Of a DNA stretch of 64,000 nt, positions 1 through 64,000 are shown one piece after another; position 1 is the stretch's first letter, and each line of letters begins with the position of its first letter. The position numbers and the translations under genes are program-made. The notes beneath the pieces are model-generated. The model did no database searches. It saw nothing but the letters and a program-made list of their open reading frames with translations, and was not told where the DNA came from. Source of the DNA: Alphaproteobacteria bacterium (lineage in GTDB: Bacteria > Pseudomonadota > Alphaproteobacteria > MPNO01 > UBA830); NCBI GenBank assembly GCA_965243135.1, contig OZ251539.1, positions 5,376,001 through 5,440,000 of the forward strand, read 5' to 3'.

Positions 1-389
1 AGCGCGTCCTCCAGCACCGCCTGTCGATCCTCGGTCCGCGAATGGATCTCGAAGTCCGGCTTGATTCCCAGATGCACGCCGTGCTGGCGGAGGACTTGCG
101 CGCAAAACGCATGGAAGGTTCCGATGTCGGCGCGCCCTTCGAGATCGGGGACGAGGGCAGCCACGCGGGTCGCTATCTCGTTCGCCGCCTTGTTGGTGAA
201 CGTCAAGGCGAGAATGCGGAAGCGTCGATCCCGGGATGAATCGAGGAGGCGAGCGATTCGGCAGGTAATCACCCGTGTCTTGCCTGAGCCGGGTCCGGCC
301 AAAACGAGCAAGGCGCCGTCATTCCAATCGACCGCTTGACGCTGAGTGTCGGTCAGTTCCCGAAGGAGCGCTTCAAGTGAATTGTCCAT
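1..389 (-). CDS. UvrD/Rep/PcrA-family SF1 helicase, N-terminal part (runs off window edge)
   Basis: Manual translation from ATG at 389 gives MDNSLEALLRELTDTQRQAVDWNDGALLVLAGPGSGKTRVIT...ILALTFTNKAANE...IGTFHAFCAQVLR, i.e. Q motif, Walker A, and motifs Ia and Ib. Absent from the ORF track because there is no stop in the window. Confidence 0.92.
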   Translation of the reverse strand, partial: MDNSLEALLRELTDTQRQAVDWNDGALLVLAGPGSGKTRVITCRIARLLDSSRDRRFRILALTFTNKAANEIATRVAALVPDLEGRADIGTFHAFCAQVLRQHGVHLGIKPDFEIHSRTEDRQAVLEDA

Positions 390-676
390 CACGTCAACCC
401 AGGTAACTGCTCGATTGCCGCCTGGAAATCCGCCAGCGCGCGGTCTACCAAATTGCGGCCGGTGCGAAGACGGGCGTCCAGCGCTGCGGCATAGTCGGTT
501 TTGTCGTTGTGTCTTGCCAAAGCTTCGTTGAATCGACTCGAAATTCCAGCTCTTGGGGACGGTCCAGAAGCGGCCGAACCGTAAACGCCCCTTTCCTTCG
601 CGAGCGCCAAGATAACCCGTGTACCCGTGATCTCGAGTCCTGCCGCATTGGCGTGCGTTACGGTCATCCAACGCAA
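389..676 (-). CDS. hypothetical protein or 3' remnant of a gene translationally coupled to the helicase
   Basis: Stop overlaps the helicase start (TGATG); no recognisable motif. Confidence 0.35.
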   Translation of the reverse strand: MRWMTVTHANAAGLEITGTRVILALAKERGVYGSAASGPSPRAGISSRFNEALARHNDKTDYAAALDARLRTGRNLVDRALADFQAAIEQLPGLT

Positions 677-789
677 GCAGACGATCCGGCGTCCCGAGAT
701 CTAAAACCTCTTTTTCCCCGTCGCCCAAGCTCGTAACGAGAGGCAGCGGCGTACGATCCCGAACAGGACGCACCCTTCCGACAACTCCG

Positions 790-900
790 GCAAGCGGACG
801 TCATGTCTTCCGCCTTCGGCCAATTCCGCCGCCACGGCCGGCGGCGTCTGCGCCGAACGGAGTTGGCAGGAAGCAAGTCTATTGCGACGGGGACGCGTGA
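790..900 (-). pseudogene. possible DUF3368 (PIN-like) toxin remnant
   Basis: PPAVAAELAEGGRHDVRLP resembles DUF3368 proteins and lies directly downstream of a UPF0175 gene, its usual partner. Confidence 0.35.
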
Positions 901-1157
901 CGTCGCGCACTGGCCACGTCGCCCTGGAGTTCATTTTCCGACATATCGAACGTATCGATGCCGTAGGTCGCCAACTTGGTCAAGAACAGCGGTTTGGGCA
1001 AGTTCGCCAACTCGGCCGCCGCGCCAGTGGACAACCTTCCCATCTCACAGAGCTTGACCGCGATGAGAGTCCTGGCCTCCTCGCTGAATTCATCCGGGGT
1101 CATGCCCAAGGCCAGCAAGACTTCATCGCCGTAGTCGATGGTCAATGATCTCGTCAT
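879..1157 (-). CDS. UPF0175 family antitoxin-like HTH protein
   Basis: AVKLCEMGRLSTGAAAELANLPKPLFLTKLATYGI is the typical UPF0175 pattern. Confidence 0.8.
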   Translation of the reverse strand: MTRSLTIDYGDEVLLALGMTPDEFSEEARTLIAVKLCEMGRLSTGAAAELANLPKPLFLTKLATYGIDTFDMSENELQGDVASARRHASPSQ

Positions 1158-1254
1158 TCGCACTGGTCCTTCCACGGTCCGGTCAGGGCGTTGCGGCAGA
1201 GCCCGGTCGGCCCGGCCACGACGGCCCTGATGCCCTCGGGGAGGGGCTTGGCGA

Positions 1255-1520
1255 ACCGGCCCCTCTTCTCGCGTTTGTAGTCTCGCTTGAAGAGCGCAGT
1301 TCGCCTAATCGTCCGCCTCAACTCGTCCATGCCGACCAATTCACCGCGTCGGGCGGCTTTCATGGCTTCGATCGTCTCGTCGTTGGGCACCATGGGTTCG
1401 AACGGTAGCCGTCTCTCGGCGGCGATTCGCACCATCAAAGGCGTCGGATACCGTGAACGCACTCAGCACGGCGGTGGCGTGTTCCTTGGTCTTCTCGTCG
1501 AGGCGTGCGCCAACGATAGC
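1255..1520 (-). pseudogene. decayed dinJ/relB-yafQ toxin-antitoxin pair
   Basis: DinJ N-terminus (VGARLDEKTKEHATAVLSAFTVSDAF) and C-terminus (RIAAERRLPFEPMVPNDETIEAMKAARRGEL) are in different frames. The latter is fused to a YafQ-like start (RTIRRTALFKRDYKREKRG). Confidence 0.7.
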
Positions 1521-1815
1521 GATCAGCCCCTTCACGATCCAAGCTACATTGTAGCCCGGATCGCGAACCTTGAGTTCACACCGTCGGCGACGGAGCGCCA
1601 GCTGCGGACTGATACATCCTCCGAGGTCCGCCCGACGGGGCGTAGGCCCTTCATGCAGCGATCCTCTCGGACCGAACGTCCTTGCGCATCTTCCGGCGTC
1701 GACTCGCCTCCGGAGACCACGGCCGCGACAAGAGAACGCGCACTGCACGCGGACTGCGCACCCGGCGCGGCGCAGAGGTGATAGACTGCCCCGTCAATCT
1801 GGAACGGAGAACGAC

Positions 1816-3507
1816 ATGAACGACCCGGCCCCCTCGGTCCACCCGGAACTCGCGCGTCACCAGCAGGCCATGACGCCCCGCGTCTATACGTTGCGGGATC
1901 GCATCCACTCCGCGTTCGGATACGCGATCGTCAACTGCACCCTCGTCGAAGGGGAGGACGCCTGCATTCTGGTCGACACCATGACCGGCATGGACAACGC
2001 CGAGGTCGTGGCGGCCGAATTCCGGAAGATCACCGACAAGCCGATAAAGACGGTGATCTACACGCATTTCCATGCGGACCACGTCAGCGGGGCCGAGGCC
2101 TTCGTCTCCAGATCGGACGTCGAGTCGGGCGCGGTCGAGGTCGTCGGCCAAAAGGGCCTCGTCGACAACATCGCGCGGGACGTGGGATTGATCGCGCCCA
2201 TTCTCGGGCGCCGCGCCATGTATCAGTTCGGGATGAGGCTGCCGCTCGGCGACGAGGGCACGGTCGGCGCCGGGCTGGGGCCGCCGCAGCGCCCCGGAAG
2301 GCGCTCGTTCGTCGCGCCGACCAGGACGTTCGAGACTTCGTTGCGGGGCGAAACCGGCGGCGTCCGCTACGAAATCCATCTCATTCCGTCCGAGACGGAG
2401 GACCAGTGCGCCGTATGGCTGCCCGACGAGCGGGTGCTGCTCTCCGCCGACGCGGTTTACGAATCCTTTCCCAACGTCTACGCCCTGCGCGGCACGCGTT
2501 TCCGGAATCCCATGGTCTGGGCCGAGGGAATCGACCGGCTGCGGACGTTCGGCGCCGAAATCCTGATTCCGCATCATGGACGTCCGGTCGAGGGCGCGGA
2601 GCGGATCGACGAACTGCTGGTCGACTACCGGGACGCGATCCAGTTCGTCCACGACCAGACTCTTCGCTACATGAACAAGGGCTATGCGCCGGACGAGATC
2701 GCCGAGATCGTGGTCATGCCCGAACGGCTCCGGGATCATCCCTGGCTGGGCGAGTTCTACGGTTCGTACAAGCACGCCGTTCCGGCGATTTACGCGGGCT
2801 ATCTCGGGTGGTTCCAGGGCGACCCCGTGACGCTCGATCCGACGCCCCGGAACGACCGCGCCGACCGCTACGTAACCTTGATGGGCGGCCGGGACCGGCT
2901 GCTGGGCGAAGCGCAAGACGCCGTGGAGAAGGGGGACGTCCAGTGGGCGGCCGAACTCCTGACCTTGCTGGTGCGCGCCGACGGCGGGGATTCCGAGGCG
3001 CGCGCCCTGAAGGCCCGCGCCCTGCGCCAATGGGCCTACGGGCAGAAGAACGCGACGTGGCGCAACTGGGGCCTGACGGCGGCGCTCGAACTCGAGGGGA
3101 AACTGGACATGGCGGCGGGCGGCATGGTTTTGGGATCGCCCGAGCAGGTGCGCGGTTTTCCCATGGCCGTGATCATGCGCGTCATGACCGTGCGTCTCGT
3201 CGCGGAAGCCTGCCGGGACTCCAACCTGACGGTTGCGTTCACGGCCACCGATTCGGGCGAGTCCTGCGCTCTCGAAATCCGCCGGGGCGTCTGCCAGTTC
3301 CATGATTCGCCGCCCGCCCGGCGCGACGCCGGGTTGCGCTTCGAGCGCTCCTTTTTGCTCCAGTGGGTGTTCGGCCGGACGACGTTCGAGGACGCGCTCG
3401 CGTCCGGCGCCGTGACGGTCGACGGCGAGGTCGGGACGGTCACGGAGTTTCTCGGGAAATTCGAGCCGTTCAACCAGGTCGGCGACGTCAGGATCGCGGC
3501 GCGTTGA
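1816..3507 (+). CDS. alkyl/aryl sulfatase (SdsA1/YjcS-like; MBL fold + dimerisation + SCP2-like domain)
   Basis: THFHADHVSG metal motif, PSETEDQ, PNVYALRGT, C-terminal SCP2-like region; GGAGA RBS before ATG 1816. Confidence 0.9.
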   Translation: MNDPAPSVHPELARHQQAMTPRVYTLRDRIHSAFGYAIVNCTLVEGEDACILVDTMTGMDNAEVVAAEFRKITDKPIKTVIYTHFHADHVSGAEAFVSRSDVESGAVEVVGQKGLVDNIARDVGLIAPILGRRAMYQFGMRLPLGDEGTVGAGLGPPQRPGRRSFVAPTRTFETSLRGETGGVRYEIHLIPSETEDQCAVWLPDERVLLSADAVYESFPNVYALRGTRFRNPMVWAEGIDRLRTFGAEILIPHHGRPVEGAERIDELLVDYRDAIQFVHDQTLRYMNKGYAPDEIAEIVVMPERLRDHPWLGEFYGSYKHAVPAIYAGYLGWFQGDPVTLDPTPRNDRADRYVTLMGGRDRLLGEAQDAVEKGDVQWAAELLTLLVRADGGDSEARALKARALRQWAYGQKNATWRNWGLTAALELEGKLDMAAGGMVLGSPEQVRGFPMAVIMRVMTVRLVAEACRDSNLTVAFTATDSGESCALEIRRGVCQFHDSPPARRDAGLRFERSFLLQWVFGRTTFEDALASGAVTVDGEVGTVTEFLGKFEPFNQVGDVRIAAR

Positions 3508-3638
3508 ACGCTGTCCGACGCGGGCGGACGACGCCCGTTCTGTTTTCCGGGCGCTTCGGGCGGTATACGTTGCCCCGCCGGCCGAGGCCGCGCGGCCGCT
3601 TTCCGTCGGTCGCCTGAGGACCGGGAAGGGAGACGGCC

Positions 3639-4673
3639 ATGGAATCGATCAACGTCGGCGTTATCGGAGCGGGCTGGTGCGGCGGCATCCGGGCGGAGAG
3701 CGGCGCCGCGCATCCGCTGGTGGACCGGCTGCACATCGCGGAAATCAGGCCGGACAGGCTGGCCGAGATCGCGGACAAGACTTCGGCCGCCTCCGCCGTC
3801 GAGGATTACGCCCGGCTGCTGGAGAACGACGACATTCACGCCTTCATGATTTCGGCGACGCCGGAGAGCACGCACTACCCGATCGCGAAGGCCTGTCTCG
3901 AGGCCGGCCGCCACGTCCTCCTCGAAAAACCAATCGCGCTCACCCTCGAGGAAGCGGACGAGCTCATCGCCCTCGCGCGCGACGGGAACCTCAAGTTCAC
4001 CATCGGCTATTCGCAGCGTTTCAACCACAAGTTCGCCTACGTCAAGCAATGCCTGGAAGACGGTACGATCGGCAAGCCGGTCAGCGCGCTCGTCAGCCGC
4101 AACGTCACGCGCAGCCTCGGCAACAAGATCACGGGGCGGACCCGCCTGTCGCCGGCGGCGATGGAGTCGACCCACGACCTCGACTTCGTTCTGTGGTGCC
4201 TCGAGCCGGCGCGCCCGGCGCGGGTCTATTCGCAGCTCGCCTACGGAGCGATGAAGGAAGTCAACGGCGCTCCCGACATACAATGGATAATGGTGACGAT
4301 GGACAACGGAGCGGTCGTCACCGTCGGCGGCGGATGGAGCCTGCCTCCCGCCGCGCCGAATCATTCGCAGACCTGGATCGAGATCCTCGGGACCGAAGGC
4401 GCCCTCGTCGTCGACGACACGCACCGCGACGTCACCCTCTCGAGGATGGGGCAAGGCGCCGTCAACCCGATGTCTTCGATGCCGGGAGAGCAGGTGGGGC
4501 ACGTCTTCGCCGGCGCGATGGCGGGCGAGACGCGGCATTTCATCGAGGCGGTGGCGCTGGACCGGCCGGTCATGGCGACGCCGGAACAGGCGCGGCGCGT
4601 GATGGAGGTCTATATCGCGGCCGATCTTTCGGCCGACCGCGGCGACCCCGTGACCCTGCCGCAGAACCGGTAG
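3639..4673 (+). CDS. Gfo/Idh/MocA family oxidoreductase
   Basis: VGVIGAGWCG Rossmann motif, HVLLEKPIA, GYSQRF, HDLD. Confidence 0.92.
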   Translation: MESINVGVIGAGWCGGIRAESGAAHPLVDRLHIAEIRPDRLAEIADKTSAASAVEDYARLLENDDIHAFMISATPESTHYPIAKACLEAGRHVLLEKPIALTLEEADELIALARDGNLKFTIGYSQRFNHKFAYVKQCLEDGTIGKPVSALVSRNVTRSLGNKITGRTRLSPAAMESTHDLDFVLWCLEPARPARVYSQLAYGAMKEVNGAPDIQWIMVTMDNGAVVTVGGGWSLPPAAPNHSQTWIEILGTEGALVVDDTHRDVTLSRMGQGAVNPMSSMPGEQVGHVFAGAMAGETRHFIEAVALDRPVMATPEQARRVMEVYIAADLSADRGDPVTLPQNR

Positions 4674-4674
4674 C

Positions 4675-5586
4675 ATGATCCGCTTCGGCGGCTATCAGCC
4701 CCCGGAATCCGTTCACAGCCGGGCGGCGGCGGCCTTCGGCGACGCGGTTCGCAGCCGGCTTGGCGACGCGCTGCCGTTCGACCTCGAAGGCAACGTCATG
4801 GATGCCGACCGCAACGCGGCCGACCTTCTCGGCATGGTCGAGAGCGGCGAGAAGACCATGTGCTATTTCTCGTCGAGCTATCTCGCCGGGCGGGTTCCGG
4901 AGTTCGCGCTTCTCGACCTTCCGTTCGTCGTCGACGACCGCGCCGCGGCGTACGCCGCGCTCGACGGAGCGCTCGGCTCGCTGCTTGCCGAACGGCTTGA
5001 AAGGTCCTCCTCGTACCGCCTGCTGGGTTTCTGGGACAACGGCTTCCGCCATTTGTCGAACCGCGTTCGGCCGCTGCGCACGCCCGAGGACTGCGCTGGC
5101 CTGGTCATCCGGACGCTGTTCAGCGATCTGCATCGAGATACGTTCCGGCATCTGGGTTTCCGTCCTCGGGCGCTCGACGTGAAGGATTTGCTCGAAGCGG
5201 TCCGTGGCGGGACGGTCGACGCGCAGGACAATTCCCTGACCAACATCTGGAATTTCCGCATTTGCGATCACCATCCCCACGTCACGCTGACCGGACATTT
5301 TTTCGGCGCGGCCGCAGTGCTGTGCCATGCGCCGAGTTTCGAGATCTGGTCCGGGGAAGCGCGCGCGGCCGTCGTCGACTGCGTTCGCGAAGCGACGGAG
5401 TTGCAGCGCCGGCTCGCCGCAGCGGAGGACCGCGACGCCCGCGCGAAGCTCGAGCGCGCCGGCGCGAGGATCGTCGAGCCGTCCCGGGAAGAGCGCCGCG
5501 CTTTCATGGATGCGGTTCGCCCGGTGATCGAAACTCAGCGAGAGCGGTTCGGCGAGGAGTTGTTCGCGTGGGGGAGCGCTTTCTGA
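4675..5586 (+). CDS. dctP: TRAP transporter substrate-binding protein (DctP family)
   Basis: LLDLPF, FWDNGFRHL, PLRTPEDCAGLVIR, GTVDAQDN; no obvious signal peptide. Confidence 0.85.
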   Translation: MIRFGGYQPPESVHSRAAAAFGDAVRSRLGDALPFDLEGNVMDADRNAADLLGMVESGEKTMCYFSSSYLAGRVPEFALLDLPFVVDDRAAAYAALDGALGSLLAERLERSSSYRLLGFWDNGFRHLSNRVRPLRTPEDCAGLVIRTLFSDLHRDTFRHLGFRPRALDVKDLLEAVRGGTVDAQDNSLTNIWNFRICDHHPHVTLTGHFFGAAAVLCHAPSFEIWSGEARAAVVDCVREATELQRRLAAAEDRDARAKLERAGARIVEPSREERRAFMDAVRPVIETQRERFGEELFAWGSAF

Positions 5587-5800
5587 GGCGCCGGTCTGAC
5601 CCTGGACGCGTTTCCGAATTCCTGCGATGAGTTGCCGGAAGGGTCGCGACAGGGCGGCTTGCCGCGCGCCGTTCGCGCGGCAATGGCCGCTCAGGGACGC
5701 CGTCGACTTCTGCCGGCTGCAAGAACCGGAACGCGGACCGGCCGGCGGTTTCGGATACCGGCGCCGACAGAGCGAGAAGGGCGAGGAAGTGGATGGCGTC

Positions 5801-6049
5801 ATGCTTGGTATCACTCTTGAATCGACCGCCAACGACAAGCCGGCGAAGGAGGAAGCGCTCGTCGACAAGCCGGAGAACGGCGCGGTCGCGGAAACGCTTG
5901 CGTTCGAGGCTGCGTGCGATGCCTACGCCGAAAGATGCGGTCATCTCTACGTGACCGGGTTCGCCGTCCAGCCAGATGGTCGGCGCCAGATCGAGAATTG
6001 CGAACGGATGGTCGTCAAGCCTCTGTCGGAGCGGGAGGCCGGGAGGTGA
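5801..6049 (+). pseudogene. possible internal fragment of an adenine DNA methyltransferase (type III Mod-like)
   Basis: PENGAVAETLAFEAA...HLYVTGFAVQPDGRRQIENCE recalls the C-terminal region of Mod-like MTases (from memory). Its stop overlaps the ATPase GTG. Confidence 0.35.
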
Positions 6050-7552
6050 TCCATACGATCCGCATCCGCGGCTTCAAGCGCTTTCGGGACGTAGAGTTCC
6101 GTCTGCCCGGCCATGTCGTGTTGACCGGCCCCAACGATGCCGGCAAGACGACGGTGCTCCAGGCGGTCGCGTCGTGGGCGTTGGCTCTCCGGCGGTGGCG
6201 CGAACTCAACGATTTCAACAAGCGCCGGGGATATGTCCGCGCTCCGATCACCCGGCAGGCGTTCACGGCGGTGCCGCTGCGGAACTTCGACCTGCTCTGG
6301 ACGGATCGAAGGTACCGGAAGCGGATCGAGATCGAGATCCGGCATGCTGACGGCTGGGCGGTGACGATGGAGTTCATCCCCGACAGCACCGAGCACATCT
6401 ACGTCCGGCCCACGGCCGACGCCCCGGCGGATATGCTGAGGGATCTCGATTTTCGAACGGTGTTCGTGCCGCCGATGACCGGGCTGGCGGTCGACGAGCC
6501 GCTCTTCCATACGCCGAAGATCGAGCATCTCCTGGGTCAGGGCCGGCCCGGCGAGGTCTTGCGCAACCTGCTCGCGGAAGCGAAACTTGACGAAGCGGCG
6601 TGGGAGCGAACTCGGGCATCCATCGAGAAGCTGTTCGGTTACGAAATTCTGCCTCCCGATGCCTACGGGGCGCATATCCTCGCGGAATACCGGAAGGCGG
6701 GCGCAACGGGTCCTCGTTTCGACGTCGCCGGCGCAGGCAGCGGGTTTCAGCAAGTGTCCATGCTGTTCGCGTTTCTCAACACGCGACCGGGCTCGGTGCT
6801 GCTTCTGGACGAGCCGGACGCGCATCTGAACGTCGTTCTGCAGGGCGCCGTCTATCACGAACTGCGGACGGCGGCCGCCCTGCAGCGGTCGCAACTCATC
6901 GTCGCGACGAATTCCGAGGCGGTCATAGACGCGGCGGACCCTCGCGAGATCTACGTCGTGCTCGACGAGCCGCGAAGAATCGCCGACGACGCCGAGAGAA
7001 GCCGCCTCGTTTCCTCGCGTCGCGGGTTGAGCAACACGGACGCGATGCGGGCATTGGCAGTTCGCGGCGTTCTTTACGTGAAGGATTGCACCGACATCGG
7101 CATCCTGCGCGCCTGGGCCGCCGCGCTCGGCCATCGGGGCGACAGGTTGTTGACGATCGAGGCGATGTGGGCGCAGGCGGACTTCCAGGGCCGGGAGGGC
7201 GGTTCCGGAGTCGGGGCTCGGGAGCATTTCGAGGCGCTGCGGCTTGTGCGCGACGATCTTCCCGGCCTCGAGCTCGTCGACGGCGACTCGCGCCTCGATA
7301 TTCCGGGCGGCGCATGCGCAGGCTTGCAACGGCTTCGCTGGCGGCGCTACGAGATCGAGAGCTATCTGCTCCATCCCGACGCCCTCGCGCGTTTCGCGGA
7401 GGCGGAGGTCGGCTCGGATGCCGCCGGTCCGCGCATCGAAGACATGAGGGCCTGTTGGGAGGACGAATTCCCTCCGGCCGTGGCGCGGGATCCGCTGACG
7501 GACCATGAGTACCTCAACGTTACCGAGGCCCGAACGCGGCTCCTGCCTCGGT

Positions 7553-9932
7553 CTGCCCTGTCATCACAAATCCCCTTCTGGACTGAGCAGGGGATGCGAC
7601 CGTCCCGATTTCTTGATTTCCGCCAGATCCTCGTATGCCTGACAATAGCCGGAGAGATAGGAGTAACCCTGCCAGATTTTGGCCGGGCGGCGGGTCGTGC
7701 TTGCGGTTGCGGTAGCCGGCCATGATGGCGACGATCAGCACCGCCGCTTTGAGCGTCCTCGGCTTCGGCGTTCTCGGCAGTTTCGTCGCGTAGTCTGACG
7801 AGCAGTTCCATGTCCGAGAACATGAGCTCGGCGGGGACGTCCGGCGTCTCGCGCGCCAGCAGCGCCATCAGCATGACGCGCCATGCGATGACTGCGTTGA
7901 TCGCAATCACGCGTTCGAGGCGCGCTGCGGTGCGGTGGCCCGTTTCTTCGACCTTGCACCCGGACTTCAGCGTGCGATGCCAGTCTTCGATGCGCCACCT
8001 CAGGGCGTACCAACCCACGACCCGCATGGCGTCTTCGACGGACGAAACGGCGACCGTGGTGAGCAGGAACCATTCGACCGGTTTGGCCCCTTCCGGCGGC
8101 TTCGGCTCGCTGATGTGAACGACCTGAACGGGAAGCGGCGCGGTTCCGCCCGACGTCGGCGGCAGGGAGACGGTCCGATAGCGGATCTCCATATCGGCGA
8201 CGCGTTCCTTGCGCCCGTTCGTCGCCTTGCGTTTGCTGATCTTGGGCCGCTGGCTCAGGCGCGAGACCGTAAGTTTCCGGTGCCCTTGAACCGGCGCGGC
8301 GCGGACGCTGTCGAACAGCTTCTCCGTTTTCGACAACTTCCGGCTATGCTTGGCGCGCACCAGAATGTCGATATTGCCGAGACGCCGCTGCTCGGCGAAC
8401 ATTTCGAAGAAGTCCGCTTCCCGGTCCATCACGCTGACCAGTTGCGTACCTTCGAGCCGCCGGGCCGCCTCGGCGCATTCGCGCAGCCCTCGCAGCCACC
8501 GCGCCGACTTGCGTTCTTCCGGCAGCTTGTCCTTGCCCGGCCGAGGCGCGTCGAACTCGAGCTTCAGCAGACCCAGCGGCAGGCCGGCATCGTCCACCGC
8601 CATCGTCGTGTGCAGATGAAGCCCGGCGGTCTTGGCGCTGTATGCCCAATTACGCCCAGATCGTCGCACTGCGCACGCGTGGCGAAGTTCAGGTCGGTGC
8701 CGTCCTGAAGGCACAGAACCGTATTCCGGGTCCGCATTCGCCCGAGCGTGCGCTCCTTGTGCGGCGTCAGAATGTTTTCCGGCGTGACCGCCCCCGGCTC
8801 GTCTCGCGGACGGCAGGCGGTAAAACCCCGTCACTGCCGCCATGTTCCCGCCCGCCGCCACCGAGAAGGGAGCGCGCGGCTCCTCCGCCTGGACATGGGC
8901 GCTGTCGACCAGGCGCTTCGCCAGACGCTTGTCTCCCAACGGCGCACCTCCAAACTCATTCTCGGCCCAGCACTCGCGCGACAACCCCTCGCCGACCGGC
9001 ACCGGGAGGGCCGGCCGGACGCTTAGCGCCGCCCGGCAACCCGGTTCGAGCTCGTACATGTATATCTCTTTCACGGACTCGGCCGCCAGCCCTTTCCGGT
9101 CCTGCCGGCCGCGTCCGCGAGTTGCGCCCACATGAATCCAGTTCGCCGCACGGAGCGAGATGCCCGAGTGATGCGTCGGGTCGACAAAAGTCTCCACCAA
9201 CCAGGGGCGGTGGCCGTAGCGTTCCTCGAAGTCCTGCGCCATCGTCGTCAGCGACATGCTCAACACTTGAGACGCGAGATTGTGGCATTCGACGCCGGGC
9301 AGGAAACGCGACATGCACGCGACCCGGTGCAAATAAGCGCGCCTCCTGTCGTCATCCCAGCCAGTTGTCGCGCGCCGCCAGGCGCCGCGCCGAGGCTGCG
9401 AACCCCACCGCGCCGAGCCAGCCATGGGACGAATCCACGAGATAACGGCACTGAGGGCCGACCAACACCGCCTTGCCGAGCGGATGTTCCGTGATCATCA
9501 ATTCGTTCCAGATCGCACTCTGTGCGGGGTTCCGCACCGGAACCAACTGCAACCCCTCGACGAGATCGACGCGCTCGGGAACGTCCGTCGCGGGCGGCAC
9601 CGGTTCCGGGCTGCGGCGCACCCGGCGGCCTCCGCCTCCTCTCGATGTCGGCAGAGCAATCCGCCCATCCGTTGCGAGAGCGCCAAGGGCCGCGTTGCAA
9701 CTGCTGATCTGTGGACGTCCGAAGGCATCCAAAAAACCGAACTCGCGGCATACCCTGCGGCTGAGTTCGGCTCGCGAAAGTTGCGGTTCGGCGGACAATA
9801 ATCCGCCGACCCGCTGCAATGCCTCAGGCGTGCTCAGGCGTTGCTTGACAAGATTCTGCGTATCCATGGCGTCTTGGTGAATACGCGAATCGATTGTCCC
9901 TGTCCAGAGCCTGATTTATGATTGCAGGGCAG
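7553..9932 (-). mobile_element. IS4-family (IS50/Tn5-like) insertion sequence with DUF4338 fused to the transposase
   Basis: Imperfect TIRs CTGCCCTGtcATCAcAAATC / CTGCCCTGcaATCAtAAATC; 8-bp TSD GCCTCGGT at 7545-7552 and 9933-9940. Confidence 0.92.
7570..9867 (-). pseudogene. DUF4338-IS4 transposase fusion, frameshifted
   Basis: DUF4338 motifs WNELMITEHPLG and ETFVD...RAANWIHVGATRGRGR; Tn5-like WAENEFGGAPLGDKRL, VMDREAD, YALRWRIEDWHRTLKSGCKVE. Confidence 0.85.
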
Positions 9933-10371
9933 GCCTCGGTTGCTGGCGGCGGCCGGGCTGCGCGGGCTTCCTCCTACCCGCTATTGCGAGATCGCCGCGC
10001 GGATGCTCCCCGAAGAAGTTCACCCCGAGGTCACCGAGAAGCTCGACGGCATTTGCCGCGCCTTCGGAGTCGACCCGTAATCTCGCGCGAGGCCCCGAGC
10101 CCGCCGGTCGAGGAGCTTGGGGAGCGTTGACGCATCAAGTGCGCGAACCATCGGGTCATGGCTTATAAACCGCCCTAACGCGACGATCCGCAACCAGCTG
10201 ATTTGCCGAATAACTTGACATCCCCCGCCGCTATCTCCAGAATGCGGGAAAACTGGGCGGAACCTTGGCGTCGAAGAAGCGACGGAACGACGCGGGATCG
10301 TTCCCGTTCGGCGGGACGAGAAATTGCCTGCATAACGAGGCGGACCAACGCGTTCGCCGGGGAGGAACAAT

Positions 10372-12030
10372 ATGAGCAACGACCGGCGCATAACAGTCGC
10401 CGAAAGCGGCTTTTTCACGGGTTTGCACGGCGGCATGGGCGTCGCCGCGAAGGGAATGGTTCTGGCCTTCGTCGTCTTCACGGCGCTCAACGTCGATTTC
10501 GCGAATTCCATCTACTCGGCGGTTCGCGGCTGGATCGAAGCCTCCCTCGCCTGGTACTACATCGCGGCGGTGACGTTCATGCTGTTCGCGTGCCTGTACC
10601 TCATGTGCAGCCGCTTCGGCTCGATCCGGCTGGGCGACGACGATTCCCGGCCGGAATTTTCGAATTTCTCCTGGTTCGCGATGCTGTTCTCGGCCGGCGT
10701 CGGCATCGGCCTGCTGTTCTTCTCGATCGCCGAGCCGTTGTTCTACTTCGACAATACCCAAGCCTGGAAATACCCGAACAACCCGTTCGCCGACGCCGCC
10801 GGAGTGACGCAGCTCACCGAGCAGCGGGCGCTGCATGCGATGCGGGTCACCTATTTCCATTGGGGCTTCCACGGTTGGGCGGTGTACGTGGTCATCGGTC
10901 TGTGCCTGGCGTATTTCGGCTTCCGCAAGAAGTTGCCCTTCACGCTGCGCTCGGCGCTCTATCCGGTCATCGGCGACAGGATCTACGGGCCCGTCGGGCA
11001 CGGCGTCGACCTGCTCGCCGTGTTCGGCACCGTGTTCGGGGTCGCCACCTCGCTCGGACTTGGCGTCAGTCAGATGGCCGCGGGCCTCAACGTGCTCATC
11101 GGCGTCGATCCCGGGATCGTGACGCAGATCGTCCTGATCGTCGTCATCACCGTCGTCGCGACCTTTTCGGCCGTGTCGGGCGTCGGCAACGGGATCCGCA
11201 TCATCTCGGAGTGGAACATCTGGCTCAGCATCGTGCTGGTCGCGTTCTTCCTGTTCGGCGGACCGTTCCAGTGGCTGATGGGATTATTCATCACGTCGCT
11301 CGGCGACTACATCTGGAACGTGATTCCGATGGGCTTCTGGACAGCGGGAGAGGCCGGCGACAGAGCCTGGCAGGGCGGCTGGACGATCTTCTATTGGGGC
11401 TGGTGGATCTCGTGGGCGCCGTTCGTCGGCATGTTCATCGCCCGGATTTCCCGCGGTCGGACCATCCGCGAATTCATGGTCGGCGTGATGTTCGTTCCGA
11501 CGACCATCGCCTTCTTCTGGTTGTGCATCTTCGGCGGCAACGCGCTTTACATGGAGTTGAACGCGGCCGGCGGTCCCGGGACGGCGGGCGTGCTCGACAT
11601 GGTGCGGAACTGGAACCTGCCGTCGGCTCTGTTCGGCACCATCCAGCGGGTAACGGACATTTCCTGGCTGAATTGGGCGATGGTGGCGCTGGCGACCTTC
11701 CTTCTCGCCACGTGGTTCATCACGTCGTCGGATTCGGGCACGCTGGTCATCACCACCATGCTGTCGATGGGCGACGACAATCCGCCGCAGAAATTCCGGA
11801 TCATCTGGGGCACGGGCGAAGGCTTCGTCGCCGCCGTGCTGCTGCTGGCGGGCGGGTTGAAGGCGCTGCAGACGGCTTCCATCGCCGCCGCCCTCCCGGT
11901 CAGCATCATCATGCTGGCGATGACTTACGGCCTTCTCAAGTCGCTGCGGGAGGATCCGGGCGCGATGCCCGATCCGGAAGAGGAACTCGCGCCCGACGGA
12001 ACGCGACTGCGGGGCGACCTTCGGGCGTAG
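10372..12030 (+). CDS. BCCT family (betaine/choline/carnitine) transporter
   Basis: SWFAMLFSAGVGIG, YFHWGFHGW, WTIFYWGWWISWAPFVGMFIARISRGRTIREF, TSSDSG. Confidence 0.95.
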   Translation: MSNDRRITVAESGFFTGLHGGMGVAAKGMVLAFVVFTALNVDFANSIYSAVRGWIEASLAWYYIAAVTFMLFACLYLMCSRFGSIRLGDDDSRPEFSNFSWFAMLFSAGVGIGLLFFSIAEPLFYFDNTQAWKYPNNPFADAAGVTQLTEQRALHAMRVTYFHWGFHGWAVYVVIGLCLAYFGFRKKLPFTLRSALYPVIGDRIYGPVGHGVDLLAVFGTVFGVATSLGLGVSQMAAGLNVLIGVDPGIVTQIVLIVVITVVATFSAVSGVGNGIRIISEWNIWLSIVLVAFFLFGGPFQWLMGLFITSLGDYIWNVIPMGFWTAGEAGDRAWQGGWTIFYWGWWISWAPFVGMFIARISRGRTIREFMVGVMFVPTTIAFFWLCIFGGNALYMELNAAGGPGTAGVLDMVRNWNLPSALFGTIQRVTDISWLNWAMVALATFLLATWFITSSDSGTLVITTMLSMGDDNPPQKFRIIWGTGEGFVAAVLLLAGGLKALQTASIAAALPVSIIMLAMTYGLLKSLREDPGAMPDPEEELAPDGTRLRGDLRA

Positions 12031-12034
12031 CCCT

Positions 12035-12075
12035 TCGGCGCCAATGGGCGGCAAGCTGCCGTCCATTGGCGCCGA
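12035..12075. terminator. long GC-rich hairpin after the BCCT stop
   Basis: TCGGCGCCAATGGGCGGCA...TGCCGTCCATTGGCGCCGA; no U-tract, so it may be an mRNA-stabilising or REP-like stem. Confidence 0.45.
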
Positions 12076-12818
12076 CGAGCGCTCGGCCTCTGCCGGGGTT
12101 GCGCGGCTATGCTGCTTCGCTCATGAGGATCGCGCTTCCAGGTCTGCTTCACGCTGTCTGACCATGGGTTGAGCGCGTGCGGCCTGACCGGCGACTTCCG
12201 CGTCCAGTGACAGCATCCCCTGCACTCTTCATAGCAGCAAACTGCGTTCCCGGCCGTCGCGTCGACTCTCAGATCGCCCCGGCAGCGCTATTTTTGTTGA
12301 GGTACGGTTCACCAAGCCAGCCTTAAGCCCCGCCAAACAATCGGCCATGCGCACTGGCGCATGTTTCCCTCGGCAGGGAGAGGGGTTCGACCGCGGCGCA
12401 GTCGCAGTTGATAGGGAGAGGTGAAAAACTGCCGGTCAAGGATGCCGAAGCGCTTTCGACGGGACTGAAAGAAAGTTCTCGGCCGGGTAGCGAACGCTTG
12501 CGTTTACGCAGCCGTCCGGCTTCGCCCCTCCGGGCGGGGTACGATGCTGTCGGAGGTCTTGGACAGCGTGGCCTGTCGTAGACTCCACGATCCGGGAGCG
12601 AACGCGACCGGCGGTCGCGAAAATCTCGTCGACGCGCCGGTTTTTGCGGACTGGCCCGCGGCCCGGAGAAAGCGACGGCAAAATCGCGAAACTCGCGGTC
12701 TCGCGCCGGAAAAGGCCCTGAGTCGGTTGGCAAACGGGCCGGAGCGCGCTGCGCTCAGCCGGTATATTCCTCGAAAATCCATAGTTCCCTTGCGGAATTT
12801 CAAGGAATATACCGGGGC

Positions 12819-13985
12819 ATGTTCATCGAACGCCCAGTGGTCCGATCCCGTCTTCGGGAGGCTTTCTCCGTTCATCCGGTCGCGGCTCTCACCGGACCGC
12901 GGCAGTGCGGCAAGACCACGCTGGCCCGAGCCTTGGCGGCCGACGTTTCCTCGAGCGCGTTCTTCGACCTCGAGAGCGCGGTCGACCGGCGGAGACTGCA
13001 GGCGCCCGAACTGACGTTGAGCGGCCTGACCGGACTCGTGGTCATCGACGAAGTGCAGCGTATGCCGGAGCTCTTCGAAACGCTGCGAGTCCTCGTCGAC
13101 CGGCCCGAGAACGCGGCGCAATTTCTCGTTCTGGGCAGCGCCTCGCCGTCGCTCGCGCGGGGAGTTTCGGAATCGCTGGCCGGACGAATGGGTCTGGTCG
13201 ACCTTTCCGGTTTCGATCTTTCGGAAACGGCCTCGGCCCCGTGGCGTCGCCTCTGGCTTCGGGGAGGTTTTCCGTGCGCGTACCTCGCGCCGAACGACCG
13301 CATGTCCGCCTTGTGGAGGCGGAACTTCACGCAGACGTTTCTCGAACGCGACATTCCCCAACTCGGGATCACGGTTCCCGCCGAAACGCTCCGCCGATTC
13401 TGGACGATGTTGGCGCACTATCACGGCCAGGCGTGGAACGCCGCCGAGTTCGCCCGCGCTTTGGGAACGAGCGAAGGCACGGCGCGCAGATATCTCGACA
13501 TTCTCGTCGGGGCCTTCATGGTGCGGACGCTTTCTCCCTGGTTCGCGAACCTCGGGAAACGCCAGATTAAGTCGCCCAAGATCTACGTTCGCGATACGGG
13601 ATTGCTGCATGCTCTCCTCGGTTTGGATACGGCGGACGAGGTCGACGGCCATCCGAAAGTCGGCGCTTCCTTCGAAGGGTTCGCGATCGAGCAGCTCGCG
13701 GGCGCGTTCGGGGGCGACAGAGTCTGGTTTTGGGCGACGCACGGCGGCGCCGAGCTCGATCTGCTCGTCGCGCAGGGCGGCAAGCGTTACGGTTTCGAGT
13801 GCAAGATCGCCGACGCTCCCGGCACGACGCGTTCGATGCGGACGGCGATCAAAGATCTCGGACTGGAGCATCTGTGGGTGGTTTATCCCGGAACCACGCC
13901 TTATGCGCTGGATGACAGGATTTCCGTTTTGCCCGTAGCGGATATCCCCCAACTTGCCGGCGCCTTGGGGAAGGGCGAGCGGTAG
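12819..13985 (+). CDS. AAA_14 ATPase with DUF4143 domain
   Basis: GPRQCGKTT, VIDEVQR, LVLGSAS, WLRGGFP, KSPKIYVRDTGL, ELDLL...FECK. Confidence 0.9.
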   Translation: MFIERPVVRSRLREAFSVHPVAALTGPRQCGKTTLARALAADVSSSAFFDLESAVDRRRLQAPELTLSGLTGLVVIDEVQRMPELFETLRVLVDRPENAAQFLVLGSASPSLARGVSESLAGRMGLVDLSGFDLSETASAPWRRLWLRGGFPCAYLAPNDRMSALWRRNFTQTFLERDIPQLGITVPAETLRRFWTMLAHYHGQAWNAAEFARALGTSEGTARRYLDILVGAFMVRTLSPWFANLGKRQIKSPKIYVRDTGLLHALLGLDTADEVDGHPKVGASFEGFAIEQLAGAFGGDRVWFWATHGGAELDLLVAQGGKRYGFECKIADAPGTTRSMRTAIKDLGLEHLWVVYPGTTPYALDDRISVLPVADIPQLAGALGKGER

Positions 13986-14568
13986 CGCTCTCCGAAAACG
14001 CGATTCGATCGCAAATCGATCGCAGGGCCAGCGACGTGAATTCGGAGGCGCGGTCCATCAGCGGCAGCGCGGCCCGCCTGACCCTTGGTTCGCGAATCGC
14101 GTGTCTTGCCGAGCAGGCGGCGGAACGCCTTGCAGCCGGCCTCTTTGTCGGCCCGCGCGCAGGCCGGCTGACCGCGAACCCGCCTTCGAGGCGCAAGCGT
14201 CCCGAGCCCGGACTTAACTGCCACGCCGGCTTGTCGTCCACGACGCCCTGCCGGTCCGGGGCCATCTTCCGGGGCCGGCCCGACGCGGCGTTCGGCCGCC
14301 AGCCGCTCGGCCGCCTCGGAGTCGTAGCCGGTCGGCTGCGGCGCAGCTCCCGGCCGATCGCCGAGGGGCGCGGCGGACCTCCTTCGCGACGGCGACGTTC
14401 GAATCGCCCCTTTTTGCCGGCCAACGTTCCTTTCTGGTCGGCGCCTTCGGGCGAATCTCTTTTTTGCCCCGCTATCGCCTGACCGCTGCGCGCAACATGC
14501 AGACGGTCACGAAGCCGCCATGTTCGGGGAATTGCGCTTCAAGGTTGAGAGGGCGAGCGCAGGGAGGG

Positions 14569-15447
14569 TTAACCGGCGTCCCTCTTTGATCGTATGCGCT
14601 CGAAGTCCCGGTAGAGCAGCGAAAAATCCTCGTCTTCCATGCCAAGCGCCGCCGCGGCGTCGAGAAAGGCGAGCGTCGCTTGCGAGAACGTCGCGTCGGC
14701 ATCCGCCGCGTCGGCCAGGCGGGCCGCCATTTCGAGATCCTTCCGCAAGTTGCGGACGCTCGAGCGCCCGTCCCATTTCCCCGTCAGGACATGCTTCGGA
14801 AAACGGAACTCGCTCGCGTAGCTGCGCGCGTTGGAAACGTTGAACGCCGCGATCATGTCCTCGAGGCGCAGCCCCGCCCGTTCGCAAAGCCGGCCTCCCT
14901 CGCAGGTCGCAAGGAATATCGAATGACAGACCATGTTGTGTATGAGCTTCATCGTGTGGCCGGCCCCGGAATCCCCGAGATGGAAGATATTGTCGGCGAA
15001 CACTTCCAGATGCCGCCTCGTCCGCGCCAGCGCGGCCGCGTCGCCGCCGATCATGAGGGTCAGCGTGCCGGCCGCGGCGCCCGTCGCGCCGCCGCTCATG
15101 GCGGCGTCGAGATAGGGCACGCCGCGCGCCGCGGCGCGTTCCGCGAGCCTGCGCGTGTCGTCGGGATAGGACGTGGTCAGGTCGTAGACGACGAGGTTCG
15201 CCCCTGCGGATTCGAGCATCGCGTCGAGTTCCGCCTCGATGTCCGGAGTCGCGGGAACCGCGAAGAACACCGTGGCGCCCGCCGCCGCCATGTCTCGCGG
15301 AGCGGCGGCGCGTCCGGCGAACGCGGCGAGCCGTTCTTCGGAAACGTCCCAGACCGCCGTCGCGACGCCGGCGTCGATGAAATTGCGGGCGATGCCCGAA
15401 CCCATGTTGCCGACGCCGACCACGCCGACCTCGAATTCCTTCGTCAT
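14569..15447 (-). CDS. NAD(P)-dependent beta-hydroxyacid dehydrogenase (MmsB/GlxR-like)
   Basis: VGVVGVGNMG, YLDAAMSGG...GTLTLMIGG, GAGHTMKLIHN, KDL; ATG overlaps the TRAP permease stop. Confidence 0.9.
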   Translation of the reverse strand: MTKEFEVGVVGVGNMGSGIARNFIDAGVATAVWDVSEERLAAFAGRAAAPRDMAAAGATVFFAVPATPDIEAELDAMLESAGANLVVYDLTTSYPDDTRRLAERAAARGVPYLDAAMSGGATGAAAGTLTLMIGGDAAALARTRRHLEVFADNIFHLGDSGAGHTMKLIHNMVCHSIFLATCEGGRLCERAGLRLEDMIAAFNVSNARSYASEFRFPKHVLTGKWDGRSSVRNLRKDLEMAARLADAADADATFSQATLAFLDAAAALGMEDEDFSLLYRDFERIRSKRDAG

Positions 15448-17357
15448 TCGCGCGCTCCGCGCAGGCTCCGGGCGGCGCGGCGGCCGGAAAGCTGATAGGC
15501 GGACATGCCGACCGCGAGAATCGCGCCGGCGGCGTAGGCGTGGTAACGCAGATCCGCTTCGATGCCCGTCGCGGCGGAAACCAGAGGTCCCGCCGGCAAC
15601 AGCAGGCAGGCCGCCGCCGCCGCCCAGATCGGGCGTTCGCAAGGCGTCCTGCGGCCGAGGCCGGAGCCTTCGAGAAACCTGGCCCATGCGACGACGCCGA
15701 GAAAGCAGGCCGCGACGGTGACGGCGACGTCGAGGGGCGTGCCGTCGAGCAGCAGCGGCGTGTAGACGAACAGGAACGGCATGACGAGGATCATCGACGC
15801 GAGTTTCAGAGCCTGGTTGCCCGTCCTGACCGGATCGCCTCCCGAGATCGCGCTCGCCGCGTAGGCGGCGAGCGCCACGGGCGGCGTGACGGCGCTGACC
15901 ACCGCCACCCAGTAGCTGATCATGTGGGCGGCGAGGGTCGGAACCCCCAGTTCGGTCAGGGCGCCGACGGCGAAGATCGCGAGGATCACGTAGCTCGCGA
16001 CGATCGGAAGCCCCATGCCGACGACGTAGCCGGCGACGATCACCCAGAAGATCGTGACCGGCAGCATTTCTCCGCTGGCCGCGACGAGCAGGTGCGAAAT
16101 CCGGCCCGGCAGATCGCTCTGCGTGGCGGCCGACAACAGGATGCCGAGCACGCCGGCGATGCAGCTGACCACGAGGGTGTTGCGCGCTCCGGCTTCGAGG
16201 GAAATCCAGACGGTTCGCCCGAGTTCGGCGAAGGCGTCCCCCAGGCCTCGCGCGGCGCGGGCCTCCTCGCCGACCGCGACGGCGCCCGGAGACGGCGCCC
16301 GGGCCGCGCTCCGCTCTCCGGCGGGTCCGAGCAGCGCGATCTCGCCGATCTTGAGGACGATGAAGGCGAACAACGCCCAATAGGCGGCGTCGTCCGCCCC
16401 GACGCCGATATGGTCGTCGACGAACCAGGTGAAGGGCGGGCCGATCCGCAGGCCGAAGAAATAGACGAGGAGGCCCGCCGCGGCCGATATCGCGAGATAG
16501 GGCTTCCACGAGGTCCGCGAACGCCGCGTCGGGATCGACGCCAGCAGATCGGTCAGCTTCAGCATGACGATCAGGACGATCGTCTTCGCCGCGGCGAGGA
16601 ACGCGGAGTCCCCGGTGACCAGGAGGTAGATCATCGCCGGGATCGGCGTCAGCAGATGGAGGCGGGTCAGAATGTCGCGCCACGGCGGCAATTCGTCCGC
16701 GGACACGCCGTGAAGCCTGTCTTGCCGCGCCCGGAAATACACGATCAGGCCGACGGAAAAGTAGTAGAGAAGAGCGGGAATCGCGGCGATCTTGACGATC
16801 TCGAAGTAGCTCGTCTCCGTCAGCTCGGCCAGCAGGAACGCGCCGGCCCCCATGATCGGCGGCATGTACGCGCCGCCGGTCGAGGCCGCCGCCTCGACTC
16901 CGCCGGCGAATTCCGGCCGGTAGCCCACGCGCTTCATGAGCGGGATCGTGAACGTGCCCGTCGTCATCACGTTCGCCACGCCGCTTCCCGAAATCATGCC
17001 GAAGAAGCCGCTGCTGATGACCGCCGCGAGCCCGGGACCTCCCGTTCGCCGGCCGGTGATCCTGTAGGCCGTGTCGATTATCAGCGCGCCGAGGCCCGTC
17101 TTCTCGAGGAATGCGCCGAGGATCACGAAGATCACGATGAACGTCGCGAACACTTCGGCGATGAGCCCGAGCATGCCCTCGGTCGACAGCATGAGGAACT
17201 CCATGACGCGGGCGGCGCGGTTGCCGGGGTGGTTGAGGACCCCGGGCATGGCCTGGGCGACGACGTCGAAGGAGTAGACGAAGAAAAGGAAGCCGAGCAG
17301 CGGGATGAGCGGCCCGACGATTCGCCGGGCGATCTCGAAACTGACCGCCGCCATCAT
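15444..17357 (-). pseudogene. fused TRAP permease (4TM/12TM), apparently lacking its N-terminal helices
   Basis: GMISGSGVANVMTTG, EAAASTGG..MPPIMGAGAF, VTPPVALAAYAA. Homology appears to begin at EIARR, which is normally well inside the protein. Confidence 0.75.
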
Positions 17358-17483
17358 CACAATGTGATGCGAGCAGTCGTGCAAGCCGGCAACTGTCCCC
17401 CCAGCCAGCGTTCACGCCATGATCAATAGGAGGGGGCAGAGAAGGGACCGTAGCCCGGAAAAGGCCGTTCGTCAACAGACACG

Positions 17484-17514
17484 AAGAAAAAGGGGCCGGT
17501 GATCCCCGACCCCT
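17484..17514 (-). terminator. intrinsic terminator
   Basis: Minus strand AGGGGTCGG-GGATCA-CCGGCCCCT followed by TTTTCTT. Confidence 0.7.
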
Positions 17515-17603
17515 GATTCGTCTTCGCGAAAACCCGCGCCCCACTGCTGGGACTGCGAACCTCGCAAAACATCGAGTTTCCTCGACAGCATCGCCAAAAG
17601 CTG
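17484..17603 (-). ncRNA. candidate counter-transcribed RNA (ctRNA-like) upstream of repC
   Basis: Bounded by a minus-strand sigma70-like promoter and an intrinsic terminator; lies where repABC ctRNAs are found. Confidence 0.55.
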
Positions 17604-17609
17604 TCGGAG

Positions 17610-17638
17610 AGATTACAGGGATGGTTTGCGCCCGTCAA
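17610..17638 (-). promoter_or_regulatory. sigma70-like promoter antisense to repC
   Basis: Minus strand TTGACG-N17-TAATCT. Confidence 0.65.
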
Positions 17639-17710
17639 CCGGAATTTTCGGCGGGCCGGAATTTTTTCGCGAAGGGCCGCAAGCCTTTCACCGGGTCGGC
17701 TATTGCGACC

Positions 17711-19078
17711 ATGGATCTCCAGACTTCGGGCAGCGGCGCCTGCCCGGCGGGCGGAAGGCCCCGCCGCGAAATTCACTATCGGGCCGAATCGGCAGCCGCC
17801 GCGTTCATCGGCCTGCCGGAAGGCGACGACCGGTTCGCCGTCGTCCGGTTGCTCAGGGAAGTCGGGCGCGAAGCCGGCTGGACCGGCCGGCTGATCGAGC
17901 ATCTCGAATTGCTGATCGGCTTCACGCGGCCCCAGGACTGGTTCTGCGGACACCGTCCGATCGTTTATCTCCAGGTCCAGTCGGCGGCGGAACGGCTGGG
18001 CCTTTCCGCCTCCCAGATACAGCGCAACGAGAGGCGGCTGATGCAGTTGGGCGCGGTCTCGTTCCGCGACTCCGGCAACTTCCGGCGCTACGGCAAGCGC
18101 GATGGCGACGGTCGGCTCGTGGAGGCGTGGGGGCTCGACCTGTCGCCCTGCGCCGCCCTTCTGCCGCGACTCAAGCAGCTGGCGAAAGAGGCCGCCGCCG
18201 AACGGGAGGAATTCATGCGGCTCAAGCGCCGGATTTCCGCCGCGCGGCGGCGCATCGGGGCGGCCGTCGATTGCGCCGTCGCCGATTCGAAACTGACGGA
18301 GGAGGCGGCCGCCGCGGCTCGCGTCGAGCTGGACCGGCTGACGCCGCGAATCCGGGCGCGGACGCCGCTCGAAGCGTTGCGGCGGCAAGAGGACGGTCTG
18401 GACCGTCTCGACGCGCAACTGGCGGTTGCGATCGGAGCGAAAGAGCCGACCGCGCCGACGCCCGGCGCGCCGCCGGCGCCGGTCGAACGGCCCGAAGATC
18501 TGCTTTCGGGAGCCGCGGAAATGCGGGCCGCGGCCGCCGCAAATGCGGCCCAGGGACCGCATCGATGCGGCACGCAAGAATATTACAATACAAACCAAGA
18601 ATGTACGAATAAAAATATTACCGTAGCCGGGGGCCGCCCGGAAAGAGGAGCGGACCGCGCCGCCGCCGCGCCCGGAGAGCGCGCGGCTGCGGGAGCTTCC
18701 GGCGGCGCGCGGACCGTCTCTTTTACGCTGCTTCTCGACCTGCTCTCCGAAGAATTCTTCGGGTATCTGCCGCCCGGCCGTCGGGTGGGCTGGAGCGAGC
18801 TGATCTCCGCCGCGGGCCTCGTCGCCGCCGATCTCGGGATTTCGCTCCACGCATGGCGCGAAGCCTGTTACCGCCTGGGGAGGCAGACCGCCGCGACCGC
18901 CGTCGTCGTCATCGCCGCCAAGAAGGCGCGGGGCCTGATCGGTTCGCCGGGGGGCTACCTGCGCGGGATCACGCGGCGCGGCCTCGAGGGCGAACTCTAT
19001 CTCGAACGGAGCGTTTTCGGCCTGGCCAAGGGAGAGGACGGCTATCTCGTCCAGGGGCCCGAGGCCCGGTCGGCGTAG
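17711..19078 (+). CDS. repC: plasmid replication initiator RepC (repABC type), no repA/repB nearby
   Basis: QDW...RPIVY, LGAVSFRDSGNFRRYG, AWGLDLSP, LGISLHAWREAC..LG, IGSPGGYLRG. Confidence 0.88.
   Translation: MDLQTSGSGACPAGGRPRREIHYRAESAAAAFIGLPEGDDRFAVVRLLREVGREAGWTGRLIEHLELLIGFTRPQDWFCGHRPIVYLQVQSAAERLGLSASQIQRNERRLMQLGAVSFRDSGNFRRYGKRDGDGRLVEAWGLDLSPCAALLPRLKQLAKEAAAEREEFMRLKRRISAARRRIGAAVDCAVADSKLTEEAAAAARVELDRLTPRIRARTPLEALRRQEDGLDRLDAQLAVAIGAKEPTAPTPGAPPAPVERPEDLLSGAAEMRAAAAANAAQGPHRCGTQEYYNTNQECTNKNITVAGGRPERGADRAAAAPGERAAAGASGGARTVSFTLLLDLLSEEFFGYLPPGRRVGWSELISAAGLVAADLGISLHAWREACYRLGRQTAATAVVVIAAKKARGLIGSPGGYLRGITRRGLEGELYLERSVFGLAKGEDGYLVQGPEARSA
18576..18622. other. AT-rich patch inside repC, candidate oriV
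   Basis: AAGAATATTACAATACAAACCAAGAATGTACGAATAAAAATATTA in very GC-rich DNA; repABC origins are known to lie within repC. Confidence 0.55.
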
Positions 19079-19098
19079 GGAGAACGGAGGAGGAGAAC

Positions 19099-19545
19099 AT
19101 GACGGTCCATCGAAAGGGCACGGGACCCCCGGTCTCGTTCTTGTCGTCGAACGCCCCGCGCGGCGGACGGCTCCGCCCGGTCGGAAGCTCCCGGCGCGGT
19201 CCGACGACCGGGAAGCGGCGCCCGTCGCGAGACGAAGGCGCTCGCCGGGAGCGCCGCCCTCCGGACGGCGGCCTTGAACGACGCGCGGCGCCGTGCCGCG
19301 GCGAGCGGCGCCGGACTGCCGAAAGCGTCCGCGCCGCCGGCCCGGAGATCTTTGACGAGGCGAAACCGCGCTCGGCAGGCGGATTCTTTAGGAACCGTCT
19401 GGCGCGGTTTCGGCGGGCGCGGCGCGCGGCGGAAGAACCCGAACGCACGGTGTTACGCGCCGGGCCGTCTGTCGCCATGAACATGGCGACGTGTATGCAG
19501 GGAACGTGCGCAAACGAGCGCGCAGAAGAAGGGAGAAAGTCATGA
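19099..19545 (+). CDS. basic hypothetical protein (148 aa)
   Basis: Strong RBS GGAGGAGGAG; stop overlaps the recombinase ATG (ATGA). Confidence 0.5.
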   Translation: MTVHRKGTGPPVSFLSSNAPRGGRLRPVGSSRRGPTTGKRRPSRDEGARRERRPPDGGLERRAAPCRGERRRTAESVRAAGPEIFDEAKPRSAGGFFRNRLARFRRARRAAEEPERTVLRAGPSVAMNMATCMQGTCANERAEEGRKS

Positions 19546-21068
19546 AGGTTTCAAAACGCGTCGCGATCTACGCGCGTTTCAGTTCGTCGCTCCAGAATCC
19601 GAAGTCGATCGAAGACCAGATCGCCCTGTGCGAGCGGCGAATCCGGGAAACGGGCGGCACGGTCGTGGCCACGTTCAAGGACGCCGGGATGTCCGGCGCC
19701 AGCATGCATCTGCGGAAGGGGCTGATCGACCTGCTGACCGCGGTGGAAGAGGGGACGATCGACATGGTTTGGGCGGAGGCCCTCGATCGCCTGAGCCGCG
19801 ATCAGGCGGACATGGTCCAGATCTACCGGCTCCTGCAATTTCACGACGTGGAACTGTGCACGCACGAGGAGGGCGAGGTTTCGGATCTCCATGTCAGCCT
19901 CAAGGGCGTGATCAACGAGACCTTCCGGACGTCGCTCTCCCAAAAGGTGCGGCGCGGCAAGCTGGGCGCCGCGACGCGCGGCCGGGTGCCGGGCCGCAAC
20001 TGCTACGGCTACCGGGTTTTGCCCCGCCTTCCGGGCGAACCCGGCGGGAAACAGGAAATCGTGCCCGAACAAGCGGAGACCGTCCGTCGCATATTCCGCT
20101 TGTACGTCGGCGGAACGGCGCCAAACGAGATCGCCCGGATCCTCAACGAGGAGGGCATTCCGGGTCCGATGGGCAGGGAATGGAGCGAAAGGGGCATCTC
20201 GGGTTGGAGGAAGCGCGGGAGCGGCATCCTGCGCAACAAGCTGTACGCCGGAATTCTGGTGTACGGCCGGACCCGCCGGTTTTCGGACCCCAGGGCGGGG
20301 CAAACCCGACCGCGTTTCGTGCCGGAATCCGAGTGGTCGGTTCGGGAAGTGCCGCATATGCGGATCGTGGACGACGAGCTCTGGCAGCAGGCGCAATTGC
20401 GGGGCTGCGCAGGTTCCGACCGGTCCCGGAGCGGCGGAAAACGCGTTCCGCATCCTCTGACGGGAGTGCTCTCCTGCGCGGTTTGCGGGGGCATCCTCAG
20501 AGTTCGGAACGGCAGAGGCTACACCTGCAAGAGGCAGGACGACAGGCGGGGTTGCGACAACAGGATGCGCATCGACGTCAGGCGGACGGAAGACCGGGCG
20601 CTCCGCGAACTGATCCGGTGGGTGGAATCGTGGCGCGAGGGTTCCGCGCTGCTCGCCTCCGGAATTCGGGAATACGAGCGAAGAAGGGACCGCCTCGAGA
20701 CGAAGATCGTAGACGGGAAGGAGAAGATAGCGCTGCTGGTCGAGAGCATCGAGCGGGGAGGAAAGGAGCCGCGGGCGGTCGCGCGGCGCATCGGCGATCT
20801 GGAGCGGTCGGTCGCCGCCCTGACGATCGAATTGAAGTCCATGCGCCGTCCGGAAGAACGCTCGGCGGCGGACCTGCTTGGGACGCTGAAGTCCGCGCTC
20901 GAGGGGCTCGCCGCCGCCGCCGCTGACGACGACACCCGGCGGGACGCGTTGCTGAAGTTCCGGGACCTGGTCGAGCGAATCGACATCTCGCCGACGGCCG
21001 AAAAGGGAGAGTTCGAGATGACGGTGCGCCCGCGCGTCGACGCGCTTGTCGCGCTGGTTCTCGAATGA
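19542..21068 (+). CDS. large serine recombinase/integrase
   Basis: AIYARFSS catalytic Ser, LDRLSRD, recombinase domain (YGY...GILRNKLYAG), zinc ribbon CAVC, coiled coil. Confidence 0.93.
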   Translation: MKVSKRVAIYARFSSSLQNPKSIEDQIALCERRIRETGGTVVATFKDAGMSGASMHLRKGLIDLLTAVEEGTIDMVWAEALDRLSRDQADMVQIYRLLQFHDVELCTHEEGEVSDLHVSLKGVINETFRTSLSQKVRRGKLGAATRGRVPGRNCYGYRVLPRLPGEPGGKQEIVPEQAETVRRIFRLYVGGTAPNEIARILNEEGIPGPMGREWSERGISGWRKRGSGILRNKLYAGILVYGRTRRFSDPRAGQTRPRFVPESEWSVREVPHMRIVDDELWQQAQLRGCAGSDRSRSGGKRVPHPLTGVLSCAVCGGILRVRNGRGYTCKRQDDRRGCDNRMRIDVRRTEDRALRELIRWVESWREGSALLASGIREYERRRDRLETKIVDGKEKIALLVESIERGGKEPRAVARRIGDLERSVAALTIELKSMRRPEERSAADLLGTLKSALEGLAAAAADDDTRRDALLKFRDLVERIDISPTAEKGEFEMTVRPRVDALVALVLE

Positions 21069-21113
21069 CCGCAGGCCGCCGGAAGCCGAGAGGCTTCCGG
21101 CGGCCTGCCCGCT

Positions 21114-21752
21114 TCAGTCGGCCCGCGCCAATTCGTCGAGCAGCGCGGCGCTCGCGCGGCGCAGGAGTTCCAGCGCGAGTTCCGGCGGCGGCGGCCGTTC
21201 GATCCACTGGATTTCGCAAAGGAGGTAGCCGGGGCCGGCCAGCCAGGCGATGCCCCTCGAATCGTCGATCTCGTCGTCGTCGACCGCGACGCCGTCCGGG
21301 TCGCAACCGACGATCCGGCAAACGAATTGCGGGCTGCCCATATGGACGAGGTATTCCCGCCGGTCGTCCTCCCCGTGCGCGAACAGCCACTCGTCCGGCG
21401 GTCTCCGCGTTTCCGGCTCGCCGGTTCCGTCCGCGATGCGGCAGACCAGCGCCGGCGTCGCCAGGTGAACGACATAGTTCCGCCACTTGCCGGAGGCGTC
21501 CTTCGGGCCGCGCGCGTACAGCCAGTCGTCGCGCCGGAATTCCGGCACGGGCGCGGTGCGGAGGCGGTAGAACTCTTCGAAGCGGGCCCGGTATTCGGGC
21601 GGGATCGGGCAGACGCCGCCCGCCCAGCCGCGGGCGTCGGCGAGAGGAATGGAGAAGGATTCGGCGACCGCCCCGACGGCATCGAGCGACGGGCCGCAAG
21701 CGACGACCGCGAACGCGCGGAATCGGGCGGATGTCCAGTGTCTGTCGTTCAC
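21114..21752 (-). CDS. hypothetical protein: HTH-like N-terminus plus a tandemly duplicated small domain
   Basis: Internal repeat DDWLYARG..RNYVVHLATPALVCRI / DEWLFAHG..REYLVHMGSPQFVCRI; start codon uncertain. Confidence 0.6.
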   Translation of the reverse strand: MNDRHWTSARFRAFAVVACGPSLDAVGAVAESFSIPLADARGWAGGVCPIPPEYRARFEEFYRLRTAPVPEFRRDDWLYARGPKDASGKWRNYVVHLATPALVCRIADGTGEPETRRPPDEWLFAHGEDDRREYLVHMGSPQFVCRIVGCDPDGVAVDDDEIDDSRGIAWLAGPGYLLCEIQWIERPPPPELALELLRRASAALLDELARAD

Positions 21753-22016
21753 GGCAGGTCTGCGCCCCCATGCCGGGAAGTGCTGCTCGACTTCCGGCGG
21801 GGAGCCCCTCGGACCGACGGCGGCTCCGCGCCCGGAAGCGCACGGCGCCGAATGATGGTAGGTTGCGGCGGAATGGTCAAACGGGTTTTTTTCGGACGGG
21901 GCGTTCGCCTTGACTCGCCGGCCGACCCGTCGATAGGGGGGCGTTTCCAAACGTTCTTGCGTGGAAAAGTAAAGGAGAATGACAGATGGGCAGGGCATTC
22001 GTGGTCAAGGCTGTGC

Positions 22017-22941
22017 ATGACGGTTTTCCTGTCGAAGGCGTACCAGCTCGCGGCGGGACATGCGCGCATCGGGTGGTCCAGTCTGGACAGCCAGGATCTG
22101 CGCGTCGTTCAGCGGAATCTGGAGCAGGGACATGGCCTCGACGACGATCAGGAAGACGCGAAGAGGTGTCGCGGTTTCCTCACCGAAGTGGGCGCAGGCG
22201 ATCTTCTCCTTTATCCGCATCAGCCGGCGAGAGATCAGTTCACGGTCGTGCGGGTGACCGGCGACTACGGTTACGATAGCGGATTGGAGAAAGACTTTCG
22301 GTCGTTTCGGCCGTGCGAGCTCGTCACTCCGAAACCGGTGTCGCGGTACGATGAAATCGTCCCTTCCTCGCTGCGTCACCGAATGGTGCGTCCAGGCCGT
22401 TTTTCCGAGGTAAGCGATACCGGTCCGTTGCGGGACTGCCTCGATCGCCTGTCGAAATCTGGACGTGACCAAGACGGTACGAACAGTGCAGCTCTCACAC
22501 GCATCCACGAGAAATTGAGAGAATCGCTTCCCGGTCAGCAAGAGTTCAGCAGAACCGACCTTTCGCGCAAGTTTTGCGCGGAACTGTCGCATGGGGTATT
22601 TCTGCGAACTGCAGGAAGGGCCTGCCGAGGCGGGTTCGGACATCGTCCTCACCGTCGGTGACCGTTTCCTGCCTGATAACGTCAACTTCAGGGTTGGCGT
22701 GCAGATTTTTTCCTACAAGGACTCGGTCGACGAACACGCGCTTAAAGAGAAGTTGGAACAACTTCTGCAAGGCTGGAAACGGAACGATTACGGAGCGCTT
22801 CTGACGACGGGCCGTTGCGACGAGGAGGCGGTGGCGATGCTTCGTCGTCACAATACGGACGATCGCCAACGACCGGTCAGGTTGATCGACGGCGACGAGC
22901 TTGCCGTTCTGCAGCATTTCCCGCCAGGGGGCGGGACCTGA
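22017..22941 (+). pseudogene. Mrr-like restriction endonuclease, frameshifted near 22590
   Basis: N-terminal RIGW...GDLLLYP...VTGDYGY region; C-terminal MGY...EAGSDIV...VGVQI...LLTTG...VRLIDGDELA. Confidence 0.65.
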
Positions 22942-23432
22942 CGGACGGCGCAACCGCGGCCTCCGGGTTCGCCAACGCGGGAAAGACAACTGCGCCAGCC
23001 GACGGGTCGGCGTGCGCTACGACAGGTTTTCCGCGTGGTTCCGGAAAGGCGGATCGCCGGTTCGGAACGCAGCACCGTTCGCCAGGCGGCGCCTGCCGGA
23101 CATGCCGGCCGTGCGACGGCGCATCGCGCCGTCCTCTTCGCCAACTTCCACGCCGTTCGTCTCGACAATGGCCGTCGTCGATAATGCCGGAGGGCCGGTC
23201 GTTCAAGCATCCTGTCGCGCACTCGTGACGGCGGACGGTTTCAGGCGATCCGCGCCGGCAATTCCTCTCGCTGCCGCGGGTTGTTGCCCAGGCAAGCGGT
23301 CGAAAGGTAAAACGGCGAAGCGCTTTGTCTGGCCGGGCGACGCCCGCCATTGCCGGAGGCTCCCCGGGCATCCCCCGGTCGGCCGCCGGAGACGGGGCAG
23401 GCGGCGTTCGCGCGTTGTGGAAGCAGCTGGTT

Positions 23433-25166
23433 ATGGAGACAGTACGGACCGGGCGCAGCCCAAGCGCCCTCGGGGAACAACTGGCGCCGGTGCTGTTGCG
23501 AATGCGGCGGGCGCGGGTCGAACCCGTGTGCCAGGTGACGATGTCGGTTCCAACCGACGATGTCTATGCAACGTTCGGCGCGACGCGGACCGAGGCGCTG
23601 CGGTGGATGCAGGAACGAGCGGGCCGACGGTTGCCGGCCGAGGCGTGGGACGGCGGCAGTTTCGATCTGGCCGATATCGGGGCGCCGCGGACGGAGGCGA
23701 CGTTCCTCGAAGAAATCGGCTACTGGGCGGGGCGGGTGGACGCCGTCGACGCGACCGCGCCGGAACGTTCCAGAGATACCGTCGGATTCAAGTCCATAAT
23801 CTAAATATTTGTGGACGCCGTCGACGCGACCGCGCCGGAACGTTCCTGGACCACCGAAACCGCGGTCGCGAAGGTCGCCGGGACGATCAGGTTCGGCGCG
23901 CGCCTCACCTGCGTCGTCCGCGGGGAAAGCGAGCCGTTCGTTCCGTCGGTTCCCGGGCCCGTGAAGCAGGTCGTCGACGGATGCGGCGGCGTTCTCGACG
24001 GCCGGTCGATCGGCGGGGGGCCCTGGCTCGTCGATACGCCGGAAAAGGCGTCTCGGCTCGTCGAGTTTATGTCCAGTCCCGAGCGCCAATGCGACGTTCT
24101 CGCTATTTCGACTCGGGGTTCGAGCGACGATCCCGACGCCACCCTGATTCAGGCCCGATCCGTGTTCGAGCGGACGATCGGAGCCGCCCATGTCGTCGTC
24201 CTCACGGCGACGGGCACCTACGCCCTGACCGAGCTGGTCGGAAAGGAGCTGTCGGTCTTCCGGCAGGCCGTCCGGACGTACAGGCCTGGTTTCGATCCGG
24301 AAGGCGCGGCGCCTCGCGAACATCCGTTGGCGCTCGGCATGCGCATAGCGGACTGGCCGGGGGGACCGTCCGGTTTCGAGGATTTCCTCGTGGCCAGCTG
24401 CCTGCGCGGCACCGTCGACCGGCCCGATCGCGAACGCCTGCTGCCGTCCTATGTCGCGGTCAAGCAGGCCGCGCAGAAGTTGCGCAAGAAAACCGCGGCC
24501 GCCGGTTCGATAACGGACTCCGAGCGCGTGGCGGTGCTGGAAAACGAAGAGCTCAGGAGGGACAACCAGGATTACGAAGCCCTGCTCGAGATCGCCGAAG
24601 AGGAGCTGAGCCAGGTTCGGGACGAGCGCGACGCCGCGAGAGGCGAAATCTGGCGCCTCAAGAACCGGGTCGAATATCTGGAGCGGCAGGACATCCGGGG
24701 CCCGGTTGCCAAAGACGAAATACCGGACGCTTTCGACGATCTGGAACGATGGGCGGCGCAGCATCTGGCCGGGAAGGTGACGCTTACCGGCCGCGCGATA
24801 CGGGCCGCGAAGGATTCGCCGTTCGAGGATGCGCGTCTCGCTTATCGCGCGCTCCTCATCCTGCGGGACCGCTACGTTCCCATGCGCCGGGAGGGCGGTC
24901 TCGATCTGAAGGAGGCGTACCGAAAGGCGCTGGAGAAGGAAGCGCTTCAGGAGCAGCCGACGTTCGCGGGAACGAGATCCGGGGAGCACGGAGACGTTTA
25001 TTTCGTCAGGCACGGGGGGAGAAGGCGGGAACTCGACCTGCACCTGAAAGGAAGCGACTCCCGGGATCCACGTTTCGGCTTTCGCCTGTACTTTTTCTGG
25101 GACAACGAGAACGAGGAGGTCGTCGTGGGTTCGTTACCGAACCACCTCAAGACGAGAATCACCTGA
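23433..25166 (+). pseudogene. hypothetical coiled-coil protein, interrupted by a 75-bp duplication/insert containing a stop
   Basis: ORFs 23325-23804 and 23811-25166 are in the same frame; removing 75 bp gives a 552-aa ORF. A decayed paralogue lies at 35238-35831. Confidence 0.75.
23736..23846. repeat. 36-bp perfect direct repeat flanking a 39-bp AT-rich insert (repeat-spacer-repeat)
   Basis: GTGGACGCCGTCGACGCGACCGCGCCGGAACGTTCC at 23736-23771 and 23811-23846; insert AGAGATACCGTCGGATTCAAGTCCATAATCTAAATATTT. Confidence 0.95.
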
Positions 25167-25550
25167 ACGGCGACTGGCCGGGCGTCCCGGAGGTCGGCTG
25201 AACTGCCGGCGACATCGGCTTGCGGTCTGTTTCGACCTCTTGCGCCCGGAGAGCCGGGCGGCGGAGGGATCGGCCGTTCCTTCGACGAGCGCTACGGAAA
25301 ATGTCTGGACTTTCATGCGGCTTCGCGGAAGCCAATTCCTTGCAGGAACTTTCGGGATCCGCCGGAAAGTCGGAATGCTTGCCTGCCCATCCCGCCGCCA
25401 AGGGCGAACGCATTCGAGGAAGCGGAGGTCCGAATCGTGGCGGCGGGCGGCCGAAAAAATGATCGTTCACGACTTCGTTTCAGCCAATGGCGCGGCGGGA
25501 TCTCCACGAGACGATCCGGTACGATGGCGCACGCGGGGGGCGGTCGTCCG

Positions 25551-25990
25551 ATGAAGATTTTCCTTGTTCTTGCGCTCGTTTTGGCAGTGCAAGGCGGATC
25601 GGCAGCGGCCCAGACATTCGAGGAATCCGAAGCGGCCTATAACCGCGGCGATTACACCACGGCTTTACAAGGCTTTCGACGGCTTGCCGAACAGGGAAAC
25701 GCTGGCGCTCAGTACAACCTCGGGGTTATGTACGCCCGCGGCGAGGGCGTTCCGAAGGGTGCCGCAGAGGCGGCGAAGTGGCACCGCCGCGCCGCCGAGC
25801 AGGGGGAAGCCGAAGCTCAGGCCATCCTCGGGGTGATGTACTCCCAAGGCACGAGCGTCCCGCAGGACGACACGGAAGCTGCGAAGTGGTATCGCCGGGC
25901 CGCCGAGCAGGGACACGCCGGAGCTCAGCACCTCCTCGCGGGCATGTACTACCAAGGCACGGACGCTCCGAAAGATGACGCCGAGGCGGC
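25551..25990 (+). pseudogene. secreted Sel1-like repeat protein, 3' truncated
   Basis: Signal peptide MKIFLVLALVLAVQGGSAAA and three AEQG.A.AQ..L..MY..G..VP repeats, then runs into an IS end. Confidence 0.85.
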
Positions 25991-26025
25991 GGGCCGACAA
26001 AAAAATGGCACAGCGCAAACGGCTC
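25985..26025 (+). repeat. isolated IS end, matching 29334-29374
   Basis: 37-bp identity GGCGGCGGGCCGACAAAAAAATGGCACAGCGCAAACG, then (G/C)CTCA. Confidence 0.8.
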
Positions 26026-26183
26026 AAGTTGCGGTCGGGGTGACGGAAATCCACAGTAATGCTGTCCTAATCTCAAACCACAAGAACACTATCCAAAGGG
26101 ACAGATTTCGTGTGGTTGCACAGGATGGGGTTGTCTGTGAATGAGAGGCTTGGAAGCGAGAGGGGAAGAAGGAGAAAACGAAG

Positions 26184-26825
26184 ATGACGACAGGTAGGCC
26201 AATGGCAGTGCACCGCCGGGTGTTCCAGCTACTGGAGGAGAGTAACAACGGGAGCAAGTTTCCCATAGGCACAGCATTTCAGTGCCAAGAGGGACTGCTG
26301 CTCACAGCCAAGCACGCAGTGGAGCAAACGAACAAGGCAATAAGCGTGAGGGCGTACGAAGGAGGGAGACAAGGCTCGGACGTACCAGTGCAGGTGGCAG
26401 GAACAAGAAAGGGGGACTTAGCCGTGCTGAGCGTGAAGTGGCCAGACGACTTGCCTACAGAGAAATTCCAGGTGGGCTACCCCCCAGCGACGCAGAGGTC
26501 GCTGGGGCTTGAGGTAATGGTAACAGGTTTCCCGGACCTGCAAGGCGGAGGGCAAAACCGGTTGAGGGCAATCAGGAGCTGGATCCAGTGTTCGTACGAA
26601 AAGGACGCGCTAACCCACTACGAGCTACCGCACCCGGCATTCCGAGGGCTGAGCGGAAGTCCAGTGTTGTTCCACGACTGGGGCGTATCCAATGGGCTGG
26701 ACTACGCAATCGGCATGGTCGTGGAAAGTGTAGCGCACGAACAGGAAGACGGGCACGGCAACAAAGTAGGAGTAGCCTACTGGGCGAAAGCGGTGGACTT
26801 GTGCGAGGCGCTGTTCGGAAGCTGA
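26184..26825 (+). CDS. trypsin-like serine protease, stand-alone
   Basis: GTAF, LLTAKH (His), DLAVL (Asp), GLSGSPV (Ser); no signal peptide. Confidence 0.8.
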   Translation: MTTGRPMAVHRRVFQLLEESNNGSKFPIGTAFQCQEGLLLTAKHAVEQTNKAISVRAYEGGRQGSDVPVQVAGTRKGDLAVLSVKWPDDLPTEKFQVGYPPATQRSLGLEVMVTGFPDLQGGGQNRLRAIRSWIQCSYEKDALTHYELPHPAFRGLSGSPVLFHDWGVSNGLDYAIGMVVESVAHEQEDGHGNKVGVAYWAKAVDLCEALFGS

Positions 26826-26989
26826 AGCAGGACTGGGTATGAGCAATCACGATAATCGATGCTCTCGCTTTTTTTGATGGGGTGTGATTGCCATGGAGGA
26901 GGGGACCGGTTTCCGTTTCCGCTCGGCCCGTTGTCGGGAACCGGAAGCGTGCACGCGGCGTTCACCTCCCTACGACGGACGGCCCCGCA

Positions 26990-27888
26990 CGGGTGACCGG
27001 AGGTGCGAGGCAGTATGTCGGGTGTATGAACGGCGCATCCCTCAAAGACCATTTCCTTGAGAACGCTATTGACGGTACTGGCGCGCATTTTCGCCGCGTC
27101 CCGGATCTGCCGCTGAGAAAGCGGAGTGTCGGCAAGCAAGCTTGCGCTTGCGAGGCGACATGACGGGAGCTTCGGAGATGGCTTCGACGATCTGCAGCGA
27201 CAGAATCGGTGTCTCGCGCAACTCAAGAGCAATCTCGTCCGGACTTGCGGAAGCGCGATGCTCGACGGTCAACAGAATACGGTGCTTTCTGCGCCGCAAA
27301 TAAAGGTTGGAGTCGCCCCAAGCATGCAGTTCGGAAGAACCGCGCAACGCCTGTCCGCCTCGCGCATGGGCGCTCTTGCGGGCATGGTGGACGAGGACGA
27401 CAGCGGCGTCGAAGTTGCGTTGCAGGTCGCGGAGACAAGCGAGCAACGGTGCGACTTCGCCAGCGGCATTCTCGGCGGTGGAGGCGAACCAAAGGATCGA
27501 GAACCAGCAGGCGTGGCCGGACGCGGCGAACCGTCAGGCGCTGCCTGTCGCCGTCCAGATCGAGGCGCACGGCGGAAACGTCGATCACGTCGATATCGAG
27601 GTTGTTGAGGTCAGTGCCGGCGGCTCGCCCGTCGAGGCGCTCGCGAACGACATGGGCGGCGTCTTCGACGGCGAACAGCAAGACACGCCCCGAAGCGGCG
27701 GGGAAGCGCCGCAGGCAGGGCGTACCGGTCGCGACGGCGACTGCGAGATCAAGAGCGAGGAAAGATTTGCCGCATTTCGGCTCGTCGATGCCGACCGCCT
27801 GTTCGCTCCACAGCTGTTCGACGAGCCACCGTCGCTCTTGCGGTTGCTCGGCAAGCTCCGCGGGCCGGCGGGTAGGGAAAACGTTCAT
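26990..27888 (-). pseudogene. AAA_25/RepA-like ATPase with C-terminal HTH, frameshifted
   Basis: RWLVEQLW, PKCGKSFLALDLAVAV, LLVLDPLVRLH, VVLVHHARK, LRGSSELHAWGD. Confidence 0.75.
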
Positions 27889-28391
27889 GACCGCGCTCCT
27901 CTGCGTTTGTCGGGCGTGAAGATCTCGAAGAACAGGCCGAGTTCGGTAATCACGCGCTCGGCCGCAGCGGCAAGCAGGTTATCGGCCATTCTGGTGAGGG
28001 AGCGGTAGTTTCCCGCAGCGTGAAGAGCTTCCTTGAGGCTCATGAGGTTGGGGTTGCCAGCCTGTTCGAGAAGGTGATCAAGGCAGGCAGCCAGTTCCCT
28101 GCGTTCGGCATAACTCATGACCAAGCGTTGGCGGATGCGGGACTCCAAGGGCTGCAGGTCGTTGCGTTGCAGCTTGTCGGTAAGGCGCGCATCGCCAGCC
28201 AGCACGACGCTGAGGATGGATCGGGAGTCGAACTCCGTGGCGGCAAGCAGGCGCAGTTCGTCGACCAGCAGGACGGGACGCAGCGCTTCAAGGTGGTCCT
28301 GCCAGCGCCCGCGCAGCACCTTGAAGCCGCCCCATCTATTGTGGGGGCGCAGCGGGACGTCGAAGAGTTCGCCCGCGATAGAAGTCGGCAA
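27885..28391 (-). pseudogene. ExeA-like AAA ATPase fragment of a Mu/IS21-like transposon module
   Basis: PVLLVDE, LSVVLAG, PLESRIRQRL, AAGNYRSL; 5' end missing, with internal deletions. Confidence 0.65.
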
Positions 28392-28393
28392 CG

Positions 28394-29374
28394 TTGGAGG
28401 AGGGGTGCGGCAGCGTCACCCAGGCGTCGAGAGCCGAAACCAGGGAGCTGGACGCGATGGTGGACAGGCTGTTCGAGGGAACGCCGCTGCTGGCCGGGCG
28501 CTGCAAGGACTTCAGCGCGGATCGGGGACTCGACAGCGGGCCGCTCAAGGCCAAGCTGTGGGACGAGCACCGCATCCGCCCGTTGATCGACACGCGCCTC
28601 ATGTGGCGGGAAGAGAAGAAAGATCCCGACTACGACCCTGACAAGCTGATCGTCCGCCCGCTCTTCGATGACAATGTCTACCATACCGAGAGGGGCGAGG
28701 TGCTGTGCAGATGTCCCGCAACCAACGTTCAGCGGCACATGGCGCGGCTTCGAAGCGAACCGCGGGGCGTGCGGCACCCTCAAGTACCGATGCCCGGCAG
28801 CGGCCTTCGGCTTGCGCAGGCCGCAAGGAATGCCACCGGGCCGCCAGGTGCCAGGCCGGCGAGTACGGTCGCATCGTCCGCGTCGACCTGGAAAAGCATG
28901 ACCGCCGGATCTTCACGCCGGTCCCTTGGGGCAGTCCCTCCTGGAAGCGCGGCTACAATCGCCGTTCCGCCATGGAGCGGATCTACAGCCGGGTCGACAA
29001 CGCTTACCGCATGGAGAAACACTACGTTCACGGTCTGAAGCAAATGCGTCTGCGACTCGGCCTGGTGACGGGGGTCATGATGGCGATGGCGCTCGGGCAC
29101 CTGCGGGCGGAACGTCAGGACCGCATGCGGTCGCTGGTCGGTCCGGTCGAGCTGCGCGACACGGGATGACCGCGGCGGTCGTCTGACTGCCCCCCCCCCC
29201 CGCAACTGGCCGCCTGCATTCAGGCCACGGCCCGGCTCGCCCCGGGTTCGCGGCGCGGTGCCGCTACAACAGAATGTTCGCTTTTAGTTCTAAAAAACTA
29301 AGCGTCCGTGCGATCCTTGCGGCCCCGTCGGCGGGCGGCGGGCCGACAAAAAAATGGCACAGCGCAAACGCCTC
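28394..29374 (+). mobile_element. partial DDE insertion sequence (IS1182/IS5-like transposase, 5' truncated, frameshifted)
   Basis: FSADRGLDS, YNRRSAMERIYSRVD; the end sequence is repeated at 25985-26025. Confidence 0.7.
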
Positions 29375-29676
29375 AGTCGCGTGCGGCGCGGTCTGGCCCC
29401 CGGAAACGCGGGCCATCCCAGTCCTGTTCGGTGCCGCATTGGCGCCCCCCGTCGCCAGCGGTGTCAGATACCCACATAAAGCGCCGTACCACGCTCCTCG
29501 GAGGTCCTGTCACCGTGCTCCGCGCGCCTTTCTTCGTCTCCGGAAAACCTTGTCGCGGGCTGGACAGGAGAGGTTTGACGCGAACCTCCTCTCGTTCCGC
29601 GCCTGTGCTCGAAGACCGACCCGGTAGCAGAACCACCCTTACCGGACAGAAGCCCGACGAGAACGAGGACATATGC

Positions 29677-29706
29677 TTGACGTAACGCGGATGCGGCGTC
29701 TACGCT
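29677..29706 (+). promoter_or_regulatory. probable higBA promoter
   Basis: TTGACG-N18-TACGCT upstream of higB. Confidence 0.45.
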
Positions 29707-29739
29707 CGGTTTCGGAGGCCACAGCCGAACGGAAGCACG

Positions 29740-30021
29740 TTGATCGTCGGCTTCGCGGACAAGAAAACGGAGACCTTCTACCGGGGAGGCAGGGTCGCGG
29801 CCTTCTCCGGCTTTGCGCGCACTGCGTCGCGCAAGCTGGACCAGCTGGATGCAGCCACAAGCCTTCGCGATCTGTCTCGCCCCGGTAACCGACTGGAAGC
29901 TTTGAAGGGCCGCCGCAAGGGGCAATGGAGCATCCGGATCAACGACCAGTGGCGGGTCTGTTTTGAATGGCCGGAGGGAAGCCCCGGTCCGACCGATGTG
30001 GAAATCGTCGACTACCACTGA
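29740..30021 (+). CDS. higB: HigB toxin (RelE superfamily)
   Basis: PGNRLEALKGRRKGQWSIRINDQWRVCFEW...VEIVDYH. Confidence 0.93.
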   Translation: MIVGFADKKTETFYRGGRVAAFSGFARTASRKLDQLDAATSLRDLSRPGNRLEALKGRRKGQWSIRINDQWRVCFEWPEGSPGPTDVEIVDYH

Positions 30022-30035
30022 GAAGGAGGCATGTC

Positions 30036-30344
30036 GTGACACGCGATCCCATCCACCCGGGCGAAACGCTGCGCGAGGACCTGGAGGCACTCGGGATGAG
30101 CGCGGCCGAGCTGGCTCGGCGGATTGAAGTTCCGGTGAACCGCATCACCGAAATCCTCAACGGTCGCCGCGCCGTTACCGGCGACACGGCGCTGCGCCTG
30201 GGGCGCTTCTTCGGGACATCGGGCGAGTTCTGGCTCAATCTTCAGAAGCTCTACGAACTGCGGCTCGCGGAGCGGAAGAACGGTGCGGAGATCGCCCGTC
30301 TGTCTTCGCTGGACGACGACGACCGTCTGCGCGCTTCAGGCTGA
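30036..30344 (+). CDS. higA: HigA antitoxin (XRE HTH)
   Basis: PIHPGETLRED...TGDTALRLGRFFGTSGEFWLNLQKLYEL. Confidence 0.93.
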   Translation: MTRDPIHPGETLREDLEALGMSAAELARRIEVPVNRITEILNGRRAVTGDTALRLGRFFGTSGEFWLNLQKLYELRLAERKNGAEIARLSSLDDDDRLRASG

Positions 30345-30385
30345 GGCGCCCCGGACCGGAGGCGGAAACCGCGTCGGGCGGCCGC

Positions 30386-30620
30386 TCAATCTGTTTCCAC
30401 CGCCAGATCGCGCTCAATGCTGTCGCCGATACGTGCGGCGGAAGCCTTGACGGTATCGCGGGCGAGATGGGCGTAGCGCGCCGTAGTCTGAACCTGGGTA
30501 TGGCCGAGCAACTTCCCGATCATCGGTAGGCCCTCGCCGAGCGCCAGCGCGCGGGAGGCGAAGCTGCGACGGAGATCATGGATGCGCACGCTGTCGAGCC
30601 CGGCGCGCGACCGGATGCGC
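30386..30620 (-). pseudogene. tyrosine integrase C-terminal fragment
   Basis: RIHDLRRSFAS...IGKLLGHTQVQTTARYAH. Confidence 0.85.
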
Positions 30621-30874
30621 CGCCCAGGGATGTTGCAGGTCGCGGCGACCGCTGCGATACCGCACTTGTCAGATTTGTTGAATTTGCGAGCCAATTGCTC
30701 GGGTGAACGATTCGAACCGATGGCGAGAATGCGCTTGCGGTCGGGAGCGTTGATGATTCCGTCGATCCGGTCGGGATCTTCGCTCGGTTTGCCGTTCTCG
30801 AAGAGGAAACTCCCGTTCGGCGCTTCGTAGGGATAGTCGAGCGTGCGGGCGATCCGCTTCCTCTGTTCGTCCAT
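30620..30874 (-). pseudogene. N-terminal fragment of an unrelated protein (GGCT-like AIGSN motif), fused in frame to the integrase fragment
   Basis: ILAIGSNRSPEQLARKF. Confidence 0.45.
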
Positions 30875-31278
30875 TGTCGAATTCCCTGCTCAGGGCCGCC
30901 CGAACTACGGCCGATGCGCCAAAAGACTGCGGCCTGCCCGCCTCGAGTCGAGCATACGGGCGGGCGAGTCGCTGCAACCGCCCGCTACGCGCCAGGTCGG
31001 CAACTGCAGAATTCCGCCGCTCGCACTGCCACGACTCGGCGGGCAGGCCGACGAACGGCGTTCGAACTCGCTTGAGAGGCGTCGAACGTTCCGTTCCGCA
31101 CACGACTTCCGACAGGACCGAACTGGCCGAACGCGGTGACATGCGGTCGACGCCGCCCTGACTGCTCTTGCCATGCGTAGGGTTCCGGAAACGGCCCGCC
31201 GAGAAAACGCGAGGGCGGCTGAATTGTCGACGATATCGGGCGGCGGCTCTGATCCCTTGCGCCCGGCTGCGAACCTTC

Positions 31279-31567
31279 TTTCTGTCGCCGGAAGAGCGTA
31301 GTAGTTTCCCTCGTCCCGTTCGCGCCGCGGGGCCGGAAAGAAGGAGCCGATGGCGAGAGACATCTACCAGGAGGTCACCGACACGATCCTGGCCCAGCTC
31401 GAAAAAGGCGTGCGCCCGTGGCAGCGGCCGTGGGAGACCGGCGTGGAGGCCGAGAAGCCGGCTCCGACCCTGCCCCTCCGCCACAACGGCGAACCCTACC
31501 GCGGCACCAACGTCGTTCTCCTCTGGTCCGCCGCCTCCGAGCGCGGCTACGACAAGCCCACGACCTA
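31279..31567 (+). pseudogene. ardC: duplicated ardC leader and first ~70 codons
   Basis: Nearly identical to the reverse complement of ~40120-40403. Confidence 0.9.
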
Positions 31568-31677
31568 CCGACGGGCGCAGGTTTTCGTCCTCGTAGCCGA
31601 GGGCCAGAAGATGGCCGTGGCGCTGGCCTTGGTTGTCCGACGGATGCTGCCCTTGCTCGCTGATAGTCGGCGACGCC
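31568..31677 (-). mobile_element. IS1380-like remnant; the other half is at 48139-48276
   Basis: LALGYEDEN recalls IS1380 transposase GYED.ND; joined to 48139-48276 through the swapped TSD. Confidence 0.45.
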
Positions 31678-33306
31678 GGGTGCAAATCTGATATTGCCAA
31701 ATTGAAAAATCTATAAGGTGTTGATTTTTAAGGATTAACAAAGTTTGCGCGATAGCGCTTCAAGGCCAAAATCAGCGATTTCGTGACAAATCGCCGTTCC
31801 GGGCGCGGATTTTGTCACGATGGCGGGGGGGGGGGGGGGCGCGAAAAAAGGAATGCTCCAAGCCGCAAGATGCGGTAAAATGTTGGCATCAAACCACAAC
31901 ATCAGGAGCATTCCCATGCCAGCATTACAGCCTTCGGCCGGTTTGTCCATCGATTTCTCGAAGCTCCCCGCGGCGACTGCCGAGGCATTCCAGTCAGCCG
32001 CAGCCTTCGAGTGGGTGGAACGACAAGATCAGGGTTCCGAGGCGTTCGCCGGTTTCGAAACCGAGTTGTTCCAGCATACCTACGCGATCTGCCGGGCGGC
32101 CGTAGGCGATTACATTGAAGCGCGGGACGTGGAGGAAGGCCCGGTTCGCCGGGAGGGTCAGGTTTTCTACCGGGCTGCACCGACGCAAAAGACCATCCAC
32201 ACATTGTTCGGTCCTGTCACGTTCTCCCGCTCGCGGTATCGCGTGCATTCGGGAAGTTCGTCCATCTCGCCGGTCGATGAAAGCCTGGGGCTGGTCGACG
32301 GTTATCTCACGGTTCCAGCCGCTTACCGCGCTCTCCTGATCATGGACCACTGTACGCCGAGAGACGCGGTCAAACTCTTCGAAAAACTGGGGGGCATGAA
32401 CCCGTCGACGAGCCATCTGCAACGTCTTTTGGTTACGGCGGGCGATCTCTGGAAGGAGAAAGGCGAGGCGGCCATGGACGAAATCCGGAAGGCGAAACCG
32501 GTGCCGACGGAGGCGGTTTCTTTCGCTGTCTCGCTCGATGGGGTTGCGCTTCGCCCCAACGGGCGCGAAGAAGCATGCTGGCGCGAAGCGTCTTGCGGGA
32601 CGGTCAGTTTCCATGACGCGGACGGCAATCGCTTGGAAACATTGTATTTTTATGCCGGAAGCCGGCAAGGTAACGCTGAAAGCGCAGATCGCGGAAGAGG
32701 TCGCCCACATCCGGAAAGTGAGACCCGATCTTCAACTCGTCGCTGTCGCCGACGCCGCAGCCGACAACTGGACGTTTCTTGAGAGGCTTCAGCCCGACGA
32801 GCGGGCGATCGATTTCTTCCATGCATGCGAACATCTCAGCGACGTCGCCGACCATGCAGTCGCAACCGATTGGTACGACAAGTACCGTGCCATCCTGCGC
32901 GACGATGCCAACGGTATCGACAAGGTCATTCGGGCGATCCGCCATCTTCGCGACAAGGCGACGACTGCGACGGCACTCAAGGATCTCGAACGCGAACTCA
33001 GGTTTTTCCAGAAGCACAGGCGCCGCATGCGTTACGCGGCCCTGAATGCCATGGGTTACACGATCGGGTCGGGTGTTGTCGAAGCCGCCAACAAGGTGCT
33101 GGTCAACCAGCGCATGAAACGGGCCGGCATGCGTTGGAGCATCGAAGGCGGTCAGAACGTCCTCACCTTCAGGGCATTGATAAAGTCAGACCGATTCGAT
33201 TCGGCATGGCAAGCAATGGTCGGAGCAAGCATCGCGAACGACGATCAGGAGGCCATCGCAGCCTGACAATGGAAAACTTGACTTTGGCAATATGAGATTC
33301 ACACCC
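31678..33306 (+). mobile_element. ISKra4-like insertion sequence, copy 1 (frameshifted transposase ~31917-33266)
   Basis: 23-bp TIRs GGGTGCAAATCTGATATTGCCAA / GGGTGTGAATCTCATATTGCCAA; SLDG, ADAAADNW, DFFHACEHL, IGSGVVEAANK..V.QRMKRAGMRW. Confidence 0.9.
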
Positions 33307-33757
33307 TCCAGAACCAGGAATTTCCTTTTCGTTTCAACGGACCATTATACTTTTCCGGATCATAGCGTTGCACTGACGGGTTATTCAGTTTGCGATCCGT
33401 TAGCAAAAACCGGTATGCGGGCGGGCTGTACTTTGTGATCGCTTCCACCCAATAAACATTTCGTCCATCTACGATATCGCTCCATTTGAAAGTGAACTGA
33501 ATGTTTCCGTATATCGAACCGTCGTTCCATGTATTGGCAGAGAGCCAAGAGACACATAATCGAAATTTATTCAGCTTGCTTTGGTCGTGGATGAGGCTAG
33601 CGCGAATCCGCCCATCCTCAAGAATTCGCTGCGCTTCTCGCAAATGAGCAACATGATGGACGTGTCTCAGTTCATGGCAATCCTTTGCTGAATAACTCGG
33701 ACTGCACTTCGGCACATGACATGCGTACGAATTCCATTCTAGAGCTTTAGATAGCAT
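33307..33757 (-). pseudogene. 5' half of an ART/DarT-like protein; 3' half at 49909-50404
   Basis: GGAGG RBS; VHHVAHLREAQRILEDGRI, VSWLS; ends in the TSD at SWFW. Confidence 0.75.
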
Positions 33758-34081
33758 AGTACATACACCTCCGTTTCTAGTCAAGCACGATGTCATCACC
33801 TAATTCCTTTACAACGTTGCAAAATTTCATTTTGAAGAAGGTAGATAAAACAGCAAGCGATAGAAGAGCACAAGGAACCGGTCATCCAAATCCGCTCCGC
33901 ACCGTCGACGACTACCGGTGCCGCATCGTCATTTGTCCAAACGGCCCCTCGGACAAGCGGTCCAGCAGGAATTCTAAGGAGTCAAACTTCGGTTCATGAC
34001 GGTCATACTTTCCTCGGCGGAAGACACTATTCTCATCGTTGTGCTGTTAAGGATGCGGATCGAAGATTGACGTCAGGCATT

Positions 34082-34594
34082 TCATTCCTGCGGATTCGGA
34101 TAGTTATCCAATAGAATACGGGTGCCAGCATCGAGATGATCCTTCATCTCGTCATAAAACGCTTTTAAAAACTTTCTCGGGCATGTATTCCCAAGTAGAT
34201 CGCCCCTGCCGTCTTCGAACATATGCTGCCCGTTCGGTCGCCTCATCAGTGTATAGCGACCGGAACCCTCGTGGTACTGAATCTTGATTTCGATAGTCGG
34301 GGGTATCGTGATTTTAAGCAGCGCGCAGGCCAGCGCCTGCTTGTCCTCGGGAAGACGTTGGATGATCGCCATGTGAAGGTCGGAATCGAGTATCGTCCAT
34401 GTTGGCAATCCTCGACTCTGTGGATTGCCGATCTCGTTGTCCTCGGTGCCGTTCCAGCGATAGGCGATCCGCCGTTCCCCGTCCCATTCACCGATGGCGT
34501 AGGCGCCCTGCCCCGAACCTTTGTCCAAAAGGACATCGATCAGTTTCCAACGGGCTTTTGGCGAGATGACTTCGGCTGGTTTGATGTACGCCAT
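34082..34594 (-). CDS. hypothetical protein (RWNG...GNPQSRGLPTW motif)
   Basis: GGAGAG RBS, clean 170-aa low-GC ORF, co-oriented upstream of the ART-like gene. Confidence 0.75.
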   Translation of the reverse strand: MAYIKPAEVISPKARWKLIDVLLDKGSGQGAYAIGEWDGERRIAYRWNGTEDNEIGNPQSRGLPTWTILDSDLHMAIIQRLPEDKQALACALLKITIPPTIEIKIQYHEGSGRYTLMRRPNGQHMFEDGRGDLLGNTCPRKFLKAFYDEMKDHLDAGTRILLDNYPNPQE

Positions 34595-34899
34595 AACGGC
34601 TCTCCGCATTACCTCTGGGATGACAAAATCGCATAGGTATAGCGTTACGTCAACCCCTAGGTCAAATTTTTTTTCGCCCCTTCCAGTTTAAGCGCAAGAC
34701 GCTGGATATGGTGTCTGATCGACCGGTTGCCTCGAAATGTTGTGGAAAAATCAGGCGATGCGGACGGTGAGTGCAAAAATGGAGATTGGGATTGGGGCTA
34801 TAATTACTCGACCGACGACAGACGTTGCCAGAGCCACATGCTGAAGGAATCGGGCTAAGCGGCTCGGCTGCAACCCTACGATGATCAGCCGCGAACCGA

Positions 34900-35110
34900 T
34901 CCGCAACGCGAGCCCAGTGCAGCTTCAAGAGCCGACCGGCCAGCGACCGAGCGCCGCCACGCAGCGCAGCTTCGGCAGATGACCCCGGAGCGGTGGGGCG
35001 AGGAAAAGTTAGCCCCGCAGTAGAATCTGGAGCAGATTTCGGGACGCCTGCGCCTCGAGGGTCGAGCGGTCAGCCACGAGTGGATCTGCAGGCATGTGTG
35101 GAAGCGGCCT
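34900..35110 (+). pseudogene. IS30-family transposase remnant
   Basis: LEQISGRLRLEGRAVSHEWICRHVW resembles IS30 SPEQISGRL...SHETIY. Confidence 0.6.
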
Positions 35111-35237
35111 GCTTCACCGCGAAAGCAGCTGGAGGTCGCGGTCCTGCCGGTCGACGGTGCCGCCATGCAGTTGACCACGAGGGAGCCCTTGAAGCCAGAC
35201 AGTGCATCCTGCCAATCCGTTACGCGCTCGCCACGCG

Positions 35238-35831
35238 TCAACGGATGTGTAAGGCTCCGCGCCGACCGAACCCGGTCTGCACGTCCGGACGGCTTGCCGG
35301 CAGAGCGACAGCTCCGTTCCGAGCGGTCAGAGAAAAGGCTTCCGCCGTCCGCTCGAACACGCACCCGGCCCGATTCAAGGTGGCGTCGGGATCGCCGCTC
35401 GAATCCCGCGTCGAAATGGCGAGAACATGGCGCTCGAAGCCGGACATCAGTTCAACGAGCGCCTTCTCCGGCCAATCCACGGGCGCTTCGCCGATCCGCC
35501 AGCCGTCGAGATTCCCGCGGTATTTGTCGAAGATCTGTTTCACAAACCCGGAAACCGCTGGAACGAACGCCGCGGCGTCGCCGCGGACCACGCAGGTAAC
35601 GTGTGCGCTGAACCGGGCCATCGACCTTCGCCACCGCAGTTTCGGTGATCCCGCTTCTGTGAAGTCATGTCGGCCGCGTCCTGCTGTGCCGCTCAACGGC
35701 CGATTTCTTCGAGGAACGCCGCCTCGATCCGCGGCGGCCCCATTGCCGGCCGGATTGAAACTGCCGCTGTCCCACGCCTCGGTCGGCAACTGTCGACTCG
35801 CACGATCCTGCCGCAGTGCCTCGATCCACAC
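35238..35831 (-). pseudogene. decayed paralogue of the 23433-25166 gene
   Basis: RQLPTEAWDSGSF, TCVVRGD..FVP.V.G.VKQ and VLAISTRDSSGDPDATL align with the 23.4-kb gene. Confidence 0.8.
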
Positions 35832-35861
35832 CTGCCGACCGCCATATGGCCGCTAGAACCG

Positions 35862-36490
35862 TCATCGCCGCTTGACGCACATGCTCGACCCGCCCTCGCC
35901 GACCATCTCGCGAAGCGCCTGGAAAGTCGACATGGTGCCTTCCTCGGCGACGGAGAAGGCCGAGTAGACCTCGCTGGTGGCGTCGTCCATTGTGAGGATC
36001 CCACTGCCGACTGGGCGCCCACTCGTGGCGCGAGCCGTCCTGATGCAGCACCATGCCGGGTAGCGCACGCGCGGGCGCTTGCGCCGGTGAGCAGCGCGGT
36101 CCGCGTGGGCCGTGGGCCTGCAAGGTCAGCCGGACCCAGTTGTAGCTGCGCTGGACGCCACGGCAGGCGACCAGCTTCTCGTGAAAGTGCTTGGCGTTGA
36201 AGTCCCGAGTGTCGAACAACTCCAGAATCTGCACCACCTCCCCCGCGCCGGCGCGCCGAGATCCAGCCCGGGCGACGATCGTACAACCCTTCCGCGCCCT
36301 CCGCCTCGTCGCGCCAACGCCGGAAGGTGCGTTCCGAAACGCCCTCCTCCGCCTCGCCATGGCTCAACACCACAGGTGCGACACCTCTTCGAACTTCCTC
36401 AGTCCCTGCCACTGTTCGCCGCAGCCACCCCCTTGGTTTGGAAGCGTTCTAAGAGGGTACATGGACCGGACATATCGTCTGTTGCTGACA
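35862..36490 (-). mobile_element. ISNCY/IS481-like transposase remnant
   Basis: VSERTFRRWR, PGMVLHQDGSRHEW, MDDATSEVY...EEGTMSTF; TGT-starting end at 36490. Confidence 0.7.
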
Positions 36491-36860
36491 CTCGCCCCTT
36501 TCCCGAAGCGCGTCGCCAGGATGTCGTCGTGCAGCGAGGGCAAGAAATGTCCGTCCAGTTGCGCGGCAAGTCGAACGAGCCATCCGGTTGTTCTGGAGAA
36601 GCTCGTAGATTTGCTTCGGAAAGCCGCCTTGGGTCAGCTCTTCCGGGGGTCCCCTCTTGACGGGCAGGCTATCTCCGCCGGGGATGACCCAGAGCTTGTC
36701 CCTGCGGAGAAGTCCGAACGGATGTTCGGGATGGAGAACCTTGGGGAAGGTCCGAAATCGAGGAGCAGCTTTTTCAGCGGCCTCTCGTACGTTTCATCCG
36801 GATGCCTGCAAGAGGCGCTTGGGGCGATGCGCAGGTCGATTCGGCTCTGCCGGGCATTCG

Positions 36861-37729
36861 TCAGGTCCGCTGGGGCCGGCGCACGGAAATTGACGCCGCC
36901 TTCAACCCGAACCGAATCAGCGTGGCAACGGCGACAGGGAGGAGCCATGGGCCGAAAAAATGCCTCCGGAAATAGCGCAGAAAACCGCGCGTCTTGCACC
37001 ATTCCACCCATACCGGATTGGCATGGCTGGTGCCTCCGTGATGGACTGCCGTCACATGCGGCGCGAAATAGACAGGGATCTCCGCCCGATGCAACCGCAG
37101 GCAGAAATCCAGATCGTCCACGTGCAGAAAATAACCTTCGTCCATTCCGCCCACGGATCGATAGGTGCTTGTCGGCAACATCATGCACGCTCCGCTGATG
37201 ACAGGTACGCGCGTGGTTCGGTCGGGAAGCGGTTCCCGATGAAGATTGAGACGGCACCGCCGGAACGGCGCGAATCTATCCAGCCTTAAAGCTTCCACAA
37301 GGGCGGTGCGGGGCGTGAGAAGAGCGCGCCGCGTTGCGCGTTGCTCGCTTCCGGCGGCGTCGGTCAGGCGGCACCCGAGCAGCCAGTCGTCGCCGAGCTT
37401 CGACGCTTCGGTCAGTAGTGCGGGAATAGCGGCCGTCGCAAGGCGACAGTCAGGGTTCAGCAACAGGAGGTAACGGCCTTTGCTCTCTGCGGCACCGATA
37501 TTGCAGCCGCGCGCGAATCCGACGTTGCCGTGACCGGAAACGATCTTCAGCCGTGGTTCTACGGCCGACATGCATGTCAGCGCAGCGGCCACCGAATCCG
37601 GATTGCCATTGTTCACGAGAATCACTTCGTCCACGCCTCGTTGGTCGGCGGCGAGCACGGCCTCAATGGACTCGAACAGCACCCCCCCCCCGTCTGGTAC
37701 GAGACCATGACGACGCTTACCTCTTCCAC
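36861..37729 (-). pseudogene. GT2 glycosyltransferase, out of frame at a G10 tract
   Basis: VSVVMVSYQTG / ILVNNG, NVGFARGCNIG, LLLNPD, SGACMM, GGMDEGYFLHVDDLD; C10 at 37682-37691. Confidence 0.8.
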
Positions 37730-37957
37730 ACGTGCGCGACGCGCACGCCCCCCCTGCCCGACCGCTGTCGGGCCTGCTCCACGGTGATTTTCAGTCGCAC
37801 GCATGTTTTCTCCCTCAGCAGGGATATAGAGACCTCACGGCCGCCTCGCAATGGCGCGCTCAAAATATCCGGTTGTTGTTTTCGAGGAAGCCACCGGCTA
37901 TGTTCCCTTCCCTGTGTCTGTTCCGCTGGGCGGAATTCAACAACGGAAAGAAGATCG

Positions 37958-38230
37958 ATGGCGGGTTTTGACGAAAACCAACTCACGAAAGGCCACCTTC
38001 GCAAGCTTGAGGCATTGCGCAAGTCCCTCGGGACCGATATCGCCGACGAGGCGTTCGCGAAGTGGATCGCAAGGCAAAGCAAACCGGTTCCCGAAGATCG
38101 CAACGCCGCCGTAATGGCCAGTGCGCTCATGCAGTTGATCGAGCAGGGCAAGTTGAGCGTTCCGCGCGGAGGTTACCTCGTTCGCCGCGGCCGCGGCCGG
38201 GTGATCGTGGAACCCGCAAAGGAAGAGTAG
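37958..38230 (+). CDS. small hypothetical protein (90 aa)
   Basis: MAGFDENQLTKGHLRKLEALRKSLG...GYLVRRGRGRVIVE; protein-like composition, purine-rich leader. Confidence 0.65.
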   Translation: MAGFDENQLTKGHLRKLEALRKSLGTDIADEAFAKWIARQSKPVPEDRNAAVMASALMQLIEQGKLSVPRGGYLVRRGRGRVIVEPAKEE

Positions 38231-38259
38231 CGGCACGGCCTGCGGCGGCGGAAAACCAT

Positions 38260-38590
38260 TCCCCGGTCTCTGCGCCGACGAAGGCGGAACCCGGCTCGGC
38301 CGTCAGCTCCTCATCGCATAGCCGCTGTCGAGGCGCTTCTGCCCGAAATTCCGGTCCAGGCCGCGTACAGTGTGTGGCATCGCTGTGACATCGCTGTCGC
38401 GTAGTACACGAGCGGCTCACGGAACGCCGCGAAGGACGGCAACTGCACGTAATCTCTCGCCAGGCTGCGGTACGCCTTGTCGCCGCCGTGCCGCGGCTCC
38501 GCGCCGGTCTCCTGGAGCCCGCCTCAGCCCCCCGCGTCGCCGGGATCATCTCTTCTCCGGTCGTAGTACCGCCGCGGCAGGCCGTTGACA
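38260..38590 (-). pseudogene. heavily decayed copy of the central ardC region
   Basis: Gapped nucleotide similarity to ~39590-39930; EELTAEPGSAFVGAETG. Confidence 0.75.
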
Positions 38591-38740
38591 TGTCGCACCC
38601 TTACTCGTCGGCACGGGCTGAGGGCGTTCCTTGACGCCAGGCGGTTCTGACATGCAAGCGACACCGCCGAATCCCGAGAACCCCATCGCCCGGCCGAAAC
38701 CGCCGGATGAGGCGACCACGCTTTGCGAGGACGCCCGGCC

Positions 38741-38950
38741 CTACGCAGGATTCTCCGGCAGGTGCTGCGGAGCCCAGCTCCACTCGGCAACCACGAGGTC
38801 CGCCAACTCCGCGCAGGACGACACCGCCGTCATCCCGCTGGCGTGCCACCGGACGACGGCGTCATGTCCGCGGATTTCGACCACCTCGCCGTGATCGTCC
38901 CACTCGCCGCCCTCGAAGATCTGCACCTTCGTCCCGATGTCGAGCTTCAT
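38741..38950 (-). CDS. small SH3/Tudor-like hypothetical protein downstream of ardC
   Basis: GGAGAGG RBS; IGTKVQI...GEVVEI....VVRW beta-barrel pattern. Confidence 0.6.
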   Translation of the reverse strand: MKLDIGTKVQIFEGGEWDDHGEVVEIRGHDAVVRWHASGMTAVSSCAELADLVVAEWSWAPQHLPENPA

Positions 38951-38967
38951 TTCCGCCTCTCCCGCGC

Positions 38968-40332
38968 CTACGCCGACACGCCGTAGCTTCGGGCGTGCGC
39001 CCGCTGCGCCGCCCGCTCGGCGTCCTTTTCCTCAAGGGCGCCCTGCCGCTCCGTTCCTTCCTTTCCGGCGCTCCGCTCGCAGCCCGCCCGGAACAGGTCG
39101 TCGCCGGTCCTGCAGATGCGGTCGCCGGCTTCGAGCGCGGCGGTCCCTTCGGAATTCCGGACGAGGAGACTGACCGCGTCCTCCCCCGCGCCGCCGGCCT
39201 CGACCACGAAATCCTCGACCACGGCCTCGACCGCGCGCCGGCCGGCGACCGAGGGCCACGGCCCGGCGCGGACCTCTTCGGTCCACCGGATAAGGTCGCC
39301 GCGGACGAGGTCGTCCGGTCCCGCCAAAGCGCGCGCCGGGACGCCCCGGAACAGCTCCCCCTGCACCGCCGGCTCCGCGGTCACCGACGGCGTCGTCCCC
39401 ACTGCGACCGTCTCTTCCCGGGTTTCCTCCAGGGTCTCCGTCCGCCGGTAGCCCTCGGTCAGCCCGCTCAGGAACTCGGCCGCCTTCGCGGCGTGCGACG
39501 CCGCCGTGAAGAAGGCTTTCTTGTCGTCCTTCATCACCGCCATCCAGGCGCCGATGTAGGCCGCGTGGTCCTCGCGCACCTCCGGCGCGACCCCCGTCTC
39601 GGCGCCGACGAAGGCGGAACCCAGTTCGGCCGTCAGCTCCTCCATCGCGTAGCCGTTGTCGCCGAAGCGCTTCTGCCCGAAATTCCGGTCCAGCCGGTCC
39701 GGATGCCGCGTCCAGTGGGTGATCTCGTGCATCGCCGTCGCGTAGTAGCCGAGCGGCTCCCGGAACGCCGCGAAGGACGGCAACTGCACGTAATCGCCAG
39801 CCGGGCTGTAGTACGCCTTGTCGCCGCCGTGCCGCAACTCCACGCCGGTCGCCTGGAGCCACGCCTCCGCCCCCTCGATCCGCGCCGCCGGGCTCATCTC
39901 TTCCGACTTCCGCTCGTAGTACTGTTGCGGCAGGCTGTCGATCTGGGCGACGTTGAAGACGGTGTAGCCCTTCATGACCGGAACTTCCTTCTCCTCCTCG
40001 ATTCCGGTCTCGGGATCGACCTCCTTCTTCGTCCAGGTCTTGGCGAAGGTGACGAGGACGCCTTTTTCGCCCTTGCGGACATTGCCGCCGAGTTCCTGCG
40101 CCTGACGGTAGGTCATCCAGGTGGGCTTGTCGTAGCCGCGCTCGGAGGCGGCGGACCAGAGGAGAACGACGTTGGTGCCGCGGTAGGGTTCGCCGTTGTG
40201 GCGGAGGGGCAGGGTCGGAGCTGGCTTCTCGGCCTCCACGCCGGTCTCCCACGGGCGTTGCCACGGGCGCACGCCTTTTTCGAGCTGCGCCAGGATCGTG
40301 TCGGTGACCTCCTGGTAGATGTCTCTCGCCAT
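38968..40332 (-). CDS. ardC: ArdC antirestriction/ssDNA-binding protein with zincin metallopeptidase domain and C-terminal extension
   Basis: DIYQEVTD.I...LEKG..PW.RPW, YRGTN, WMTYRQAQELGGNVRKGEKG, VFNVAQ, HEITHWT, YAMEELTAELGSAF. Confidence 0.93.
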   Translation of the reverse strand: MARDIYQEVTDTILAQLEKGVRPWQRPWETGVEAEKPAPTLPLRHNGEPYRGTNVVLLWSAASERGYDKPTWMTYRQAQELGGNVRKGEKGVLVTFAKTWTKKEVDPETGIEEEKEVPVMKGYTVFNVAQIDSLPQQYYERKSEEMSPAARIEGAEAWLQATGVELRHGGDKAYYSPAGDYVQLPSFAAFREPLGYYATAMHEITHWTRHPDRLDRNFGQKRFGDNGYAMEELTAELGSAFVGAETGVAPEVREDHAAYIGAWMAVMKDDKKAFFTAASHAAKAAEFLSGLTEGYRRTETLEETREETVAVGTTPSVTAEPAVQGELFRGVPARALAGPDDLVRGDLIRWTEEVRAGPWPSVAGRRAVEAVVEDFVVEAGGAGEDAVSLLVRNSEGTAALEAGDRICRTGDDLFRAGCERSAGKEGTERQGALEEKDAERAAQRAHARSYGVSA

Positions 40333-40559
40333 CGGCTCCTTCTTTCCGGCCCCGCGGCGCGAACGGGACGAGGGAAACTACTACGCTCTTCCGGCGACAG
40401 AAAAAAGGTTTGCAACCGGTCGCCGGGACGCGCGCGCTGCGGCCGCGGCGTCTGCGGAGTTTCGCGAAACCGGCGAACCCTTGCGTTCCGTGCGGACCTC
40501 TGTCCGTGCCGCAGCGACCGTTACTTGTTGTCGGCTTTTACCTGCCATTCTTCCGCCAT

Positions 40560-40873
40560 GCGTTGCGCGCCCGAGTTCCGATTTCGACAGAAGCCCCGCG
40601 ATGCCATCGCGCAACTCGACAGCCTTCTCGCGTTCCTCGCCGGCCAGCCGGGAGGCGGCCAAGTTCATCCATACATGCGCTCGAAAGTAGTTCTGGGGAA
40701 CGCCCACGCCGAGGAAGTACATGCTCCCAAGCCTGCGCTGAGCCCCGGCGTGTCCCTGTTCGGCGGCGCGGCGAGGCCAGTTCGTTAATTCCGCGTCATC
40801 CGTTTGAACTGTCGCCGAACCGGCCGACGCCGCCAAAACGAGCGCAAGAACGAGAAAAACCTTCTGACTGCCC
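40560..40873 (-). pseudogene. decayed Sel1-repeat gene hit by IS66
   Basis: KVFLVLALVLA leader similar to the 25551 gene; RAAEQGHAGAQRRLGSMY..GVGVPQNY.RAHVWMNLAA. Confidence 0.7.
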
Positions 40874-40900
40874 GTAAGCGTTCGGTCGTGGGGTGATGGC

Positions 40901-41773
40901 CTATTCATTGAGGAGCCGCCTCCAGTCCCGGCGCAGGGGTTTCAGCCAGATGTCCTTGACCGGGAGAGCGCGTTCTTTCCGGGTATCGAGCTTGCCGCGG
41001 CCCTGCGTTTTGCCGACCTTGGTCCAGTTGGCGGCCCGGTAGCAGGTTCCTTCGAAGCGCGTGCTCTCGCAGAAGGTCTCCATCAGGGCCGGGCGCAACG
41101 CGTAGCGGCCTTCCCAATCGTCGGGCAGGCGACATTCAACCATGGCAAGGATGCAGGACGCGAGGTTTTTGATCCGGACCCACGGCAAGATCAGGAACCT
41201 TGCATTGTTGACCACGAGAGGCAGGTTGCGGCGGCGGGTCTCGGGATCCCACCCGACAAGCTTGTCCCGCGGCGCGATCTTCCAGGCCGCGGCGCCGAAG
41301 CCGAGGACGGCGAGGGGTTCGCCTCCGGCGGCCCGAACGAAGTATCGCATCTGCGCGCCGGGCAGCGTCGAATAGCCGAGATAGTGGTAGCGAGCGACGA
41401 ACTCGTTCCAGAGGCGGCCTTCGCCCGCGTTCCGGACGGGCTCAACGGCGACGGGTTGGATATCGGCGAGACGCTCGGGGGTCGGGAACGGGGGCCTGTC
41501 GGTCGCGGGACCGGGCACGAGCGGACGGCGGACGACCGGCGCGCGCCTTGGCGGCGGCAAGACGATCACGCCGTCGCGATGCATGCGCAACATGGCGACG
41601 CGCGCGCTCATATCCTTTAGGCCGCCGTCGGGCTTGCGCCAGTCGAGGCGGCGGCAGACCTCCCGCGACAGCGCCCGGCGGTGGAGGCCGCCCCTCGCGA
41701 TCAGGCCGCGGATCATGTCGACCTCGTCCTCGGAGAAGTCGCGCCCGCAGTAGCGGCGGGGGCTGCCGCTCAC
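40901..41773 (-). CDS. DUF4338 (DruA-like) protein
   Basis: WNEFVARYHYLGY..LPGAQMRY, RD..VGW, VNNARFLILPWV, ETF...F.GTCYRAANW..VG.TQGRG; GTG overlaps the TnpC stop. Confidence 0.88.
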   Translation of the reverse strand: MSGSPRRYCGRDFSEDEVDMIRGLIARGGLHRRALSREVCRRLDWRKPDGGLKDMSARVAMLRMHRDGVIVLPPPRRAPVVRRPLVPGPATDRPPFPTPERLADIQPVAVEPVRNAGEGRLWNEFVARYHYLGYSTLPGAQMRYFVRAAGGEPLAVLGFGAAAWKIAPRDKLVGWDPETRRRNLPLVVNNARFLILPWVRIKNLASCILAMVECRLPDDWEGRYALRPALMETFCESTRFEGTCYRAANWTKVGKTQGRGKLDTRKERALPVKDIWLKPLRRDWRRLLNE

Positions 41774-43416
41774 GGTCCTTGGGGGAGAGCGGGACGCCAG
41801 GAGCGGAGACGCTCCTCGCCTGCGCCCCACGGCAGCCAGGCAGCAGGGCCTTCGGGCGGCGGACCGCGATGCCGGGCGCAGGCATCGAGATAACCGAGTA
41901 GCCAGCGGTACGGCGAGACGCCGGCCATCTCGAGCGTGCCGAAGATGGAATAGAGCATGCCCGCCAACTGCGCTCCGTCCACGCTATGCGACCCGAACGA
42001 GAGCTTCCGGCCGATCGCGAGGCCGCGCAGGCCGCGTTCGGCGGGGTTGTTGTCCATGGGAACGTCTGCGTTGTCGACGAACACTGTCAGGCCGTCGCGG
42101 TGGCGTAGCAGGGAGTCCAGAGGGCCGCGTTGCGCCGCGCTCTCCGGAAGCGCGTCCCGTGCCTTTTTCGCCGCCGCGAAGAACGCTCCGGCGAATCTCG
42201 CGAGCCGCCGCTGGGCGGCGGCGTTGCCCGGACACGCCAGACGCCTGGCGTTGAGTCGGTACAATGCCGCAATGTGACGAAGCCATTTTTGGGCGAACTT
42301 CGCGAGGTTCGGGTAGCCGGTCTCAAGGTTGATGAAGTCCCGTCTGGCATGGACCCAACAATATGAAAGGACGATGCACCCTTCCATGACGCGCGCCAGC
42401 TTCCGGTAGGCGGAGTAGCGGTCGCAGACCAGGTGAGCCGCCTGTTCGGGCGAGCCGAGCCCCCTGAACAGTTCAAGGGCGGCTTCCGCGCTGCGCGACG
42501 GCAGAATAACGATGCGAACCGCGTCCGCCGACCGGGCGATCCATGCCCAGGCGCGAGCGTTGCCGCCGTCTTCTTCGCCCAACTCCCGTATCCACCACCC
42601 TGTTTCGTCGCCGTGAACGACCGGCGCCTCCGACAGGCGCCGGGAGATCTCATCGTCGAGCGGCTCGAACAGTCGCAGGAATCCCCGCTGAGCGTCCGCC
42701 AACGTGCCGGGCGCAATGGCAAGCCCGTGCTGACCCAGCGCGCGGCAGACCGAGCGCAACGGACGGTGCAGGCCGTACCTCTCCGCCAGGACGTACGCCC
42801 AGACGGAAACTCCGTACCGAGTGTTCGGAAACAGCCGCGCCGGAGCCGGGCCGACGGCCTCCTTTTCCGGTCGGCAGGTACAGGTCGGGCGCAGCCGCTT
42901 CCGTCGAATCCTCCGGACATAGGTGACGGTCCTGGTCTCGATGAGATCCGTGTCCTTCCAACCGTTCGAGACCCAGGCCTTGCCGCAGTCCGGACACGTG
43001 CGCTCGTCCGGAAGCGACTCCTCCTCGCGAACGGGCAGCTCGGGGTGCGGCGTGCGGCCGTGCGACGGCGTTCCCTGACTGCGCCCCCGGCGTCGACCGG
43101 TTGCCGTAGGCTGCCGCTCGCTGCGGCGCCCGAACAACTCCCGGGCAAACCTGCGGCTGCGGGACTTCAGACTCTCGTTCTCTGCCGTCTCTCGGGGCGG
43201 CGCCTCGCGTCTCTTTTTCAGGATTCTAATCAGCGCCATCGCCCGGTGGAAAGCTCCCTGCCACCTCTCGGCGTCGCGGCGAAACTTCTCCGCTTTATCG
43301 AGTGCGCTTTCCAGCGCCTGGCAGAGAGCCGCATTCGCTCGGCATGCCGCAGCCAGAGCTTGGCCGTCGCCCGACAGCTCGGTCCCGGAAAGCGTGCGTG
43401 CAGATTCGACCGCCAT
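41770..43416 (-). CDS. tnpC: IS66 transposase TnpC
   Basis: LFGRRSE, CPDCG, HGDETGW, CDRYSAY, CWVHARRDF, DNNPAERGLR. Confidence 0.93.
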   Translation of the reverse strand: MAVESARTLSGTELSGDGQALAAACRANAALCQALESALDKAEKFRRDAERWQGAFHRAMALIRILKKRREAPPRETAENESLKSRSRRFARELFGRRSERQPTATGRRRGRSQGTPSHGRTPHPELPVREEESLPDERTCPDCGKAWVSNGWKDTDLIETRTVTYVRRIRRKRLRPTCTCRPEKEAVGPAPARLFPNTRYGVSVWAYVLAERYGLHRPLRSVCRALGQHGLAIAPGTLADAQRGFLRLFEPLDDEISRRLSEAPVVHGDETGWWIRELGEEDGGNARAWAWIARSADAVRIVILPSRSAEAALELFRGLGSPEQAAHLVCDRYSAYRKLARVMEGCIVLSYCWVHARRDFINLETGYPNLAKFAQKWLRHIAALYRLNARRLACPGNAAAQRRLARFAGAFFAAAKKARDALPESAAQRGPLDSLLRHRDGLTVFVDNADVPMDNNPAERGLRGLAIGRKLSFGSHSVDGAQLAGMLYSIFGTLEMAGVSPYRWLLGYLDACARHRGPPPEGPAAWLPWGAGEERLRSWRPALPQGP

Positions 43417-43877
43417 GGCAGCCGTATACAAGAACAAAAGAAGAGTGTCCAGGCCTGGGCGATTCGCCTGGCTCGACAGCCCGCTTCGCAACCGAACGCT
43501 TACTCTCCGGGACTTCGCGAGAAACCTGTTGCCGGGTGCCAACCAGAGGGGCGGCGTAGGCCGCGGCAGTACCCGAAACGAACGCGCCCTCCCGGTCAAG
43601 GACGTCTGGTTGAAGCCCCTGCCTGGAGGCAGGCCTCAACGTCGCCACCCCACGACCGAACGCTTACGACTGCCCCATGCACGCGACCATACTCCAGGCG
43701 AACTGCCCGCGGAAACCCGCGCCGTTGCCGAAACCACATCGCTCCGTAAACGACCGGGACTTCAACGCCAGGCACTCGAGAATGGAGCGCGTTGATTCCC
43801 GCCTGCGTTGATCGTACTTTCGACAGGAAGGCTCGTGTAACGAGGATGGCGACGAGGGCAGAAAAATGAACGCGCGC

Positions 43878-46690
43878 ATGACTGAGATCCCCCCCCCCCC
43901 CCCCCATCAATGGCATTTACTTAGCGAAAATCGCCATTAACTTAAGAATGCGGTTTTTTTCCGCCGAGTTTTGCCTTTCCGGCTAACCTGCCGCTTTCGC
44001 CGTTTTGGGCGCCTTCCATTTTCCGATCGGCTTTCTCGATCTCCGATCGTAAGATCTGTTCGGGCGCAACCTTTGTCGACATATGGTGAGGTCGTTAACG
44101 ATTTCCGTAATAGTCTGTCTGATCATGTTCGCCTGCTGGAGAATCAACGCTTCGATGTTTCTTGCGACTGTCGTCAAGCCGTTCTTGAAATTGGTCTGCA
44201 TCGCCGGCTTTCCGCGGTCCGAGCGATGGTTGTCGATCCAGTCTTCGCTGCGGTTCGAGAACGATCTTGTCAGGGTTATCAGGACGAAATGGGCAAAGAG
44301 TTCCTGTTTGACGCCGCGCTCCTGCCGGCCGTGGAATTCTTCGATGGTCATCAGCTGCTTGGATATCTTGTAAAGTTCCTCAATGCTCCAGCGCCCATGG
44401 TACAGGTCGGACAAATCTTCGACAGGATACCTGTCTTTGTCGAACAACGTGGTTCCGAGAACGTAAGACGTTCCGTTAACTGCGTATTTAACCAAACGTA
44501 TGCCATGGTCGATTTGCTGGATCCGTAATTTTTTCCGGACTTTCGCAGTTGGGCTTACGGCGACTACCGCATCGGTCTCGTCGCTGGCGATAAAGGCGTC
44601 GAATACGTTATTGGCCTTTTCCTTGATTCTGAATACCGGATGAATCCCGCGCGTCACATGGCGATGCAACACCTCCCAAGCATAATAACCGCGGACCACG
44701 ACATCGTTACCCGACAATGCTCCCAGATGGGTAAGCGCCGCCTTCCGCTCGTCGTCATGAGAGAAAAGGTCGAAATCGATCGGAATTTTCGATCTCAGAC
44801 GGTACAGGCAACTTAGCAGACCCTGCGGGTGCCATGCGTTGTCGGACGGAATACGATAACCGTTTTTCGTCAGAGTGCGCGGGAGATTGATCTTCGACCC
44901 GTCCACCGCGAAGATCCGATGTCCTTTCCACAACCTGTCGTCGTCCCGGTCGATCTGTCGGAGAATTTCCTCGTGGATATCCTTGAAAACGCTTTCGTTC
45001 ACCTTCGCACGGGCATTGGACATGGCGGCCGGCGATACCGGCGCCGGTTGCGGCAAGGTTATTCCCAACGTTCGGCACTGCCCCCAAAGATCGACCAGCG
45101 TGGTTCCGTAACCCTGCCGCCCCTTCGAGAATACCAGGCGAAAGACGAAGAGCACCACCAACAACGTGTTCAGAACGCGCGCGCGCTTTTGCCATGTCCG
45201 GTCATGCTCGTTCGCAACGTCGACCACCGCCGCGACGATGTTCTTCCACAGCTGGACAAAGGGATCGTCCGGAGAAAACGTCGGTATCTGTTGAGGCTTG
45301 CAGGCAATCCGTGACCTACGGGACTTGTGAACGGTCCGCGGCCCGTCACGCAGGATCGCCTGGCAGTTTCCGGCCAAAGGATAAACGAAAACTCCTTTCC
45401 GGGGCTTGGTTTGCTTGCCGGCCTTGCGCGGCTTCGTCTGGCCGAGATATGTCCAGTTCGCCGCCCGGTAACAGATCGCATCGAACCTGCTCGTGTCGAC
45501 ATAAGTCTCGATCGCTACCGGTTTGTAGCCGTGACGCTTCTTCCAGTCGTCGGCGAGTTGCCGACACGCCAGCGCGAGCGCCTTCGACGCCAGATTGTTT
45601 ACCTTCACCCACGGCAGAATCAGAAACCGGCTGTTCTGGACCACCAGATGCAGATGCCTCTTTCGCGAAGCCTCCTGCCAGCCAACCCAATCGTCGCGGC
45701 AAGCCAGCGCCTTCGACGCGCCTGAAAACAACAGGCAGCCGAGCTTGCGTCCCTGCCGGTCGACTATGAAATAACGCAGACGAGGACCTCGGGGTTGTTT
45801 GAATCCCAGGTAATGATACCTGTCGACCAATTCGTTCCATTCGTCCACTTCTTCCGTGACAACCCGGAGGGCGAGCGGCTCGAGAGCGCTCAGGTCCTCC
45901 TCGATGGACGGCTGCGGTTCTCCCCGATCGGTCCGAACGACCGGCTTTTGCGGACCGCGCCGCTTCGACTCATTGATCGGAGGGAGCGACAGAATGCCGT
46001 GCTCTTCGAGATGCTCCAGCAGACGCAGGCACGCCCCGGTTGTTCCCCTTGGGCGTGACCCAACCCAGAAGCTCGCAAACCCTGTGCCCCAGCTTGCGGC
46101 GGCTGAGCTCCGGAGATCCTGCAACCGCTTCCTGAACGTCGGCAATCCGCCGGCGCGTCAGCCGCTTGCCGAAAAACGTGGTCGACTTGAGCTTCTTGAT
46201 CTTCGGGTCCATCGGTCCGCTCCGGCGCGTTGACGACCCGCCGAGACTGCCCGAATCGGAAATGAGATGCAAGAGCTATTTTCGAGAACGTCGGAAATCA
46301 CCTGATTCATTGTCAAATCAACCCATTATGGAACTATTGACCACCCCGGCGAGCGCTCGCCGCAGTAAATGCCATTGCCCCCCCATAATCTGAAGCGAGG
46401 CTTCATCGCGCTCCGCGGCGCGGCGGCTTTTCTGCTCTTCCTCCTCGCGCCGGGCGCGGCGCTGGCGCAGGGCTGCGGGGGAACGACAACTGCAATATCG
46501 TCCCACAGCACGCTCACCTGCGCCGACCAGGCGCATAGCAATGTCCGCTTCATCGGGCAAGGCAGCGTCAACATCACGATCATCGCCCCGGGCGGGACAG
46601 CGACCACGATCTCGGGGAATTCCGTCCTCCACGCCCTCAGCATCGTCGCCTCAACCAACGCCGCTTCCGGCAACTCGACGCTAGCTACCC
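43878..46690 (+). pseudogene. secreted protein gene split by the IS4 element and truncated by an IS630 remnant
   Basis: ATG at 43878 precedes the C-tract; after the IS comes a signal-peptide-like AAFLLFLLAPGAALAQ and a T/S/G/N-rich region. Confidence 0.5.
43908..46377 (-). mobile_element. IS4-family element with DUF4338-transposase fusion (CDS 43983-46212, frameshift near 5' end)
   Basis: 14-bp TIR CAATGGCATTTACT; TSD CCCCCCCAT; DUF4338 WNELVDRYHYLG...CYRAANW; DDE motifs AVDGSK and LYHGRWSIEELYK. Confidence 0.9.
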
Positions 46691-47007
46691 TCCCGCGACC
46701 AAACTCCGGCTGGTTCTCGACAACCATTCTGCGCACACTTCCAAGGAAACGAGGGCCTTTCTGGCGACCTTGCCCAACCGGCTTGAGTTCGTGTTCACGC
46801 CGAAGCACGGGCTGAACTTGGTGGAGTCGTTCTTCAGCAAGGTCTCTCGCACCCTGCTTCGCGGAATCCGCGTGGCCTCGAAGGAAGAACTGGTAGAACG
46901 CATCCAGCGATACCAGATCAACCAACAACCTGTTGTGTTCAAATGGACCTACAAGATGGATAGCATACCAGAAGTGTAGGTGGATTATTTTGGAAATTCT
47001 ATACTAG
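46690..47007 (+). mobile_element. IS630-family remnant (3' part)
   Basis: LVLDNHSAH, FVFTPKHG, LNLVESFFS, FKWTY; ends in CTAG. Confidence 0.75.
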
Positions 47008-47226
47008 TCGGCAACACGCCTGCGGATATGGCGAAGAAGAGGATGATTGACCGGTCGGGGGACACGGCCTACAAGCCGTACACTTGGGACGAGCTGCATC
47101 CTTCGAGGAAGAAGGTGTTCGAGATGGTGGTCGACATGATCTGGCCCAAGCCCGAGGAGGTCAACGACCGTAATGCGGAGAACCAAGAATAGCGTACTGT
47201 ACAGTCTACAAAACAAGGAGAGACAA

Positions 47227-47820
47227 GTGAAGAAATTGGGTATCGCCGTCCTAGTGACGGTAGGAATGATGACTTCGGCGCAAGCGAGCGATTTCGAGGT
47301 CATGGAGAACAGCGGTGGATCCGTTATCGTCAATTTGGGGTACAACATCAAGTTGAACTCGAAGTCTTCGATGAAGCGGAAGTGGATTACGGTCAATCAG
47401 AAGGGTTTCCCCGCTAAGCTCATTGGAAAGGATACCGGTGTCGGTGTGGAGTACAAGCACCGTCGATCGACCGGAGACTACAGGTACACCGGTAAGTTCA
47501 CAATGATCTCGAACCAAGACCTCAGGGCTTATCAGGTGAAATGCGCGGTGCTAGACGCTTGGAACAAGGTGGATAAATCGCTAGTGGCTAACTACGTGGC
47601 GGACGTCAAGGCCGGTGTTCCCGTGACGGAGAAGCCTATTTGGCGACTTTTCAGGGAAAACGAAGCAACCTTGTATTGGTCGTCTATTTGTTTCGTGAAC
47701 AAGGTCAGATTGGCGACCGGTGAGGTCAAGGAAACTTCGGAGCAGGGAGTGCTCGGGATCATTCGTGATTTCGCCAAGGACGTGACGAAGGAAGACTTAC
47801 AGCCTTCGGATAAGAAATAG
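47227..47820 (+). CDS. secreted hypothetical protein
   Basis: AAGGAG RBS; signal peptide KKLGIAVLVTVGMMTSAQA. Confidence 0.75.
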   Translation: MKKLGIAVLVTVGMMTSAQASDFEVMENSGGSVIVNLGYNIKLNSKSSMKRKWITVNQKGFPAKLIGKDTGVGVEYKHRRSTGDYRYTGKFTMISNQDLRAYQVKCAVLDAWNKVDKSLVANYVADVKAGVPVTEKPIWRLFRENEATLYWSSICFVNKVRLATGEVKETSEQGVLGIIRDFAKDVTKEDLQPSDKK

Positions 47821-47830
47821 CGAGGAAGGA

Positions 47831-48007
47831 ATGACAGACATCGAAAAGTTCAGAGCTATGGTGCAGGCCGCCTACGTCAGAGAGGCTTTCATCCGGCTCA
47901 GAAACAAGGTACTCGCCTGGTTGGTCTGGAACGTAGGTGTGGTGCTTACGGCGACCATTTTCTATCTGGGAGTTACCGAGGTGCAACATATGCCGACGGT
48001 TGCTTGA
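47831..48007 (+). CDS. 58-aa single-TM membrane protein
   Basis: GAGGAAGGA RBS, 10 bp after the previous stop; hydrophobic VLAWLVWNVGVVLTATIFYLGV. Confidence 0.5.
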   Translation: MTDIEKFRAMVQAAYVREAFIRLRNKVLAWLVWNVGVVLTATIFYLGVTEVQHMPTVA

Positions 48008-48138
48008 CGACATATGCCGGTTGCTCGACGAGCCTCGCTCGGCCCACGGTAACGCGCCATGAAAAAAACATTCCAACTCGCTCGCTAGCCTCCGAGGCGA
48101 CCCCGCTTCGAACGTAGATCGGTACCGTCGGGTGCGAT

Positions 48139-48276
48139 CCTGTATTCAAAAAATCACCATGCTGCAGTGTCTTGTATTTCATGGAATTTCAAACAGAGCC
48201 TGATCAAACGTGGTCCATGTGAAAAATTTCGGTGATGCCGCCGGAAGGCGACAAGCGAATTTTCGGGAGGCGTCGC
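48139..48276 (+). mobile_element. IS1380-like left end
   Basis: Begins CCTGTATTC; contiguous with 31677-31568 in the reconstructed pre-inversion state. Confidence 0.45.
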
Positions 48277-49908
48277 GGGTGTGAATCTCATATTGCCAAA
48301 GTCAAGTTTTCCATTGTCAGGCTGCGATGGCCTCCTGATCGTCGTTCGCGATGCTTGCTCCGACCATTGCTTGCCATGCCGAATCGAATCGGTCTGACTT
48401 TATCAATGCCCTGAAGGTGAGGACGTTCTGACCGCCTTCGATGCTCCAACGCATGCCGGCCCGTTTCATGCGCTGGTTGACCAGCACCTTGTTGGCGGCT
48501 TCGACAACACCCGACCCGATCGTGTAACCCATGGCATTCAGGGCCGCGTAACGCATGCGGCGCCTGTGCTTCTGGAAAAACCTGAGTTCGCGTTCGAGAT
48601 CCTTGAGTGCCGTCGCAGTCGTCGCCTTGTCGCGAAGATGGCGGATCGCCCGAATGACCTTGTCGATACCGTTGGCATCGTCGCGCAGGATGGCACGGTA
48701 CTTGTCGTACCAATCGGTTGCGACTGCATGGTCGGCGACGTCGCTGAGATGTTCGCATGCATGGAAGAAATCGATCGCCCGCTCGTCGGGCTGAAGCCTC
48801 TCAAGAAACGTCCAGTTGTCGGCTGCGGCGTCGGCGACAGCGACGAGTTGAAGATCGGGTCTCACTTTCCGGATGTGGGCGACCTCTTCCGCGATCTGCG
48901 CTTTCAGCGTTACCTTGCCGGCTTCCGGCATAAAAATACAATGTTTCCAAGCGATTGCCGTCCGCGTCATGGAAACTGACCGTCCCGCAAGACGCTTCGC
49001 GCCAGCATGCTTCTTCGCGCCCGTTGGGGCGAAGCGCAACCCCATCGAGCGAGACAGCGAAAGAAACCGCCTCCGTCGGCACCGGTTTCGCCTTCCGGAT
49101 TTCGTCCATGGCCGCCTCGCCTTTCTCCTTCCAGAGATCGCCCGCCGTAACCAAAAGACGTTGCAGATGGCTCGTCGACGGGTTCATGCCCCCCAGTTTT
49201 TCGAAGAGTTTGACCGCGTCTCTCGGCGTACAGTGGTCCATGATCAGGAGAGCGCGGTAAGCGGCTGGAACCGTGAGATAACCGTCGACCAGCCCCAGGC
49301 TTTCATCGACCGGCGAGATGGACGAACTTCCCGAATGCACGCGATACCGCGAGCGGGAGAACGTGACAGGACCGAACAATGTGTGGATGGTCTTTTGCGT
49401 CGGTGCAGCCCGGTAGAAAACCTGACCCTCCCGGCGAACCGGGCCTTCCTCCACGTCCCGCGCTTCAATGTAATCGCCTACGGCCGCCCGGCAGATCGCG
49501 TAGGTATGCTGGAACAACTCGGTTTCGAAACCGGCGAACGCCTCGGAACCCTGATCTTGTCGTTCCACCCACTCGAAGGCTGCGGCTGACTGGAATGCCT
49601 CGGCAGTCGCCGCGGGGAGCTTCGAGAAATCGATGGACAAACCGGCCGAAGGCTGTAATGCTGGCATGGGAATGCTCCTGATGTTGTGGTTTGATGCCAA
49701 CATTTTACCGCATCTTGCGGCTTGGAGCATTCCTTTTTTCGCGCCCCCCCCCCCCCCCCCCGCCATCGTGACAAAATCCGCGCCCGGAACGGCGATTTGT
49801 CACGAAATCGCTGATTTTGGCCTTGAAGCGCTATCGCGCAAACTTTGTTAATCCTTAAAAATCAACACCTTATAGATTTTTCAATTTGGCAATATCAGAT
49901 TTGCACCC
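48277..49908 (-). mobile_element. ISKra4-like insertion sequence, copy 2 (inverted)
   Basis: Same TIRs and ORFs as copy 1; the only visible difference is poly-G length. Confidence 0.92.
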
Positions 49909-50404
49909 GTTCTGGAATGCCGCGTACACATCTGAATTCATGATCGAGGGCGATATTTCTCTCGATGTTTGTCAAGAAATAGATTTTATTCGTCACAAAT
50001 CTTCATATTGCAAAATCGGTCGCTGTCCAGACGACTATCCACGCAATTATATAGAGATCGGCAGTCGCCTGATGGCAATCATACTTACGAATAATTTTAC
50101 GGATAAGAAGGGACTTATTCCGGGATCTCCAAACGGACATTTGAACCAAATGAATAAGAGTGATTTTAGCCTTCGTCAAATCAAGAATGTGCTTGGCGGA
50201 AATCAGGTCTCATTCAACGGGCCGATCAAGCACGAATCTTCGCGTCAGGCTGTCATGAGAGGGGCACTGGCCTTATACGGATCTAAGCAGGATAAAGCGG
50301 CAGCGGAGCTCATAGCGTTGCTGGAAAACGATGATATTTTCGATAAGGCTCTTTGCGAAGTCGTTGCGCAACGCTTCCATTTTCCCAGTTATTCTCTCAC
50401 ATGA
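49909..50404 (+). pseudogene. 3' half of the ART/DarT-like protein
   Basis: Begins with TSD GTTCTGGA (FWN); TSEFMIEGDISLD. Confidence 0.75.
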
Positions 50405-50647
50405 CCAAGTCATAATTGCCGGATAAAGGACAAAGGAGGTGATTATCTCCTCTTCTTCGAACACACCTGACAGTGAAAATTTTTTAAGAGGCACTTGTCC
50501 GCGTCGTCTCGAACCCCGGTCGAGCTTGAGAAAGCGCTTGTCCGCTACGCGGCGCCGCGCCTTGAGATCGGACGCACGATCTCGGGTGGCGGCAAGCGCT
50601 CTTTGCCTTCGATTTCACCTACATATCATCATGTGCATGAAAAAGAG

Positions 50648-51595
50648 TTATAGTCGAAAAATTTCTCTTCCCTTAACTAAAACCTCTTGGCCAGTTTCCA
50701 GCATGTAAGACTCTTGGAGAAAATAAACAATCCATCGCTTAGCGATGTCCCAAACCCGAACATATTCGTTCATTCCTCTAGTATGATCGTCTAGATGATT
50801 AGATAGGAATTCCTGCGCCTTCGTGTCTGTCAATCCAGTTGAAGCCAGTTTGTCTATTTCGGCGAAAAACGGCATCTGCCGTAGTATTCCTGCCACATAT
50901 GCTGTGAACAAATCTTCGGTTAACCCCTGCGGCGGTGACAGCGCGGCGAGATCGTCCTGGGCTGCCTCGAACGCACTGCTAACCATAGTATCGGCGCCGC
51001 GACCGCAATATACTTCCCAAAGACGATCCGGAACAGGGCATTGAGGTACCCAGAGCGTGGTTTCTTCATCTCCCGCTTTGTCTTCGACTTCGGGAGGACG
51101 GCGTCCTGGTCGAGTTTGTTTGAATTGTTCTGCCCGTTTTCTGACTTGTTCACGCAGTTGTTCAGTGGCCTGGATGGCGGACCCCAATAGCGCGGTCTCC
51201 CAGTCCATCAGTCCGGGATATTCCGCCGGCAGTGCAACAAGAAGCTCCACGTTCGACGGTGTGCTCCAGCCGAGTCCACGCGATGTGAGATTAGCAGAAC
51301 CTACAAGAGTTCTTTGATTGTTCGAATAATATTTGGCGTGCAAGTGGGGGTGAACCAGGAGTCGGCCACCCCGTACCCGTGTGACATCTTCGAAAATTTC
51401 GAGATCGCAAACACCCGAAGCAATGTCTTCGGGAAGCCAACGCGTGATGCAGGCGCAATCGGAAACCGTGTCGGGAAGAGCCCCAAGCAAGCGGCGGACG
51501 GTCGCTGATTTTATGTAGGGCGCCGCGATGACGACCCGGCTAGTCGCGTTCTCCATAAGCTCAAGAAGCGCGTCTCCTGGAAACACGACGGTCAT
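50648..51595 (-). CDS. PLD-family (single HKD-type) nuclease-like protein
   Basis: IAAPYIK, LHAKYY......VGSANLT..GL.....N.E. Confidence 0.85.
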   Translation of the reverse strand: MTVVFPGDALLELMENATSRVVIAAPYIKSATVRRLLGALPDTVSDCACITRWLPEDIASGVCDLEIFEDVTRVRGGRLLVHPHLHAKYYSNNQRTLVGSANLTSRGLGWSTPSNVELLVALPAEYPGLMDWETALLGSAIQATEQLREQVRKRAEQFKQTRPGRRPPEVEDKAGDEETTLWVPQCPVPDRLWEVYCGRGADTMVSSAFEAAQDDLAALSPPQGLTEDLFTAYVAGILRQMPFFAEIDKLASTGLTDTKAQEFLSNHLDDHTRGMNEYVRVWDIAKRWIVYFLQESYMLETGQEVLVKGREIFRL

Positions 51596-51596
51596 G

Positions 51597-52590
51597 TCAA
51601 TCGTCTTCCTGCTCGGTCAGGAAAAAGCGCGCCATCTTTCCCCATTCCTGCCGCATACCAAACAACCGCTCTTTCTGTCCTACCTCTTCCAATTCATAGC
51701 GAGCCCAAGCAGCGAACAACAATTCCAACGTGTCGGCGGCCCTGTGAATCCGGTCGATTAGGTCGGCGTCCGATTCGTCGCCGATTTTGGGTTCGAGCGA
51801 CTCCATAAGTTGTTCATAAAACGGGTGCTCGGTGTTGAAGACGACGGCGGTCACCCCCCCTTGCTGTTGTTCAGTATTGAAGAAAGCGTAGCCCTCCATC
51901 GCCTTGGTGAGGAATGCGACCTTGCGACGGCGTATAAGTGTCGCATTTGCGATTTTCTCAGCGACGTTCTCGGGGTACTGTTTGTCGTCCATCAAATCTT
52001 GCTTAAACTTCTCGCTGTCCTCTTCGGTGAATTCCGTACTATCGGACTCAATCGCATGCCCTTGTGCCGCGCGCTCTCGGAATTTTGTCGTTGCCTGATC
52101 CGCGACATCGGGCCCGTCGTGCCTCTCTTTATTCTTAATTTTCCTGTGAATGCTTGATTGGGCTTGTAGCCGCTTGCGTACTACCTTGATCTGTTCACGG
52201 ATGTGATCGGCGATAGGCAGCAGAAGAACGCGGGGGTCGCCTTCATCTTGGATGCGACGACAAAATTCGGACATCGATTCGCCAGGATCGGCTTCGGACT
52301 TCCACTCGAACTTAGACATCTGGGAAAGAATCGTCGCGTTCTGCTTGGTGTTGGTGACGCCGAACACTTCGTCCAGTGTCGAGGGAAACTCGACCTCTAC
52401 GCCCCACCAGCGGTCGATCGAGTCGTCGTTGCTCCAAGACCGATCGAGGTCCAGTTCGCGGCCTTCACGAACGATCGACAATCCGATGTTCTTGCCTGCA
52501 TGCTTGCCGTAGGGTCTAGTTCCACGGGCGCCCCCGTAATCGGTTAGGGTCTCTTGGCGCGCCCAGCTCATCCGAACGACAACATCATGG
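51597..52590 (-). pseudogene. C-terminal part of a GHKL/MORC-like ATPase (N-terminal ATPase motifs missing)
   Basis: GLSIVREGRELD...RWWGVEVEFP..LDEVFGVTNTKQ and FNTEHPFY resemble the S5-like and C-terminal regions of HATPase_c_3 proteins; stop is 1 bp before the PLD start. Confidence 0.6.
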
Positions 52591-52592
52591 CG

Positions 52593-52676
52593 CGCGCCGT
52601 CATACTCGATTACGACGACGCCAGCGGCAGCACTCGGATCGAGGAGGGGTACTTCGACGGGGCGGAGGCGGCGTGA
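52593..52676 (+). pseudogene. dndD: 3' tail of dndD
   Basis: RAVILDYDDASGSTRIEEGYF resembles the DndD C-terminus; stop overlaps the dndE start (TGATG). Confidence 0.7.
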
Positions 52677-53101
52677 TGGCGGTCGAGACGGTGAGGGTAT
52701 CGCAGCGGGCGAAGGACCAGCTGATCAAGTTGAAGCGGGTGACGGGGATCGAGCACTGGAACGTGCTCTGCCGGTGGGGCTTCTGCCTGTCGCTCGCCGA
52801 GGAAGGAATTCCGCCGGCGGCGGAGATACCGCTGGACAGCAACGTCGAGATGAGCTGGCGGGTGTTCGGCGGCCGGCACGCCGATCTCTACCTTGCGCTG
52901 CTGAAGGAGCGCCTGTGCCGGGACGAACTTCCGACCGACCCCGAGACCGTCGCGAGGCAGTTCCGGTTGCACCTGCATCGCGGGATTTCGTATCTGGCCG
53001 CCGGCCGGACCGTGGGCGGACCCGGCGACCTGATTTCCGTGGCGGTCGCCGGAAAGGACCGGGCTGCGGCTTCTCCGGCTCCGTCCGTCGCCGGACCCTG
53101 A
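52676..53101 (+). CDS. dndE: DNA sulfur modification protein DndE
   Basis: RVSQRAKDQLIKLKRVTGIEHWNVLCRWGFCLSLAE...SNVEMSWRVFGG...FRLHLHRGISYL. Confidence 0.93.
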   Translation: MAVETVRVSQRAKDQLIKLKRVTGIEHWNVLCRWGFCLSLAEEGIPPAAEIPLDSNVEMSWRVFGGRHADLYLALLKERLCRDELPTDPETVARQFRLHLHRGISYLAAGRTVGGPGDLISVAVAGKDRAAASPAPSVAGP

Positions 53102-54191
53102 TGCCCAGGCGGGTGTCCGCCTGACCACGGGAGCAGGCCCATGCGGCGGAGCGCCGAGACCCTGCGTTTCTCCGCTGGACAAGGGGTTGCGGGGTTCCGC
53201 CTTGCCGCGCCGCGTTTTGCAGATCGCCAACTTCCGTATTGAAACCGTTGGCCCTCGCGGGCGGCGGCCCGTTTCCAAATGCGCTGCTTCTCTTGGGGTT
53301 CCCGCAGCGGACCGGTTGGCAAGGAGCGCAGTCCGGAAGTCGTCGATCGCTGCATCCGAGACTCGTTCATGGTATCTCTGGCGCCAGAGAGTCGATCGCG
53401 GCGCTGGCCAACGGCGCGCTCGGGACATCGGGTTCGCCGTAAACGGATTCGCGCCGTGGTACGATCGAGACGGACAGTAGAAGCGGATGGGCAGAGCGAG
53501 GAAATGCGGAGGATCGGCGGACTCGATAACGCCGCGCTGCGGAAGTCGCTACGGGGAGGGGCGGCGTGACTGGTCGTCAGGCGGCGCCGGCGTCGCATGA
53601 CGCGCTGCGCCCTCGGGGCGACTCTTCGCCGATGCCCGCCGCGGCCGGCGGCGGCGCTGGCGGAAGATGAAGCGTCGGCGTGGCGCAACCAAGGTTGCCG
53701 GTCGCGCCGGATCGCGAACGAATCGAGCGCTTGATGGGCGCGGCGCAACGCGAGATCCTCCCAGAATTTGGCGATTGGCGCGGTGACGGACGGGACTGAA
53801 GCCCGATGGCGCGGCCGCCGCGATGCAGAGCGCGCGGGCGCGGGATCGCCTGCTGCCGGCGCTTTCCGTCGCCGCGAGGAGACGCGCCGGCCGGAATGAA
53901 ACCGGCATGCGTCGCGGGCCAAGGAAGGGGCCCCGTTTGGACCGAGAGAGAGGATGCCGTTGCCATGCCTGCTACATCATTGGTTCAAAAGAAAGTTCGC
54001 CGGAAACGCGGTCATGGCAGCGATGCTTCCGAGGCCTGACCGACCGCCAACGGCAAGGAACCGAGTCGGTGGCGCGTCGACCGCGTCGGATTCGCGGACG
54101 CGCCTTCGCCCAACAGGGCATGCGACGGCCTTGCATGGCCGCGACCGCCCGTTCGGCGGAAGCCGTCCAACGGCATGCGGTTCTGAGAACC

Positions 54192-55109
54192 ATGCGTGAC
54201 GAGGCGCGATTCCTTGATCGTATCGAACGGCTCGGGGTCATGAACCAGAAGGGCATGCGCGCCCCTCACAAGCCGCTGTTGTTGTTGCTTGCGCTCGGGA
54301 GAGTACTGGCCGGACACGAACGCCTCGAATTCTACGCCGTTCTCGAAAATCCGCTCAAGCGTCTTCTCGTTTTGTACGGGCCGCCCCGGAAAAGGCTGCG
54401 GCCGGAGGCTCCGTTCGGTTGGTTGCGCACGGATGACTTGTGGGACATTCCCGACGATGGCAGGCTGTCCGTCAATTCCTGGGGCACGCTCAACCGGAGC
54501 GGGTTGATCCGGCACGCTGCGCAAGGCGGCTTCCCGGAGGACATCTTTCGACTGCTCAGGCGCGATCCGGATCTCGTCCGGCGGGCCGCGCAGCTTCTTC
54601 TCGACAGACATTTCCCCCGGTCTCTGCACGAGCGCATTCTGGCGTCCGTGAACATTCCGGCGGATCCCGCAGCGCGCTGGGTCCGGACAACGGAACGGAG
54701 CCGCGCGTTCCGGAAAGAGGTATTGCTGGCTTACGAGTCTCGTTGCGCCGTGTGCGGCTACGACCTCCGGATGAACGACGAGGTTATCGGGCTCGACGCC
54801 GCGCACATCAAATGGCACTCCCAAAACGGTCCGGATATCGTTCCGAACGGGCTCGCGCTGTGCGCCCTTCACCACGAGGCGCTGGACCGCGGCGCTCTCG
54901 GGCTCCGTTCCATGCAGGAGCCCGGACGTTTCGCCGTCATCGTATCGGATGTCGTCGACACCCGTAACGAGACAGGGAGGCTGTTTCTTCAGCTGCAGGA
55001 CGGGCTGCTTCGCTCTCCGGCAAGCGTCGAATTGGCTCCGAGGCCAGCGTTCGTCGCATGGCACGGACGCGAGGTTTTTCGGGGACAGCTGGCGGTTTCG
55101 TCCGGCTGA
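54192..55109 (+). CDS. phosphorothioate-binding (SBD)-HNH endonuclease
   Basis: RAPHKPLLLL...PEAPFGWL; FRKEVLLAY..RCAVC...LDAAHIKW...NGLALCALHH..LDRG. Confidence 0.85.
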   Translation: MRDEARFLDRIERLGVMNQKGMRAPHKPLLLLLALGRVLAGHERLEFYAVLENPLKRLLVLYGPPRKRLRPEAPFGWLRTDDLWDIPDDGRLSVNSWGTLNRSGLIRHAAQGGFPEDIFRLLRRDPDLVRRAAQLLLDRHFPRSLHERILASVNIPADPAARWVRTTERSRAFRKEVLLAYESRCAVCGYDLRMNDEVIGLDAAHIKWHSQNGPDIVPNGLALCALHHEALDRGALGLRSMQEPGRFAVIVSDVVDTRNETGRLFLQLQDGLLRSPASVELAPRPAFVAWHGREVFRGQLAVSSG

Positions 55110-55511
55110 CCTCCGGTTCGGCCGTGACGGCGGCCGCTCGAAAAAAGCGTTGTTTCTGCCCATAGGCTCGCGAGAACGGGTTCGGGTTTCGCTCGAACTT
55201 CTCGCGCGGCGGTCTTGCGGGCAAGTCACGAACGCCGGTTCCCGTCCGCGGCGGCGCTTCCCGAAGGTTGCAGCAAAGTCGATCCAATCGGCGGCGGGGG
55301 TTTTCGGTGCCGCCGGGCGGGCGGCGGGCGTCGACCGGAAGCGCCGGCGCTGCCTCCAACGCGATCAAGTGTCGGCGCCGTAGGCGCGCCGCGACCTCTC
55401 GCCGCCCGCTTTCCCTGGAGCGCTTTCGTACGGAAACGCCGAGATGCCGCCGAAGGCCAGAGAGCCGGCATCTTGCCTTGCCGTTCTGCCGACGCTGCCG
55501 AATCGGCACCA

Positions 55512-55541
55512 TTGACTTTTCAAAATATAAACCATATTGGT
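55512..55541 (+). promoter_or_regulatory. AT-rich promoter region with ACCA-N3-TGGT palindrome
   Basis: TTGACT at 55512; palindrome at 55531-55541 overlapping the -10 position. Confidence 0.4.
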
Positions 55542-55573
55542 GTATTAAATTTCACTGGCCAATGAGGTGAAGT

Positions 55574-58500
55574 ATGGCTGACGATGGCAAGGAGAAGGTC
55601 GAGTTGGGTCCCGAGGAGATACGCGCCCTGCGGAAACGGCTTGGCTTGACGCAGGTGGAAGCGGGCGAGTTGCTGGGCGGAGGTCCGCGCGCCTTTTCGA
55701 AATACGAGAACGGAACGGTGAAGCCCGCCGCTGCGGTGATCAACTTGCTGCGGTTGCTGGAGAAAGATCCCTCGGCGATCAACACGCTGGGCGGGGGAAG
55801 ATCGCGTCCGATGCCGGTTAGCCTCGTTGGCCCGTTCGAAGTGGACAGCAAGCATATCGAAGCCTTGCGCGAACGGGAGTTTCCGCCGCTTCTGCGGCGA
55901 TTGCTGCATGCGGAGGCGGCGGCGTTCGGTCTTCCCGCCGACGGCATTCATGTCGCTGACAATATCCATGCGTCTGACGGAGGCGAGGACGGGCGCATCC
56001 GCTGGACCCACGGCCCGGAGAGAACCGCCTTCCTTCCCTCCCGGTTCGTTCAGTTTCAACTGAAGGCGGGAAAGATCACGCCTGCCGAGGCCGGGCGCGA
56101 AGTCCTGACTTCTTCCAAAGAGGTCAAGGAGATGGTGCGTTCGGTCTTGCAGGCCGGCGGCGACTATGTCCTGCTGTGCGCTCATGCCTATACGCAGAAA
56201 GAGATCGAAAAGCGGGAGGCGGCCATGCTCGGATCCCTCCGCGACGCGCGCATGAGCCTCGACGACGATCAGGTTCGCTTCCGCGATGCCAGCCAGATCG
56301 CCGATTGGGCGAACGCGCATCCCGCTGTCGCGATTTGGGTGAAGGAACGGACCCAGCCTGGCGCTGTCGGTCCCTTCCGTTCATGGCTGCACTGGGCAGG
56401 GTGCGCCGAACACGAGGCGGTGCCCTATGTCGAGGACGAACGGCTTGCTCCTTTGCGCACCCGGCTGCTTGAGCAGGCGAAAGAGCCCAATGGAATCCTG
56501 CGCGTGGTCGGGCTGTCTGGCATCGGCAAATCCCGCCTGGTTCTCGAGGCCCTCAATCACGGAGACCAGGAGGAGCGCTCGCTCGCCGACATCGTGCTTC
56601 ATGCCGACGACGGCGAGGACGTTGCGGTCAATAACGCGGTGCAAGCTCTGGCCGAGATGGGAACGCGCGCCGTTCTCGTCGTCGAACGCTGTTCCCCGGA
56701 ACATCACCGGATCCTTGCCGGCTTCGTTTCGCGAAGCGGCAGCCGTCTCTCGCTGATAACGATTGACGACGAAATTCCGTCCGGGACGCTCAAGGCGGAC
56801 ACATGCCTGATCTCCGAGGCCCCAACGGCGGTCGTCGAGGGAATCATCGACCAGCTTTGGCCGGGGCTGCCGTCCGAGGACCGGTATCGCTTGACTGCGT
56901 TCTCGAACGGGTTTCCCGGGTTCGCCATCGGCCTCGTGCAGGGGTGGATGGCCTCGACGCCCCTCGCGCACAGCACGGAAGACGATATCGTCGAGACGTT
57001 CGTGCTGGGCCGCAGACCGCGAAATCGAGAAGCACTTCTGAAGACGGCCGAACTGCTTGCCGCATTTCCGTCGATCAACTTGGAGAACTCCGACCAACTT
57101 CAGAAGGTAGCGGGCCTGGGCAATCTCTCGCCCGACGATCTGCGCAAATCGATCGTTGATCTGGCGATCCGCAAGGTAGCGCGGCGGCGAGGGAGACTGG
57201 TCACCCTCGAACCCAGACCTGTCGCCCTGAAGCTCGCGGAACGCCGGTGGCAGTCGTGGAGCCGGGATCAACGGGAAAGCGTTCTGACAGGCGACAGCCG
57301 TTTGGCAATCGCGGCAGCCGGACAACTAGCGCTTCTCAACACGACCGACATCTCCCGAGAGGTGGCGCGGCATGTCTGCCGAGAGGGAGGTCCATTCGAC
57401 GATCCAGGTTCTGCGGCGACCGCTGCACGGGTGTTTTTCTTTCTCGCTCAGATCGACGCGTTGGCCGTCGCGGATCAAGTCGAGCGCTATCTGGAAAACT
57501 GTGAATCGAAACTTGACGACCTGACGCGCAAGCATCTGGTTTGGGCGCTGGAAAAAATCGCTTTCCGGGAGGATGGCTTCGAATGCGCCGGCCCTCTTTT
57601 GCTGCGCCTTGCCGTTTCGGAAAACGGCGTGGAAACGGGAGCCAGGGACAAGTTCGCGGCGCTGTTCAATGTGCCCGTCGGCGCCACGGAAGCTGTTGGA
57701 GACCGTCGGCTCGATCTTCTGGATGAGGTCAGTCAAACCGACAACAAGGACCGGCGGGCAGTCATTGTTGAAGCCCTGAGCGCGGGTTTGGAGTCGAGGC
57801 ACGCTTTTCGCATACGAGGCGCCGAGACTCACGGGGCGCGGCCGGCGATGCGACCCTGGAGACCGGCGACGGACGCCGAATGGCGGCGGTATGTCGAGGG
57901 TTGCGTGGAACGCCTCGCCGAATTCGCCGGGAAACAGGACGAAACCGGAATTGCGGCGCGCACGGAGCTTGGTCGACACCTGCGCTCCCTTGTCGCCGAC
58001 GGCTTCATCGATGCGGTGGAAAAGGCTGTCAGGTCGGCGGGAGGGACAGGGGCTGTGTGGGCCGAAGCGCTGGAAGGACTTGGTCATTTTCTCGAATACG
58101 ATGCAACAGACGAGGAGAACGACCTGGTTGATTGCGTCCAGAGGCTGATTTCCGGTTTGCGGCCCAATGATCTCCCGACGCGCGTATCCTACCTCGTTAC
58201 CGAGATGCCTTGGGACTATCCCGTCGGTGAACGGTTAGGCACCGATGAGCGCATCAGGCGCCAGACCGAAGCCGTGCGTACGCTGGCCATTGAGTTAAGT
58301 GCGAAGCCCGAAGTTCTCGCGCAGATGCTGCCGCAGCTTAGCCGGGGCGAGCAGCGCATGGCCGCGGTATTTGGCCATGCGCTGGCGTCGTCTGTCGCTT
58401 CGCCGCTGGATTGGTTGGAACGAATCGCGCAGGCCGTTGCGGCGGCGCCGGAACAGGAGCGTAATTTCGATCTGCTGTCGGGCTATGTTGCGGAGCTTGC

Positions 58501-59560
58501 TGCGGAACACCCGGACGCGGCCGAAGAATTCAAGCGAAAGGCTGCGCGGACGCCGGACCTTGCGGCGGCGCTTTCCCCGATTTGCTGGCGGATTGGCATT
58601 GCGCCCTCCGATATCGCTTTGGTCATGGCTGCCCTCGAGGCGGAGGTGATAGGTCCCCTGGATTTAACTCCGTGGATGGCCGGCGGGGTTCTCGCCAAGC
58701 TCCCGGAACCGGAAGTCGCGCCTTTGTTCGATGCGCTTGCCCTCCACGGTGCCAAGGGATTCATAGTCGCAGTGGAATTGCTGGGGATGTATGTCCACGG
58801 CGAACTGGACCGATTGGAGAACCTTAGGCCGCAGCTCTTGAAGGTTGTCGATTGTCTTGCCGACCACGTTCAGTCCCTTCAAAGGGTGATGACCGCGCAC
58901 CATTTCGAAAACCTCATCCAATGGTTGCTGGAAAAAGGCAGGCAGGATCGCGATGCGTGCGCCGCGGCGCTGGGTCTGGCTGCCGCCTTCGTCAAGGCTG
59001 TGGAATTGGGGACTGATCGGGTCGTCAGCCCCGTGCTTCCCGCGCTGTTGTCCGGTTTTCCGGAAATCGCCTGGCCGCTCATCGGCAAGGCGATCCTCTC
59101 GGGAGGGTCATGGCGTTACACGCTAGCCTTCGGGGAAATTTCCTCCCGTAACGAAGGCCGTGCCGCGATACTGAGTCTTCCTGAGGATTCGCTGTTCGCA
59201 TGGTGCCGCGCTCACCCTGACGAAGCGCCGGCTTTCGCGGCGGAGGTTCTGCCGGTTCTTGTCTCCCGCGAGGTCGACGCCCCCGAAATCCACCCGGTCA
59301 CGGACAGACTGATCGACGAGTTCGGCGACCGGGAGGAGGTGCTCCATGCAGTTGCCGGGAACCTGTTGTCGTTTTCTTGCGTGGGGTCTGGGGCGGAGCA
59401 CTACGAGCACTACGAGCGCTACAAGGTGCCGATCGAGGCGCTGCTGCAGAAATGCGGGAAGCCTCAGGTGCGGCGCTGGTGCCAGAAACTGCTGGATATT
59501 CTCGATGAACAAAGCAAAATTAACCGCGACGGGGAAGCGGAGTTTGCCGGGCTGCCCTGA
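55574..59560 (+). CDS. MqsA-like HTH + PD-(D/E)XK-like nuclease + STAND-like NTPase + long helical C-terminus (Avs-like defence protein)
   Basis: IRALRKRLGLTQVEAGELLGGGPRAFSKYENG; DGGEDG...FQLKAG; VVGLSGIGKSRL; LVVERC; FSNGFP.FA. Confidence 0.8.
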   Translation: MADDGKEKVELGPEEIRALRKRLGLTQVEAGELLGGGPRAFSKYENGTVKPAAAVINLLRLLEKDPSAINTLGGGRSRPMPVSLVGPFEVDSKHIEALREREFPPLLRRLLHAEAAAFGLPADGIHVADNIHASDGGEDGRIRWTHGPERTAFLPSRFVQFQLKAGKITPAEAGREVLTSSKEVKEMVRSVLQAGGDYVLLCAHAYTQKEIEKREAAMLGSLRDARMSLDDDQVRFRDASQIADWANAHPAVAIWVKERTQPGAVGPFRSWLHWAGCAEHEAVPYVEDERLAPLRTRLLEQAKEPNGILRVVGLSGIGKSRLVLEALNHGDQEERSLADIVLHADDGEDVAVNNAVQALAEMGTRAVLVVERCSPEHHRILAGFVSRSGSRLSLITIDDEIPSGTLKADTCLISEAPTAVVEGIIDQLWPGLPSEDRYRLTAFSNGFPGFAIGLVQGWMASTPLAHSTEDDIVETFVLGRRPRNREALLKTAELLAAFPSINLENSDQLQKVAGLGNLSPDDLRKSIVDLAIRKVARRRGRLVTLEPRPVALKLAERRWQSWSRDQRESVLTGDSRLAIAAAGQLALLNTTDISREVARHVCREGGPFDDPGSAATAARVFFFLAQIDALAVADQVERYLENCESKLDDLTRKHLVWALEKIAFREDGFECAGPLLLRLAVSENGVETGARDKFAALFNVPVGATEAVGDRRLDLLDEVSQTDNKDRRAVIVEALSAGLESRHAFRIRGAETHGARPAMRPWRPATDAEWRRYVEGCVERLAEFAGKQDETGIAARTELGRHLRSLVADGFIDAVEKAVRSAGGTGAVWAEALEGLGHFLEYDATDEENDLVDCVQRLISGLRPNDLPTRVSYLVTEMPWDYPVGERLGTDERIRRQTEAVRTLAIELSAKPEVLAQMLPQLSRGEQRMAAVFGHALASSVASPLDWLERIAQAVAAAPEQERNFDLLSGYVAELAAEHPDAAEEFKRKAARTPDLAAALSPICWRIGIAPSDIALVMAALEAEVIGPLDLTPWMAGGVLAKLPEPEVAPLFDALALHGAKGFIVAVELLGMYVHGELDRLENLRPQLLKVVDCLADHVQSLQRVMTAHHFENLIQWLLEKGRQDRDACAAALGLAAAFVKAVELGTDRVVSPVLPALLSGFPEIAWPLIGKAILSGGSWRYTLAFGEISSRNEGRAAILSLPEDSLFAWCRAHPDEAPAFAAEVLPVLVSREVDAPEIHPVTDRLIDEFGDREEVLHAVAGNLLSFSCVGSGAEHYEHYERYKVPIEALLQKCGKPQVRRWCQKLLDILDEQSKINRDGEAEFAGLP

Positions 59561-59592
59561 CCGGATTCAACCGTCGGCTGCTTGCTTCGGGC

Positions 59593-59850
59593 GTGAACCC
59601 GAACGTTCCGGACGATGCGGGCCGAACAGCGGTTCATCGGCCAGCGAGAGGCGGCGGACCTCGGATACTCGATGCGCTGCTTCGCGCGGGCGGCAAACCG
59701 AACGTTCGCGACAGCGACGGCAACGCGCCGTTGCACATCGCCATCAAGGCGGGCGGGAGCGAAGGCAAGGTCGAAGCCGTCGAGGCGCTTCTGTCGGCCG
59801 GAGCGGATCCCTGCCTCCAGGATGCAACGGGCGGACACCCTACGGCATGG
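59593..59850 (+). pseudogene. ankyrin-repeat fragment
   Basis: LLRAGGKPNVRDSDGNAPLHIA...VEALLSAGADP. Confidence 0.7.
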
Positions 59851-59959
59851 CGACGGGCGGCGGCGCTGACCGCCGCGCTTTCGGCCCGGCCGGGGGTAAC
59901 GAGTGGACGTGCGGGAGAAACGGAAAGCGCGGATAGCGGTGCGCGGCAACGTGAGGTCG

Positions 59960-60025
59960 GGGCCGGGGTCGTACTCGTCGTCCTCGACGAGGCGCAACGG
60001 ATCAAGAACAGGAACTCCGCCGCGG
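59960..60025 (+). pseudogene. SNF2-helicase motif II fragment
   Basis: LVVLDEAQRIKNRNS. Confidence 0.5.
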
Positions 60026-60191
60026 CTCCCGGAGAAAAGCGGAGGCCGCACGCAAGCTTTGTGTGGAAATCAGTGCACCAAGTGCTTGATCCGAATCGGC
60101 AGGTAGCGATGATGAAGCGGTTCGGAGTCGATCGATACTCGGGCGGTCCCGGCATCGAGCGCGCTAAAGCAACGGGGAAGGGATCCTGGCG

Positions 60192-61130
60192 GTGTCCGTC
60201 CGACTTCACGAAAGTTTCGAGTGGGACCCGAGGAACGAACCGTCCCGCGATGACTACGCGCCCGCGCCTGCCCGCACGAACGCGTTCCGTTCGATCGGGG
60301 AGGACGACGGTCCGGTGGACTCTCTTTCGCAGTCTCTTCTCGTTCACGGGCACGCGGCGGACGCGCTGGATCTCGTTCCCGAGGAGAGCGTCCAGACCGT
60401 GGTCACGTCGCCCCCTTACTGGTCTCTGCGGGACTACGAAGTGGACCGGCAGATCGGCAGGGACGATTCTCTCGAGGAGTACGTTTCCGGTATCGTCGAC
60501 ACCTTCGCGAAGGTTCGGAGGGTTCTCGCGGCGGACGGCACCGTCTGGCTGAACGTCGGAGACTCGTACACGTCCGGGAACCGGACGTACCGGGCCCCCG
60601 ACCGGAAGAATCGGGCGCGGGCCATGGCCGTGCGTCCGCCGACGCCGGAAGGGTTGAAGCCGAAGGATTTGATCGGCGTTCCCTGGCGTCTGGCGCTGGC
60701 TCTGCAGGAAGACGGCTGGTGGCTGCGTTCCGAAGTGGTTTGGTGCAAGCCGAACGCGCATCCGGAGTCCGTTCGAGACCGCCCGACGAAGGCCCACGAG
60801 ACCGTGTTCCTCCTGTCGAAGAACCAGAACTACTATTACGACGAAGAGGCCGTGCGGGGGCCCAACGGCCGGCGCTTGCGGACGATCTGGGAAATTCCCA
60901 CGGAACCGCGACAGCGGCCCAGCGGCGAAGACCACCCAGCGGTCATGCCGATGGCGTTGGCTCGTCGTTGCCTCCGCATGACGAGTCGGGCCGGCGACTT
61001 CGTTCTGGATCCGTATGCCGGTTCCGGCACGACGCTGCTTGCGGCCCAGAGCATGGATCGGCGGTGGGTCGGCGTTGAACTGAAAGAAAAATACGTGAGG
61101 TTGATCGAACGCAGGCTCCGCGAGCCATGA
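60192..61130 (+). CDS. beta-class N4-cytosine (or N6-adenine) DNA methyltransferase, M.SmaI-like
   Basis: TSPPY precedes VLDPYAGSGTT; LKPKDLIGVPWRLALALQ.DGW.LRS. Confidence 0.9.
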   Translation: MSVRLHESFEWDPRNEPSRDDYAPAPARTNAFRSIGEDDGPVDSLSQSLLVHGHAADALDLVPEESVQTVVTSPPYWSLRDYEVDRQIGRDDSLEEYVSGIVDTFAKVRRVLAADGTVWLNVGDSYTSGNRTYRAPDRKNRARAMAVRPPTPEGLKPKDLIGVPWRLALALQEDGWWLRSEVVWCKPNAHPESVRDRPTKAHETVFLLSKNQNYYYDEEAVRGPNGRRLRTIWEIPTEPRQRPSGEDHPAVMPMALARRCLRMTSRAGDFVLDPYAGSGTTLLAAQSMDRRWVGVELKEKYVRLIERRLREP

Positions 61131-61888
61131 CGCTCGCCGAACTGAAGGAGCGTCTGGAATCGCTGTCTCCCACGGCGATCCGTTTCGTCGCGAGAATGGT
61201 GGACTCCCTCTCGTCCCCGCCTGCGGTTCGGTTGAGCGATTCGGAGACGTGGCTCACGGCCGTCCCGGAGTGGGTCGAGTATTTCGGGCTGGCGCTGTCC
61301 GTACACCACGGCACGACATCCGAGCCGCTCGCGCAAAAGGGTTTCGAAGCCGTGTTCAGGAACGCCTGCGAAGCCGTCGAATGGGACGTCGGAGAGCCGG
61401 CTTCGGAAACGCAGAGATTTCTCGACCTCACCCTGCGACGCGGAGATCTGCCCGAACAGAAGCTGTCGCTGAAGTCTACGGCCGCGAAGAATATTTCCCG
61501 GTCGACGGCGCATATTTCCAAGCTCACCGACGCCGCGTGGGTGCAGGACATGCGCACCGCCCGAGAACGTCGCGACCGCACCCTCGAACTGTTCCGGGCC
61601 TACGCCGAGGCCGTGGACGCAATAATGATGCTGCGAGCCTTCCGCAAGGGACAGGAAATCCCCGTTCGGTACCAACTGCTGGAGATCCCGACTGCGATTT
61701 TTCGGTCGCTGCAAGACGCCCCCGTAGCGGCCTTCAACGCCGACGGGCCTACCATCGATTGCGCCTATGGAGGGTCGCCGGCTGCAGCGCGCGTGTCGCT
61801 CGACCGGTCCGACGCGAAGATCACGGTCAAGCAAATCCGGCTTTCGGTCTGTACCGTGCATGCCGAATGGCAAATGACCGGAACCTGA
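61127..61888 (+). CDS. SmaI-family type II restriction endonuclease (specificity unknown)
   Basis: ATGA-coupled to the MTase; HH...L....FE..F, LKSTAAKNISRS..HISK, YQLLEIP and C.VH..W match R.SmaI as recalled. Confidence 0.72.
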   Translation: MTLAELKERLESLSPTAIRFVARMVDSLSSPPAVRLSDSETWLTAVPEWVEYFGLALSVHHGTTSEPLAQKGFEAVFRNACEAVEWDVGEPASETQRFLDLTLRRGDLPEQKLSLKSTAAKNISRSTAHISKLTDAAWVQDMRTARERRDRTLELFRAYAEAVDAIMMLRAFRKGQEIPVRYQLLEIPTAIFRSLQDAPVAAFNADGPTIDCAYGGSPAAARVSLDRSDAKITVKQIRLSVCTVHAEWQMTGT

Positions 61889-62053
61889 GATAGTCACCGC
61901 TGCATGGCGACTTCGTCGAGGGTCGAGGTTGGGCCGAATCGCGCATGCGCGGCGGCGCAATCCTGATCGTCGGCGTTTTCCGGCTTTCCGGCACCGGCCG
62001 GAACGATCCGGCAAATTTGTCGCGACAGCTCGTTGCCTGAGGACGAACGCATC

Positions 62054-62992
62054 ATGAGCGATTCCCGTTACCGTCGCGCCCCGTCGGAGGGGTTTCGGAA
62101 ACTCCTTGAAAACGAGTTTGCATGTCTTCCCGCCTTGGACGGGCGGCAAATGCTCGGCGTTGGTCTGGACGTTCATCTGCGCCGTGACGATAAACTGCAC
62201 GTCTATTGCGGCGGCACTCGACTTATCGAGGTCCGCTGGAGGAACACGGTTCGACGGATCCACGTCGACGCCGACTGTTCATACAAGCGGCAGCCGTGCG
62301 CAGGCAGCTTGTTCAACTCATGGAGTCCGGGCGATTCGCGTGAATTCACGAAGGCTTTGCATGCATACCTCGACGGGGTCGCTGTTGGCGACCAGTGGGT
62401 GCAGGGCGAGGGCGAACTGCAGTTTCGATGGTCGCGCGTGGTTGATCCATGGATCCCCTTCGATCGGGAGGTCCTGCTCGAATCCGGCCTCGTTTTGACC
62501 CCGAAAGCCCAAGCCAGGCTTCGAAACGCGGAAGAAGAGCTTTCCGACCGAACCGAAAGCGACGCGCGCAGGTGGGAAATTCGGGAGTGGAACTCCGAGC
62601 GAAGCGGCGAAATCGACCAGCTGGCGGTCGATCCGAATGGTCGTCTGGTGCTCGTCGAACTGAAGGACGCCGAGAGAAGCAACGGTTCTTCCTACTATGC
62701 GCCGTTCCAACTACTTCGTTACGTCTGGGAATGGCATTGCGCCTTGGACAGCGCGTACGAAGAATTGAACAAGATGATCGAAACGAGAAAAAAACTGAAC
62801 CTTACGTCGTGCGAAGCATCCCGCGTCGAGGGCGGTCTGAGGGCCGCCGTCTGCTTCGGGGCTGATCGACGAAGCGGCGAAGTCCAGCGGCGCTATCGCA
62901 TCGTGCTCGAAATCGCCAACCGCCATCTTCCGGACGGCGTTCCGCCAATCGAAACATGGGCGTTCGAGGGCAGTAGGCCGGTGCGGCTTTAG
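62054..62992 (+). CDS. PD-(D/E)XK nuclease-fold protein
   Basis: EIDQLAVDPNGRLVLVELKD...QLLRY. Confidence 0.7.
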   Translation: MSDSRYRRAPSEGFRKLLENEFACLPALDGRQMLGVGLDVHLRRDDKLHVYCGGTRLIEVRWRNTVRRIHVDADCSYKRQPCAGSLFNSWSPGDSREFTKALHAYLDGVAVGDQWVQGEGELQFRWSRVVDPWIPFDREVLLESGLVLTPKAQARLRNAEEELSDRTESDARRWEIREWNSERSGEIDQLAVDPNGRLVLVELKDAERSNGSSYYAPFQLLRYVWEWHCALDSAYEELNKMIETRKKLNLTSCEASRVEGGLRAAVCFGADRRSGEVQRRYRIVLEIANRHLPDGVPPIETWAFEGSRPVRL

Positions 62993-63415
62993 GCAAGGGT
63001 TGCGGCGTTGCGGAAACGGTTTCGGAAGGATGGCGGACGGCAGCGAATTCGGAGCCTGCGGCGTGGCCGCCGATGCGCGAAGCGAATCGGCAGGACATCG
63101 GGGTGAGGAAGAGCTGCAAACGGAGGTCGCCATGCCAACGGCGCGTCTGCGGCGACGCCGCGAGCGCGAGAATTTCGCCGACGGCTTCGTGCGGGCCGGC
63201 GCGAGCGGCCGCTATCCGCAGGTCGCTTTTTTCAAACTCGCCGAAGGAACGAGCGCAAACCCGGTACAATTCGCAACCCTCTCTGCGCGGATTGGTTTCC
63301 TGACGGCATTCGCCGGCGAATCGTGAGCTCGTCTCTTTCATTTCCGGGCGAACGCCGGAACCCATAACGGAATCCGCACGGCAGGTTCCGGCAACGCTTG
63401 ACGGAAGAGCATCGC

Positions 63416-64000
63416 ATGAAGATTTCGGGCATCGATTTTCCTCCTGGGCTGATGAAGGCGCTCCGCGACGGCCGGCTGGTCATCTTTGCCGGGGCGGGGG
63501 TTTCGATGGGGGAACCGGCCTGGCTTCCGAACTTCAAGAAACTGGCGGCGCAAGTGGCGCGAGAGACCGGCAAGAAGCCGGAGGAAGGCGAGACGGAAGA
63601 CCGCTTCCTGGGACGGCTTCGGCAAGACGGCGATAAGGTCCACGACCTTGTCGTTCGGATCCTGAAAGAGAACGGCAGCAGCCTAGTGCCCACCGATCTG
63701 CATCGCGATTTACTTCGGCTTTATCCAGATCCTGGATCGGTGCGGGTCGTCACCACCAATTTCGATCTACTGTTCGAGCGTGCTGCCGAGGCTATCTTCA
63801 AGCAACCGCCGACGATCTATACGGCACCGACCCTGCCGCCCGGGCGGGAATTTGACGGAATTGTCCACATCCATGGATCGGTAGACCGACCCGGGAGCAT
63901 CGTGCTTACGGACGAAGATTTCGGACGCGCCTATCTCACCAAAGGATGGGCACGGCGGTTTCTCGTCGAGATGTTCGCCGAGTTCACGGTTCTCTTCGTC
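63416..64000 (+). CDS. SIR2-domain defence protein, DSR1-like (partial, runs off window)
   Basis: Manual translation MKISGIDFP..L..ALRDGRLVIFAGAGVSMG...LP.F, VVTTNFDLLFE, VHIHGSV, VLTDEDFGRAYL..GWA.RF. Confidence 0.88.
   Translation, partial: MKISGIDFPPGLMKALRDGRLVIFAGAGVSMGEPAWLPNFKKLAAQVARETGKKPEEGETEDRFLGRLRQDGDKVHDLVVRILKENGSSLVPTDLHRDLLRLYPDPGSVRVVTTNFDLLFERAAEAIFKQPPTIYTAPTLPPGREFDGIVHIHGSVDRPGSIVLTDEDFGRAYLTKGWARRFLVEMFAEFTVLFV

Follow-up and report, generated by a model that had tools for sequence, protein, structure and literature searches.

A repeat–spacer–repeat unit inside a HEC-07-type gene of an alphaproteobacterium, probably made by off-target spacer integration from a resident CRISPR module

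Introduction

Off-target integration of CRISPR spacers is well shown in the laboratory, and to our knowledge the target rules of the integrase class linked to type III-B systems are little known. Nivala, Shipman and Church (Nat Microbiol 2018) described off-target integration in E. coli that spawns new arrays (10.1101/148544, PMC7054753). According to the portions of the account available to us, that work used the E. coli type I-E system with over-produced Cas1–Cas2 and offered only circumstantial evidence for two other species (10.1101/148544). The natural record of off-target integration appears from the same partial source to be thin and circumstantial (10.1101/148544). In vitro, the non-CRISPR sites used by the Cas1–Cas2 of P. 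furiosus share some features of the repeat (PMC6698737), and the type III-A Cas1–Cas2 of Thermotoga profunda integrates promiscuously unless HU is added (PMC13769266), as reported in the accessible parts of both papers.

Here, we describe a repeat–spacer–repeat unit that interrupts a protein-coding gene in an alphaproteobacterial chromosome. The window, the whole 64,000-nt stretch that was analysed, corresponds to positions 5,376,001–5,440,000 of the genome, and coordinates below are those of the window unless the genome is named. From the letters of the window, the original prediction had read the unit as an apparent off-target spacer integration and a natural neo-CRISPR seed. We compared the unit with its empty site, with the CRISPR systems of the host, with similar structures in the same chromosome and with contigs of public sequencing runs.

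Results

Structure of the repeat–spacer–repeat unit

The unit and the two gene fragments that it separates are as follows.

23736–23771, no strand assigned: neo-repeat copy 1, the duplicated 36-bp target, 100% identical to copy 2
23772–23810, no strand assigned: spacer-like insert of 39 nt, 33% G+C, single copy in the genome
23811–23846, no strand assigned: neo-repeat copy 2, the duplicated 36-bp target
23325–23804, plus strand: 5' fragment of the HEC-07-type gene, longest frame 159 aa with an uncertain true start, ending at the TAA of the insert
23811–25166, plus strand: 3' fragment of the HEC-07-type gene, a 451-aa frame from the GTG of copy 2

The duplicated unit has the sequence GTGGACGCCGTCGACGCGACCGCGCCGGAACGTTCC, and its two copies start 75 nt apart; an exact 36-mer repeated at that distance is far beyond chance. 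The duplication is exactly 36 nt long, since the bases preceding the two copies differ (G and T), as do those following them (A and T). There are three copies of the 36-mer in the 6.1-Mb genome, two at 23736–23846 and one at genome position 351,995. The insert occurs once, and it shares no word longer than 13 nt with other parts of the chromosome. Its G+C content of 33% compares with 66% for the interrupted gene and 65% for the genome. The in-frame TAA at 23802–23804 comes from the insert, so that the upstream frame ends in ...APERSRDTVGFKSII followed by the stop, and the 451-aa frame reopens at the GTG with which copy 2 starts. Sequence comparison bore out the predicted structure, namely an exact 36-bp duplication around a 39-bp AT-rich insert that carries an in-frame TAA. 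The GT start and the palindromes that had been ascribed to the duplicated unit (CGTCGACG and GGAACGTTCC) are both present in it.

We also considered an IS, MITE or transposon insertion. The original prediction had named an IS or MITE end as the outcome that would speak against it, and the insert has neither inverted ends nor a second genomic copy: its termini form an inverted repeat of 1 nt only, that is, no terminal inverted repeat. Together with the 36-bp duplication, these properties led us to reject this candidate. No sigma-70-like promoter was found in 23200–24300, and the promoter and terminator scan of the same region returned nothing of note.

The interrupted gene and its empty site

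The interrupted gene lies in a duplicated segment, and a decayed member of the gene family lies further along the window.

17355–25984, plus strand: duplicated 8.6-kb segment, the other copy of which (genome 345,610–354,171) carries the empty site
19491–21068, plus strand: large serine recombinase encoded in this segment (Pfam domains Resolvase, Recombinase, Zn_ribbon_recom)
22591–22941: Mrr-type nuclease domain within the duplicated segment
35269–35901 (genome 5,411,269–5,411,901), minus strand: decayed paralogue of the gene family in three pieces, 73–87% identical

BLAST of the segment against its other copy returned two collinear pieces with 96% and 91% identity. One piece stops at 23771 and the other begins at 23811, and the single 36 bp at genome 351,995–352,030 belong to both alignments. 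The paralogous copy therefore contains the 36 bp once, without the insert, and encodes an uninterrupted protein of approximately 555–588 aa at genome 352 kb. In the protein alignment, the 5' fragment aligned with the N-terminal part of this intact paralogue and of five homologues. The twelve duplicated codons (VDAVDATAPERS) were present once in the paralogue and in all five aligned homologues, and in the window gene the same VDAVDATAPERS residues form the end of one fragment and the start of the next. Because the 36 bp occur once in the paralogue and in the homologues, 75 bp (36 duplicated and 39 new) entered a previously continuous gene. The interrupted gene was not found in the 40 related genomes searched, which gave two short weak matches only, and the paralogue is thus the sole empty site for the event at 23736–23846.

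With an E-value of 6.8e-169, the intact paralogue matched HEC-07, the PADLOC model of a candidate defence gene. No Pfam family was found for the interrupted gene or for the intact paralogue. The paralogue has 131 homologues of about 520–590 aa, nearly all of them unnamed. The in-frame TAA of the insert would have caused the loss of gene function, for which the intact copy at genome 352 kb probably compensates.

The host genome holds further diverged paralogues of the HEC-07-type gene, including the one at 35269–35901, which carries no insertion, in agreement with the original prediction that the decayed paralogue near 35.7 kb shows no such duplication. A Sel1-repeat protein and a trypsin-like peptidase are encoded just downstream of the interrupted gene.

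CRISPR systems of the host and their dimensions

The host has three Cas1 loci, all located 60–115 kb upstream of the window, and no Cas1 was found within the 64-kb window. The predicted absence of cas genes from the window holds in this respect for Cas1, the family searched there. The three systems are as follows.

Type II-C: Cas9 (TIGR01865, E-value 2e-177), 115 repeats of 36 nt and 114 spacers of 27–31 nt, 108 of them 30 nt long
Type III-B, array at genome 5,284,180–5,287,867: 48 identical 37-nt repeats ending in ATTGAAAC and 47 spacers of 37–44 nt, seven of them 39 nt long
Type I-E, typed by repeat and period, with Cas1 present: 78 repeats of 28 nt and 77 spacers of 33–34 nt

The III-B locus, approximately 112 kb upstream of the insertion, encodes Cas1 and Cas2 beside Cmr2/Cas10, Cmr3, Cmr4, Cmr6/Cmr1 and a CARF protein. 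Its Cas1 matched the general Cas1 model TIGR00287 over positions 1–326 of 327 (E-value 4e-72), and its Cas2 matched PF09827 (E-value 7e-21). The 37-nt repeat has 48 copies in the host and is absent from 20 of 20 relatives when up to three mismatches are allowed.

A search for host arrays with repeats of about 36 bp and spacers of about 35–40 bp, which the original prediction had proposed, led to this III-B array with its 37-nt repeats and 37–44-nt spacers. The period of 75 nt and the insert of 39 nt are both within the III-B ranges (74–81 nt for the period), and the duplication of 36 bp is one base under the III-B repeat. The insert accordingly has a spacer length of this array, and the duplication has its repeat length to within one base. 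The II-C repeat equals the duplication in length (36 nt), but II-C spacers of 27–31 nt do not match an insert of 39 nt, and the I-E geometry (28 + 33) matches neither the duplication nor the insert. In a type II-A study, known to us in part, repeat elements were linked to the proper repeat length (PMC6895254), and by analogy a length error of one base at a site without such elements would fit.

The likeness between the target and the 37-nt III-B repeat, 16 of 36 positions, was not exceptional against random genome windows (p about 0.11), and the likeness of the target to the repeats A and B had no significance. Set against a functional array, the unit has two repeat copies only. The insert and one III-B spacer have a 10-mer in common, which we took as chance.

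Two sister events in the chromosome

We scanned the genome for exact direct repeats of 22–45 bp lying 25–50 nt apart and obtained 41 candidates outside the arrays; a mismatch-tolerant scan gave 37. Most were coding or simple tandem repeats, and two share the geometry of the event at 23736 (hereafter T1).

Genome 3,444,841 (T2): 39-nt insert of 38% G+C between two copies of a 37-bp target, within the final codons of an aldolase-like gene that is conserved
Genome 2,242,318 (T3): GC-rich insert of 35 nt between two copies of a 37-bp target, in frame within a gene of 1457 aa

The T2 region is present in 20 of 20 relatives, and the four relatives that were aligned (4/4) lack the 76 bp and have the 37 bp once. 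The event changed the end of the encoded protein, with the last four residues RDEA becoming ELSA. The T2 insert had no exact match in the sequence collections searched. The only similarity was a weak one, 85% over 34 nt with a terminase gene found in two Staphylococcus phages (E-value 0.04), which we treat as a lead only.

The T3 empty site is at genome 2,964,789–2,964,824, in a 91%-identical paralogue at 2,964,267–2,965,339, and the T3 insert is an exact copy (35/35) of genome 565,156–565,190. The boundaries of T3 carry an uncertainty of 1 nt at the left and of 3 nt at the right, and its period of 72 nt is 2 nt under the III-B array minimum of 74. The inserts of T1, T2 and T3 are mutually unrelated and all lack terminal inverted repeats. 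The scan for similar singletons that the original prediction had suggested thus yielded two events of the same geometry, each with an empty site, and about 11 loci of type I-E dimensions that are treated below.

The T2 target scored 13 against the III-B repeat (p 0.7). Both T1 and T2, the latter in reverse complement, start with GTNGA, similar to the GTCGA of the repeat, and T3 does not have this motif, which has a chance of 0.01 per site and was picked after seeing the data. The T1 and T2 inserts (33% and 38% G+C) are more AT-rich than all 47 III-B spacers, of which the minimum is 40%.

Three independent events, each with a duplication of 36–37 bp and an insert of 35–39 nt, in one chromosome are what would be expected of an integrase with a fixed ruler. 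An exact duplication, a unique insert, an empty site, a fitting Cas1–Cas2 with its array and the sister events together lead to the reading that the unit at 23736–23846 arose when a Cas1–Cas2 of the host itself, most likely that of the III-B module, integrated a spacer off target (ectopically). We consider this reading probable with good confidence, and the empty site, the III-B geometry and the sister events all support the corresponding part of the original prediction. By its dimensions, the III-B Cas1–Cas2 is the putative acting enzyme.

The alternative of a non-CRISPR origin would invoke an unknown transposon or integrase that duplicates very long targets, or the repair of two nicks 36 bp apart with filler DNA captured in the process. 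It gains from the putative standing of Cas1–Cas2 as the acting enzyme, from a target likeness to the repeat that lacks significance, and from two AT-rich inserts outside the G+C range of the array spacers. Known IS elements and casposons leave much shorter target duplications than 36 bp, and the three events are hard to assign as transposon products. The three inserts differ and have no inverted ends and no further copies, so they are not the ends of one element. The duplications (36, 37 and 37 bp) and the inserts (39, 39 and 35 nt) fall close to the dimensions of a single resident array, the T3 insert reproduces a spacer-sized piece of the chromosome exactly, and a parallel class of loci with I-E dimensions is present in the same genome. 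A non-CRISPR origin is therefore clearly improbable in our view.

Ectopic loci with type I-E dimensions

The approximately 11 further loci each contain 2–12 copies of a 28–29-bp unit at a spacing of 32–33 nt, with a different GC-rich unit at each locus. The largest is given here.

Genome 2,742,314: I-E-type locus of 12 repeats

The non-canonical units are identical to the I-E repeat at 14–17 of 28 positions, and ten of the eleven reach 15–17, compared with a mean of 11.7 and a 99th percentile of 16 for random genome windows. Ten of 15 spacers tested from these loci matched the host genome with up to three mismatches in 31 nt. Five of those spacers matched exactly (33/33), and BLAST reproduced the exact matches. 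Among the spacers of the canonical arrays, matches to the own genome numbered 0/114, 0/47 and 1/77 (1/238 in total), so that self-derived spacers amount to 11/18 in ectopic loci versus 1/238 in canonical arrays. As these loci show, off-target integration happens in this cell line, and ectopic units tolerate self-derived spacers, presumably through making no working crRNA. For three of the I-E-type loci, the sequences of the relatives do not cover the insertion sites.

These loci bear on the possibility that another resident module, II-C or I-E, and not III-B, carried out the integration. The I-E module clearly yielded many off-target events in this genome, and the II-C repeat length equals the 36-bp duplication exactly. 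All I-E-type events, however, have the dimensions of 28–29 bp plus 32–33 nt, and the spacers of II-C (27–31 nt in 114/114) and of I-E (33–34 nt in 77/77) stand against inserts of 39, 39 and 35 nt. T2 and T3 in addition duplicate 37 bp, the length of the III-B repeat. We regard the involvement of II-C or I-E as highly improbable and retain the III-B module as the most likely source of the integrase.

Origin of the insert and support from sequencing runs

The 39-nt insert had no exact match in viral contigs, metagenome contigs or genome contigs. BLAST of the insert against phages returned only matches of up to 20 nt (E-value about 7), and BLAST against plasmids returned no match. The proposed check of the insert against phage, plasmid, genome and metagenome collections for a donor and a PAM therefore turned out neutral, as nothing matched, and with no donor match a PAM is not readable. 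The donor was presumably foreign DNA.

Parts of the stretch are present in eleven public runs, among them several sponge metagenomes and no RNA run, and the evidence consists of the contigs of these runs. Run X7 has the best coverage and may be the sample behind the assembly. Two X7 contigs of 60 nt, 23742–23801 and 23781–23840, carry the two junctions with zero mismatches at depths of 38.6 and 39.4; they have 30 letters on each side of the junction, and the bridging rule was 31 letters. An arithmetic estimate of the single-copy genome depth in X7 is about 39. The read support that the original prediction had called for is thus present in X7, where both junctions were recovered without mismatch and at full depth. 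The X7 contigs break exactly where words lie wholly within the insert. The flank contigs have a depth of 56–57 versus approximately 39 at the junctions; we considered a mixed population as the cause and rejected it, because each flank contig agrees with the paralogue over about half of its length, from which a depth of about 58 is expected.

An assembly or sequencing artefact (a chimeric read, an adapter or a polishing error) is barely credible: the structure is known from one assembly and X7 may be its own sample, but the independently built X7 contigs carry both junctions at about the estimated single-copy depth, the insert has no phage or plasmid match longer than 20 nt, and T2 and T3 repeat the geometry with empty sites in relatives or paralogues.

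One X7 contig matches through 23810 and continues with 255 unlike letters, of which a stretch of 30 has 13/30 G+C and a short hairpin. Contig ends and bin depths give a hint that the 39 nt are present in a second, rare X7 molecule, at a depth of roughly 2–5 versus 39. A second rare context of the 39 nt is the appearance expected of a protospacer donor.

Contigs of runs X1 and X5 skip exactly the 75 bp. We rejected these empty-site contigs as a polymorphism of the present site; at each of its 15 differences the X1 contig has the allele of the 352-kb paralogue, and the contigs are the counterpart of that paralogue. Run X11 provided one contig of depth 4.5 that stops 8 nt into the insert and is a mosaic of alleles, and we did not take this single contig, which holds too little evidence, as the insertion in a second study.

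Discussion

We propose the following course for the event. An integrase loaded with a prespacer of about 39 bp out of AT-rich foreign DNA would have attacked the HEC-07-type gene in place of the 37-bp leader-proximal repeat. Both 3' ends of the prespacer would have been joined to opposite strands of the gene, 36 bp apart, in a putative staggered attack. Host repair would then have filled the two single-stranded gaps, which would duplicate the 36-bp target and create the repeat–spacer–repeat unit, and the TAA of the insert would have split the gene into the 5' fragment and the 451-aa 3' frame.

The kind of event is already known, and this genome is unusually rich in such events. The unit is a clean natural case with an internal control in the form of the empty-site paralogue and with two sister events, and its attribution to the III-B-linked module follows from its dimensions. 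It also illustrates a cost of adaptation, as a gene, in this case a candidate defence gene, was probably inactivated by insertion. With about 11 I-E-type events, the genome offers a natural data set on which targets two integrases of the same cell prefer, and the enrichment of self-derived spacers in the ectopic loci shows the strength of the selection that purges self-targeting spacers from working arrays.

A broader reading, which we hold to be about evenly balanced between true and false, is that the strain is a natural hot spot of array birth. In that case, the III-B-linked and I-E modules would have seeded approximately 14 ectopic loci, one of them grown to 12 repeats and most carrying self-derived spacers that no working array could tolerate. 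The event in the window would be a recent seed, the foreign donor of which still circulates in the same host-associated community and which knocked out a copy of a rival defence gene. If true, a single genome would allow measurement of array origin, of the cost of off-target adaptation and of the target features read by each integrase.

The unit at 23736–23846 can be set beside several known systems. IS elements, MITEs and casposons likewise leave a direct duplication that flanks the inserted DNA, but the present insert is a 39-nt single copy without inverted ends and its duplication is 36 bp long. The unit resembles the III-B array of the host in its period (75 nt within 74–81 nt), in the length of its insert (within 37–44 nt) and in the GT.GA start of both units. 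It differs from that array in having two copies, a 36-nt repeat of unrelated sequence (16/36), no leader and a distance of 112 kb from the cas genes.

The reports on P. furiosus and T. profunda, in the parts accessible to us, agree with the present case in that Cas1–Cas2 alone integrates into non-CRISPR DNA; they concern plasmid reactions in the test tube, whereas the present event is fixed in a chromosome, has completed gap repair and involves a different subtype. The literature searched yielded no natural case of off-target integration attributed to a module linked to type III, which is not proof of absence. As in the neo-CRISPR loci of Nivala and colleagues, to the extent that their account is available to us, ordinary genomic DNA became a repeat–spacer–repeat unit outside any array. 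Unlike those loci, the unit described here is a natural event with III-B-like dimensions (37-nt repeat) and an AT-rich, presumably foreign insert, and it is accompanied in the same genome by two sister events and about 11 events of the I-E type.

Additional singleton insertions in the host genome

Two further singletons were located outside the window, and one of them, the second singleton (T2), shared the geometry of the first event (T1), the 36-bp direct repeat bracketing a 39-nt insert in the HEC-07-type gene.

genome 3,444,841-3,444,953 (L012:5841-5953; L022:2042-2154): second singleton (T2), 37-bp duplication with a 39-nt insert
genome 2,242,318-2,242,426 (L013:5318-5426): third singleton (T3), 37-bp duplication with a 35-nt insert

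A conserved aldolase-like gene carries T2 at its 3' end; there the insertion alters the final four residues of the protein, and the corresponding position was an empty site, with a single target copy and no insert, in all four of the relatives aligned (4/4). Its 39-nt insert (L012:5878-5916) had a GC content of 38%. Aligned over 34 nt, it was weakly similar (85%, E 0.04) to the gene for the large terminase in two Staphylococcus phages, which we take as a lead to a phage origin and not as evidence for one. The T3 insertion was in frame within a gene encoding a 1457-aa P-loop protein; the empty site was found in a paralogue (genome 2,964,789-2,964,824), and the insert reproduced genome 565,156-565,190 exactly.

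Gene content of the duplicated segment

The following gene was considered together with the 8.6-kb duplicated segment (window 17355-25984).

window 26184-26825, + strand: trypsin-like peptidase domain protein, 213 aa

The peptidase protein gave weak PADLOC matches to the RT-protease, HamA and LmuA models. Taken together, the peptidase, an Mrr-type nuclease (22591-22941) and HEC-07 suggest that the duplicated segment represents a small defence island.

Canonical arrays

At the trailer end of the type II-C array (near genome 5,272,600-5,272,800), an identical spacer occurred in two adjacent units, one repeat-spacer unit being duplicated, and the array was followed by a final, degenerate repeat. 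The type III-B array was followed directly downstream by a 719-aa frame on the minus strand with an ISAs1-family transposase domain (genome 5,288,287-5,290,446; L010:1287-3446). Spacer 35 of the 77 in the type I-E array matched the host chromosome exactly (33/33) at genome 4,133,743-4,133,775; it is possibly a self-targeting spacer, or its match is possibly a prophage target.

Dispersed loci resembling the type I-E array

Mini-arrays or singletons of the 28+33 type were dispersed over the genome.

genome 385672, 973349, 1912721 (= 1922849), 2208563, 2510624, 2545732: 28+33 mini-arrays or singletons
genome 2742314, 2992257, 4477871, 5621020, perhaps 5753138: 28+33 mini-arrays or singletons

Each locus had a different GC-rich repeat similar to the I-E repeat, and 10 of the 15 tested spacers were copies of host genomic sequence. 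Relatives did not cover three of the sites. The loci look like I-E off-target integrations. In the 12-repeat ectopic array, one AT-rich spacer (GC approximately 36% by the 28-nt repeat register) was present twice, at genome 2,742,680 and 2,742,802, indicating an internal duplication later than integration.

genome 4,812,991-4,813,080: two-repeat unit, repeat identical to the I-E repeat at 25/28 positions

The spacer of this unit matched genome 3,258,360 at 29/31 positions, and the unit may be a decayed orphan mini-array rather than an off-target seed.
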